From contig OX597817.1 in NCBI GenBank assembly GCA_951406725.2, positions 125,302,001-125,366,000 on the forward strand: DNA of 64,000 nt, in the 5' to 3' direction. The notes beneath the pieces are model-generated. The model saw nothing but the letters and a program-made list of their open reading frames with translations, searched no databases and was not told the origin of the DNA. Every line of letters begins with the position of its first letter. The stretch's first letter is position 1. This document shows positions 1 to 64,000 of the stretch, in pieces. The translations under genes were made by a program, and so were the position numbers. The DNA comes from Octopus vulgaris. Lineage: Eukaryota.

Positions 1-3
1 GAG

Positions 4-182
4 TCCATCATCAGATATTACCATCCCATCTTCAGGGAAGAATTTTAAATTTTGAGTTGGTGACAGAAAGGAGATTAAAGATGAATGATGTAAAAATTCC
101 ATCTTTAATCTCCTTTCTGTCAACAACTCAAAATTTAAAATTCTTCTTTGAAGATAGAGGCTGGGAATATCCGATGATGGAA
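4..182. repeat. Long inverted repeat (fold-back), probably an inverted PLE pseudo-LTR
   Basis: 37-83 and 100-146 are reverse complements (47 bp, 1 mismatch, 16 nt loop); looser pairing extends to 4/182. The left arm reads CTGATGAtgg on the minus strand. Confidence 0.8.
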
Positions 183-381
183 TCAATTTACAATCATTAT
201 TTTGGACCACCAAGCACCCAGAAACAGGTGTTGGACTTGTAAAACTTTTATTCAACCTTTTAATTCCGGATATCATTTCTATTCTGTGTAAATCAGACCT
301 TTCCATATGTAAACATATGTACATCTTTGTGTTAAATGTATTTCATATTTTTTGTAGTTTATCTTGCCTAACTTGCTTATC

Positions 382-439
<58 letters not shown>

Positions 440-667
440 CTTATTACAAATTTGGGATTTTATCAATAGGACAACCTTATTTTCTGGAGTATACATAGAA
501 AGTTATATCCAAAATACTAATCTAATAATATAAGCATTTTAAAGCCTACTATAACGTACAATAAAATAAAGTACAATAGAATAAATTAAACATTATTTAA
601 ACATATTCTAAAAAATATATATACCTTACCTGTTATTAGTCTGTGGGGATAGAAGGTAATATTAATC

Positions 668-752
668 AACACTACACATGTTTCTGCCCAGGTGGTTTGT
701 TTTGCCAGGCTATACCTAATACATAAATCCACCAGTTCGTCCTCAGGCTATT
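668..752 (-). ncRNA. Decayed hammerhead-like motif (PLE pLTR-like)
   Basis: Minus strand reads aatagc-CTGAGGA-long stem (ctggtgg...ccacctgg)-GAAACATGTGTA-gtgtt; stem I is imperfect. Confidence 0.3.
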
Positions 753-867
753 TTTCTTCTTCTTATTATTATTATTAACGTATCCAACTTAATCCTACAA
801 ATTATAAGATATTTTCATAAAAAATTAAGAATAAAATAAATATATATATATAACTTCCTAATATATA

Positions 868-1277
868 GGCGCAGGAGTGGCTGTGTGGTAAGTAGCTTGT
901 CTACCAACCACATGGTTCTGGGTTCAGTCCCACTGCGTGGCACCTTGGGCAAGTGTCTTCTACTATAGCCTCGGGCCGACCAAAGCCTTGTGAGTGGATT
1001 TGGTAGACGGAAACTGAGAGAAGCCCGTCGTATATATGTATATATATATATATATATATATGCGTGTGTGTTTGTGTGTCTGTTTGTCCCCTAGCATTGC
1101 TTGACAACCGATGCAGGTGTGTTTATGTCCCCATTACTTAGCAGTTCGGCAAAAGAGATCGATAGAATAAGTACTGGGCTTACAAAAGAATAAGTCCCGG
1201 GGTCGAGTTGCTCGATTAAAGGCGGTGCTCCAGCATGGCCGCAGTCAAATGACTGAAACAAGTAAAAGAGTAAAGAG
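868..1277 (+). mobile_element. tRNA-derived CORE-type SINE (family A) with internal (TA)/(TG) microsatellite
   Basis: A box TGGCTGTGTGG, B box GGTTCAGTCC, CORE-like caccttgggcaagtg, tail ...gactgaaacaagtaaaagag; near-identical copies at 3725, 6075, 13831 and 40093. Confidence 0.9.
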
Positions 1278-1522
1278 TATATTTTTACAAAATTTAAAAG
1301 CTTTTAAAAATTAAAAAATTATAAAAATTTTTTAATTCATAAAAATTTGATAAAATTAAACACCTAAAAATACAATAGCAGTATATATATATATATATAT
1401 ATATATAAAAGCTAAACATAAAAATATCCTCATCGACTATTTTATAAACACGTCAAATTAAACTGCCTATCTATATAAACTTCATGGGAATTAATAATTT
1501 ATTGTGAATTTTACCCCTATCA

Positions 1523-2306
1523 ATCATCATCATCATCATCGTTTAACGTCCGTTCTCCATGCTAGCATGGGTTGGACGGTTCGACCGGGGATCTGGGAAG
1601 CCAGAAGGCTGCACCAGTCTCCGGTCTTATCTGGCAATGTTTCTACAGCTGGATGCCCTTCCTAACGCCAACCACTCTGTGAGTGTAGTGGGTGCTTTTT
1701 ACGTGCCACCTGCACTGGTGCCAGGCGAGGCTGGCATCGGCCATGGTCGGATTGGTGCATTTTACCTGCCACCTGCACGCAAGCCAGTCGAGGCGGTACT
1801 GGCTTCGGCCACGATTCGGATGGTGCTTTTTACGTGCCACCGACACGGAAGCCAGTCGAGGCGGTGCTGGCATCGGCCACAATTCGGATAGTGCTTTTTA
1901 CATATCTCCAGTCCAGGGGTCCTGGCATCAGCCGGGTGCCAGTCATAGGATTGGTTCAATTTCGATTCCGATTTCACTTGCCCCAACAGGTCTTCGCAAG
2001 GGTGGTTGGCATAGGTGCCTGTCGTTGGATGAGGTTCGATATCGACTTCGCTTGCCTCAACAGGTCTTTGTGTGTCCAAGGGAGGAAAGGCATGCATAAG
2101 TGGGTTGGACTCACTTGTCCTGCCTCATCTTTTCACGCACAGCATATTTCCAAAGGTCTCGGTCGCTGGTCATTTCCTCAGTGAGACATAAAGTTCGAAG
2201 GCCGTGCTTCACCACCTCGTCCAAAGTTTTCCTGAGTCTACCTCTTCCATGGGTTCCCTCCACTGCTAGGGATTGGCACTTTTTCACACACCTATCTTCA
2301 TCCATA
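1523..2306 (-). mobile_element. RTE-clade LINE 3' end (ORF C-terminus, 3' UTR with 63-68 bp tandem repeat, (GAT)n tail)
   Basis: ORF 2111..2356 contains CVKKCQSLAVEGTHGRGRLRKT..DRDLW (RTE GxRxRGRPxKTW motif); repeat units start at 1691/1754/1822/1890; ends in ggacgttaaacgatgatgatg. Confidence 0.85.
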
Positions 2307-2699
2307 CTAGTATATATATCAATACTAGTATATATTACCATTATTATGTCAAACACAATTTAATAATATTTAAGAAGTAAAAACCTCTACATATGTTAAT
2401 TTATTGAATAAAACTAGTAAATGAAACTATTTACCACAATTAACAAAGGAAGAATACTTATCTGCATGTTTACTCCTTCTTCAACCTATGCAAATGGCTA
2501 CACCTGTCCTATGCTAAGTATTATGGGAAAAAATACACTACTCTAAAAAAATTCTTTAAGACTAATATCATTAGAGAGGTTGAATACAAAGGGAGGTAAT
2601 AACATTTCATACCCAGTTGTTATCCACATGCAACGTAGACACCTCTTACCCAATTTACACTTATTCTATGGATAAAGACCTTGAAAACATCCGCCCAAC

Positions 2700-3030
2700 C
2701 AAACTTTTCTCTACAAAAAATCACAGTTATTATTCATATCAAGAAACTATCATTGTATCTCACTGACCTTGAACATGAATAGTATGCAACTAAATCTCTT
2801 ATAATACTTCAAAGTCCAGACCTCATTTTCATTGAAGATTTCACTTGGCAAATGCATATCTATAGCAAGGAGTGCATTGCAAAGACTGTACTTTTCATTG
2901 AGAAACAATAAATACTTCAGATACCTCCAACTACTAAGAAAACTCAGGCAAAAATCTATGATGGAGCATTGACCCCCACATCTGGTGCTATTCACAAACA
3001 CATTGAAACTGTATTAAGAAAAAGAATGCT
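2700..3030 (+). mobile_element. Decayed LINE RT C-terminal relic (Jockey/CR1-group like)
   Basis: Manual translation gives FTWQMHI..IARSALQRLYF..RNNKYFRYLQLL..MMEH*PHIW, resembling W..HI...A...L.FL.R...LL.LY..MEYCSHIW. Confidence 0.55.
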
Positions 3031-3724
3031 CAACTAAGTTACTCATATATACACTCCAGTCTCCAACCCACAGACATGCTGCCTCCTTTCTCTCTCTCTC
3101 TCTCTCTGTGTTGCTCACTCTGTCTTTTTTCTGAGGGTTGATTGATTGATTAACAATCTTACTATTTGTGTTTCTACCACTGCTACAGTACTGTTCACAG
3201 GAGCATTGATTTCATGCCATTTCCACTCCTATCTCACTTTTCTGATCACTTCTCTCATTATGCATGTTGTGTCCACTGACCAAATCTTTAACCCATCCTT
3301 TCTTAGCAGATTGCCGATTCAGCAATTTACTAATGCAGTTCATAAAAAGTAATGCATCAATCAGGAAAATCCAGGAATATGAAATTGCATGAACTTTTAC
3401 TTCCCATTGAAATTTATTGCATTATACTAGAGCAGCAACAGTACCAACAATTACATTACATGTTCTGAAGAAATTGTCCAAGCAATCATTACAAGTGCAC
3501 ATTAATATTCTAAAACCATTTTTTTGCATAAAATCAGTAAAAAGAAATAAGTGCTCCAGCATAGCTCCATCCTCTGCCTGAAACCAGTAAAAGTAAAAGA
3601 AAAACAATTGTTTATTATATAATTTAGTAATTTATGTTCAAAGTATTTTTGATAATTATAAATATTATATTGTAATTACATTTGAATAAGTCGCTGTGTA
3701 ATTAAATCCAGAATTGAAAAATCA

Positions 3725-4125
3725 GGCATAGGAGTGGCTGTGTGGTAAGTAGCTTGCTTACGAACTACATGCTTCCGGGTTCAGTCCCACTGCATGGCAC
3801 CTTGGGCAAGTGTCTTCTACTATAGCCTCGGGCCAACCAAAGCCTTGTGAATGGATTTGGTAGATGGAAACTGAAAGAAGCCTGTATATATGTATATATA
3901 TATATATGTGTGTGTATGTGTCTGTGTTTGTCCCCCCAACATCACTTGACAACCGATGCTGGTGTGTTTACGTCCCCATAACTTAGGGGTTCGGCAAAAA
4001 AGAGACAGATAGAATAAGTACTATACTTACAAAGAATAAGTCCTGGGGTCGATTTGCTCGACTAAAGGTGGTGCTCCAGCATGGCCACAGTCAAATGACT
4101 GAAACAAGTAAAAGAGAGTAAAGAG
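3725..4125 (+). mobile_element. SINE family A
   Basis: Full-length copy of 868-1277. Confidence 0.9.
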
Positions 4126-4209
4126 TGTAAGAGAGTTGCTGTTGCTAGCAAGGAATAACTGTTAACAGTTTGCTTCTTCGGATAGGCTTCACATTTTTAT
4201 ATCAATACA

Positions 4210-4599
4210 CTAGCAGTATCGCCCGGCTTTGCTCGGGTTTGTTTCGACCCTTTAGAACTGGAGTTTTGGAAAAATAAAAATTTTGCATTATGTAGCTTGT
4301 TATTCTGTTTAAGTGAACATATTTCTGGTTGAAATAAACCGAAAAATGGTGACACAGCAGTAAAAAAATCGTAAAAAATAGGGATTTTCATTGAAAAAAA
4401 GCACCTTTTTGATGCAAATAATTTTTTGTGTTAACATGGTCCGGTTTGAATTTTTTCTTCTACGGAAGGAAGAGCAAGCCTTCTTCTATCATACTCTCAA
4501 TTTCGGTCAACTTGTGCCACAGGGTCTCAAAGGAGATAGTGTTAGTTGAAGGCTACTAAACCTGCCATACACAGACAACTTCAGCTTTATATATATAGA
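4210..4599 (-). mobile_element. Complete non-autonomous Helitron
   Basis: Minus strand begins TCTATATATA (4599) and ends with hairpin cccgagcaaagccggg, then CTAG (4210-4213); inserted between A and T with no TSD. Confidence 0.85.
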
Positions 4600-4780
4600 T
4601 TAGTTGGGTGTAGATTGAGGGATATTCGAGTTCTTTGTTTTCAACATATGTGATTATGTAGAAACACTATTGTACAATAAAGTGGACCAGTAACTGTTGG
4701 CAACAGTTATTCCATTACATAGTGAAAGTCTGAACAAACTATGAAATTTTAAAAATAAATCTTGATTATTCCTAGTCTCT

Positions 4781-5078
4781 GGAGGTGCAATGGCCCAGTG
4801 GTTAGGGCAGCTGACTCAGTTGGAGGATCGCAGCTTCAATTCCCAGACCGGGAGTTGTGTGTGTTTATTGAGCGAAAACACCTAAAAATGCTCCACAAGG
4901 CACCGGCAGGGAGTGGTGGTGACCCCTGTTGTACTCTTTTGCCACAACTTTTTCTCACTTCTTGTTTCTTAAGTAATGCTGTGATGGACTGGTGTCCCAT
5001 CCAGCTGGGGTGAACACATATGCCACAGAAACCGGGAAACTGGGCCCATGAGCCTGGCTAGGCTTGAAAAGGGCAACG
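4781..5078 (+). mobile_element. tRNA-derived SINE family B, tail type 1
   Basis: Head ggaggtgcaatggcccagtggttagggcag (A box); tail gatggactgg...gaaaccgggaaactgggccc...aaaagggc; attcctag repeated on both flanks (TSD). Confidence 0.85.
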
Positions 5079-5555
5079 TTTTTTAATTCCTAGACTATAT
5101 CTATTTACTCAATGAACAGGTGGTAAAAAAGGATAAGGAAACTTTGAAACATCCTGTCTGATGGATCCATAATTTTCAAATCATGACAGAGAAGGAAAAC
5201 AACAGCAATAAAGCTTTTGTAAAGTGTGCAATGTTGAAGTATGAGCTTGCAACATTGGTTTAACAAAGTATTCATCAGTTAAAAATTTCAGCTAAGCATT
5301 AAAAAAAATGAAAACAAATAATAATACTGTAATAATCTCAAATTCACAACCAATCAAAGATTTTGTTCTTGTTTTCACCATAAAAATAACGAATTTAGAA
5401 ATACAGATAACAGTATTTGTAACTTGTCATGCAAATATTTGTGGCATCAATCATTTAAGAGAACTTATTAATAATAAACGAATTCCTTCATCTTCAATTG
5501 CAATGGATTTGAAACTGCATGGAACAAAATTCACAATACTTATAAAAAATATTAT

Positions 5556-5868
5556 GGCGGTGCAATGGCCCAGTGGTTAGGGCAGTGGACTTGCGGTCAG
5601 AGGATTGTGGTTTCGATTTCCAGACCGGGTGTTGTGTGTGTTTATTGAGTGAAAACACCTAAAGCCCCACCAAGCTCCACCAGGCTCCAGCAGAGGGTGG
5701 TGGCAACTCCTGTTGTACTCTTTCACCCCAACATTCTCTCACTCTTCCTTCCTGTTTCTTGAGTAATGCTGCGATGGACTGGCATCCCGTCCAGCTGGGA
5801 AGAACAAATACACTTTAGAAAATGGGAAACTGGGCCCATGAGTCTGGCTAGGCTTCAAAAAGGGCCCA
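5556..5868 (+). mobile_element. SINE family B, tail type 1
   Basis: Same head and tail as 4781; aaaaatattat TSD on both sides. Confidence 0.85.
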
Positions 5869-6074
5869 TAAAAAAAATATTATTGCTGCATCTTTATTGA
5901 AAAAATATATTAAAAACATAAGCATTAGTCAGGTCTCCATGATTTTGGACAACTCAGCTGATATTGGTTATGAAAATAATTTGTATGTGGGTGGTGAGTG
6001 ATGGGTGTTACAATAAGTTACATAATATAATTGTATCAAGCTTTGTTTCAATATATTGTTTCAAGCTTTGTCTT

Positions 6075-6486
6075 GTTTTATTTGTTTCAGTCAATTGACT
6101 GTGGCCATACTGGGACACCATCTTGCAGAGTTTTAGTCAAACAAATCGATGCCAGGACTTTTTTTATGCCTAGAACTTATTCTATTAGTCTCTTATATCG
6201 AACCACTAAGTAACAGGCATGTAAACACACCAAACACAGACACAAAGACACACACACATACACACATACACGCTTACACACATACCTGTACACACACATA
6301 CACACATACATGTACACACACACTCACAACAGGTTTTTTTCAGCTTCCATCTACCAGATCCACTCTCAAGGCTTTGGTCGCCCTCAGGATGCAATAGGAG
6401 ATTCTTGCCTTAGGTGCCATGCAGTGGAACTGAACCTGGAACCATGTGGTTGGGAAGCAAGCTTCTTACCACACAGCCACGCCTGT
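6075..6486 (-). mobile_element. SINE family A (diverged)
   Basis: Reverse complement of the family A head (accacacagccacgcctgtgc), internal (CA)n and tail. Confidence 0.8.
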
Positions 6487-6514
6487 GCTTATGGAAATGA
6501 AATGAGAATTAATA

Positions 6515-6730
6515 TTGGTTTCAAATTTTGGCACAAATCCAGCAATTCCCGTGGATGGAGTAAATCATTTCAATCGATGCCTGTGCTCAACTGGCACCCA
6601 TTTTATTGACCCTGAAAGAATGAAAGACAAATTCAACCTTGGCAGAATTTGTACTCAGATTGTAAAGACAGACAAAGTGCCACTAAGCATTTTGTCCACC
6701 ATACCAACAATTCTGCCAATTCACCAGCTT
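6515..6730 (-). mobile_element. SINE family C (Nin/Deu-domain-like)
   Basis: Reverse complement of gagttcaaattccgccgaggtcgactttgcctttcatcc...aagtaccagt, the central domain resembling the Deu/Nin domain. Confidence 0.7.
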
Positions 6731-7329
6731 AAAATGTGAATAATTATTAAGATCAGCTTAGCTATTATAACACTTTCAAACTTTTACAGCATCAATAATT
6801 CTCTTTACACATTAATCAAAATAGATAATCAAAACTTGATTCACATAAAATGCTTTTGTTACCATGACCATTTGGCCTGTTCCCCATGTTGCTGAAGAAA
6901 TACTTTCTAAAATAGACTATGTTAGGTGAAACTTATTTATTAATGTTGGGAAGAAAGTCTGACATTGAAAGACAAAAATTAATCAACAATACTGAGGTTC
7001 TTGACTAAAATGATCCCCATTTTTGCTACCAGATGGTTTGTGAGAAGTAACTGTGTAAGAAAAATTCTCAATCAGTGAATACATTAAAATACATTTTCAA
7101 GCTATATATTCTAGTTATGAGGAGCACTATGCCAAAAGATTGTTTGCTGTGTCCTAAAGTGGATATTAGGAACATAAATATTTTAAAGATATTTTGAGCT
7201 ACTTAAAAAAGAAATTTGTTGCCCCTCCTCACACACACACATACACACACACACACACAAAAATAAAAATAATGAAGTATTATAACAATTCATATTATAA
7301 CTTGACGGTGATACTGACATCTTCTCTAT

Positions 7330-7710
7330 AAACAGCATACTTCCAGAAGAAAAAAAGATTTCTTTATGGGTTAATTATTATCTCCAGCGATGACAGATAT
7401 ATATACATATAATACTTGGAGATATAACGGTTTTAGGAATAAGACCATATAAGATGACTATTTGGCTCACATATGTAGAGGATAACTTCATGCTCTGGCC
7501 TCAAAGAAAGAAACACAAATTCTACTGAACCATGTGAACACAATAAGATTTTCCAATATACTTCAACGAGAAAAAGAAAGGCAATAAACTTGGTCTCCCT
7601 GGTTGTCATTATTAAGACACACAGTGTAGATTTACAACATTCATATATCCCAAGCCCAGTTTTACAGGATAATATCTAAATTTTGATTCCCAATATCCAT
7701 ACAGCCTACA
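7330..7710 (+). mobile_element. Penelope-like reverse transcriptase relic
   Basis: WLTYVEDNFMLWP (WxRYVDDTF) at ~7462-7501 and KPSFTG*YLNFDSQYP (KPTxTxxYLxFxSxHP) at ~7652-7700. Confidence 0.7.
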
Positions 7711-10203
7711 ACATCAAGTAAAACTTGTGAGTGGCAACTCAAACACATATCAACAAGAGATATCCATGAGCAAAAGTACCAGTCATCACTGAGTTTTAGG
7801 CTCCTTTCATATCATTGGACCCTGAAAACTAAAACACTTCTTTGTACATTTTTCCATGTTCTTCATTCTTCAAAACAAATTGAGCAGGCCTTATGAAGAG
7901 TTCACTTCTAATTTCTCACCAAAGTAGGTTCAGTGAGATATTTTGACAAATTTGGTAATGTTTCTCTGATGTTTCATAAACTTGTTAAAAATGTAGCAAA
8001 AGTTATCCAAGCTCAGTGCACGTCTTCTAGGAGACGTCCTTGCTTCAAATAATATGGAGGTTTGTAAGGAAGGGGAGGGGCATTTTTTTAACAAGATAAA
8101 TTTGATTTAACACCTAATTGTGTACATAATATTATTATGAAGCATTAAAATGTAATATTTGATACAGTAAAATAAAGCATGTAACATATATACATTGGAA
8201 ACGGTATGAGAAAGAAACTGGAATAAAAAGAGATACGTTGTAACCTAAGCAATGTAACATTGTAAAGCTTATCTTTCTCTTCCTACTGCTTGCAGGTGAT
8301 GGAAGCTACAGTGATGTAGGCACCTCTTTGTGTAACTGAAGTGATCTAAACTCGGCCAGATGCTTATTTTTCAAGATTACACCAATTAATTATACTGTTA
8401 TAGTCTATTTAAGTATGAAAATATCACGATCGATTTTGGGAAGAAACTGTACATGATAGAATAATTTCTTCATAGTCTTGAAGTTAGCAGGTAAAAATTG
8501 ATCACTTTCACCCAGTAAATGTGAAGCAAATTTTTGATAGAAGACCTTTGTAACTGAAGGCTCTACAGGCCATTCATTTCTTCAGAAAGTCTGCTTCACT
8601 AATAAGGTTGTACTGAGACCAAGAATCATACTCAGTGATGTCTCACATATGTGCAAAAACAATTGAAATAGTATTAATCATTGACCAAGCTTGAAACATG
8701 CGTTTCCATTTGCTAGTGTAATTAACAACACGGTTGCTCATTAAGCAACAATTACATAGATCAGATCTCATCAGTGAACCATTTCATTCTGAAATTGTTT
8801 CATAATATCTATACCATGTATTTAGCATCATCTCTTTTTATTGATTAGTCAGAAGAAGTCCATGATATTTTTCAGAGTAGGGTGTAGATGTAAGATATCC
8901 TCAAACTGCTTGTAAGAGAGTGGACTGTGCTAAATGTACCCAAAGTGTAGATGATGATGTTAAACTGGGAGGTTATGTGTAGCACCAAAGTAAGCTGTAG
9001 TGGGATTTGAACCCAGAACTCAAAAGGCCATAAACAATCAATACACCAAGGTATCTTATCCAATGCTCTAATGACTGGTACTTTATTCAACTTAGTGAAA
9101 AGTAAAGTTGGCTTCAGTGGGAACTGAACACAGACTGCAAGAAGCTGGAAGAAATGCCTCAAAATACCATAAAACATTTCTTCAATACATCTACCAAATC
9201 CTCAAATTCATATTATGATTTTAAATTCTTCATAGGTTGACTTTAATGTGTACAGTGATCAATTCAAATGATGACCCCTTCCCTACATAAAATGGCCTTA
9301 AAATTGAATCAAAGAAAATCAGTGTTACAAGAACACAGTGTTGTGAGACTAAAACTTGTTTCCTTACAGTAGAAACTTTTATTAATTCTGTGAAGTTATG
9401 TAATCCAGTACCACTACTGAATAGAAGTAGAACAATTCTTTCATCAATCAATGCAAAGATAATTTCATTATAGACTACTAAATAATGTAAAAAGGTTTTA
9501 ACTTCTATTAATCTGAGATTGGAAAAGTTATTGAATGATAATTCATGCCAAATATATTTGGGAAATATTAATAAGATATTCACTACTGTTAAGAAATGTT
9601 CTAATTCTTGTTTATGACACACCTGAAGCGATAGGAAGATGCTTGAATAATCTAGCAAGTCAAGAACTTAGCAGTTAATAATTCATGGGTCTGGCAAAAG
9701 ATTGAGATGGTACTTGAGAAATAGGTGTCAGCTGAGGGCATGAAATCTTAACAACCTCTAATAATACTAGAATATTGATTGTAGCTAAGATTTACATTCA
9801 GTGAGCTAAATGTTGGCACTTATTGCAGACATACATACACTACAACAAGAAGTGAGCTCTGTCTTACATGAGAAGTATTCAGGGTTTGAAATTTCAATTC
9901 ACCTTATATGATTTATTTATTTTTTTGCTTTCTGTATTTTATTTTACCAGTTATTTTTTTTTTCACTCCCTAATTTGAAATTTAAAATTAATAAAAACAT
10001 CTTTTCATAAAATGGAATTCAAGAGAGGGTAGGGATTTGAATTTCTATTCAAACTTAAATCACTATTGTGTTGGGTTGTATGCCATTGAAAAACTAGATT
10101 TTATATTATAAAATCAAATTATTCTAATATAGCTCATATGATTATGATGTATGAAAGTTTTTTCATCGTATTTCTAATGCATAACTTGCAGTACATTTCA
10201 ATG

Positions 10204-10235
<32 letters not shown>

Positions 10236-10426
10236 AGTGAGAGAGAGAAAAATAGAGTGTATGTACATATCTATCTATCTGTCTATCTACTTACCTACCT
10301 ACCTACCTACATAATACATACATACATACACACCTACCTACCTCTCTCTCTCTATCTATATGTATATCTATATCTATATGCATATATTTATATCTATATC
10401 TATCTACCTATCTATCTATCTATCTA

Positions 10427-10459
<33 letters not shown>

Positions 10460-11109
10460 CAAGGTAACTCTATGTGTGTGTGTGTAAAAATATGATTAGG
10501 GGATCTGAGTATAGGAAGTTACTAAGCTTCAAGCAGTGAGTGGCATGTATAGAGAACAAAAACTGGACAGAGTTACACACTTTTTCCCATATCAAATTTG
10601 CTAGGAAATTTGATAAGCTGAGAGTTTCTATATAACTCACAGTTCGCAACTAGAACTGCTACACATGCAAATAATAATCCTAATTATGGAGTGAAGCAGG
10701 TAAAATACATGCTACATATAATTCTTAGCTAGCTGCAGTCCTTGGTGTAATAGTTATGCAACATGCTATGCTCAATCTGCTTCCCAATCATGTGGTTTTA
10801 GACTCATTCTTACTGCATTGCATCTTGAGCAAATGCCTTTTACATAAGCTATAGATTGGGCAAAGCTTTGTAAGTGGATTTGTTTTAGTTAGTGTTGTTC
10901 ATTTCCAATCTTCTATTACCCTGCTTGAAAATAGGTGAGGGAAGTGTATCCAGGAACAGTATTCAGCCATAGAAAATCTGTCAACAAATTCCATCTAACT
11001 CATGGAAAAGTGGATGTTAGAAATTAGGAGGATTCAAGATATAGCAGTTAATGTATTTTCATCACCAATATATGAAGGCCAGAAACAAATAAGCAACTCT
11101 TCAGAGCAG

Positions 11110-11770
11110 TACATTTCCAACCCCTAACTTTTTGCTGTCACATTGACCCCAATAATTGTAGAACATAACATTTGATGGTTCGAAGATTCTAGGCAGGGTG
11201 ATGAGGGAGGGCAAATTAAGATGAAAGAAACAGATTTATATTTGTGAGAATGTTGTAGGAGGGAGAGAAACAGAGAAGATATTATTGAGGGAAGATGTAT
11301 ATAAGAGAACAAGGGTAAGGGATTTATGTCAAGGAATATTAAGAAAGGGAAGGACAAGAGGAAATGAGATAAAGTAGAAATGTGATGAAGTGATTTGTGT
11401 CAAGGAATCATGGGCTATCCTACATTATGAGAGTAAGTATGGATGAAAGGTGTGAAAGCAAGGGGAAATGAAGGAGGACAATGGGAAAGGGGTGGAGGGA
11501 TTCATGAGAATCATAAAAGGAAAGAAAGATATGAGGATTGTTGGGCAAACTAAAGGTGGGAGAGATGAGAGGAGCTGTTGAAGAAACAGAGAACAGGACA
11601 TTAAAAAAATAAAGGAGAGACTAGGGGAGAATGCAATGACAGCAATGTAGAAAAGAGAGGCTAGAGATATCATAGAGGTACTGGAGAAGAGTACAGTATA
11701 CCAGATTGGGGAGGGGGCTGAGGAAAGAGTAAGGAGAAAGAAAGAGTTAGGAGAGGTCGTAGGTGCATGT
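11110..11770 (-). mobile_element. Purine-skewed stretch, possible old PLE RT relic
   Basis: Minus-strand fragments SLFY and FPFLIFLDI...HSHKYKS loosely match the PLE SLYT and LPFLDI...SxHP motifs; very decayed. Confidence 0.3.
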
Positions 11771-12303
11771 ATTGAATGCAGAATGAGAAAATTAAAACAC
11801 TAAACAACTTACTGAAAAGCATTTGTGACAAAATTTTTTATTCTCTCATACATGTTCATTGTTCCAAGTCAAGACAAAATAATGCTTTGTTTTGTCATAG
11901 CATAAGAGGGTCTTATAGAAGACAAACCAAAGTTGTGACATTCATATGTTTCTCAAGGCTATTAACAACATGAGTAAAATTTACTGGGTTTAATCAAAAA
12001 TTAAGACTATCTCGTGATGTATTTGAAATAAAGGGTAGGCTTGCATAGTTTAGATAATAGAAAAATATCATCCATGACATTGGAAGAATTTCCGAAATGT
12101 GTTGGAGAAAATTAGAAATAAACCACTGCTAATAGATTGCAGCTCACCAAAACATCGAGTTATTCCTTGACTAGAGGCCTAGTCCAATTATTAGCAATGC
12201 AAAAAAACCCATCTGATGGCACCCAAAATAGAAGCAGTAATGTTAAATAAAGTAAAGAAGTAAACAGGAAGTGAAACAGCTATCCAGTTGACTTCTGCAC
12301 ATT

Positions 12304-12539
12304 TTCTTATTTCTTTATTGCCCACAGGGGGCTAAACATAGAGGGAAGAAACAAGGATGGACAAAGGGATTAAGTCGATTACATCGACCCCAGTGCATAA
12401 CTGGTACTTAATTTATCAACCCCGAAAGGATGAAAGGCAAAGTCGACCTCGGCGGAATTTGAACTCAGAACGTAGCGGCAGACGAATTACCGCTAAGCAT
12501 TTCGCCCGGCATGCTAACGTTTCTACCAGCTCACCACCC
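12304..12539 (-). mobile_element. SINE family C (Nin/Deu-like), young copy nested in a family A remnant
   Basis: Head ggtggtgagctggtagaaacgttagc, B box GAGTTCAAATTCC, tail gtgggcaataaagaaataag; cttctgcaca TSD. Confidence 0.88.
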
Positions 12540-12891
12540 TTCTGCACAGTTTCTATCAAGCAATTCCACTAACAGAACTTAGTTTGACTTTAGTCTATGG
12601 CAAAATGCACTTTGTCAAGGTGCCGTAGTTTAATCAGTCCTGCAAGGATGTGATTGCAAAGATATATCAAGAAACAATCATTAAAACATAATTTCTTTAA
12701 GAAAAACTAGTGAAATTTTAATGTCATCATATTGTCAATGATGTTTCTTCTTTGACTTCATCGAATATTTCATATGAACATAACTGTTAATACATTCAGT
12801 AACTTTGAAAGAAGCCAATATACTAACTTACATTGACACAATCACATCTGAAGAGATGAAATGCACTCTGTATTTACTGAAAATTAATGCA

Positions 12892-12942
<51 letters not shown>

Positions 12943-13830
12943 TATATACATATACATAAATACATACAAATGATTTGTACCGAGCTAAGATTGAGATTGG
13001 GTTACCTCTTTATAATAATTCAATTTGCCGCTTTGCTAGGTATGGAGCAAAACCACAGCCAAGATCTGAAACCATCTGCTGCAAGACAGTAGATATAATC
13101 TCACCACTTTGTTAATATATAATTCCATATATATAATGTACCTTTCATCTAGATTTCTATGATAATCTTTTTGTCTGGAATTTGTGACGTGGATATTTGG
13201 ATATCACTATTCATGAAAGAAAACAAAACAATATGTACATAATATAAATAAAAAAAATGTAGGAAAGAATAAATGAAAATAAAATTTATATTATCCTATT
13301 TATTGAAGAAACAAAGAGAATATGTGTGTGTGTACATATGTGTGTATATTTCTCACTAATATTGTAATCTATAATATTATGTAGCTAATAACTGAAAAGA
13401 TATTAGCAACACCAATAATGATACATATAGTTTCTTCAGAGAAAATTCTCAGCTGTTAAGCTTACAAAGTCCTCTGTCTAAGTACTAAATACATTATTTA
13501 TTTTCTATTGAAATATTTCCTTGGAAATGTTTCTTATTGAAGATTATTTTATGTGTGTTGTTTTGCATAATTCTAATAAATTAAAAATTTATTAAAAGTT
13601 TTGTTGAAATTTGGGGATTAAGGCAAAATTTCTTTTGCCTTTTAAATTTATCTAATTAATTACATCCAATTTGCACACCAGAAGTGTAATAATACTTCTG
13701 ATACATTTGGTGAAGAGGTGGAGATGCTTTTACATATTCATGCAGAAGACAAGAAGTATGAAAATCAGTTTTGAAAACTAGTAACATAAGTTAGCATAGA
13801 TAATGCATAATTAAAATGTTTACTTATATA

Positions 13831-13993
13831 GGCACAGGAGTGACTGTGTGGTAAGTAGCTTGCTTAACAACTACATGGTTCCAGGTTCAGTTCCACTGCG
13901 TGTTACCTTAGGCAAGTGTCTTCTACTATAGCCTCAGTCCAAACAAAGGCTGCGAGTGGATTTGGTAGATGGAAACTGAAGAAGCCCATCGTA

Positions 13994-14069
<76 letters not shown>

Positions 14070-14297
14070 TATGTGTGTGTATGTTTGTGTGTCTGTGTTT
14101 GTCCCCTCAACATCGCTTGACAACCGATGCTGGTGTGTTTACATCCCTGTAACTTAGCGGTTCAGCAAAAGAGACGATAGAATAAGTACTAGGCTTTCAA
14201 AGAGTAAGTCCTGAGGTCGATTTGTTCGACTAAAGGCGGTGATCTAGCATGGCTGCAGTCAAATGACTGAAACAAGTAAAAGAGTAAAAGTAAAAGA
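13831..14297 (+). mobile_element. SINE family A with expanded (TA)n(TG)n
   Basis: Full-length copy of 868-1277. Confidence 0.9.
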
Positions 14298-14695
14298 ATT
14301 TGCAATCATGTATTTTAGAGTTCAATACCACTGCATAGCTCCTTCGGGAATAGTTTTCATTATATCATAACTTCAGGTTAATCCAAGTCATGTAAGTGAA
14401 TTTAGACAGAGAGAAACTGTGAGGCTTGTTTGCGAACTGGCTTATAACTACCCTCTTGCACTTAGATGCCTTAGCTGTGTCTACCCAGCTGCATTCACTC
14501 AATCTAGAAAAAAGATTCTTGCCCAGAATGGTGGATGTAGTATTAAGTCTTAAATGTCCTGGCTGCAAAGCAAACTTCTAAATCACACAGCCATGCCTTC
14601 ACCTATCATAGTCATGCCTATTCCTCTTACAGCCATTTCTTCTGATAAATCCTTTGCCAAAACCTAGAGAGTGTAGTCCTTTAACAAATTAAAGT

Positions 14696-15078
14696 GGAGG
14701 CGCAGTGGCCCAGTGGTTAGGGCAGCGGACTCGCGGTCATAAGATCGCGGTTTTGATTCCCAGACCGGGCGTTGTGAGTGTTTATTGAGCGAAAACACCT
14801 AAAGCTCTACGAGGCTCCGGCAGGGGATGGTGGTGATCCCTGCTGTACTCTTTCACCACAACTTTCTCTCACTCTTACTTCCTGTTTCTGTTGTACCTGT
14901 ATTTCAAAGGGCCGGCCTTGTCTTCTCTCTGTGTCACGCTGAATATCCCCGAGAACTACGTTAAGGGTACACGTGTCTGTGGAGTGCTCAGCCACTTACA
15001 CGTTAATTTCATGAGCAGGCTGTTCCGTTGATTCTGATCAACCGGAACCCTCGTCGTCGTAACCGACGGAGTGCTTCC
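14696..15078 (+). mobile_element. SINE family B, tail type 2 (young)
   Basis: CpG-rich head; tail ...cgtcgtcgtaaccgacggagtgcttcc; TSD ttaacaaattaa at 14681-14692 and 15088-15099; near-identical to 37118. Confidence 0.92.
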
Positions 15079-15119
15079 CCTCCTCCCTTAACAAATTAAG
15101 CTCACATGTGAGTTTCGAA

Positions 15120-16815
15120 TTTTAATTTCTTATCATACTACCATAATTGGGATAATCTGAAGCAGCTGATATTTTGGTCATTAAAATGACTGAATGTTTC
15201 CTACCAAGACTTCTCTTGTTCCACTGAAAGAATTTTTTCCTTTATCCCATAAACACTTCAATGTAAAACTGCAAAGCAACTTTATGAGACATGGTTCACT
15301 TGTAAATTATCATTGAACATTGCTTCATTCCATCATAAGCTTGTGATCCTTTACTAATGTTACAAATTGCTGTCTCATTAATTATAGAATGAAAGCATTG
15401 TGAGTTGCTTGATCTCCAGGCAGTAGATTGGCAGCAATATACAAAAGTGCAACTACCACAGCAATTTCCTCATGTTGTCTTACTTCAACCTTCACCAGCC
15501 TCATTGGAAACGTTTCTTTTTTCCTTCCTTCTGTTGCATCAAGAAGGAATATTTAATTTATTTTATGTTCAAATTTTACCTTTTTATCACCAAACAAACT
15601 AACTTACAGCTGCTATAAATTTAGCCATAGATTTATTTATTGTCACAGCATTTCTCATATTAGTGCTTAGTTCCTCTTTGACTGATTACAGATTACTATT
15701 AGACAGACCATATTTATGCAATTCATCACTATCAATTGCTTAGAACGTTGTCCTTAGTAACAACGAAAGCCATATTGAAGATGATATCATTGAAATGATT
15801 GCCATGCTTAGGATTGTGTCACTGTAGTTGGTATGTTTAACAGACTGGCAGGATTCCACTAAATTTTAATCACAGTCTAAAGAGAGATGACATGCCAAGT
15901 ATTTCCAATAGAGCTGCAAAGAGATTTCAGAGTTTTCAAGGTGATAGCAAAACAACTGCTTCCCTCATTATTGCTTCCCATTGATATTTATTTTTTAACA
16001 TGCTTCACCTGAAACAACCTTCTCAAACTGTGGAGGTGCAATGGCCCAATGGTTCAGGCAGTGTGTGTTTATTGAGTGAAAACACCTAAAGCTCCACGAG
16101 GGTCCGACAGGGGGTGGTGGCGACCCTTGTTGTACTCTTTCGCCCCAACTTTCTGTCACTCTTTCTTCCTGTTTCTTGTTCCCGACTTCCTACACAACCG
16201 CTGAGCCTGGATGCACATTCATCCATCTGTCAATGCTCTCATTGTTGGGGGTTGACCTGCTTTCTCTTCTGAGAGTCTTACGAATAGCAAAGGACCATGT
16301 TTTGGACTTCTTCCATCTTGCGAGCTCTGGGACGAAGACCGTTCCCTCAACAGCAACAGCAACAGCACAAACATAACAATCCACTGTTACAATTGGTGAT
16401 GTAATAATCTTGATCTTCTGATTTCATGTAGGAGTATCTTTAAGTAGAAATATCCCTGCAGATTAGAATGAAGAATATAGGTCTCCCACTAAAATGTAAT
16501 CAAATCTGATATGTTTCCGATATCTGCCTAATGTGTAATCAAAACTGAGGTGTCTACAGGAACAATTTCATTTTTTCCAGGTGTGATATGAAAGAAGTGG
16601 ATAATTAACCAGAGTTTGAACAAATATATCATCTCTGCAAAGTAATAAGAAAAATAAAAAGCTTTAAGTTTGCAGTTCCTGTTGGAGCTAGGGCTTGCTG
16701 AATTGCAATTGTAACACAGTAATGTTATGTATGTATTTGCATGTTGCAACACACACGCACAAATGACAGAAATAGACGTACAGAACATAGACACACGGAA
16801 AGAGCAGAATATAGA
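15120..16815 (-). mobile_element. Helitron RepHel (PIF1-like helicase) relic with candidate 5' end, split by a SINE
   Basis: Fragments FYLKILLHEIR, QWEAIMREAV..SP..NLFAALL, FLLDATEG..KTF, IAVVVALLYIAANLLPGDQATHNAF, CNISKGS and TMSHKVAL; A|TCTATA 5'-like end at 16815. Confidence 0.8.
16032..16375 (+). mobile_element. SINE family B, tail type 3
   Basis: Family B head (internally deleted) up to cttcctgtttct, then an unrelated tail ending in (CAACAG/CAA)n. Confidence 0.8.
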
Positions 16816-16939
16816 TGGTATTTATAACAGAGATGATATATGCTTGTGTAGTTATCAAAACAGTGAAGGGTAGATCAACACATTATATTATTGTATGTTA
16901 TATATCATCATATTTGAAAGATGTATACATGCACACATG

Positions 16940-16979
<40 letters not shown>

Positions 16980-17349
16980 AACAAACACACACGCTTTGTG
17001 TGTGCACAGTTGATGTATATACCAGCATCTGAGTCCGTCACCTCCCTCCCACCTTAAACACACTCAGAAGTGTTTTCACAAACGCATGCACTCACACACA
17101 CACACACACAGAGTATATAATTTTTTTTATGTGAACCTAGGTCAACAAAGTCAGAGATTTTTGTTTGATCTCTTGTGGCTCTTTCAATTTCACTACTGCT
17201 ATCTTTTTTTCTGTCTCACTACTTCTCTTTCTCTCATCTCTGTCTCTGTCTGTCTGTATCTGCCTGTCTGTCTCTCTGATGTCTACAACACTTCATTGAA
17301 TCAAGTGATGTACACTCTGACAATCACAAATATATAATAGATATATATT

Positions 17350-18260
17350 CAACATAATTTTATGTCCGTTTTTTTTTTCACGCTTGCATGGGTTGGACAG
17401 GTCTTGTTTAGCACAGTATCTCACAACGTGTTGTGGTCCTTTGTTATCTCCCTTGAGATGTTAAACCTCCTGAGATTTGCTGCCATCACATCTTTCTATG
17501 TCTTCTTCTTTCACAGATTCCTACCAGTTGGTTTCCGTGGCTCCTCTGTACCCATTTTATAGCCTCGATATACATCACATGTCTCTATCATCTCAGTCTT
17601 CTATCTTGCACCCTATAATTGCTTCATCTTTCCTTTCACCTCCTCCAAATTCCTAGACCAAGTTTCATTACCATTCAACATTATACTAATCAAATGTAAA
17701 GGCATGTGGTTTAATGGTTAGGGTATTCAGTTAATGATTCTAAGGTCATACATTCAATACCTGGTGGCCCATTGGGAACACCATATTGAATTCTTACCTA
17801 TTTCTGTTTTGCTTATCGAGCATGGCCACTTTCCAGAAGGCAGTAGCATCTTATTGTTCCTGCAAACACATTTGCAGTTTTGTCTACGCAGAGTTTACCT
17901 CAAAGCTTCTGAATTCTAAGTTTTCTTTCCAGCAGTGGAGTTCTTTCTCTAATTCTTTGATTCATTCACCTGCGAAAAGTATGTAATCAGTATATTTCAA
18001 CTACTGAATTTCAGCTACTCAATTATGGCCTGGAAAACTATAATAAACAATAGGATCCTGATTGACAACTCCCTGTAGGTTAAATTTCTTATTGAACTCA
18101 TTGCTAACTTTTAGCTGGTATCTCTGAACATAATTTGTACTGTTCTTACAAGCCATATGCTTACACTTTTCTTCTGCCTTGACTATCAGACTACAGGGTA
18201 TGGTACCTTGCTGAACGTTTTCTAAAAACCCTACCAAACAGACATAGAACTCTGGTGCAA
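17350..18260 (-). mobile_element. RTE-clade LINE relics (RT domains and 3' end)
   Basis: LKVSNEFNKKFNLQGVVNQ..LFIIVFQAII..KYTDYIL..KELEKELHCWK..NLE..VN..TK matches the RTE RT; the RTE 3' tail ccaacccatgcaagcg is at ~17380. Confidence 0.65.
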
Positions 18261-18518
18261 GCTCCTTCATGGCCAATTCTAGTCAAACCATCCAACCCAT
18301 ACCAGCATGGAACGTTGACGTTACACAATGATGATGATGATGATATATATATATATATATATACTTTTATTAAAGCTGCAAAATCTTCATAAACTCTTTC
18401 TCAGAGTTACATGTTCCCATTTGTCAGACAGTTATGTTCACTTAATATATGTATATTACTCTTCTTCAGTATTTGAGTACTATTTTTGTCCACCTTGTTT
18501 TGCATTTATGTGCTTACT

Positions 18519-18608
<90 letters not shown>

Positions 18609-18715
18609 CACACATGTATATATATACACACATGTGTATATGTTTGTATGAATATATATATATATGTATATATATACATACACACACAAATATAAATAAA
18701 TATACACACACATAC
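18519..18715. repeat. Compound (TG)/(TA)/(CA) microsatellite
   Basis: Direct inspection; source of several spurious YI/CV/HT ORFs. Confidence 0.95.
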
Positions 18716-19538
18716 TAAACACTATATTTTACATACATATAGTATTTAGACATCTATACATACTCTAAAGCAAACATATATTATGTAAGTATCACATGAC
18801 TCCACAAGTAAGAGAAGAAAAAATTCAAATAAGTGTTGTTAAAAGCAGTAAAACCAATATTTTCATTTATCCATGATATTATTTTAAATTTCAACCGAAA
18901 GAAAGTTTTTTTTTGTATAAACAAAAAAATGATAAATATATAAATGCATAAATATAACCCCAAAACTGGCTTTACATCAAAGAATTATGATAGTCCATTA
19001 AATTTTCATTGTTGAATTGTGGACTGCTCTGTCTGCTCAATTTCCAAATTTGTCTTTGAAGGAAGGCAAATTTAGTATATCTATGAAGCTAGAATTTATT
19101 TATACTTTGAGTCCTGGATTTATTGATGTGTTAGCCAAATATCAGCATAACAGTGGTGCAGGAAAATATAACTTCCTTGTTTTCTCTTCAAAAGTATATT
19201 TTGATAGTAGATATAGAATGTTATTTTATACATGTTATATAGATGATTTAGGTAATCATAAAATAAGAAATGATAAATCAGATACTTTGAATCTGAAGTT
19301 TCCTGCTCATCACTTTGGTATAAGATCTGCAGATCAATAAGCGGGTCAAAGAGGGAAGCTTCAATGTAGTCAATCAACCAGCAAGAAATAGCAGCAAGAT
19401 GATACCTTATGACATATAAAAAGAGGAGTAATGGAAAAAGACATACTGGTTAATATAATTTTGGATGCAGTAGGAAAAGATGGACAAGGTCAGAAAATGC
19501 TTGATCATGTTTTTATGGTCAGGGTTAACCTGGAGATA

Positions 19539-20499
19539 CCGTAAATCCTCGAGTAAAGTCTGCCCTTGAGTATAATACGCAGGGGAATTTTAGGGGGCTG
19601 TACTTCTGAAAAACCTAAACCTTATATATAATACGCACCCCTTCTCTAACTTGAGTCAAGTAGGTCTATATAACATCCTTGATTTGTAAAAATATATACG
19701 GTAACATCCTTTATTATTACCTTCTTGCCTTCTTTATCTTTCGCATCTGTTTAATTTCATCTTTATTTCTTCTCCATAACCTGACATTGCTTTCGTCAAC
19801 ATCAAATTTTCTTCCAGCAGCACTGTTACCATGCTCTTCAGCATATGATATAACTTCAAGTTGAAACATAGCTGAATAAGATCTACGAGGCATTTTATGG
19901 GCAAGTAATGTATAAAATGTTTTATTGGAGATTAATGTACAGGTTTAAGTCCCACTTATAAAAGACCCTAGTAAAGACCCACAGTAGTTCAAATATTTAA
20001 TACTGGTATTTAATTAAGTATCTATTGTTTGCCAAAGTAATGGTGCAAACTGCTAATACAAACACCAGGATGAACTATTTTGTGCTAAACTATTAAGCAC
20101 AATTCATGCATAATTAAGCCTAGTCCAACAAACACTTCCATGCATGTGTAATACAATAATGGTGATGTTCTTAACTGTTATATGGGAATGTAAATATGTT
20201 TGCAAATTGTTTTTGTTACGTGTTATTCTGTGTTATGAATACTTTTGTTGTAATAAATGTTGCTTACTGCAAGTTATGGATGATTCTTTTATGACTTCGT
20301 TGTTTTCAGGCTTAACTTATGACATTTTCACATCCGATATCACAAAATGCGTCTGAATAAACATTGCCAGACAGCAAATAGAGACTCGGACATTGCTTAG
20401 AAAATGTTTTTCATTTTTAACCTTGTATATAGTACGCACTAGGGATTTTGATCTTTAAATTTTGAGAAAAAAATGCGGATTATACTCGAGAATTTACAG
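19539..20499 (-). mobile_element. Non-autonomous pogo-superfamily (POGK/Passer-like) DNA transposon
   Basis: 25 bp TIRs CCGTAAATCCTCGAGTAAAGTCTGC and GCGGATTATACTCGAGAATTTACAG; TA on the left flank and TG (decayed TA) on the right; internal Brinker-type HTH ORF. Confidence 0.85.
19717..19893 (-). CDS. 58 aa Brinker-type HTH DNA-binding domain (transposase N-terminus only)
   Basis: MPRRSYSAMFQLEVISYAEEHGNSAAGRKFDVDESNVRLWRRNKDEIKQMRKIKKARR*, uninterrupted; below the ORF-track cutoff. Confidence 0.7.
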   Translation of the reverse strand: MPRRSYSAMFQLEVISYAEEHGNSAAGRKFDVDESNVRLWRRNKDEIKQMRKIKKARR

Positions 20500-21373
20500 T
20501 GTGTAACAATCATTAAAATGTTGATATCAATTTTGTTAGCTTGCTCATATTGCAAAAAGGAAACAAGAAATTGCTGCCATAAAATTTTAGCAACAGTAGC
20601 CCAACAATATTAAATATTCTGAAATCAAAAAACAAATATTTTCTTTTCATAACTAAATTAAAAGAGATGATGCAGTACTAATGACATCTGCAGGATTTCT
20701 CAAATATTAAGACTAATATTATCAATGTAGAGCTTGAACATCCATGAATTAGTGTCCACAAGTAAAAAAATGTTAGAAGGGGAAATAGACTGAGAGATTG
20801 GCAGTTGTGATAAGAAAAGGTCAGATGAAGAGTATCATGTTTAGCCTCAGAGAAAGGTTATAGAGTTAGTTACTTTGGAAGAGTAGAAGAAGTATGTTAG
20901 TGGAGATATATAGCTCTTCTATGAATCTGTGATTGTAGAATGTTGGTATGTGAATCTCTGTCAGTGATTAATGGGGAATTCTCTTCTATGTAGTCTAGGA
21001 GGATTGTGATTAAAACTAATTCAATGTACTCGCCAAATTAGGTAATAATTTAAGATGTTAAATTCTGGATGTGTCTTACAACTTCTGAATAACTAAGACA
21101 AAATTTCTCAATCCAATGAAACCCACCATAATTTTGTAATAAAAAGAGCAGGTAATGTCATTCCTTAAGCAATGTTTTAGCAATGCCAGGAAATCAAATC
21201 CTCATTAAGTGAACTATTCATGCAAGACTGAATTTATTTTGTATCTAAGCTACTACTACTGACTGTATTTAACAAGGCAGTCATAAAAGACAAAAGGGAA
21301 CATAAACTGCAAGGCTGATCAGAACTCTGCTTTCTTTGCTACTATTCCTGTTTGTGAAGTAATTTTAGTTATA

Positions 21374-22556
21374 CAGGGTGTGAGAGATATTTGAGAACAC
21401 ATTTGGTAGTTTGATAAAAGAACTCTAATTTAGCAAGAACCAAATATATTATAATAAAAATTCGTATCCATGTTCTCAATATGCTTTGTTATAAGAATAT
21501 TCTATGAATCCATCTTCAGCTTCAATAACTGCTTCAGAGTGGGACTGGAATAGTTAACATGCTTTCACTAAATATCTCACATTCATTTTAGACATCATTT
21601 GGACCAGGGTGGACTTCGGTGTAGCTACAATATTGTAAGGATGTTGATTAATCTCTCTTTCACCAAAACTAAAAATGTAATAGTCCAAGGGGTTTAAATC
21701 TAGTAAGTTTGGAGGCCACTTGTTTGGTGATATATGACTGTAAAAATGATCTAATATCCATTCATAGGTTATGTGGGATTTGTATGAAGTTGTTGAACCT
21801 TTTTGAAACACTTATAGCTTTCCACCACATACTGCACCCATCTAGGTTCTAACAATAGTGCCTTGACTTATCCAGTGATATTAATTCTAAGATCTGCGGA
21901 AAGGTGTGCAGTAGCAAGACATGATCTTTGTTACTTGCCACTCCCAAAACCAAAGATCTGGACAAAACCATCTGTCATTTCTCCTATTAAGCTTTTGATC
22001 TTAATCAAAATTTTTATCCTTAGAAAGAATTAAAACATGCTGTGTTTACAAAGGTTCCTAGCCTTGTTCAGTAACTACTTGGCATGGATTAAAAGGCTTC
22101 CCTATGTTTTCATTCATATGAATTGGTTTCTCAGTACATACAGCTTGTGTTATGCATTCTCATGCACCGTAGTTCTCATAAACCATTCTGATACCGGAAA
22201 ATCTTTGATGATGGCCCTCACTGATTTTCTGTGATCATAACTGACAATGTTTTGGAATAATTGTTATATCCTTATATTGTCAACACATTTTGAATGTTGA
22301 TTTTCTCTTTGATATCAATGAAGCATTCCCACTAGAAACTTCCAACTCCATCTAAACTTTCTACACAAAAGATCTTGTAATAAACAGAACGTTGGCATTG
22401 TTTTCCACAGATATGAAAACATTACAGTATATCTTTTCATTTCTTGTGCTAGTATGCTATTTACCATGCAGGATCTGAAGGAAATATAGACTTTTTTGTT
22501 GGTTTGATTAGAGTAATATACTGGTAATTGTATCTTAAAATATCCCTCACACCCAG
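21374..22556 (-). mobile_element. Tc1/mariner DD37D (maT)-like transposon, decayed
   Basis: TA-flanked TIRs CAGGGTGTGAGAGATATTTGAGA and tcttaaaatatccctcacacccag; ORF 21554..21811 has FQK..WPPNLLDLNPLDYY...EAVIEAEDGFIE. Confidence 0.85.
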
Positions 22557-23939
22557 TATTATAATTGTGAAGTAGGTCTGAGAGATCATTTCAAACATCT
22601 TAGATTTGTTGTAACACAACATTAGCTTGGGAACTGGAAAATGGAAATAATCCTGTTAGTCAAAATATTGCCAAAAAATAGATAAATATAATTTCAATAA
22701 TCAAATTATTTGGTGAAACTATTTAATTTTGAAATTATATAAAACAGAAAACGAAATTCAATTCTATGACAACTGACTAATGGAAAATGAAAGTATTTTC
22801 TAAGAACATTGCAGAAGAATTTATTGATAAGACACCACATTAAAAATATTTAGATCTGAAAATTTCAAATAAAAATCCTAATGAATATTTGAGAGAAGTC
22901 TGCTTTAAAAAATATATATATATACCAATAAATATTTCTGGGCAAAAAACATAAATGCTTTCAAATCATTGAAAAAACATTTCAAGAACAAAGTAAGCTT
23001 AGGTGAGCCAAGTCTCCCTGAACCTACACCCTTATTAGATAACGGGGGAAAAAAACATATTAGCTAATGTTTGCAGGATGCCTTAAAAAAATATATAACT
23101 TAATCATTGCTGGAATGCTTTTGATCAAAGGGTCTGTTTGATCTGAATTAATTCATGGCTAAACAACAAAACCTAATCTAAATAAATATTTCCTTACCAC
23201 ACTTTTGTCAGAAAATTACAAAATTTTGTTGATTTTCATTAGTATTATTATATGAAAAAGTCTTCAAAACTTTTACTCAAATATTTTTAAAATGTTTAAA
23301 ATGTTTATTTCAAAACGTTAAGTTTAAAGTAGTTTACTTTGAAATCAATTTCAAGTATTAATCAAGTACCTTCTATTTTCTTTCAGGTTAATATACATTT
23401 ATATTTCTTTTAGTTTGTTAAAATGTGTTACTGTACTTAGTAAAAAATATTCTTTATAATGCATCTCTTTAAGTGTATGTGCACATATGTGTATGCATTC
23501 ATGCCATGACATGTGTAAATTAAACTTAAAAGAACGAAAATTAGTGAAATAGGAAATAAAATGTGAAAAATTAATAGCTGTGCATGTATCATACTTAATG
23601 TAAAAACATTGTAAAAGGCAAATGTACTCCAGTATTTCTCTCAAGATAATATCGCTTATAGATACGATGTGTTTAGAAATAATATATATTGAAGGCAGAG
23701 GAGAAGTGCCCTAGAAGTGGTTGGTGAGAGTGCTGGATGCATTTCTACATTGTTGAGCATTGTCAATAGCATGTACTTACAGCCAGCTCATGTGAAGACA
23801 ATGATTGTCACCATTGATATAGGAAAACAGTGAATAAGTAATTTCTTTTACAAGAAGGCATATTATCTAGGAAAAATCTTTCAAGCTACTTATAAAAATG
23901 AAAACATGGAGGATAAACTGATAGAGACTTCTTGAAAAA

Positions 23940-24400
23940 GAAATATCCTAGTTACTGCATCTAGTGCAAAGAAGCTGTATTCTTGGAGATATATTCTACC
24001 CTCACATTATCAGAAAGCATATTAAAGTTCACTGGGTAGTTTAGTGCACTGTCTGACAGGAGTAATGTTTTGTCGGAAATATCATGTTTGACTCTGCAAC
24101 TTCTTGTAACAGGACTGAAAACGTTTGTAAACCATTCTTCAAAAAGGTTCCAAGCTGTCTCTGCTTTCTGACTGGAATGTAAACTCAGAAACAGATTTAA
24201 AGTTTGTGTAACCTTGAAAACTCTAGAATTCTTGGAGTCATACACATATAGGGGCTTTAATTTTCTATCACTTACAACATTTACTCTCAGAAGAAGTGTC
24301 ATGCAAGTTTTGGAAGCTTTAAATTCTGGTGTTGATTTTTCTTCTTGAGAAATAGAAGTTCTAGCAGGAATGTGTTTCCAGCAAGTGCTATTTCATGAGG
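23940..24400 (-). mobile_element. Tigger/pogo DDE_1 transposase relic
   Basis: WKHIPARTSISQEEK..FKASK then MTLLLRVN..DRKLKPLYVYDSKNSRVFK..FEEWF..LLLSDSA..NTASL. Confidence 0.8.
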
Positions 24401-25494
24401 TATGTGACCCCACTTCAGCAATCTCATTTTCAGCAGAATATAAATACATACTTATGCATGCACATACACACACACGTGCATGAATCAAGTCATTCATTTA
24501 TCAACACAAGTGGGAGTATTATAAAAAAGACAACAAAACTAATCAGTTCCATTTCAATTACATTCTATCCAGTTATAGCATATCGAATGACAATTATTTC
24601 CATAGGTTAAACACAATATTTACTTTGTAACTTTAAAATTCCTCCTTTCTCCCAATATAATCCATTCTGAGAAATGCTATACTTATGTTTGGGCTGCTTC
24701 TAAATACACTTGGTATTTGTTAATCGTTCTCTATGCTACTTGAATATATTAACAATCATTTGATTTCAATTATTCTGTACTGTTTGATCCCATCCTTTTC
24801 TATTGATAAGCAATGTCTTGTTTGAAATTGTTATAACTATTCAAGAGAGAAGAGTATCGAAGTATTCCTATCAAAATCGCATTCAAAGAGATGGATAGAA
24901 AGAAAAAAATGAGATAGAGAGAAATAGTAAGAATGAACACAAGTGACCAAAATAAACAGAAAAAGAGAAAAAGGGTGGGAGAGAGCACAACAGAGAGAGA
25001 ACGAGAGAGAGAGAGAGAGCTTGTGTGACAGAGACATAGACAGATAGACAGACAGACAGACAGATAAACTATTTATACCACTCATCCATAATAACTCATG
25101 TGCGATTATACACACAAATAATGCAGCTGGTATTTGCTTCTTTCATTAGAATTAACCCAGCTATAATTAATTATGAAATACTGGTATAAAGTGTTTATTT
25201 CAGTATATCATATATCATATATAAATCTCTGTGGAATGTCAACATTTTATGCTAGTGCTTGCCATTCTTATGGATGTGGAGGAATTAGTAGCAGTTTTTG
25301 TTTTCAGTGTTGATAGTATATGTACATAAATGTGGTGAACATTTTATGTATTTCAAAGAACTAAATAAACTGTTTAACTATCTATGTATATTTTGGGCAT
25401 GTTTTTATTTCTGTCAAAATATGTTTTCATGTGTGCTCAAGCATGTGTGTATGTGTCTGTGTATGCATGTGTCTCGGTTATTTATTTATTTATT

Positions 25495-25798
25495 TATGCA
25501 CCCTTTTCAAGCCTAGCCAGGCTCATGGGCTCAGTTTCCTAGTTTCTATGGCATATGTGTTCCCTTCAGCTAGACAGGACGCCAGTTCATCGCAATGTTA
25601 CCCAAGAAACAGGAAGGAAGAGTGAGAGAAAGTTGGGGTGAAAGAGTACAACAGGGGTCGCTACCACCCTCTGCTTGAGCCTTGTGGAGCTTTAGGTGTT
25701 TTCGCTCAATAAACACACACAATGTCTAGTCTGGAAATCGAAACCACGATCCTCCGACCGCGAGTCCGCTGCCTTAACCACTGGGCCATTGCGCCTCC
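25495..25798 (-). mobile_element. SINE family B, tail type 1
   Basis: Reverse complement of the 4781 copy; gtctc(g/a)gttat TSD. Confidence 0.88.
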
Positions 25799-25959
25799 GT
25801 CTCAGTTATATATTATTAATAATATCTGTTTGTTTATCCTTCTTAAAAGGACAAGGTGATGCCAAATGAAGATTCAAAATTATGACTAGAATGTCCAATA
25901 TATTCCAAAATGTCATTCACAAACTTTTCAACTAAGTCTGTAATTATAATATATATTTC

Positions 25960-26177
25960 ATTATTGCCCACAGGGGGCTAAACATAGAAGGGACAAACAA
26001 GGACAGGCAAATGGATTAAGTCGATTACATCGACCCCATTGTGTAACTGATACTTATTTAATTTACCCTGAAAGGATGAAAGGCAAAGTTGACCTTAGCA
26101 GAATTTGAACTCAGAATGTAAAGACTGACAAGATACCACTAAGCATTTCATCTGGTGTGCTAACGATTCTGCCAGCT
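25960..26177 (-). mobile_element. SINE family C
   Basis: Same head, Nin-like domain and tail as 12304. Confidence 0.82.
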
Positions 26178-26952
26178 GTGTGTTTAAGAAGTTTGCTTCC
26201 AACACCCATAGTTTTGTGTTCAGTCTTATGGCATTGTACACTGGGCACATGTATTCTACTATAGTCCTTGGCCAACCAATGCTTTGGTAAGTGGAAACTG
26301 AAAGCAGTCTCTTGTAAATGTATCATCCTCATCTTCATCATTTTAACATCCTCTATCCATGCTTTTATAGGTCAAGCATAGTTTAATGAGGCAGACTTTT
26401 CTACAGCCAAAACTCTCCCTGTAACCAACCTTCACTTGTTTCTAAGCAAGGTAATAGTTCCCCATGACCAGACATGTTTTCACAGGATACTGGAAATGTA
26501 TGGCATTGCTTGTATAACAGTGACATTCATTTACAAATACTACATGATGAGAGGCAAAGCGACACAAACATACACATTCACACATGTAAGTGGGGTTGCT
26601 GAAACATTCCTGTGTTTCAGCAAGGGAAAATACAGGTGGATCAGTTAATTATGATTTTATTCAGCATATCCCCCTCTCAGATTTACATACTTATTGCAGA
26701 GGTCCTTCAGTTTTTCTCAGCCCTGCAAAAGAACTCAGAACTCTGGGCCTCTAACCAGGCCTTTCGTGATGCCAAAACGTTTTCAGCATCCCTTCGTACT
26801 TACACATACAAAGAACCTAGTATGCAATGGAAGTCTTTCTTCCACATGATACACATGATAACAGAAGCTGTAAAAATAATTTCTTTTACTCTCTTCCCTT
26901 TTCTTTTTTTTCTCTTGTCCACATATTCTATAAAATCTCAGTATGCTATCCT

Positions 26953-27025
26953 GGGTTTCTGGTGCAATGGATAACACATCTGACTATGGATCAGAAGATT
27001 CCTTGTTCGATTCTTGCCGTGCTAA
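26953..27025 (+). pseudogene. tRNA-Arg(ACG) pseudogene; anticodon now reads ATG
   Basis: GGGTTTCTGGTGCAATGGATAACACATCTGACTATGGATCAGAAGATTCCTTGTTCGATTC matches metazoan tRNA-Arg-ACG with CpG-type decay; acceptor stem broken. Confidence 0.8.
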
Positions 27026-27240
27026 CAAAGTATTTTTAAGGATATTATTTTTTTCTGATGGCCAGATAACTGAAGAGATGGCGGAGTTTTGTCATGGCTC
27101 GGAGTTTTATCATGGCTACCAAATAATTGTCACATATTACATTTACAAATAAATTTCTCTATTTAGATAATATCGAAGTCTCTTTCATTCTTTTGTTTTC
27201 TTACCATTTCTATCAACAAATATATATATATATATATATA

Positions 27241-27800
27241 GTGACGCATATTTGTCATTTGAATATGGCTAACCCCTAAGGGTGGATGCTACTGTAGTTT
27301 GTAGCCCCAAGAAGATATCTCCTCCAGCTGGCTATAGACACACTATCTGTGCCCTATCAGTATTTGTGAAGGGAAGTCATCATTCCCGTCTTCAACTTAT
27401 GATACACACGGACTCGAGTTTCAAGGTGTTTACCTATCATCAGCGTGTGACGATCATAGTTGTCAACGAGAATTCGGTTTCCCTCACAAATACATATACT
27501 TTTTCCAGTGTCGATTGACACTGATATTGAAAAAGTGAAATCAAACAATGATAAATCTCAGTAGCATCCACCCTTAGGGGTTAGCCATATTCAAATGGCA
27601 AATATGCGTCACGATGTGTTACCGCTAATTGCAGCGTGGAAGGTATTTATAAGCCATTTAAGAAACACACAAAAGCCGTTCGATTCACTTCAACATGTGT
27701 GTTTCTTAAATGGCTTATAAACACCTTCCACGCTGCAATTGTTTTCGTTTCAGCACACGATCTCAGATCAAATTACTTGCTATGCGAGTACATCTCCCTA
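27241..27800. repeat. Two adjacent inverted repeats, PLE pseudo-LTR derived
   Basis: Arms 27241-27294/27559-27612 (54 bp, 1 mismatch) and 27627-27671/27696-27740 (45 bp, 1 mismatch); a hammerhead lies inside the first loop. Confidence 0.85.
27405..27449 (-). ncRNA. Minimal type I hammerhead ribozyme (PLE-type)
   Basis: CACACG-CUGAUGA-u-AGGU-aaac-ACCU-u-GAAA-CUCGAG-UC-CGUGUG: 6 bp stem I, intact core, palindromic stem III (ACUCGAGU), GUC cleavage triplet. Confidence 0.88.
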
Positions 27801-27824
27801 TATATATATATCTACATATATATT

Positions 27825-27855
<31 letters not shown>

Positions 27856-30734
27856 CTGTATAACATGCTTCATTCGCTTTCTGTCTACTAAATCCACTCA
27901 AAAAACTTTGGTCAGCCTCAAATATAATAGAAGACACTTGGCCAAGGTGTGTATGTTTGGGATTCTTTACCTTAACATCACATAGTTGTAAAGGAGAGTC
28001 ACTATCATACAGACAGAATCATTCCATTCCTGTCCACTACTCTGCTAAACATATCAGGACATGAGGAAATATTATCTTGCTTGGAAGCAAGTGATGGATG
28101 GCAACACGGAGGCATCTGGCTATAGAATATCCATTTCAATAAACTCTATGGTAACATAGAAAAATGGATGCTAGAATCATGATAATAATGACTATGTTTT
28201 GCTTAGGAGCAAGGGATATTTGTATTTTTGTTTTAATTACATTGATTTAAATGTTTTATAATAAACTACATTAAATGCAATGCTATTAATTATATGGTAA
28301 CATACGATAAAATATATTTTGAAAATGCAAATTAATAACATTTAAAGCAAAATGTAATACATGTAAATTGAGTTTTTAATTACTCATCAGGGATTGTATT
28401 TTCCAAAACAGCATTTGAATGATTGATATCAACACAAACGTCTAACATTTAACATAGTCTCCCAAATACATATCCATGATTAAAAGACTTGATATTGTTT
28501 TACATAGCATTAGGGCACAAAAATTGAACTTATAGCAATAAGTGACTGAGAATTGAAATAGTCTTTGTTGTGCATATTTTTTTTACAAATTTGAGCACTT
28601 TTCTATTGCAGTTTTCTGTATTTCAGGAGAATTGTTTTGTTTCAAACAGATTTAAAATTTTTGTTTCATGAGTTCATTCCATTCCTTTCTGTAGCTTTTT
28701 AAGTGCCTTGGAGAGTTTATTTTTCTCCAAGTCAGAAAAACTTCCATTGTACTGGATGATCAGGCTAAATATGTCAGTTCATATAAAAAGGAAAGAAAAC
28801 ACAATATGGCACCTAGATAAAGAAAAATTGTTTAAAAAATGAAAAAAAATATCAACTAGATTATTGGATTTTATTTTGCAAGACAGGCCCTAGTGATTTC
28901 CTGTGCTCGAGAAAACCTGCCCGGCAAAGGAAAATCCATGACCATTGCCCCCTTCCTGTTCTACAACACATCCATGCTCCCCTCTTTTCTCCCGCATGTG
29001 TCCACTACCTATCTGCACAAAATATACCCCTGTTAAATCCCTTCCCCCACTTCTAGCTCAGACTCACCTTTCTAAGTCTTGTCAACTTACCTGCCTACCT
29101 ACCCTCTGGAGTAATAAGTAGCACTCATGAACTTAAGAGGTCCTTTGAGACTAGAGAACTGAATACCATTAAGGTCTGAGTTAAACTGTTACAGGTCAAT
29201 AAATGTAGAAATGCAATATGCAAGGAGTAGAATCCGGGGGATTGATGATCCCAGGCAAAAAGACTTGACATGTTGGTTAGCATAGGGTTAGTTAGATTAG
29301 ATGTAACAAAGGTAAGGAGAAACAGTGAAATGAATGTGATAGCCTATTTGAGTGGTGGATGTATGACAATTTTCAGCTCAGGGTTACAGTGGCCCTTACA
29401 ATAATGATAGAAGAGATGGGGAGAGGAGACAGCACACCTAGAAGCTAAAACCTGGAGCATGTAATCTACAAATCATTGTTATTTTAATGTCCACTTTTTT
29501 CATGCTTACATAGAAACTTTCTTTCTGTTCAGCATTAACTTTTGTAATCTGTGAAAACTGACTTACCTATTTTCTGAAGTATATACCTCACTTTATATGT
29601 TACTTTGCCATTCTCATTCTCATGTACATTGCTCTGAATATTTGACTTTCAGGTTTTATAATATGACTGTTTGAGGCTTTCCTTATCTGGTGTAATTTAG
29701 CACTGTGAACTGAACAATACTGATTTACATAAAATTTCCTTAAAATTGATGGGGGTAAAAACAGAAAACAAACAGCTCATTTTGTCTTTAGAAGAAACAG
29801 TATACAATTGCAGCTCTCAATCCTCAATAAAAGCTTCAGTATTCATTTCATACTCATCCCCACATATTCAACAAATTTGGAGGGGATAAGATAGGTTAAA
29901 AGATGTGGTCAAAAGCACAAAATACTCAAATAGTAATTAAATTCTAACAAAAAATTTCTAATGACATCAAATCAGGAATACACTCAGAGATTAGACAATA
30001 TAGTATTGCTAAATACTTATTACATTTCAAATGTGGTATGGCTTTGCATGTTTTTGGCAACACATGAACTTTCTATACTTGCAAGATTGCTGTAATGGAA
30101 ATTTTGATTTCATAGATATTTCTGTGATAAGAATGTTTAAGAACATTTGATAAATGAAATACGTTGCAATAAAATGGCCACATTTTAGAACTTTAGTAGC
30201 TGGTATAAAGCTTAAAGTCTTCAGATTCCTGATCACTAGGTTTGGTTAATGAAGACCCAATATAAATGCTTGAACTGCCTGAAATATTGGCAAAATTTCT
30301 TTCAGATTCACCCTACCATTTTAAAAGAGTAAGGCACTTTGGGCAACATGGTGCAAGATAAACTATCTGAAAATGACATGGTCATAGATAGAATAGCATC
30401 GAAAATATTTATATTCAAAGTGACAATTTCTTTTCACCAAACTTCAAACCTCATCAAAAAAAAACATGCACAGAGTGCATGCGTGCACACACACAAAAAC
30501 ACACACACACACATGCATGCATTTTATTTGGGGATGAGAGAAATTATAACCAATCATATAACTTTGGTTTTTTGTAACTAAAAAAAAATAAATGGTTTAT
30601 TCTTGAAAGAATTGCACTTAGAAACATGAAACACTGAACTGGATATAAAGTGTCTATCTGTGTGAAATTTACATTTGTATCACCAAATATTTCATAATCA
30701 AAGAAAGAGTGCAGGGAAATATCTATGGGTTGTG

Positions 30735-31530
30735 GACTATCCAACGTTTCGGACAGAGTCCTTCATCATGATAATGTTGACAGGAGTAAAATAATAATAA
30801 AACAACAGAAGTTTGTCCTTTTTATTTAAGAAACTGGTTGCAATTGATGAGGAATGTAAAGCAATGAGAGTTTGCATTCATTGATAGGATGTGGCAGAAA
30901 GGAAAAACATTGTGAGAAAGAGAAGTTGAGAGAAAGAGAGAAGTGGAAAGAGTAAGATAGAAGGGAAAATTGGGGTGAAAAGGAAGCTGAAGGATAACAA
31001 TATAATTGTTGAAGCAAAAGGGAAAAACATCCATTTAAACCTATCAGTAACATGTTTCTGTGTTTGATTTGAAACATTATTTCTTTCATTTCCTTTAGTA
31101 TGCAGATCCTTGATGTGTAGAGATGCCACTCACTGACAAATAAAAGGTGGAATGGCCTGCTGTGTAAAGGAAGTAGCGGTAGGTAAACCAGATATACATA
31201 GACGTGTGCCTTGAATATTCTCCCATTTTTTTCTAAATCATATATGTTACCAACACAGATCACCACAAGTCTGTTTAGATTCTGATTTATCTAATATTTC
31301 ATAGTTGATCTGATGGCATATTTTGATATTGCTATCTAGTTTATTGTTACTTTCTTGGTGTTATGATTCTAATATTTGCCTACATTTCTCTAGTAATTAT
31401 TTCTGTTTGGAATAGGTGTTAAGTCAGTTTCTAGGTAAGTAAGTATAGTGTCAAGTGAAATGTTAAATAGTATATTGGTGCTAGTTTCATTAATTTCTTT
31501 GCGATGAAATGCAAAATCAATAGTAGCAAT
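30735..31530 (-). mobile_element. Old Penelope-like relic with degenerate hammerhead at its 3' end
   Basis: Minus-strand fragments NKLDSNIK, FKAHVY and SRIC; at 30737-30773, tatcATGATGA-aggac-tct-gtcc-GAAACGTT-ggatag. Confidence 0.5.
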
Positions 31531-33289
31531 GTAGAAAATTTCTTGTTTTACTTATTAAACATAACCAAGATAAAAAAAATATCTAATCAAACATTTAGTT
31601 CTTGATGATTAATTAATCCAATTAGTAAGTTTGCTACAACTTGGAACATGGTGACATACAGAATACAGTCTGATTTCTCCATCGTCTTTTACTGTCTTTT
31701 ATCTAGCTGATTCATTCATTACTAGCTGAAATGTTTGAGCATAAAAATAAGGATTTCTAGCACAGGTAAAAAACCTCAAATTTAGGGATTGGAGTGCAGT
31801 CATTTCAATCAAATCTGATCTCTAGTTGTTTACTGTTAACTACTTTACAAACACTGCTTCGATGTAAAACAATGAGGATTTGAACTTAGAATATAAAAGG
31901 AGATTATTAAATGTTGTAAGGTATTGCTTCTGCCAATCAACTCTACCTATTTTACCAATTGATCAACCATTTATATATTAAATCATCAACAGCTGAATTT
32001 AAAATTGAAAATTGGTCTGGAACTAACTATTTGACGTCCATGGGATTCAGAAATTATATGAATAATTTTCATTAATATGATTTGAATTAATATCTGTTTG
32101 AATAAATTTCATTTTTAGAGTCTTCATAAGAATTTAATATTCTTTGTAAGTAATGGACTTGTTGAAAGTTTATAATGAATATGAATATTTAATAACTGTC
32201 TTAAGTCTGCATAGATGATGGAAAATAGTAATTGTTTACATTTTGCAATTAATAAAATTATTATCTTTATTATTATTGTTAGTACTATTATCATTGTTTG
32301 AAAAGGCTAGCAGAATCATTATAGCATTGGACGAAATACAATGTGGTATTTTGGCTCTTCTGGCACTTTGCATTCTCACACTTGCATTCTGGTTTCATAT
32401 CTCACCAAAGTCAACTCTGGTTTGTCATTTCAGGATTTAAAAAGATTAAGTGCCTGCCATGTACTGGTATCAGTGACATTGACTAGTTCCTTTCCATAAA
32501 TTTGCTGGCTTGTGCTTAAATCAAAAATAACATGAGTATTATTAAGAGCAGCAGCTGGCAGAATTGGTAAAGTACAAGGCAAAATATCTTGCTGCATTTA
32601 GCTATGTCTCATCATGTTTTGTGTTCAAATCCTGATAGATTAAATTTGCTTTCTTCCTTTCTGGAGACGGGTAGCTATAAAAGGCATACAAGTTGAGTTC
32701 TAGGGTCCAATATATTAATTATACTTTTCCAATCCTAAACATGCATACACACATATATGCATTCACTTTCTGGTACATTGAAAGTGTGTCCTGGCACACC
32801 CACCATCTTTATCTGTCTTTCCAGTACACTCTTCTGCCTTTATATAATTCTAGGTAATTTTGTATCTTCTCCACTGAAAGATACATGCTCCTGTGCTTGT
32901 ATCATACTTTAACCACTTCAAAACTGGTATAGTCACCTCTCTCTCAACTGTACTTCTGACACTCAATCAAGGCAGATTTTTGTTTTGTCTTGTTTGGCAC
33001 TTGTTGACCTCTGTAGTGTTGATGCCAAGAAAATAGCACCTGGTTAATTTTGTAATGAGATTGGGATCAGAAAGGACATCCAGTAATAGAAACTATGTCA
33101 AAGTGAATATTGCAGCTCAAAGCAATTCTCTAGCTTCTCAGAATTGTTGACTCATCCAACCCATGGTAGGTAGCTGTTAAATGATACACATGTTCATATA
33201 TATACACACACACACACACATATATAATTGTGTGTGTGTGTGTGTGTGCACGTGTGTGAGAAAACAGAAAATGAGAGACAGAGAGAGAG

Positions 33290-34730
33290 TCACTTACTGT
33301 AAGAAAGTTGGGGTGTTTCCTCCTCAGTTTCTGCGAGGAGATTTTTTGTATAGTTTTTTTAGATAAATGTTTTTGAAATCTCCCTACTGCATTTGGGTAG
33401 AGAGATTTCATTAATTTGTGTGTGTATTGTGTGGTGTGTACTATTTGTATGTGTTGTGGTGGGGCTGTGCATGGGTAGCTATTTTTTAAAAATTGTTCTC
33501 TGTCATGTCAGTGTGCGACCTGATGTATTGCATCAGGTTCAAATTGTTCATGTTAATTGCTATTAACATTGTAGGGCCACTTGGTGTTTGTGTGTTTGTA
33601 GTGTCGTTGTTTGAACTGTTGTCATGTGTGGCAGTCTTGTTATCAGGAGTGGTATATCTCCCTGCTTTGTTTGATAGGGTGGTTATTGTGTTTTCCCACT
33701 TTTTTTCTTCTCCCCACTGTGGCCATTTGCCATTCTTCTGTTTCTCCTTCATTAGCTGACATGTCAGAGGAATCAGAAAATGGGAGGGGAAGGGTATTGG
33801 GGTCGTTTTGTGTGTGTGTAAATGTTAACGTTGTTGTTGTTTGTGCTGGTTGATGGCTGTTAGGATGTGGTGTATGGGTTGTTGGGGTGAGGGGTTAGTC
33901 TTTTCCTTTTTTCCTGGATTTGGTGCTTCTTCTTCTGTTGTTGTTCGCGGTGGTGGTGATGGTGTTATTTCTGTTCTTGATGGCGCTGATCGTTGGTTTG
34001 TTGGTTGGTGGAGTTGATTCATCTGTTAGTAGAGCTGTTTTATCTGTTGTGCTGATGGCGGTGTGGGTAACAGTGCTGGTTGTTGTGTTTTATTCTTATT
34101 TTGTTGCTGTTGTTGTGCTAATTTGCTAATTTAAGATGGTTTTTGCTACCACAAAGGTAGCAACGTGGTCTTCTGCCTTCAACGGCCACATGTAAGGTCG
34201 TGCCATTTTGAAGTTTTATTAAATCTGAGAGATTTTCAGTTGTCTCTTGATTTGCCTGGATTAAGAGCTCTAACTCCTGTCCAACCCAGTTTTGCTGTTC
34301 CAGGACACCAATTTCTAATATATTCATTTCTTCTTCAAAATCATAATCGATTGCTGACACCAACCGTCTTATTTCTATCTCAGGGGCACATCTTTAATTC
34401 TTCTCTTCATCACCCGACGGCCGAGGTAAGTGGGAATCAGTTCCTCACATTCCAGAGATCTTGTTGAGAATTCTCTTGTGAGCTCTTCTGCGTCGAATCT
34501 TACCTTGATCGTGGCAAATCTTTTGCTCCTTGCGATAAATTTTTTGCAATGCCATATGGGCCATAGACACTTTTCAACTGTTTGTTGAGTAGCCTGTTCC
34601 AGTCTTTTAGCTTTTATGTTCAGTGTTTTATAAATTATGCTTTTTTTTTTTAAATGTCCTACAAAATATTTTGAGGAATGTTTACTTTTATTGTTCTGTC
34701 TTCCTTGTTTAATAACTGTTTGCACTGTAG
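33290..34730 (-). mobile_element. L1/Tx1-like ORF1 (gag-like, CCHC knuckle) relic
   Basis: ORFs 34375..34725 and 34118..34363: PTYLGRRV..IKDVP and LHVAVEGRRPRCYLCGSKNHLK, followed by low-complexity T/P/Q-rich coding; frameshifted, with no ORF2. Confidence 0.65.
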
Positions 34731-34789
34731 TAGTTCCTTCGTTAAGAAGTTCACGAGATGTCTTTTTTGCAAAATAGAAGCAAAATTAC

Positions 34790-35400
34790 TTTGTTTGTTC
34801 ATGCTGGTGGTGCCAGTGTTGTGGCCTTCCTGAAGCCAATCAGTTTATAAAGTTTGCTAGGTGCTTTTATGTGCCACCAGCATGGATGCATTTATGCAGC
34901 ACTGGCTCAAGTGTATTTTATATGGCACGGACACTTGTAAAGAACAAGCCTGTATATATGGATGGCAGTGAATTTACTTGACTCAATGTGTCTTCTCAAG
35001 TAAAGCAAATTGCCACAGCTCCCAGTTGCATGTCATTTTGTCAGGGAGGCACAGTGTTTGAAAATCTTTTCTCGCCACTTTGTCCCACATTTTCCTGAGT
35101 CTAGCCCTTCCACAGGTTCCTTCCACAATTAGAGCTCAGCAGTTCAATTCTTTATGCAACTATCCTCATCCATATGCATCACATAACCAGACCAGTGCAG
35201 TCTTCTCTCTTGCATACAAGAGAGAAGACTCTTATACCCAGTTTTTCTTTTAAATCATTTGCATTCTGTCATGTGTGCACACTGACATTATCCATCCAGC
35301 ACAGCATGATAGCTTAATTTCTTTCAAGCCTTCACAAATCCTCTGTTGTCAAGGCCCATGTTTCACTGTCATGTAGCACCAACACCAATACCACATGTAC
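34790..35400 (-). mobile_element. RTE-clade LINE 3' relic
   Basis: LHDSETWALTTEDL..RLERN..W, then GTCGRARLRK; the aaaagcacc repeat units are shared with 1523-2306. Confidence 0.75.
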
Positions 35401-36551
35401 AACCACCATTACAATCATCATCTTCCTGCTCCTCATCATCATCAACAACAACAACAACATCCTTATTACCCTCCTTCTCCTCCTCATCACTGCTACCTCC
35501 ACCACCACCATCATGATTGTGGAGTGGCAGAAAAAGAGATTGCTGAAAGAAATGTGCTTGGCTTGTGTGTGTGTATGCATATGTGTGTGTGTGCACGCAT
35601 GCATGTATGTGTTTGTGTGTATGTGCATGCATATAGCCTTCTCTCTTTCTCTCCCCTTCTCTCTCCTTTCTTTGGGGAAAATATAAAACACCTAAAAGTA
35701 TGTCACTAGACAAATGTGGCTGGAGACATCATTCCTATCTTATCTGTCAAACCCTCATCATATGTGAATTCAGAAGCATTCAAAACCATTACCGATGATT
35801 TTAATGTTATTGATGATGACATCAATATTACATTTTATTGCTACTGTAATCAAGACATATAAATCAATCATTCTTCCTCCCCCTTTTCCTTCTTCCCCTA
35901 CTCTCTCTCTCTCTCTCTCTCACTCTCTCTTTCTTTCTTTCTCTCTCTTTCTTTCAACTTTATATAGTTTGTGGCAGAATGAAAAGTTAAAAGAGTAACT
36001 ATAACCAAATACAGATAATGTCAAGTAAGATGGGCAAACTACATTATATATATCCAGAGACATAAGATTTGATATGATGTCAACCTAAATAGCTGAAGGG
36101 TCGATGGTTTGCAACACCATACGGCCACTCAGCTATGTCCTTCGACAAAACTTCTGACATTCATTTGTGTAGTTCACTTATTATACATATATACATACAA
36201 ACATATATTTGTGCATATATACATACATACATGTTAATACATATACTCACACCACATATACACATATATATGTATATGTATATCATATGTATACTTATAT
36301 ACAATATATATAGCATTTCGATGTATAATGTATACATCATAAGTAAGGTGGTGCACAGACAGAATTGTTAGCGCTTTGGGCAAAATGCTTAGCAGTATAT
36401 AATGTTCTGAGTTCAAATGCTGTACAAGCTATCAGCCTATATTATTTATATTTTTATAATTGACATTGGTTTGGCTTTAAAAAATTTGTGTAAGAACATT
36501 TACATATATTAGACTCTGTGCCATAAATATTATACTATACTGATCTCTCAT

Positions 36552-36582
<31 letters not shown>

Positions 36583-36689
36583 GATGGATGGTTGGTTGGG
36601 TGGATAGATAGACACCGATATTGTTATTTATAGCTATATACATGTATACATATATATATTTATACAAGCAAAGATTTTCATCACCTGTT

Positions 36690-36920
36690 GATATCTCTTG
36701 CCTTGGGCTCAGTCACAGAATTTCCTCTCATAGAAATTCCATCCTATGATGCAACAGAGGCAGATCCACACAACCACAGCTGCTTGTTGTAAGAAGACAC
36801 TATGAATAAAATTAGAAACAGTCACCAACGTATTTGTGGATTTCTCAAAGGCTTGTGATTGTGTTGAGAGAAGGACCATGTAAACCCATAAAGTTTTACG
36901 TAAAGCATAGATGGTCCAAT
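36690..36920 (+). mobile_element. Non-LTR RT relic
   Basis: RGRSTQPQLLVVRR and VFVDFSKACDCVERRTM (RT motif FVDFxKAFD). Confidence 0.5.
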
Positions 36921-37117
36921 AATGTGTTTCCAAAAAGAGCTGGAGTATTTTAGCAATATACATTAGCTTCTTTTCTCCTTCTGATTCTGGTGGGCAACAT
37001 CCTTATTCAATGTTCTGAAACCTCTAATAAAAAAGCTTCATCAAAATAGGAGCAATGAAACCACCATCTGCGCAAACCTTGACACTGTTTTTTGACAATC
37101 ATTGTACCCATATAAGT

Positions 37118-37500
37118 GGAGGCGCAATGGCCCAGTGGTTAGGGCAGCGGACTCGCGGTCATAGGATCGTGGTTTCGATTCCCAGACCGGGCGTTGTGAG
37201 TGTTTATTGAGCGAAAACACCTAAAAGCTCCACGAGGCTCCGGCAGGGGATGGTGGTGATCCCTGCTGTACTCTTTCACCACAACTTTCTCTCACTCTTA
37301 CTTCCTGTTTCTGTTGTACCTGTATTTCAAGGGGCTGGCCTTGTCACTCTCTGTGTCACGCTGAAGATCCCCGAGAACTACGTTAAGGGTGCACGTGTCT
37401 GTGGAGTGCTCAACCACTTACACGTTAATTTCACGAGCAGGCTGTTCCGTTGATTTGGATCAACCGGAACCCTCATCGTCGTAACCGACGGAGTGCTTCC
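37118..37500 (+). mobile_element. SINE family B, tail type 2 (young)
   Basis: Near-identical to 14696; TSD acccatataa at 37106-37115 and 37501-37510. Confidence 0.92.
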
Positions 37501-37544
37501 ACCCATATAAAGAAAGAAGGAAAACATCATACATGCACACACAT

Positions 37545-37594
<50 letters not shown>

Positions 37595-40092
37595 TGATGG
37601 AAACACATCCACATGCACTCACATACACACATATATGGCAATCTTTTCTTGTTTTTCTGTAATTTCACTCAGAAGTATTAGTCAACCTGTAGTTATAATG
37701 CTGGACATATGAGAGTGAACTCAAACTGCAAGATTCCCCAGTAAAATTCATTCTTAATGACGCAGCCATACTTGTATAAGTGTGCATATTTGTTTGTGTG
37801 TGTGTGTATGTGTGTTTGCATGTGTGTGGTAATTATTTATATTACTGCTTTAAAAAAAAACTGATGCAAAAAACTGCTAACACATTTCTTTTGTTGCCAA
37901 ATGCAAAATATTGATGTTCCTGTACTCCATCTGAAACTGGAATCTGCATTTATTCATTTATCGATCTTAATAAGTGCCTATGTGTGATGTTTCATTATCA
38001 ACATATGATCACCATTAAACTCAATATGGCTCAGACAGCTACCTGCAGATATTTATATCTAAACAGATAGGCATGAATTTCTTCAATGCTAGTATCCATA
38101 TTGTTTATTTAAATTCAAAATACACTTACCTATTTTTTTCTGTTTAATCTGGCAGCTCATTAATCAAATAGTTATCTGTTTAATCTATGCTAACAAGTAT
38201 CCCTATTTGGTCTTACTTCACTGAAGCATGACTAGCTAAAATCCAAAGAGAGTTGGAATATAACCAAGAAATCCAATTGAATGTCTATTCAAGGCTGACA
38301 TAACATTGGCTTCTATTTTGAGATGTCACAGAAAGTAATCAGTTTTCTGCCCCTTGGGTAAAGATCTTCATTAAAAATAATATTGTTTGCTCAAATTTTA
38401 TGAACTGAAGTCAATTTTAGTCTGACATTTAGGCTGATTGAACTAATTAGCTATCTGAAAGCATTTGTTCAGAGCAAGTGTAAACAATTTCTTAAGTATT
38501 TGCAATATATCTCATTGACATTTGGCATAATTAAAGTGAAGTTATAACTGTAGCAACTGTGCCACTTAATGCTTCATTTTAATCTTTTTACGAAGGCTTT
38601 TATGAGGTTTGAAGAAGAATTGCTGTGAAGCAAATCAGGACTGATCCTTCTTACATTAAGTAGGTCTAATTATTACTTAATTATTTCCATTATATAATAT
38701 TATATGACTTCTTGAGGGACAGATGTAAATGGATGCATCAAAAGCATTACAATGATAAGGTTTCTTTACACAGTAATCTAGATGTGGCTAACATTAAACA
38801 TCAAATATATTATTACAGATTTTCTACATTGTTAAAATGCCACTTTTGGCAATTTATTCAAACCAGTGTATGACTGTTTCTTATTTTATTGATCCTAGGA
38901 TAAAAAACAAAAGTCAGCCAAAGGTAGAATTAGAACACAGACTATCAAAGGATGAAAATAAATGTTGCAAACAATATACTGCTGTGTTGTTTGATTTCTG
39001 CCAACACATTGTTCTTGAATGGATCATAAAGAAATCAAGGTAAAATCATTAATTGTGAATTAATAATAATAATTCCTCAAGTAAGCTCATTGAATTAGAA
39101 GCAGTAGGAAATCAGATAAGAGGCATGCAATAATGAAATTTATTATGTTAATTTTTCAAATCTTACCAACTTCAAATTTACCGTTTGTCCCTCTGAGAGG
39201 GAGGAGTAAGATACATTCCATAATTTACAGTATGGTAAGTACAATCAATAAAACCATCTTGTTTTACAGTTTGCTTTATGGCACAGAATTAGGAAAATGT
39301 TTGACAAAATGATTAACAGTGTCACTTTTACATTTTGAGTTTAGATCTCATCAAGCTTGACTCTGCTTTTCATCTATAAACAATTGGTAAAATAAGGACA
39401 ATAATCAATAAACAGAGCATTGTAATTGATTGCCTCTCTCCTCCAAAATGCATAACCTTGCATCACTGTTTTATAGATTCTCTCTGATGGAAACTGAATG
39501 AGTTGAATTAAAAATGCATTTGACAGTTACAGAGGTGAGCAATAATTTGTATCATATCACTAGTGGCAAAATACATTGTTGGTCAAGACGCTTAGCTTTC
39601 AACAGGCTAGTCTACCAAGATGTAAGCATATAACACGAGAGTGAGTAGTATGTCACTATAAACAGTGTCTGAACTGCAAACATTTAGAGCATATTGAAAT
39701 GACCTGTTTTGCAGTGATGTGTTCAAATTGCACCTCTGTTGATACCAGAAGTTCAATAATGCCAATAAACCAATGACTGATCGTTCTGATTGCGAAAAGT
39801 ATAAAAAAAGAAACTGATTTGATCATCAGACAAGGATAATGGGGAAATTAAATAGGAAAAAAGAGAAAATTCTGCATATATGTGTATGTGAGAAAAAGAG
39901 AGACAATACAGAGAAAACTAAAAATAAATAATATTCAACTCATTCTATTACTGGTATTCATCAATTACAAAGATGAAAGATAAAAACTAAGTCTGATGAA
40001 ATTTGTGTTTAGAAATATGTAGCAACAAATGAAAAGAAACTTACTTGAAACTTTTGTTTCTCCGTAAAGTCTATAATACTTTGATTAATAAT

Positions 40093-40480
40093 CTTTTACT
40101 CTTTTACACTTTTACTTGTTTCAGTCATTTGACTGGAGCAGCACCTTTAGTTGAGCAAATCGACCCCAGGACTTATTCTTTGTAAGCCTAGTACTTACTT
40201 TATTGGTCTCTTTTGCCAAACTTCTAAGTTATGGGGACGTAAACATACCAGCATCGATTGTCAAGCGATGTTGGGGAGACAAACACACACACACACATAT
40301 ATATATATACATATATACGACAGGCTTTTTTCAGTTTCTTTCTACCAAATCCACTCACAAGGCTTTGGTCAGCCTGAGACTATAGTAGAAGACACTTGCC
40401 CAAGGTGCCACACAGTGGGACTGAACCCAGAACAATGTGGTTGGTAAGCAAGCTACTTACTACACAGCCACTCCTGTGCC
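40093..40480 (-). mobile_element. SINE family A
   Basis: Reverse complement of 868-1277. Confidence 0.88.
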
Positions 40481-41699
40481 TACTCATCATAATGATTTCA
40501 AATTTTGGCACAGGGACAAGCAATTTCAGAAAAGGAGAATGTTTATTACATCAACCCCATTGCTCAACTGGTATTTATTTTATTGATCTGAAAGAATGAA
40601 AAGTGAAGTCAACCTCGGCAGAATTTGAACTCTGATCATAAAGACAGATAAAATGTCACTGAACAAAGAATAATTAACAACAATTCCAAAATCATATGTT
40701 TCATATCCTACATAAAAATGTGATGTAGTGGCATTAATAGCATAGTACCTAAGAATGGCTCCCATTAATAGCTTTTAGTTACATAGATCCTGAGTTTATA
40801 TCCTGTCAGAGTTAACTCAGGTTTTCTTCAAATAAATACCAGTCTTGAGCTAGCATAATTTCAATACACATAAACTTCACCTCCACTGATTTGTGACCTC
40901 CTTGCGATTTATGAAATCATTTCTGTAATTACTCAAATTTCATTAAAAGATAATAATGCCTGACAGTAGCTAAACACACACAGTAAAATTACATCATGCT
41001 CTAACTGCTAATTTCTTCTTAAATCTGCCACTGAACTTCAATTTATCAAGTACCATTCAAATGAATGACAAGTTTTCTCTTTCCTTGCTCCTCCAGATAT
41101 GATTACATTCTACCACAAGATGGATTTTCTCAGCAGGTAAATGAAATGAGATATGTTAACATGGTCTCAGACACAATAAAAGAAAGAAAATATTTCCTCA
41201 AAGACTTATGAAACCATATTAAATTATGATATTTATTTAGTTTAGTAAGAATATATTATGAAACCATATGTTATTATCTGCATTCTTTATTTGTCTCTGT
41301 GAAGGTTTGTCACCAAGTGGTGAGTATGCTGAGCTCATGATCATAAAGTTGGAGCTTCAATTCCTGGATGGGCAGAGCATTGTGTTATGGAAAAAGATAC
41401 ATTATTTCACATTCCTACAATCTATTAACTGAGTACCAGCCTAATGCTTGTGCAGTCCTCTCTCCAGTTGTCACATCCTTGATGTTTTGCTTGGAAAATC
41501 AAGGTGTCTACATTGGGTCACAGTTATATATACAAGCACCTAAAACACTTAGTGAAATCATGGTGCATGCTATCAAGTCATACTGACTTGTGAGTGACAG
41601 CAATGGCTATTAATTTGTCTCTATAATCAATGGTAAGCTCTCTACAGGATAACAAGGATTATCATTATTTTTGTTATTATTATCATCATTATTTGTAGT

Positions 41700-41880
41700 A
41701 AGGCTGCAAATTGGCAGAATCATTATGATGCTGGGCAAAATGCTTAGTGGCATTTAATCCAACTTTGTGTTCTAAGTTCAAATTCCACCAAGGTGGACTT
41801 CACTTTTCAATCTTTCAGGGTCGATAGAATAAGTACCAGTTGAACACTGATGTCAATGTAATTAACATATCCCCTTTCCT
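41700..41880 (+). mobile_element. SINE family C
   Basis: ggcagaatcatt...gggcaaaatgcttag...gttcaaattccaccaaggtggac...aagtaccagt; further decayed copies at ~32300, 32545, 36345, 39280, 40495, 45630 and 63200. Confidence 0.7.
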
Positions 41881-42219
41881 GAAAGATTTATCTGGAAAAA
41901 AGATGAGATGGTGATGCTTGGAACCTATTGACTATATATTTACTTTCTATTTGATCAAGACTGGCCTGGAACTAAAAGCAGTAGCAAACAGATGTGCTTG
42001 AACCTACAAAGAACATCTACATATTTGCACAAGCTGCTAGAAATAGTGGTCAAATTTCTTTTAAATTAAATGATATAGTCTTAACAAAATGGAATTTTGG
42101 ACAAAGACCATAATACACAAAAATATGGGATGAGCACAGCGTGAATGTCTTCGACCATAAGTTTTCTTAAAGAGGGCTAAGCTGGGGGTTAAACAACTGC
42201 CACTACAAAAAATAATAAT

Positions 42220-42688
42220 GATTTCAGATTTTGGTGCAAGGTTAGCAATTTCAAGAAAGGGGATATGTCAATTATATTGACATTAGTGTTCAACTGGTAC
42301 TTATTTTATCGACCCTGAAAGAATGAAAAGTGAAGTCCACCTTGGTGGAATTTGAACTCAGAACATAAAGTCAGATGAAATACCACTAAGCATTTTGCCC
42401 AGCATGGTAATGATTCTGCCAATTTGCAGCTTTACTACAAATAATGATGATAATAATAACAAAAATAATAATAATCCTTTCTACTATAGGCACAAGGGCT
42501 GAAATTTGAGGGCGAGAGATAGTTGGTTACATCGACCCCAGAGCTAAACTGGTAATTATTTTATTGACACTGAAAGGATGAAAGGCAAAGTTGACCTTGG
42601 TGGAATATGAATTCAGAACATGAAGATGAACGAAATACTGCTAAGCATTTCACCTGGCATGCTAACGATTCTGCCAGTTTACCACCTT
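42220..42688 (-). mobile_element. Two tandem SINE family C copies with (ATT)n tails
   Basis: 42220-42432 and 42474-42688; tails ...ccttgcaccaaaatctgaaatc and ...cttgtgcctatagtagaaaggattatt. Confidence 0.8.
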
Positions 42689-42739
42689 ACTATCAAGCAT
42701 AATAATAATAATAATAATAATGATAATAATGATAATAAC

Positions 42740-42782
<43 letters not shown>

Positions 42783-42784
<2 letters not shown>

Positions 42785-43283
42785 TACAGAGCAAAAAATT
42801 GGTACGACCGTAAACCCAAAGGCATCATCAAAAATGATAATGCAAAGATCCTGTGGGATTTTACGATTCAGTGCAGCCATGAGATAGGAAGCCAGACATA
42901 GTCTTTATTAAGAAAGAAAGCAAACTATGCTGGATCATAGATATAGCATGCGCAGATGACAACAAGATAGTGATAAGGAAGAAAGAAAAGTCGATAGATA
43001 TGACAGGTTAGCTTGGGAGGTTAAGAAGTTGTATCGCTGAAAAAGGTGGTAGTAGTACCAATAATTATCAGAGCCCTGGGAACAGTGAATAAAAGTCTTG
43101 AGAAGTAAATGGAACAAATAGGGGCTGCAATAAGGGTGGAGCACTTGCAGAAAACAGCACTGCTTGGAACTGCTTGAATACACTGGAAGGTACTTGAAAA
43201 ATAAGGGGTTGTTACCTTAGTTCACAGGTAGTGAACAGCTGACACCATAGTACATCTCCAGAGTTAGAAGCTGTGCAAAGGCA
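42783..43283 (+). mobile_element. 5'-truncated R4/Dong-like retrotransposon (RLE domain plus 3' UTR) inside (AAT)n
   Basis: WYDRKP..NDNAKILWDFTIQC..KPDIV..IIDIAC..KVDRYD.LAWEVKKL..VVPIII.ALG..LQKTALLGTA; (AAT)n on both flanks. Confidence 0.85.
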
Positions 43284-44333
43284 ATAATGATAATAATAAG
43301 GATAATAATAATAATAATGATGATGATGATGATGATGATGATAATAATTATACTATTATTTATTATGTTTCACAATAATTAACTTTCATGTGGAGTGAAT
43401 AAGACAATAAGCAAGATGATAAACTCAGTAGCATGAAAGTATTTCTAGACATAGAAAGTATTCTGAAATATTGATGAAAAATATGCTTTAATATATTTTG
43501 ACATCTCTATGTTCAAATTAATCAATTTTGCAGTAAAGTGACTGAAAAAATATCAAATAGCTGATATGATATATTTTGAGTATGTGACTTTAAAAAACCC
43601 TTTATTTTCTTTTATTATTTATTTTAATTTTTTTTTTATTATTGTACATATAAATGGAATTATAAAAAAAGTAAAAAATAAAAGAAGCACTACTCGATTT
43701 AAAATACAAAGTAGAAAAAAATCTAACACTAAATTCTCCAAATAGTATAGTTCTTACTGTATTATATAATTTTAATTTAATTTTTATTATATATATTTTT
43801 TAACTTCTTTTTTTTTGCATCCCCTTGTATGTGAAACATGGGAAGTACATAATACAATTTTGGAAAATAAACAAACTCATAATAATCAGAGAGAGATATA
43901 GTGGGAGAGAGAAAGAGTGAAAAAGAATGAAAGAGAGAGGGAGAGAGAAGGGGTTAGACAGAGACACAGACGGAGAAATATAATATAAAATAAAATTGGT
44001 ATTAAATAAAAAAAAAGATGATTAAAGAAATAAGTATCAAATGTTTACCAATATCAACTTATAACTTGCTGTTCTGTACAAGGAAGCACCTGCAAGAAAA
44101 AATAAAAAATTATAATAATAAAAATAACTAAGTAAAATTGTCAGATCAATTAAGATATCACTCTAATAGTCCATCCATCTATATTCCGTGGTCATTTGAT
44201 TTGTTTTTATTATTACATCAAATTTTTCTTATTAATATTTTAGTTTATTTATTAATTTGTAATTTTTGAAGTATTTTATATATATAAGTCTCTATTTTAG
44301 CTAAATAAATCAATATGTTTTGTGTGTGTGTGT

Positions 44334-44370
<37 letters not shown>

Positions 44371-46926
44371 AGTTTGTGTTTCCTCATAATTGTAAATACA
44401 AACAAGTTTTGTTTTGTTTATATTATGCAAAAATTTTAACAGTCACAGAGCATGCATACACAGGGATACACTTGTATACATACATACATACACACATGCA
44501 CATCCATCACACATGTGAGTATAATGAAAAGGATAAAATATTGTAACTTAGAAACATGATACGAAATAATTTATATTTGATAAAAATTACCATTTGCAGT
44601 TGTACAAGTAGGAAAGCTTCTCATAAACCTACGCGTGTTACATAATTGAAAATGATACTAAATGAGGATATGAAATACAACAAAATAACTAAATAAAATA
44701 AAAGAAAGATAAGAAAAACTTTAAAAAAAATATATGTATATCAAATAAAAATAAACAAAATTTTCAACTATGAAACTATATTTTGCTGGAAGCAAATTAA
44801 AATTTCTCACAAAATATAAATGATTGCATGATGTTAGATACAAACATCAAAAGGTGTTGGTTTCTGTGAATAGTTATATTGAGAAGTTTTTGTTCATTTT
44901 TTTTCTCTTTTTGCTAGTAAATGTAGCCCAAACAACACAAAATTTATATATATGTATATATACATATGTTTATATATGTATATGTATATATAAATATACA
45001 TATACAAACATATATGCACGCACACGCATGTACATAAACACATATATATATATACACACACATACTGTATAAAATTATTCTAAAAAAGAAATGTAATAAT
45101 GTTAAATATTTAAATTGAAAATTCTCCTGAAATAAACATGTTCAAGCAGAGAACACTGTTTATGAACAAGCGTTTTCCTTTTTGGAATGAAATTTTGTGA
45201 AATGTTTTCTCTTAGTTATAGAGAAAAGTTTGCATACAAACATATATACATATAAAGACTCACATATACTACACATACTGACAAAACCTATATGCTTGGT
45301 GTCTAGTTATATATTTTTTTATTTCCTAATACATGTTATCAAGTAGATATAAATAAATAATATTAGTAAAGGATACATTTATTCCTAAAGTCTGCTCCCA
45401 CCGAGAAACTTAGAGTAGTAAGTACATTCCAGAGATTTCTTAAATTAGAATATATATATATTAACTTTATTAAATTAGCATTCAGTATTTTATTCTTTGT
45501 AGCAGCCATTTATGTTAACTTGTAGAATTGGGTGGGGGCTAGTATAATTATTTTAATAAAGCAATTATAACAAGCTGTGAAAATCAGGAATCAAGAAAAA
45601 CAATTGATAATAGAAAAAGAAAAATCACTGTTTCTAATTTAGACACAAGGCCAGCAATTTTATAGACAGTGGATTAGTCAATACCACCAACCCCTGTACT
45701 TGATTGGTACTTTTTTTTCCCTGGGAGGGTGAAAGACAGAGTTGTCCTTGGCTGGATTTGAATTCAGAAAGTCAGAATATATTGAAAAGAGACAATAAAA
45801 TATGATGCATATGAAACAGAGGACTCACAAATAAGTGGGTAGGACAAACAAGTTACATGAGGATGAGTGAAGATGCTATACAAAAATATATGGGAATGAC
45901 CACAAAAATGTATGGAAAAATATATAAGTAATCACATGGAATAAATAAATACAATATAACAATCAATAATTAAAAAATAATGAATTTTATATAATATTTA
46001 GAAGTTCCTTTACATTTGTTCAGGGCTCTCCACTGACTTCATTACTTATCTCCCCATAAAATATTTTTGCTATCTTCCTTGTATGAAATGAAATTATTGT
46101 ATATAGTGCTCAGGTGCACTACTACTATTGTCTAACACTGTGATTTCAGAATTCCCTGTGAATACCTCCTTGATCAGAGTGAGTGAATAAGGACCCATAT
46201 CTTGTTAATAGTTGATATGCAGATCACCGAATATATTCAGAAAAGTTTTATCAACGTCTTATCATTTTATGTTTTTTAAGTTTGGTACCATAACCTGTCC
46301 TTTCACTTCTTCGTCTGGTGCACTCTCATGTACATCAAATAAGTTTTCTTTGGAATGATAATTGAAAAGTTTAATTCACTCAAATAGAAGATGGATTCAT
46401 TCTCCCTTTAGGTGGCACAGGAGGTAAAGATGGGGTTATTTCATAGATAAACTATTCCTCATGAAAGAGAGAGAACTTCTGAATGACAGATGTACCCGCG
46501 CCACATTTTAAAATTCAATTTTATTTCATCTTTATGTCAGTTTTCAAAAATTTCTTCTAACCTTCTTTGGTCTCTGTCTAATTGTTATTCTCATAACTGA
46601 ATATAATGGTACTGCTGTGAGAAAAGCTTTGTGAAGAAGAGTTGTGCCCAGCATGTCCTTATGGTATAATGTAGCCTCAGAACTTGAAAACTCCATCATT
46701 ATCAATACTGTTGATGAATTTTGTTATTTTAAACCTTCTTGGTAGAAGCATTTCAATATCTTTTATTGACATATGCCGCAGCTGAACTTTCTGTAAAAAA
46801 CCTTATAATAATGATAATGATAATGATGATGATGATGATAATAATAATAATACTAATGATCACAATAATAATAATGATAATGATTATAATAATGATAATA
46901 GTAATTATTATTATCATTATTATTAC

Positions 46927-46972
<46 letters not shown>

Positions 46973-46989
46973 TTTTTTTTTTTTTTTTT

Positions 46990-49900
46990 CTTCTTCTTTC
47001 AAATTTGCTTCCATTTCTTGCCGAGTGTCTTCCCGACTCCTAGGACAAAGAAACTCATAGTATACATTGGTAGGCCATTAAACTGAACTCAATAGTTCGT
47101 TCATTTCTTTTTTTGAAGTTAAATTAAAATACATGGGTAGTAATAGTTCTCACATCGACAATGCTCTTCTCAATACGTGTGATGTACCAGTTAAGACAAT
47201 CTTTTGCACTTCTTGCAGGGATGGTAAGCCAGGGATCATTCTCATATAATTTTCGGTTCCCTTCTTGATCATTCCTAGTGCCCCTACGATCACTGGTATT
47301 GTAACCGCCTTGAGATGCCACATTTTCCCAATTTCAATGAGCAGGTCTTTATATTTTCTGAGCTTGTCAAACTCTTTCGCCGAGATATTATGATCACAGG
47401 GGATGCTCATGTCGATCAATAAGCAAACTTTATTGTTTTGGTCTTTCACAACAATATCTGGTTTATTGGCTTTGATGGTTCGGTCTGTATGTACTGGGAA
47501 GTCCCACAGAATCGTTACATTTTCTCCTTCAGTTACAGCTTCAGGGTGATTATACCACTTGTCAGCAGTTTTGATATTGTAATGCCGACTTAGTAGCCAG
47601 TGTAGATATTGACCAACTCTGTCATGTCTTAATTTATACTCCACTGGTGCTAAGACTTTACATCCAGAGATTAGGTGGTCCACTGTTTCAATCATGTTGT
47701 TGCAGAATCGGCATTTTGGGTCTGCTCCATTTTTCATCACATTGGCCTGGTAGTTCCGGGTTAATAGGCTTTGATCTTGAGCAGCCATGATGAAACCTTC
47801 GCTCTCTGCTTTTAGCCCTGAGCTCCGTAGCCACTGATGGGTTTGCTTCTGGTCAACATCAGCTTGTCTCTCGTGATTTTCCACGAGCTTTAGCATCCAG
47901 TCATTCGTTATTTCAAGATATTTGGCGAGTCCAATTGTGGTTGTTTTGTAAGGTAGTTCAAATTGGATCAGGCCTCGACCTCCTTGGGCTCTGGGAAGGT
48001 AAAGGCGATCTACGTCTGCCTTTGGGTGGTGCATCCTATTACAACTCAGCAGCTTGCGTATTTTCCCATCTATATTCTTTACTTCACTCATATTCCAGTT
48101 CAACATATTGTAGCTATAAGTAACAACTGGAACTGCTAAGGAATTTATAGCTAACACCTTGTTACGTGCATTTAGTTCAAATTTCAGGACTGCACGAACT
48201 CTCCTATAACATTCCTTCCTGATCCTCTCTTTCATGCTTGCATGCTGAATACCAGAGCCTTCATTTATCCCTAAATATTCGTATGTTTGTTCTTGCTCAA
48301 GCTCTCTTATGACTGTGTCAACATCTAACACGACTGAGTTTGTGGTCTTCACTTTCCCTTTCTGGAAAGTGGCCTTGGCACACTTCTCAAGCCCAAACTT
48401 CATCCCGATGTCATCGCTGAATGCTTTCACAGTGGGCAATAGGCCTTCAAGTTCATTATCATCTTTACTATAGAGTTTTAAGTCATCCATATAAAATAGA
48501 TGGCTTATTTTATTATTGGCAATTTTATACCCATACCCTGTTCTGTTTAATTCACTTGTAAGGGGTATTAGGGCTATGCAGAATATTAAAGGTGAAAGTG
48601 AGTCACCTTGAAAAATTCCACAGTTGATGTTTATATTTTCTGAGGCAAGTACTCCATTAGAGTGGTATAATTGGAGATTCGTATTCCACAACGACATATT
48701 GTGCTTCAGGAAGCTTGAAATCACAGGGGAAATTTTGAAGATGTCCAGCGATCTCAAGATCCATGGATGCGGTATACTGTCGAAGGCCTTTTTATAGTCA
48801 ATCCATGCGGAGCTGAGATTTCTGCACTTGTTGTGACAGTTCTCAAGGATCATACGATTAATTAGCAGTTGATCTTTACATTCATATGAGCCTTGGCGGC
48901 ACCCTTTTTGTTCAATGGGGAAAATATCGTTCTTCTCCATGAATGCATATGTTTTCTCCGCCAGGATAGATGTTAGGATTTTATACGTGGTGGATAGACA
49001 GGTTATAGGCCGATAGTTTTTTTGAAGGTTGGTTTCGTTATTCTTTGGGAGGAGGTAAGTAATACCACTTGCTAACCATTCAGGTGTTTTCTTTGGGTCT
49101 CTCATAATTCCATTGAGCATCTGAACTAGCTTACCGTGTGCGCATGGAAGCGATGCGAGCCAGAAATTCAGCACCCTATCTTTACCGGGTGATTTCCAAT
49201 TATGGGCCTTCGTGAGTGCCTTTCTTAGGTCTGCTATTGTGATGTCTTCCCATGTTTGTTGGAAATTTTGGTAGGATCCTTCAGTTTGTATAATCCAGTC
49301 TGCATTTATGTTGTACGTCTTCTTGTCACTCCAAATCCTTTTCCAAAAGTTTTGAACTTCTTCCATGGGAGGTGGGGTCTTTAACGGTTACTTTCTCCTT
49401 CCCTATTTCTCTGTAGAATTTTTTGGCATTAGATGTGAACAGCTTATTTTGCATGTAAAACTTGTTTCTCTTCTTAAATCTTCGTATTCTTTGGGCTTTA
49501 GCTTGGACTTTTTGTTTCAGCGTTTCTTTTATTGATATCAGTTCTTCTCTTGGTGGGGGTCCAAATTTTCTCTTCATCTTTCTTCCTGTTCTGGATCTTA
49601 CATCATTTCCACATATTAGTTAATTTAATATTGATATTCCCCTCTCATAAATTCAATCTCTGTTTCAATTTTACTTCTCCAGGTTTGATTTCTTCCCAGG
49701 TTTGGTTTTCTTTGTTTTTTCGGGGGCATAGAGCTGGTTTCAATTGCCCTAGCAGAAGTGTAAATAGTTTAATTTAACTCAGTAAAATCAGGTTTTAATT
49801 CTTGTATTATTTCATTTGTTACATAGTTGCCAATTTGGATTTGTTTTTTATTTTGGTTTGTATTTGAGAGTTTATGAAGTGGTTCTCTATCATTCATACT

Positions 49901-50735
49901 TGTATGTCTTACAACTTCAAGCGTATTCAGGATTTTCTGCCTCATTTCTGCCATAGACTCTCTGTGTTCTTCAGCAAATGCGAGATCTTCAGTTACTGTT
50001 GTTTTATCATTTTCCTGGCTATCTTTAACAGGTTCAGTAGAATTTCTTGTATCTTCAGGCCTTTGCGTACTTTGGTCAGATGGCAGTCTTTCAATTAAGT
50101 CTCGTGGTGGGCTATACTGTTCATCTTATTCTTCATTTCCTTTGTATCTTATATTTATGTCATTTTCAGTTGCGTGCTTGATCGCGTTTATTTCACTGTC
50201 TGTGAGTCTGTTATTTCTAAGGATATCCCTCCTCACATTTGCCAATTTATTCTCGTCCAAATAGGGCCTACTGTCTTGATTCCGTGTTCTCCATATACTG
50301 TAAGAGTTTGCGGTGTGTCTCTCTTGAGATGGCCTACCTAATGCATAGTAATAAGCATATATTAATTCTTTATACTCTTCTCGGGTCCATTTGTTCCGCT
50401 TACATTTTTTTTCTGTGGTGGTTGTGGTGGTGAACTTGGAGGGCAAGAGTTGGGGAATTTCCCGTTCAAGTGACCATCCATGTCCGTATTCGGAGAAGAG
50501 TTTGTGCCAATTGATGACTTTTCGATCCCAGGCTGGCTCTTCCCTGGGGGACGCGCTTCCAGATTAACCATAGGACAAGCGATTTGGTATACTGATTTAG
50601 TTTTCCTTTTAGTTTCCAAAAACATTTTGGTGCTACGATAATGTTATCATTTTTGAGCTTTGATTGGCTCGTGGTGAGACGGCCATCATTGCCATTACAA
50701 TTATAATCGTACCATTATAGCAGCCGTAGTCGGCT
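46990..50735 (-). mobile_element. R4/Dong-clade non-LTR retrotransposon, near full length, inserted in (TAA)n
   Basis: N-terminal RNKWTREE..LANVRRDIL domain (50126..50446), pieces 49769..49954 and 49326..49577, RT-RLE ORF 47150..49366, 3' UTR ending (GAA)n-polyA-(TAA)n; the 5' flank is also TAA/TGA-rich. Confidence 0.93.
47150..49366 (-). pseudogene. RT + CCHC + restriction-like endonuclease ORF (frameshift-separated C-terminal part of the single Dong ORF)
   Basis: WKSPGKD, YRPITCL, IDYKKAFDS, GIFQGDSLSP, YMDD, YLG, CRFC..HLISGC, RHD, KPDIVV..IDMS..KLRKY; upstream ORF pieces are in other frames. Confidence 0.9.
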
Positions 50736-51165
50736 TATTATTGTTATTATCATCACCATTATTATCACTATTATCATTATCACCACTATTACTATCATCA
50801 TTATCATCATCACCATCACCATCATCATCATCATCATCAATGATATTGTTTTATGTGTAGTCACAGCAGTATCTTATTATTGTTATTTTTGCTTTTTATC
50901 ATTATCACCATCACAGTAGTGTCTGTTTGTCTCGTTGGCTGGCTGGGTGGTTGGCTGGCTGACTGTCTTCAACACCAGAATTCTTGCCTGTCAAATAATA
51001 CTTTCATATTTGGTTAACATCTAAAGCGCCGAGGTGAGGTTTGTGTTGACTGAACTCTGTGTGTGTGTGTGTGTGTGTAGATAGATAGATAGATTATCAG
51101 CACTATTACTATCATTATTATCATCATCACCATCATCACCATCACCATCAGTGATTTTTTTTTCC

Positions 51166-51220
<55 letters not shown>

Positions 51221-51695
51221 GAGTGAGCAAGCAGAGCATGCCATCAAAGTGACACTGGGGTAAAATATACGAAGCCCAGTATACCCATCATGACTACCCG
51301 TCTGATAAGGGTACACCAGGCACATGCATCACAACCATATGTGCGCGACATGGTGATCTCATATCAAGATAAACAGCACATGACCTTGCAGGTGGGGCCC
51401 ACTTAGAATTTTCTTCAGGTTGAGTAGCCCATCCCGCTCAAACGGTCCCTGAATAAGGGTTGTTTAAGGATCTTGAAAGAACCACCCATGTTTCCAGAGG
51501 TGAACTATTCAAACCCCAAAGAATCCCTCTCAACACATGGCTATGATGCTCCCCCACTACTTCTGCTCGTGATCAGAGATGCACATATCGTCAGCCACTA
51601 AGGGACATGCTCAACTGGTTAAGGTCAAACAACTGACAAGCAAAAATGTGGTATTGAGCAGAATATTTGCTGTAGCCCATCTTTTATACCAAGAC
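51221..51695 (-). mobile_element. (AAT)n-embedded non-coding retroposon (family E), 5'-truncated
   Basis: Reverse complement of 53536-54089 lacking its first ~80 nt; (TTA)n on both flanks. Confidence 0.85.
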
Positions 51696-51741
<46 letters not shown>

Positions 51742-52014
51742 GTTATTATTATTATAAACAATAAGGAGAGTATGATGCAATTTGTAATAAATAGAGATTG
51801 ATTCTGTTTATTGAATTGAACAAATTGAACAATAATATTTTGACAGATTGTCTGTCTTCCCCAGGTTCAAAATGTAAAATGAAAAAAGATGCAGATATAC
51901 AGAAATTAAATATATGAACAGGAATATCCTGCATTTCATTTTAGACAATTTAATAGAGTCTCTGTTAATTACAAATTGCTTTGCACTCTTCATATCATTT
52001 ATTTACCATTGTGA

Positions 52015-52058
<44 letters not shown>

Positions 52059-52189
52059 CATCATCATCATCATCATCATCATCATTATTACTATTATTAT
52101 TATTATCATTATTATTATTATTATAGTTGTTGTTGTTGTTTTTATCATTATTAGTAATGATGATAATAATAATTATAATATTGATAATA

Positions 52190-52360
52190 TGCAAGGCCAT
52201 ACACTGTTTATCTTGATATGAGATCACCATGTCACATACATAAAGTTGTGATGCATATACCTGGTGTACACTTATCAGACAGGTAGTCATGACTGGGTAT
52301 AATGGGCTTTGTATATTTTACCCCAGTGTCACTTTGATGGCATGCAATGCTCTCTCACTC
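52190..52360 (+). mobile_element. Family E, strongly 5'-truncated
   Basis: Only the last ~170 nt, ending ctctctcactc(AAT)n. Confidence 0.82.
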
Positions 52361-52418
<58 letters not shown>

Positions 52419-52425
52419 GTGATAA

Positions 52426-52465
<40 letters not shown>

Positions 52466-52868
52466 CCTTTCTCCAATAGGCACAAGGCCTGAAATTGTAA
52501 GGGAGTTGGCTAATCGATTACATTGACCCCAGTGCATAACTGGTACTCACTTTATCAAACTTGAAAGGATGAAAGGCAAAGATAACCTCGGCAGAATTTG
52601 GAGTCAGGACGTATTGACGGGTGAAATATCGCTAAGCATTTTGTCCAACATGTTAATGATCTTGCCAGCTCGCTGTACTAATAATGATAATAACAATAAG
52701 CCATACTATCATAAGCTCAAGGTCTGAAATTTTGGATTGTGGAGTTAGACAATTACATTGATCCCCAGTGCTCAACTGGTGCTTATATTATTGACCATGG
52801 CAGAGGTTGAACTCAGAAACGTAAAGACAGCCAAAATGCCACTAAGCATTCTACCAGCTCAGCACCTT
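52466..52868 (-). mobile_element. Two SINE family C copies
   Basis: 52466-52675 (tail ggccttgtgcctattggagaaaggattatt) and 52700-52868. Confidence 0.75.
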
Positions 52869-52876
52869 AATAACGA

Positions 52877-52954
<78 letters not shown>

Positions 52955-52955
<1 letters not shown>

Positions 52956-53434
52956 CATCATCATCATCATCATTTAGCATCCGCTTTCCATGCTAGCATG
53001 GGTTGGACTGTTCAACTGGGGTCTATGAAGCCAGAAGGCTGCATCAGGCCCAGTCTGATCTGGCAGTGTTTCTATGGCTGGATGCCCTTCCTAATGCCAA
53101 CCACTCCGTGAGTGTAGTGGGTGCTTTTTACGTGCCACCTGCACAGGTGCCAGATGGAGCTGGCAAACGGCCATGGACGGATGGTGCTTTTTACGTGCCA
53201 CCGGCACGGGGGCCAGGCGAGGCTGGCAACGGCCATGATCGGATGGTGCTTTTTACATGCCACCGGCATGGGGGCCAGGCGAGGCTGGCAACGGCCACAA
53301 TCGGATGGTGCTTTTTACGTGCCACCGGCACGGGGGCCAGCCGAGACTGGCAACGGCCATGAACGGATGGTGCTACGTGCCACCGGCACGGGGGCCAGGC
53401 GAGGCTGGCAACGGCCACAAACGGATGGTGCTTT

Positions 53435-53436
<2 letters not shown>
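52955..53436 (-). mobile_element. RTE 3' UTR fragment with five ~62 bp GC-rich tandem units
   Basis: Homologous to 1523-1900; unit starts at 53120, 53183, 53245, 53307, 53369 and 53427. Confidence 0.85.
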
Positions 53437-53514
<78 letters not shown>

Positions 53515-53535
53515 GATAATAATAATAATAATAAT

Positions 53536-54089
53536 GCCCTGATGCAGTACCAGGCAGTGGCTCTCATGGCTTCTGATCTTAACTGATTAGAAGTGCTATC
53601 ATGTACATTGTTTTTACTTGGTAAAAAAGATGGGCTACAGCAAATATTCTGCTCAATACCACAGATTTGCTTGTCAGTTGTTTGACCGTAACCAGTTGAG
53701 CATGTCCCTTACAGGCTGACGATATGTGCATCTCCGATCACGAGCAGAAGTAGTGGGGGAGCATCATAGCCATGTGTTGAGAGGGATTCTTTGGGGTTTG
53801 AATAATTCACCTCTGGAAACATGGGTGTTTCATTCAACATCCTTAAACAACCCTTATTCAGGGACCTTTTGAGCAGGATGGGTTACTCGACCTGAAGAAA
53901 ATTCTAAGTGGGCCCCACCTGCAAGGTCATATGCTGTTTATCTTGATATGAGATCACCATGTCGTGCATATATGGTTGTGATGCATGTGCCTAGTGTACC
54001 CTTATCAGACAGTTAGTCATGATGGGTATACTGGGCTTCGTATATTTTACCCCAGTGTCACTTTGATGGCATGCACTGCTCTCTCACTC
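53536..54089 (+). mobile_element. Family E, longest copy (~555 bp)
   Basis: (AAT)n-gccctgatgcag...ctctctcactc-(AAT)n; multiple strong hairpins; no convincing ORF or A/B boxes. Confidence 0.87.
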
Positions 54090-54148
<59 letters not shown>

Positions 54149-54343
54149 GAATAATAATACTAACGCTTCTGGTTTTAGGACTGCCAACAATTTTGAGGTA
54201 AAAATTTCAGTTAATACCATCAAAGCCAGAACTTGAGCAGTGCTTTATTTTACCTACCCTTGAGGGATGACAAAATAATTTTGATAGACATTATTTACAT
54301 TATCTAAAATTTACGAATATTTATCCTCATCTTGTTTGTTGTT

Positions 54344-54389
54344 AACACAATGTTTCGGCTGATATACCCTCCAGCCTTCATCAGGTGTC
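54344..54389 (-). ncRNA. Minimal type I hammerhead in a PLE pLTR fragment (54285-54393)
   Basis: GACAC-CUGAUGA-aGGCUG-gaggguauau-CAGCC-GAAA-CA-U-U-GUGUU; stem I GACAC/GUGUU; ACAU is probably a CpG-decayed ACGU palindrome. Confidence 0.7.
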
Positions 54390-54394
54390 TTGGT

Positions 54395-56110
54395 ATGAAA
54401 TCTGGTCAAAAGGAATGTTTATATTTGATTGCTGAATGGAGAAAATTACACTCCCAGACCCAAAACCTGTGCATCAATGGTCTCACTATCTCTCCTGTAT
54501 CACACAAAGAATGCTACATGTACCTAGGCTTTGATGAAAACAAATCATCTGAAGATAGTGTGAATAAAGATAGTGTTATGTGAGAATATTATGCCAGACT
54601 TAGAAAAATATGGCACTCAGAACTCTTCTCTTACAACAAGACAATTCTACACTGTAGAAGAGATCCACTCCATAAGAAATTGACATCAACTAGAAATCTC
54701 CACAGAAATAGTGATTTCAACTGGCTCTACCTAAGAAGTGATAAAGGAGGTAGTGGCTTGAGATCACAGCAGGCAGTCTTTGAATGTCATATAGTCTTTC
54801 TCTTGATAAATAAAAGCAGCAAAAATATATACATTAACTTAGTGTTGTAAAGTGAAGAAAACAATATACCATGACCTCTCATACAACCCCAAAACAGTTG
54901 GACTAACATGCCTCAAAGAAGAGCTGGATGTGAAATGTTCAGAATACCAAAAAAAAAAAAAAAAAAGACCATGCATGGGTATGTTTCCCAAAGACTTGAA
55001 GAAAACAGTAATAATGACTTGAAGCAAAGCGTCTCTTAGACTCATGACCACTATATGACATCCCACTTCAAAGGCTATACTCTTGCAACTCATGAACAGG
55101 AGATTGCAACTAAATACCTGATCAACAAAAGAGACAGTGAAGCTCTTGGAGCTTCAAGATACAACTGAAAATGTAGATTATGACATATTTCTGTGGAAGA
55201 CATCACACAATTGACAAGCAACAGCCCAAAAATGTCATCAAGATACTATCACCCAGTGTGACATGATGTTGCAAAAGCAATATACATTGTCATCCAGAAA
55301 AAAAAAACCGCCTTGGACTAAAAATAGAGAATTCCCTTGTTATTGAATATGTGCAAACATAAACACAGGGTATATTGGTGGAAAATTCCCATCAAAACAT
55401 CTTATTTCTTTATTGCCCACAAGGGGCTAAACATAGAGGGGACAAACAAGGACAGACAAAGGGACTAAGTCGATTACATCAACCCCAGTGCGTAACTGGT
55501 ACTTAATTTATCGACCCTGAAAGGATGAAAGGCAAAGTCGACCTCGGCGGAATTTGAACGCAGAACGTAATGGCAGACGAAATACCGCTAAGCATTTTGC
55601 CCAGCATGCTAATGATTCTGCTAGCTCACCATCTTTTCCCATCAAAACATCTATTGAGTGTAAGCACAACAAGCTGGATAGTGTTGTTTGAGACAGACAA
55701 TAAAATGTATGTAGTGCTGCAGAGGTCAGCTGTCCTGCAAGGATGTAAATGTCTCTTTGGAAATCAAAGAGAAAGAAGATAATTATAGACAACTGCTTCA
55801 AAAACTCCAGCTTTCATATCCAGGTTACAGATTTACATTTATACCAACAAAAACTGATGCACTTAGTTTTGTGAATAAATGCTTAACTGACAGTCTGGAT
55901 AAGTTTGGATTTTCAGAAAAAAAAACCCCCATCCAACTAACATGCACATTACAAATACAATCTTTAAGAGGATCAGTAAAAATATGCAAGACTTTTCCCA
56001 AGTTTAAAATTTGACATTATTTTTATGTACATTCCAATGATGAAGCTTTTGTTTTTGTTAGAAACAGTTCCTTCCTCAGAGGAAGAATTTAAATAGCTGA
56101 AAACAGAATA
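54395..56110 (+). mobile_element. Second, older R4/Dong-like RT-RLE retrotransposon relic
   Basis: CYMYLGFDEN, RLRKIWHSEL, LYLRSDKGGSGL, KTMHGY, HEQEIATKYL, HDVAKAI, KEDNYRQLL..FIP..ALSFV..GSVKICKTF; many stops and frameshifts. Confidence 0.8.
55403..55632 (-). mobile_element. SINE family C inserted into the R4-like relic
   Basis: 17 bp TSD ttcccatcaaaacatct at 55386-55402 and 55636-55652; near-identical to 12304. Confidence 0.92.
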
Positions 56111-57193
56111 GAACACACACACAAACACACATGTGCACATGTGCACATGCATGCATGCATGTGTATGTGTGTATGTGTGTGTGTGTGTAAGTGTGTGTCT
56201 GTGTGTGTAAGTGTGTGTCTGTGTGGGTGTGTTTGTGCGTGCACATGTAATGTATATGTATGACAGTTGTACCCCCATATCTCATATAGACACGGTTCAT
56301 TGACAGAAGAAACCAGTTAAGAGTAATCCACATGAGTTTGTGCATATGTGTGAGTGTGTTTTTGTGAATTTATGAGTGTACATATTCATAGGTGTAAATT
56401 TGTTTCTGCGAACTGTGTGAAATGATGTATGAGAATGCACATGTATGCTACACTCATTTCATACATTCTAATCATATTAATTGAAATGTCTATAGTTCTC
56501 TGGGGAAAATAGCTATTGTTATAGCTCTATAAAACTAAAATTCTAAATGCTTTTATAATTCATTTAATTTTCTTTTTTAAGGTAGTGAGTATGAATATGC
56601 GAAAGAAACATTTTATTAAAAGAGTTGCTTGGGAGATAAAATGACCCACAGCTATTTTACACAATTTTCCAGTAATATTAACTAATTTTCTGGAAATGTA
56701 ATATGGTTAACAATGATGTAATTTCTAATATAAACACATTTAATTGAGAGATTACATCTTACAGCTGACAGGAACTATTACAATTTGTTTCAGGTACATC
56801 TTAAAAGCTTTTGCATCAAATGTTTACAGTTCCAGTGAAGAAATGAGTTCTTATTGTTTGGTGTTGATAATACAAGAATAGATTGCATTTCTACATGAAG
56901 CATTTATAATTGCATTCAAGGCTGACCACTGGAATTTAATTTAAATTTGCAGTAACTTTGATAGAACATACTGTGATCATCCTGAAGATGATCAAAGAAA
57001 ATGTAAATAATCCTAAAATGATATAATCATGCTTAATAAATGTGCTTCAGAATGGCCTGTTTGTGACTTTTCCTTTTGCAAGATAAGGAATTGAAAAAGG
57101 TAATGTAGTTCTATATTGAAGAGATGAGGAATTATATACATTATATACATTATTTACATTTGGCAGATATTTGTCCTTATCTTGTTTGTTGTT

Positions 57194-57236
57194 AACACGT
57201 TTCGGCTGATATACCCTCCAGCCTTCATCAGGTGTC
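57194..57236 (-). ncRNA. Hammerhead core in pLTR (3 nt shorter than the 54344 copy at the cleavage site)
   Basis: GACAC-CUGAUGA-aGGCUG...CAGCC-GAAAC-GUGUU. Confidence 0.55.
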
Positions 57237-57330
57237 TTGGGGGAATTTCGAACCTGGGTTCTCATTCCTAAGGTATTTTTCGATGTTATATTTATTATTA
57301 TTATTATTATTATCATTATTATTATTCAGA

Positions 57331-57401
57331 TCACTGCCTGGAATCGAACTCGGAATCTTGGGGTTAGTAGCCCACACTTTTAACCACTACACCATATGCC
57401 C
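57331..57401 (-). promoter_or_regulatory. tRNA-like Pol III cassette (A and B boxes) inside the PLE
   Basis: GGGCATATGGTGTAGTGGTTAAAAGTGTGGGCTACTAACCCCAAGATTCCGAGTTCGATTCCAGGCAGTGA: A box TGGTGTAGTGG, anticodon-like arm GGG-CTACTAA-CCC, B box GAGTTCGATTCC. Confidence 0.75.
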
Positions 57402-57430
57402 ATGGGTAATTATGGAGTGAAATTTAGGGC

Positions 57431-57760
57431 TTATAAATCTAATATTTTAATATTTTTCCTTAATACTGGTTCCCATGTGCTATTCATATCTGCACTCGGT
57501 CTGCTTAGAAGGTTGTTGTGTCCTAGCTTATGTGCTGCTTCTTTCAGTTTTTGTATTTTCCAGTAACGTTCTCTGTCTATTATTTTAACTTCATCCCACA
57601 GGGAGAGGTTGTCTCCATTTCTCCATAAATGATCAGCTATACTCGATTTAGCAATATTTCCCCATGTCACAGCTTTGTGATGTTCCTCTGCCCTTAGTTT
57701 GAGGGGGCGGCATGTTTCGCCTTTGTATAACCTACCACAGCTGCATGGGATGGAGTACAT
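57431..57760 (-). CDS. GIY-YIG endonuclease domain of a Penelope-like element (5'-truncated)
   Basis: YSIPCSCGRLYKGETCRPLKLRAEEH..SSIADH..RKLKEA-like (QKLKEAAH). Confidence 0.85.
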   Translation of the reverse strand: MYSIPCSCGRLYKGETCRPLKLRAEEHHKAVTWGNIAKSSIADHLWRNGDNLSLWDEVKIIDRERYWKIQKLKEAAHKLGHNNLLSRPSADMNSTWEPVLRKNIKILDL

Positions 57761-57896
57761 GCAGTTTTTTGGTCATATTCTCTTCTAGTGGTCGTTTTAC
57801 CTGAAGGAGATATTTGCAAAGTGTTGTATAACTCTTGAATGCTGTCCTGATGTCATATGGGGTGCATATCTTTTGTATCTATTTGGAGTTACAAAT

Positions 57897-57943
<47 letters not shown>

Positions 57944-58001
57944 CAACAACAACATCGAAAAATACTTTAGGAATGAGAACCCAGGTTCGAAATTTCCCCA
58001 A

Positions 58002-58045
58002 GACACCTGATGAAGCCTGGAAGGTATATCAGCCGAAACATGTTA
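58002..58045 (+). ncRNA. Degenerate hammerhead core in the inverted pLTR
   Basis: GACAC-CUGAUGA-agccug...cagcc-GAAACAUGUU; stems I and II are imperfect. Confidence 0.5.
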
Positions 58046-58754
58046 TCAACAAACAAGATGAAGACATATAGCCATCAAATGTAAATAATGTAAATAATAT
58101 AAGTAATGGACATCAATAATGTTTTCCATGGACATTGCAATGAAGTGTGAAGTAGGAAATGTTTGAATTTTTTTTCTAAGGATTTTCAAACATTATTGTA
58201 ATTCTTACATTATAGAATTCTGTAACTTCTATATAAAAATCAATTCATTCAAATTTAAAGGAATGAAAAATCTTGGCAAAAAGTAACATTCAATTATTAT
58301 TTTTATAGTCAATAATGATTTTAGAGAAACAATCCCACCACAAAATTAAAACCAGATTGTATTTCTATACTGGATAGTAAACGTAGCCATCTCACTTTGA
58401 ATGCTTATAACAAACAGTATTCTGTTGTAAATAGCCTAACCAGGACTCTAATCTGGTGTTAAATCCATGATTTTAAGCAAAGCAAAAACCAATATGGAGT
58501 AATTTCCTTTTTGTTTTTTTATAAATAGTCTTGGAACACTATGAATGATCCTAGGTATTGACCTTCCAGCACTGACTAAACCAAATGAGAAAGCATGTTG
58601 GACCATTTTGCTTAGATTATTCAAATATAAATTATAACCATAATATTGTTTCCTTTTGATTGGATACAAAGATTTTACATACTAGATGAAATAGAATATG
58701 TGAACTTTCAACACTCATATCCAAAGACAGTTAACCATGTAAATGGAACCAAAT

Positions 58755-59605
58755 TATAAGATGATATCTAAAGGTTCTGGACTACTTATGTTTAATAAAA
58801 ACAATAACTTATTTAACTAAGATTTAACATCCACTCCTTTGAAATAGGCATCTTGCACAGCAATACACTGGTTCCAGTGTTCCTGCCACTTTTGGAATCC
58901 TGCCTGGAAGCTGTTTCCCATAAGTGAGTCAAGGATTTTGTGCAATTCACTCTGGATCTTGACAATGGTGTTAAAATGATGCTAAATGAGGTTAATAGGG
59001 TGGGGGCAGAAGTGATGCCATGTTGTTTTTGGCAAGAAACTCATGAGTAAGGAGAGCTTGGTGACAGGGTGCTTTGTCATCATGAAGAATCTAATTCTTC
59101 ATGCTCCACAGATTTAGTTGCTTTCTCAGGATGTTCTCCCACAAGTACTTCAAACTGTCCCAGTAGGACTCTCGATTGACAGTCAGGCCCTGGGGAATGA
59201 ATTCTCAATATCACATTTCCAGGTGTGATGCTTGTTGCAAGTCTTTCAGATTGTTCATCAACTTGCAGGGATGGTCTTCTACTTTTGAAGTGCCTGTACC
59301 ACTCTAAACATTGTGTACATCCCATTGCCTCGTCACTGTAAACTTGCTGAAGCATGCTCAGTGTCTTTATAGCAGATTTCCCAAGTTTAAAGCAAAATTT
59401 GAAGTTTGCTCTTTATTCCTGTCCATGACAAAATCACAGACTACAGCATACACATGATCACAAACACACAAATTTCATAACATGCGAAGTAAACACAGCA
59501 ATATCACTCATGACACTACCTCATGAAGGTTACTACTAAACCTCACAATACATGGAACTGTTGGGGCACTACGGAACTAGTCTAGGAACTGTTTGATACC
59601 ACCAC
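58755..59605 (-). mobile_element. Internally deleted mariner (DD34D-type) relic
   Basis: MLQQVYSDEAMGCTQCLEWYRHFKSRR.SL..DEQS.R (mariner HTH); C-terminal FQKWQEHWNQCIAVQDAYF; TIR-like ends aaaggttctggact and agtctaggaactgtttgatacc. Confidence 0.78.
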
Positions 59606-59710
59606 ATCTATTCATCTCGGTATTGAAATCGCATTGGAAACTTCAGGCCTTGTGCCTACAGAAGAAAGGATTATTATTATTAATTATTATTAATTATTAT
59701 TATTATTATT

Positions 59711-60142
59711 GAGTGAGAGAGCAGTGCATGCCATCAAAGTGACTCTGGGGTAAAACATACAAAGCCCAGTATGCCTATTATGAATACCCGTCTGATAAGG
59801 GTACACCAGGCACGTGCATCACAACCATATGTGTGAGACATGGTGATCTCATATCAAGACAAACAGCACATGACCTTGCATGTGGAGCCCAGTTAGAATT
59901 TTCTTCTGGTCAAGTAACCTATCCCGCTCTAAAGGTCCCTGAAGAAGGGTTGTTTAAGGATGTTGAATGAAACACCCATGTTTCCAGAGGTGAATTATTC
60001 AAACCCCAAAGAATCCCTCTCAACACATGGCTATGATGCTCCCCCACTACTTCTGCTCATGATCAGAGATGCACATATCGTCAGTCACTAAGGGACATTG
60101 ACAAGCAAATCTGTGGTATTGAGCAGAATATTTGCTGTAGCC

Positions 60143-60145
<3 letters not shown>
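59711..60145 (-). mobile_element. Family E, 5'-truncated with a small internal deletion
   Basis: Reverse complement of ~53630-54089; (TTA)n on both flanks. Confidence 0.85.
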
Positions 60146-60211
<66 letters not shown>

Positions 60212-60289
60212 GTTTTACTCTCATAGTGTGAAGACATCATTTTAATCAAGCATTACGAATTGAGAAATTTCCTTTTGAGCACTTGTAAA

Positions 60290-60560
60290 CGTCTTAGAGA
60301 CTCATAAACTCCTTGGACCAATCCTGCTGCTTTCTACTTACCTCATATTTTGAAATTGCATTCATATATTTGCTTTCGTGATAGCAACATCTTTCTGGGC
60401 CTCGTTTTTCAGTATAATTTTGCACTGGCTTTATCCACTGTGCTACATTATTATTTGGCATTTTTTCACAAATTTCTTCCAAAAATAGCTTGTTTTCTTC
60501 AGCATTTCGTCACTTTTCCTTCAAGAATATCAAATAAGAATTTCTGGTTTGATTGAAAAA
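60290..60560 (-). mobile_element. Possible hAT (ZMYM1-like) N-terminal relic
   Basis: PVQNYTEKRGPERCCYHESKYMNA loosely resembles NWKKA.E.F..HE.S..H..A. Confidence 0.3.
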
Positions 60561-61494
60561 TGTGATTTTGCTTTTATTGGTTGTTTCTTTGTGTTTTCTG
60601 ATTTTGTCAGATTTTGCCTTTCCTCTTTGCTTTAGTTCTTTGGTCTTTGTCCCAATTCATTTATAGACACATACATACATGTATACACACATACATAGAT
60701 ACACACATGCATACATGCATACTTGCATACACACACACACACACATACAATGGAATGTTAACAACTTGTATGAGAGTAAAGTTATTTATATTATATTTAT
60801 TGGAAGCTGGAGACTTCCAATAAATATAAAAATGGTATTTTAGGAAAAGATGTATATATAATCATAAATAAATTTGTACAGTAAAATATTCAGAATTGAT
60901 AAAAAATTTTGATTGGGGCTAAAAGAAACTGGTGGATTTCATTTACCGAAGGAACTAATTTGAAAAAAAACTTTTATAAAAGAAATTGTCAAGACAGGGT
61001 GAAGGTAATAGACATGATTATATTGACTGAAAAACAAAAGGATAATAATAACAATGCATGCTAAAAATTGTGCAAATACAGGGAAATACTATGTTAGCCA
61101 AAAAATTTATAGGAGAAAGCATGCACACTTTTAAACTATAAATAAAGCATATTAGAAATCCAAATTGAGCAAAGATAGTTAATAGGAAGATATATACATA
61201 TATATTACAGGAATGTATGTAGAAAATTTTGTGCATAGGTCATGAAAATAATGTAAGCATTTAATGATATTTTAAACCAGTTAAGCTATAAATGAAGATG
61301 AGAACCATGGAAACATGTGTAATGGAGATAAGAATATATAAACATATATTATTAAACTTGTAGAAGTCTTTCATGCAAAACATGATGAGAAGCAGCAAAT
61401 GAATGGTAGTTTATTAGTGTGCATCAGAGATAAATAGATCATGGAGTTACTAAAGTCACTAATGACTAGTCCATCCTTGGAGGTGCATTCTTCA

Positions 61495-61673
61495 TCAGGG
61501 AGGGTCTTTGTATTTAGGAACAACCATGCATCGTGCTGGCTGGTGAGAATGTAATCGACCTACCTGGCTAGCATAGTCACCTGATTGGTAGGTTATCAGG
61601 TGGTTGGCTAGCTTCCTGAAGTTGCTGTTGCAGATCAATAGGTTATTTGCATCACAGAACTCCAGTAGCCTTG
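61495..61673 (-). mobile_element. RTE apurinic-endonuclease C-terminal fragment
   Basis: RLLEFCDANNLLICNSNFRKLANHLITYQSG..SQV(D)YIL. Confidence 0.8.
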
Positions 61674-61974
61674 GGGAAATTAATTTAATTTTGTAGAAAC
61701 AATTGTCAACTATGAAATAAAAGTGATATCCCAAATTTCAATTTTCGGTTCTCGTTATTCATACTCTAGGGAAATAGAGTTTATGATTTTCTGTAAATTG
61801 AAACAAAAGTATCATAGAGAATATTTCCCTTTTGTGACTTTCAGATTGTTGCTATTCATAGAAGTGCTTCGACAATTTTTCTTATCCCAACTGAGCTACT
61901 CTCCTTCTTTTGACCTCCCCTCTCCCACTGTATATCACATATAAATATCCATGTACATATATACAAACACACAT

Positions 61975-62460
61975 TTCCGATACCAGTGTCACATAATTGA
62001 CACCTGTGCTGGTGTCACACAAAAGGCACCTTTTGAGTGTTGGGCCTCATGGAGGCCTCTGATAGCACATAAAAAGCACCTGTTGAATGTTGGGCCTCAC
62101 AGAAGCAATGTACTTGATGCCAGTGTCATATAACTGGCACCTGTGTCAGTGACACGTAAAATGCACCTTTCGAGTGTTGGGACTCACAAAAGCAATGAAA
62201 TACGATTGAGACCTTTGGCAATATGCTATGCTTGAGAAGATGACCCATCAAACTGAGTGAAATCGTAGTGATGATGGATACTGGTGTCACACAACTGGTA
62301 CCCCTGCCAGTGGTTGGCATTAGGAAGAGCATCCAGTCATTGAAATAATGCCAAATCAGACTGGAATCTGGTGCAGCCCCTCAGCTTGCCAGCCCTGGTC
62401 ACACCATCAAACCCATGCCAGCATGGACAATGGACGTTAAATGATGATGATGATGATGAT
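61975..62460 (+). mobile_element. RTE-related 3' UTR with aaaagcacc repeats and (GAT)n tail
   Basis: ggcattaggaagagcatccag...aacccatgccagcatggacaatggacgttaaatgatgatg. Confidence 0.75.
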
Positions 62461-63399
62461 GGTATGGTCAAGCTTCTTCCAGATTCCATCCATCTGCCAA
62501 ATCCTTTGACAATAAATGCAGTGGAACTGAACCCAGAACTATGTGGTTGGGAATCTTACCACACCGCCCTGCCTGCGCATCATTTATTTATCCTTAGTTC
62601 TACTCCACAAGCAATCATTTTTACCCAAGATCAACATCAGTGGATGTTTTATATTGTATCAAACTAGATTAAATCCTGGAGTACCTGCATCAGTGGAATA
62701 GGGGATAAGTGTTTGGTGCTATGTACAATTCCATGAGTAAAAACAATCCATGATTACAATAGATTGCAATGCAGTGTAGATGTAAATACCAAAAAAAAAA
62801 AAAAAAAACAAGAATTCATTTCTGAAGCTAGTTTAAAAAATATATAATTGCATTAACAACTCATCATAATTGTACAACAGTACAGTTATGGAGATTTGCT
62901 TGGTGTATAAACAAGAAAATAAATCAAGAAAAAATTCTTACAGCAATGTAAAAATAAAATGTTGCTCTTAACAGTAAAAGAGGAAAAAAAAAGCATTTAA
63001 AAGCAATTCTATACCTTGTTCTTTGAATAAAAAGAAAATAAACTCTTGTAGATTGTGTACCACTTCAGAAGATCTAAGAGAACACTAGATAATCATCAAT
63101 TACAACACTAATCAAGTTGCTCTGAAATGAAGACACAAATTAAGAAAGTCGTATTAACGATCTTATGAATATTAATTTGTAATCTAGTATATAATCGTTT
63201 AAGAAGTTAGTATAGTGAGTTGGCACAAACTGTAGCTTGTTGACCTCATGTATTTAGCTTTTTTTGCTCAATGGTCTATGTCAGATTTGACTGTGCTGTT
63301 CATTACACTAGTGTGGCAATTAAATAACTGCTCAAAAGATACTGATATCAATTATATTGACTGCTCTCTTGTCTGAAGAAACTGGCATTACACATTGGC

Positions 63400-63700
63400 T
63401 CTGAGGCTAGTAGCATAAGAAAAGGTGCATTGCTAAGTGGGTACCTATTGGTTTTCTTGAAAGTTTTGCTCAGTCATGCATTCTGTAGGAGAATTTTCCC
63501 CATACAGATACATGATCAATCCTATTTGATAGAAGCTTAAGACTCAGGTATAAACAAATTTGTATCTGTTACTCAAGGATGATTAACTCAGATGTTTCAG
63601 AAAGCTTGCAAAGGAAACTAGGACAGACTATAAGTGCCTTTTAGGCAAAGGAAATGGAGCAAAATGCATGGGGAGAAGAGAATGAGAAGAATGTTATATT
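63400..63700 (-). mobile_element. Possible decayed PLE GIY-YIG relic
   Basis: MYLYGE..ECMTEQ..GTHLAMH resembles YVGET..ERMxEH..PVAxHF. Confidence 0.35.
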
Positions 63701-64000
63701 ACTTGGTGCTACTGGCAATAAACATATATGTATCTGATAGAAACTTTATAGTGAAGACATATGCATCATAGCTTCTGGGATAGAGAAGTATTGTTCACTC
63801 TTTTCTAATAGAATCTAAAAATTTGGTTGTTGTTTTAGAAGAAAAGAAACACATTTCATTGCATTATTCCCCAATACTCAATGGGTTTTAAATTTAAGCT
63901 TTCTTCTTGCTTTTTTAGCATTACACTTTACCTTCTTAATACCAACTTACCTAATCTTGCCTGTTCACATTTAAATGAAAATCTTGAAAAGAAAGGATAT

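What the first reader, a model, noticed from the sequence alone, without database searches (positions are those of the whole stretch)
51221..60145. Family E: a ~555 nt structured non-coding retroposon found only inside (AAT)n
Seen: four copies (51221-51695 minus, 52190-52360 plus, 53536-54089 plus, 59711-60145 minus). All share the 3' end ...ctcactc followed by (AAT)n and have variable 5' truncation, the signature of target-primed reverse transcription. All are flanked by AAT repeats in the same relative orientation. There is no ORF, no tRNA head and no TIR. Strong stems are present, e.g. gcct(a/g)gtgtaccc...gggtatactgggc (53989-54036, where copies alternate A-U and G-U), cttctgatc/gattagaag and ttgtcagtt/ggctgacga. 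Established: Dong elements of the R4 clade target (TAA)n through their RLE. Inference: a non-autonomous passenger RNA, or a long 3' UTR, of a microsatellite-targeting RLE element. Its 3' end does not match the Dong-like 3' ends in this window, so its driver is unidentified.
Basis: partly seen in the sequence, partly recalled or inferred. Interest (0 to 1): 0.72.

Follow-up and report, generated by a model that had tools for sequence, protein, structure and literature searches.

The report
Headless retroposon riding Dong microsatellite machinery
This is a discrete 554-base, protein-less repeat, with tens of thousands of copies sitting inside (AAT)n microsatellites of what is likely an octopus genome; it lacks the usual tRNA-type start of such repeats and likely borrows the enzyme of Dong-type jumping genes by imitating the folded shape of their RNA tail.

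Summary
The four copies are real. They belong to a discrete 554-nt non-coding family with fixed 5' and 3' ends, about 56,000 copies (95% range 29,000-98,000, from 12 insertions in a 600-kb sample), many only 1-3% from consensus. No sampled copy runs into an ORF, so it is not a LINE 3' UTR. (AAT)n lies on both sides in one orientation, and copies split (AAT)n tracts that already existed inside other repeats, so AAT is a target. Three young, intact Dong-like RT-RLE families use the same tracts, and their full-length copies show the same 5' junction phase and short 5'-end tandem duplications as E. E shares no primary sequence with any Dong family tested. About 80 nt from its 3' end it has a stem/internal-loop/hairpin shaped like one that covaries across Dong 3' UTRs; the match is weak (10-12 bits against 22-38). 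No tRNA, Rfam, A/B-box or HDV-ribozyme signal was found. Conservation of E's own structure is only suggestive. Verdict: a likely Dong (R4-clade)-dependent non-autonomous retroposon, closest to EhSINE1 and R2 SIDEs. The exact partner family and the promoter are unresolved.

The parts
53536..54089 (+). Family E, full-length copy (consensus nt 1-554); the RNA likely starts 2-3 nt earlier, at AT/AAT
51221..51695 (-). Family E, 5'-truncated copy (nt 80-554)
52190..52360 (+). Family E, 5'-truncated older copy (nt 385-554)
59711..60145 (-). Family E, 5'-truncated copy (nt 95-554) with a 25-nt internal deletion
53993..54032 (+). Predicted Dong-type 3' recognition motif (stem, 3x1 internal loop, 6-bp stem, 5-nt loop); the loop is mutated in this copy
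   Evidence: position by homology to the scored copy
51278..51317 (-). Same motif, intact; hit of the Dong-only covariance model, 11.0 bits, E 2.1 for the window
53436..53535 (+). (AAT)n target tract 5' of the full-length copy
54090..54163 (+). (AAT)n tract 3' of the full-length copy
51171..51220 (-). (AAT)n tract 3' of the 51221 copy, shared with the adjoining Dong-like element
51696..51755 (-). (AAT)n tract 5' of the 51221 copy
52361..52465 (+). (AAT)n tract 3' of the 52190 copy
59670..59710 (-). (AAT)n tract 3' of the 59711 copy
60144..60211 (-). (AAT)n tract 5' of the 59711 copy
46973..51170 (-). Dong-like RT-RLE element (my family A), truncated within its 5' UTR, ORF broken (longest piece 745 aa, 47153-49387, Pfam RVT_1), in the same AAT tract and orientation as the 51221 copy; a candidate driver family
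47014..47052 (-). Dong A 3' UTR motif, 32.1 bits
43010..43280 (+). 3' fragment of Dong-like family F; motif at 43208-43246, 38.5 bits

Best explanation
Family E is a discrete, protein-less 554-nt retroposon that is likely copied into (AAT)n microsatellites by the reverse transcriptase/restriction-like endonuclease of Dong-type (R4-clade) elements, which it likely recruits through a predicted hairpin near its 3' end that mimics their 3' UTR fold. Steps: (1) shown: fixed ends, 5'-truncated and full-length copies, several subfamilies, AAT on both sides. (2) Inferred: source copies make a unit-length RNA starting at (A)ATGCCC, more likely by RNA polymerase II or by processing of a read-through transcript than by a Pol III internal promoter. 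(3) Predicted: nt 458-497 fold into the stem/3x1 loop/6-bp stem/5-nt loop conserved in Dong 3' UTRs, and a Dong protein binds it in trans. (4) Established for RLE elements, inferred here: the endonuclease nicks the microsatellite and the RT copies the RNA from its 3' end by target-primed reverse transcription. (5) Footprint shown, cause inferred: the 5' end joins after ...AATAA, with template jumps that leave short 5' duplications, as in Dong A, B and C. The current driver is one or more of the young families with intact ORFs (A, B, C); A is my best single guess, about 40%, from age overlap and hairpin shape.
For: Discrete unit: 30 of 30 best loci start at nt 1-7 and end at nt 554; with a 3'-only query, 0 of 29 other loci run into an ORF. 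Target: in the position-blind 600-kb sample, 8 of 10 evaluable 5' flanks are AAT (2 of them degenerate) and 2 are GAT or AAG, against 0.6% background; over all loci then held, 86 of 110 5' flanks have (AAT)3 or more; L012, L016 and L019 show E splitting the internal AAT tract of a Penelope-type repeat. Drivers exist: ORFs of 1225-1226 aa (B), 1234-1235 aa (A), 1284-1316 aa (C), with RVT_1 and R2 proteins as the only PDB matches for B. Shared footprints: 43 of 60 full-length E junctions end ...AAAT|GCCC, 34 of them exactly AATAA|ATGCCC; full-length A, B and C begin after AATAA and carry short 5' tandem duplications, as do E copies L005, L013, L017, L018, L026. E lies directly downstream of Dong tails in the same orientation: B 5 of 40, A 6 of 29, F 3 of 20. 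Motif: covaries over 16 Dong 3' UTRs (84% of cells paired against 62% shuffled; 48 against 16 double changes). A descriptor hit only Dong (5) and E (2) in 600 kb on both strands, and 21 of 20,000 shuffles of E. The Dong-only model hits E at this place and strand in 19 of 24 loci. Literature passages: Dong elements target TAA repeats (PMC3812793; PMC1635306).
Against: No primary-sequence similarity between E and Dong A, B or C by blastn, or between E's last 120 nt and 13 Dong tails (shuffle p 0.12 or higher). The model match is weak: 10-12 bits, E 1.4-5.3 in 85 kb, against 22-38 bits for Dong copies; no E copy reached E 10 in the 600-kb search. The descriptor's one-base bulge was allowed after I had seen E; Dong B, C, D, I and J do not fit it; only 42 of 91 E 3' ends then held fit it. 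The Dong alignment was anchored by me on the structure, so its pair counts lean that way. E's motif lies about 80 nt from the 3' end, Dong's 52-62 nt. Full-length Dong 5' ends start with G or AG, E with AT. No single family is preferentially adjacent (B against A, p 0.51). Covariation inside E is thin: one compensatory pair (250-316, 8 copies), shared variants keep pairs 7 of 14 against 105 of 390 for rare ones (p 0.07), and in runs X5 and X19 the 250A allele goes with 316A in about half the depth, which breaks that pair.
Confidence: 0.75

Rival explanations
1. E is a short internally deleted element (SIDE) or bipartite derivative of one particular Dong family, extinct or unsampled, whose 5' and 3' UTRs it still carries. 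The enzymology is as in the best explanation, but the origin is by deletion and the partner is cognate.
For: R2 SIDEs arise this way (PMC3414825, abstract and Discussion). A library for Octopus vulgaris lists 51 Dong-R4 families (PMC13282606 supplement row); I saw about 15 tails and only three true 5' ends. Family F's 5' end was not reached in 20 loci, and E's internal loop and hairpin loop resemble F, G and L.
Against: No similarity to the A, B or C 5' or 3' UTRs. In four deep runs laid on the last 155 nt, 0-1% of laid contigs run on unlike the stretch, and the best-supported loose ends are E variants and AAT tails (24 of 910 loose ends shown). E is young, so a cognate driver should be young and abundant.
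Confidence: 0.25
2. E is a conventional Pol III SINE whose small-RNA head has decayed beyond recognition, with a Dong-derived tail.
For: Length under 700 nt, precise purine start without the extra G-rich bases seen at Dong 5' ends, high share of full-length copies (5 of 12 in the random sample start at nt 23 or earlier).
Against: No tRNA by ARAGORN, no Rfam match inside E, no exact A or B box and no correctly spaced two-mismatch pair, three internal T4 runs at nt 76, 332 and 510. Young active SINEs normally keep their boxes (established knowledge).
Confidence: 0.12
3. E is mobilised by an APE-type LINE or a Penelope-like element, and its AAT bias comes from its own (AAT)n tail annealing at nicks.
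For: Microsatellite tails occur in RTE and CR1/L2 partners (recalled); no sequence-level Dong tail was found.
Against: Long same-phase AAT runs on the 5' side, the AATAA junction phase and the 5' duplications match Dong A, B and C. E has no hammerhead-plus-inverted-end architecture, and no partner tail of another clade turned up among sequences ending at AAT arrays.
Confidence: 0.1
4. E is the ordinary 3' UTR of a longer LINE.
For: 5' truncation and a fixed 3' end.
Against: Fixed 5' end in 51 of 112 3'-intact copies at nt 1 exactly (mostly best-hit loci); 0 of 29 loci found with a 3'-only query and 0 of 12 random-sample insertions extend into an ORF.
Confidence: 0.03

Closest known systems
EhSINE1 / EhLINE1 of Entamoeba histolytica (PMC2996970, passages; PMC1635306, passages)
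   Same: 500-600 nt, non-coding, no identified small-RNA precursor, no canonical Pol III boxes, partner encodes a restriction-like endonuclease (the R4-clade label for EhLINE1 is recalled).
   Different: EhSINE1 shares about 70 bp of 3' sequence with its LINE and is not targeted to a repeat. E shares only a predicted fold, targets (AAT)n, and is in an animal at tens of thousands of copies.
R2 SIDEs and R2/R1 hybrid SIDEs of Drosophila (PMC3414825, abstract and Discussion)
   Same: ORF-less, non-Pol III passengers of a site-specific non-LTR machinery; template jumps.
   Different: SIDEs are recognisable 5' ribozyme plus 3' UTR pieces of their parent, confined to rDNA and rare. E shows no parent homology and no detected HDV-like ribozyme.
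Dong elements, R4 clade (PMC3812793, PMC1635306, PMC3774820, passages)
   Same: Same (TAA/AAT)n target, orientation, 5' junction phase and 5' duplications as the Dong-like families of this genome.
   Different: E encodes nothing. Bombyx Dong has a tested 5' HDV-like ribozyme; none was detected in E.
Pol III SINEs, including octopus tRNA-derived and Ceph/CORE SINEs (PMC3531059, PMC5786205, passages)
   Same: Short, high-copy, non-autonomous, simple-repeat tail.
   Different: No tRNA, 5S or 7SL head or A/B boxes; SINEBase's LINE-derived regions are Bov-B, CR1 and L2, not R4.

Membership tests
SINE (SINEBase definition) | Non-autonomous retroposon under 700 bp | tested here: met
   554 nt, longest open frame 59 aa, 5' truncation with fixed 3' end
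SINE (SINEBase definition) | Head derived from tRNA, 5S or 7SL RNA | tested here: not met
   ARAGORN none; Rfam none inside E at E up to 5 and up to 10 except one 10.7-bit chance match
SINE (SINEBase definition) | Internal Pol III promoter (A and B boxes) | tested here: not met
   No exact box; two-mismatch candidates are not in promoter order near the 5' end; three T4 runs. Consensus patterns are recalled.
SINE (SINEBase definition) | Transcribed by Pol III | not testable with these tools
   Needs stranded raw RNA reads, cap analysis or ChIP
SIDE / bipartite non-autonomous LINE | 5' and 3' parts homologous to the UTRs of an autonomous parent | tested here: inconclusive
   Not met for Dong A, B, C or 13 tails; most Dong families' 5' ends were not seen
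SIDE / bipartite non-autonomous LINE | 5' HDV-like ribozyme | tested here: inconclusive
   Descriptor found none in E, but none in the Dong controls either, and the A control was not the true 5' end; Rfam found none in E or in loci holding the true A, B, C 5' ends
Dong/R4-mobilised element | Insertion into (TAA)n in fixed orientation | tested here: met
Dong/R4-mobilised element | Integration footprint shared with the autonomous element | tested here: met
   AATAA 5' junction phase and 5' tandem duplications in E, A, B, C
Dong/R4-mobilised element | 3' end recognised by the partner: sequence homology | tested here: not met
Dong/R4-mobilised element | 3' end recognised by the partner: structural motif | tested here: inconclusive
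   Descriptor 21 of 20,000 shuffles but partly post hoc; model 10-12 bits only
Dong/R4-mobilised element | Contemporary intact autonomous partner in the genome | tested here: met
   Intact ORFs in A, B, C; divergence of A and B overlaps E's
R4 clade (for driver families A, B, C) | Single ORF with RT, C-terminal CCHC and PD-(D/E)xK RLE; placement in the R4 clade by RT phylogeny | tested here: inconclusive
   RVT_1 and zf-RVT, R2-protein matches, motifs read by eye in family B. No tree was built; the Dong label rests on architecture, target and copy number compared with PMC13282606
MITE | Terminal inverted repeats and short TSD, intact ends | tested here: not met
   Polar 5' truncation, tail, no TIR in E; only an internal E fragment is carried by a separate MITE

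The most novel reading that the evidence does not exclude
E is a sequence-orphan RNA parasite that hijacks several Dong families at once by shape alone: a 40-nt hairpin shared as a fold, not as a sequence, by at least ten octopus Dong 3' UTRs is the recognition code of the R4/Dong RT-RLE, and any RNA carrying it is pasted into (AAT)n microsatellites. E would be a third route to a SINE-like element, neither Pol III-headed nor an internal deletion of its driver, and a natural trans-template for a microsatellite-targeting enzyme.
Probability: 0.35. Interest if true: 0.78.

Novelty: new variant of a known kind. Interest (0 to 1): 0.58.

Why it matters
Kojima 2018 (PMC5786205, passage) lists only RTE, Ingi, Vingi and R2 as clades known to yield ORF-less bipartite passengers, and the RLE-dependent short retroposons I found in print are EhSINEs and R2 SIDEs. 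A passenger of Dong elements with about 56,000 copies (roughly 0.7% of the sampled DNA) would add the R4/Dong lineage in animals and a microsatellite target. The work also turned up a covarying 3' UTR motif across many Dong families, which makes the question of how R4-clade proteins choose their RNA directly testable, with E as a natural trans-template. It bears on octopus repeat annotation (most recently active SINE families are unclassified in PMC13282606) and on AAT microsatellite markers, whose flanks will often be these repeats.

Tried and rejected
1) Dong B as specific driver by template jumping: suggested by 10 B against 1 A upstream of E, rejected when B and A copies were sampled without regard to E (5 of 40 against 6 of 29, p 0.51). 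The first count was biased because my filter dropped A's poly(A) tail; three of the six A cases were added by eye. 2) The degenerate Dong-like element at 54393-55950 as driver: its family ends differently and is followed by (ATAC)/(AC) repeats. 3) Family F as parent: tail alignment p 0.12; 5' end not reached. 4) HDV-like or hammerhead ribozyme in E: none found, without a working positive control. 5) An older subfamily linking E to a LINE: the diagnostic pattern from L101 found only itself and one other locus. That locus, L314, is a chimera of a tRNA/CORE-like SINE body and E nt 380-554; it was the only one of 40 scored matches covering both parts. 6) Expression: no RNA holder listed; all runs were contigs, so start, end and strand could not be tested. 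7) Literature: searches showed no paper describing this family or a Dong-dependent SINE (search listings, passages of 10 papers; PMC13282606 parts 1-2 of 3 and one supplement search). Repbase, Dfam and the Zenodo library of PMC13282606 could not be seen; E may be there as an unclassified SINE or under Dong-R4. 8) Earlier scan findings: none by sequence or words.


Full report
Observation. All keep the 3' end and are followed by (AAT)n; AAT-type tracts also precede them in the same orientation. There is no long frame (59 aa at most), no tRNA and no Rfam family inside the element. The full-length copy folds better than 100 of 100 shuffles (z -4.35), and the sense strand folds better than the antisense strand in each of five windows, though only slightly in two. 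The window lies in a 2.80-Gb genome of 227 contigs; size and repeat content point to an octopus (inference).

A discrete family, not a UTR. The own-genome search gave 4,723 first-look candidates, of which 40 were scored. All 30 fetched loci start at nt 1-7 and end at nt 554, and none continues into other unique sequence. Because that query favours full-length copies, I repeated the search with only the last 178 nt of an old copy: 0 of 29 other loci run into an ORF. Sixty 10-kb stretches taken at round-number positions (600 kb) gave 16 BLAST pieces. Two belong to a MITE; the other 14 make 12 insertions, or about 56,000 copies (Poisson range 29,000-98,000). Fifty-five full-length copies, mostly best hits, lie a median 2% from consensus; nine random-sample 3' ends range from 1% to 22%. 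The family is both young and old, with linked subfamily variants. It is present in contigs of runs coded as five organisms.

AAT is a target. In the random sample 8 of 10 evaluable 5' flanks are AAT (2 degenerate), 1 is GAT and 1 is AAG; 2 could not be read. Background for (AAT)3 within 30 nt is 0.6%. Over all loci then held, 86 of 110 5' flanks and 106 of 112 3' flanks have (AAT)3 or more. Most of the 16 'other' 5' flanks are duplications or deletions of E itself. In L012, L016 and L019, E interrupts the internal AAT tract of a Penelope-type repeat, whose halves lie on either side, so the tract existed first.

Candidate drivers. The same arrays hold many RT-RLE families in the same orientation. 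Three are young, with intact ORFs: A (1234-1235 aa), B (1225-1226 aa) and C (1284-1316 aa). B has RVT_1 and matches only R2 proteins in the PDB. I call them Dong-like from architecture, TAA target (PMC3812793 and PMC1635306, passages) and the report of five recently active Dong-R4 families in Octopus vulgaris (PMC13282606, parts 1-2 of the text); no tree was built. In the window, a family A copy begins inside the AAT tail of the 51221 copy. Full-length A, B and C copies start after ...AATAA and often carry short tandem duplications of their first 20-25 nt. E does the same: 34 of 60 full-length junctions read AATAA|ATGCCC and 43 of 60 end in AAAT before GCCC, and five of the first 30 loci have short 5' duplications. 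These footprints are the strongest link. An apparent preference for family B did not survive unbiased sampling (5 of 40, 6 of 29, 3 of 20 for B, A, F).

The 3' motif. The Dong 3' UTRs, however, share a fold: a stem closed by C-G, a 3x1 internal loop, a 6-bp stem and a 5-nt loop usually containing GG. On 16 Dong rows, which I anchored on that structure, 84% of cells pair against 62% in shuffles and 33-48% in slid controls, with 48 double-sided changes against 16. A descriptor that allowed the bulge (added after seeing E) hit only Dong and E in the 600-kb sample, and 21 of 20,000 shuffles of E, 5 within the last 120 nt. A covariance model built from Dong alone finds E at this place and strand in 19 of 24 loci, but at 10-12 bits (E 1.4-5.3 for 85 kb) against 22-38 bits for Dong copies. 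Scaled by hand to one 554-nt strand this is roughly p 0.01, with rough calibration. In the 600-kb search no E copy passed E 10. The motif is suggestive, not proven.

Structure within E. One compensatory change is fixed in an 8-copy subfamily (G250-C316 to A-U), with four more pair-keeping changes and one pair-breaking change. Shared variants keep pairs in 7 of 14 cases against 105 of 390 for rare variants (p 0.07). In two other runs the 250A allele is often paired with 316A. Selection on the fold is therefore weakly supported.

How the RNA is made. There are no A/B boxes and three internal T4 runs, which argues against an ordinary SINE. Bombyx Dong self-cleaves at its 5' junction by an HDV-like ribozyme (PMC3774820, passages); I found none in E, but the test lacked a working control. 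Template-jump junctions place the RNA start at AAT or AT before GCCC. I favour Pol II or processing over Pol III; this step is untested.

Comparison and novelty. It works like EhSINE1 (headless, RLE partner; PMC2996970, passages) and like R2 SIDEs (PMC3414825, abstract and Discussion). It fails the SINE head and promoter tests, and it fails the SIDE homology test for the three families whose ends I saw; 51 Dong-R4 families are listed for O. vulgaris, so a cognate parent is not excluded. Kojima 2018 names only RTE, Ingi, Vingi and R2 as sources of ORF-less bipartite elements. Nine paper searches showed no description of this family, but repeat databases were out of reach. I rate it a new variant of a known kind, interest 0.58.

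Noticed in passing
L058:rc 1830-2330, L099:8045-9050, L262-L280: An older ~520-bp MITE (TIR beginning CACTGTGTAAC, apparent TAA/TTA duplications, Harbinger-like by recalled rule) carries a piece of E nt 101-270 in 19 of 19 loci; its 4-copy consensus is 95% identical to E there. The fragment ends cut through predicted E helices (226-241 with 434-449), so capture of E by the MITE is the likely direction.
   Followed up: partly
Dong 3' UTRs, e.g. window 47014-47052 and 43208-43246; alignment A2, model R1: A covarying 39-nt stem/internal-loop/hairpin is shared by at least ten Dong-like families; the model picks out Dong 3' ends in random genome stretches.
   Followed up: yes
L194:1198-1301 (-): A near full-length U6 snRNA retrocopy (Rfam 104 bits) sits directly after the (AAT)n tail of a Dong B copy, followed by a tRNA-SINE; possibly a Dong template jump or an insertion into the tract.
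   Followed up: partly
L293, L311 (5' ends of Dong C and A): Both 5' UTRs share GCGGCTGGACGTG, and a GGACG lies about 27-32 nt from the start, resembling a downstream promoter element (label recalled); suggests internal Pol II promoters instead of ribozymes in these Dong families.
   Followed up: no
L172, L173, L293, L294, L310, L311: Full-length Dong copies carry up to more than ten tandem repeats of their first 20-25 nt.
   Followed up: partly
L314/L315 (G000:C28:2181000-2181400, -): Single chimera: tRNA/CORE-like SINE head and body joined at a short microhomology to E nt 380-554 plus (AAT)n; no family found.
   Followed up: yes
window 54393-55950 (+): Degenerate Dong-like element of an older family that ends in (ATAC)/(AC) repeats, not AAT; interrupted by a SINE at 55400-55635.
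   Followed up: partly
window 57131-57900 and 57894-58107: Penelope-type repeat with tRNA-like head, internal (AAT)n and a hammerhead-like core (motif read by eye), as an inverted pair around a GIY-YIG-like fragment.
   Followed up: no
window 58780-59600 (-): Degenerate Tc1/mariner transposase fragment.
   Followed up: no
window 53120-53437 and 1691-1901: 62-68-bp tandem repeats inside a SINE-like element of another family.
   Followed up: no
runs X1, X5, X16, X19: Recurrent joint from E nt 136 back to nt 1 through AAT/AT in all four runs, a likely template-jump hot spot or an amplified 5'-duplicated subfamily.
   Followed up: no
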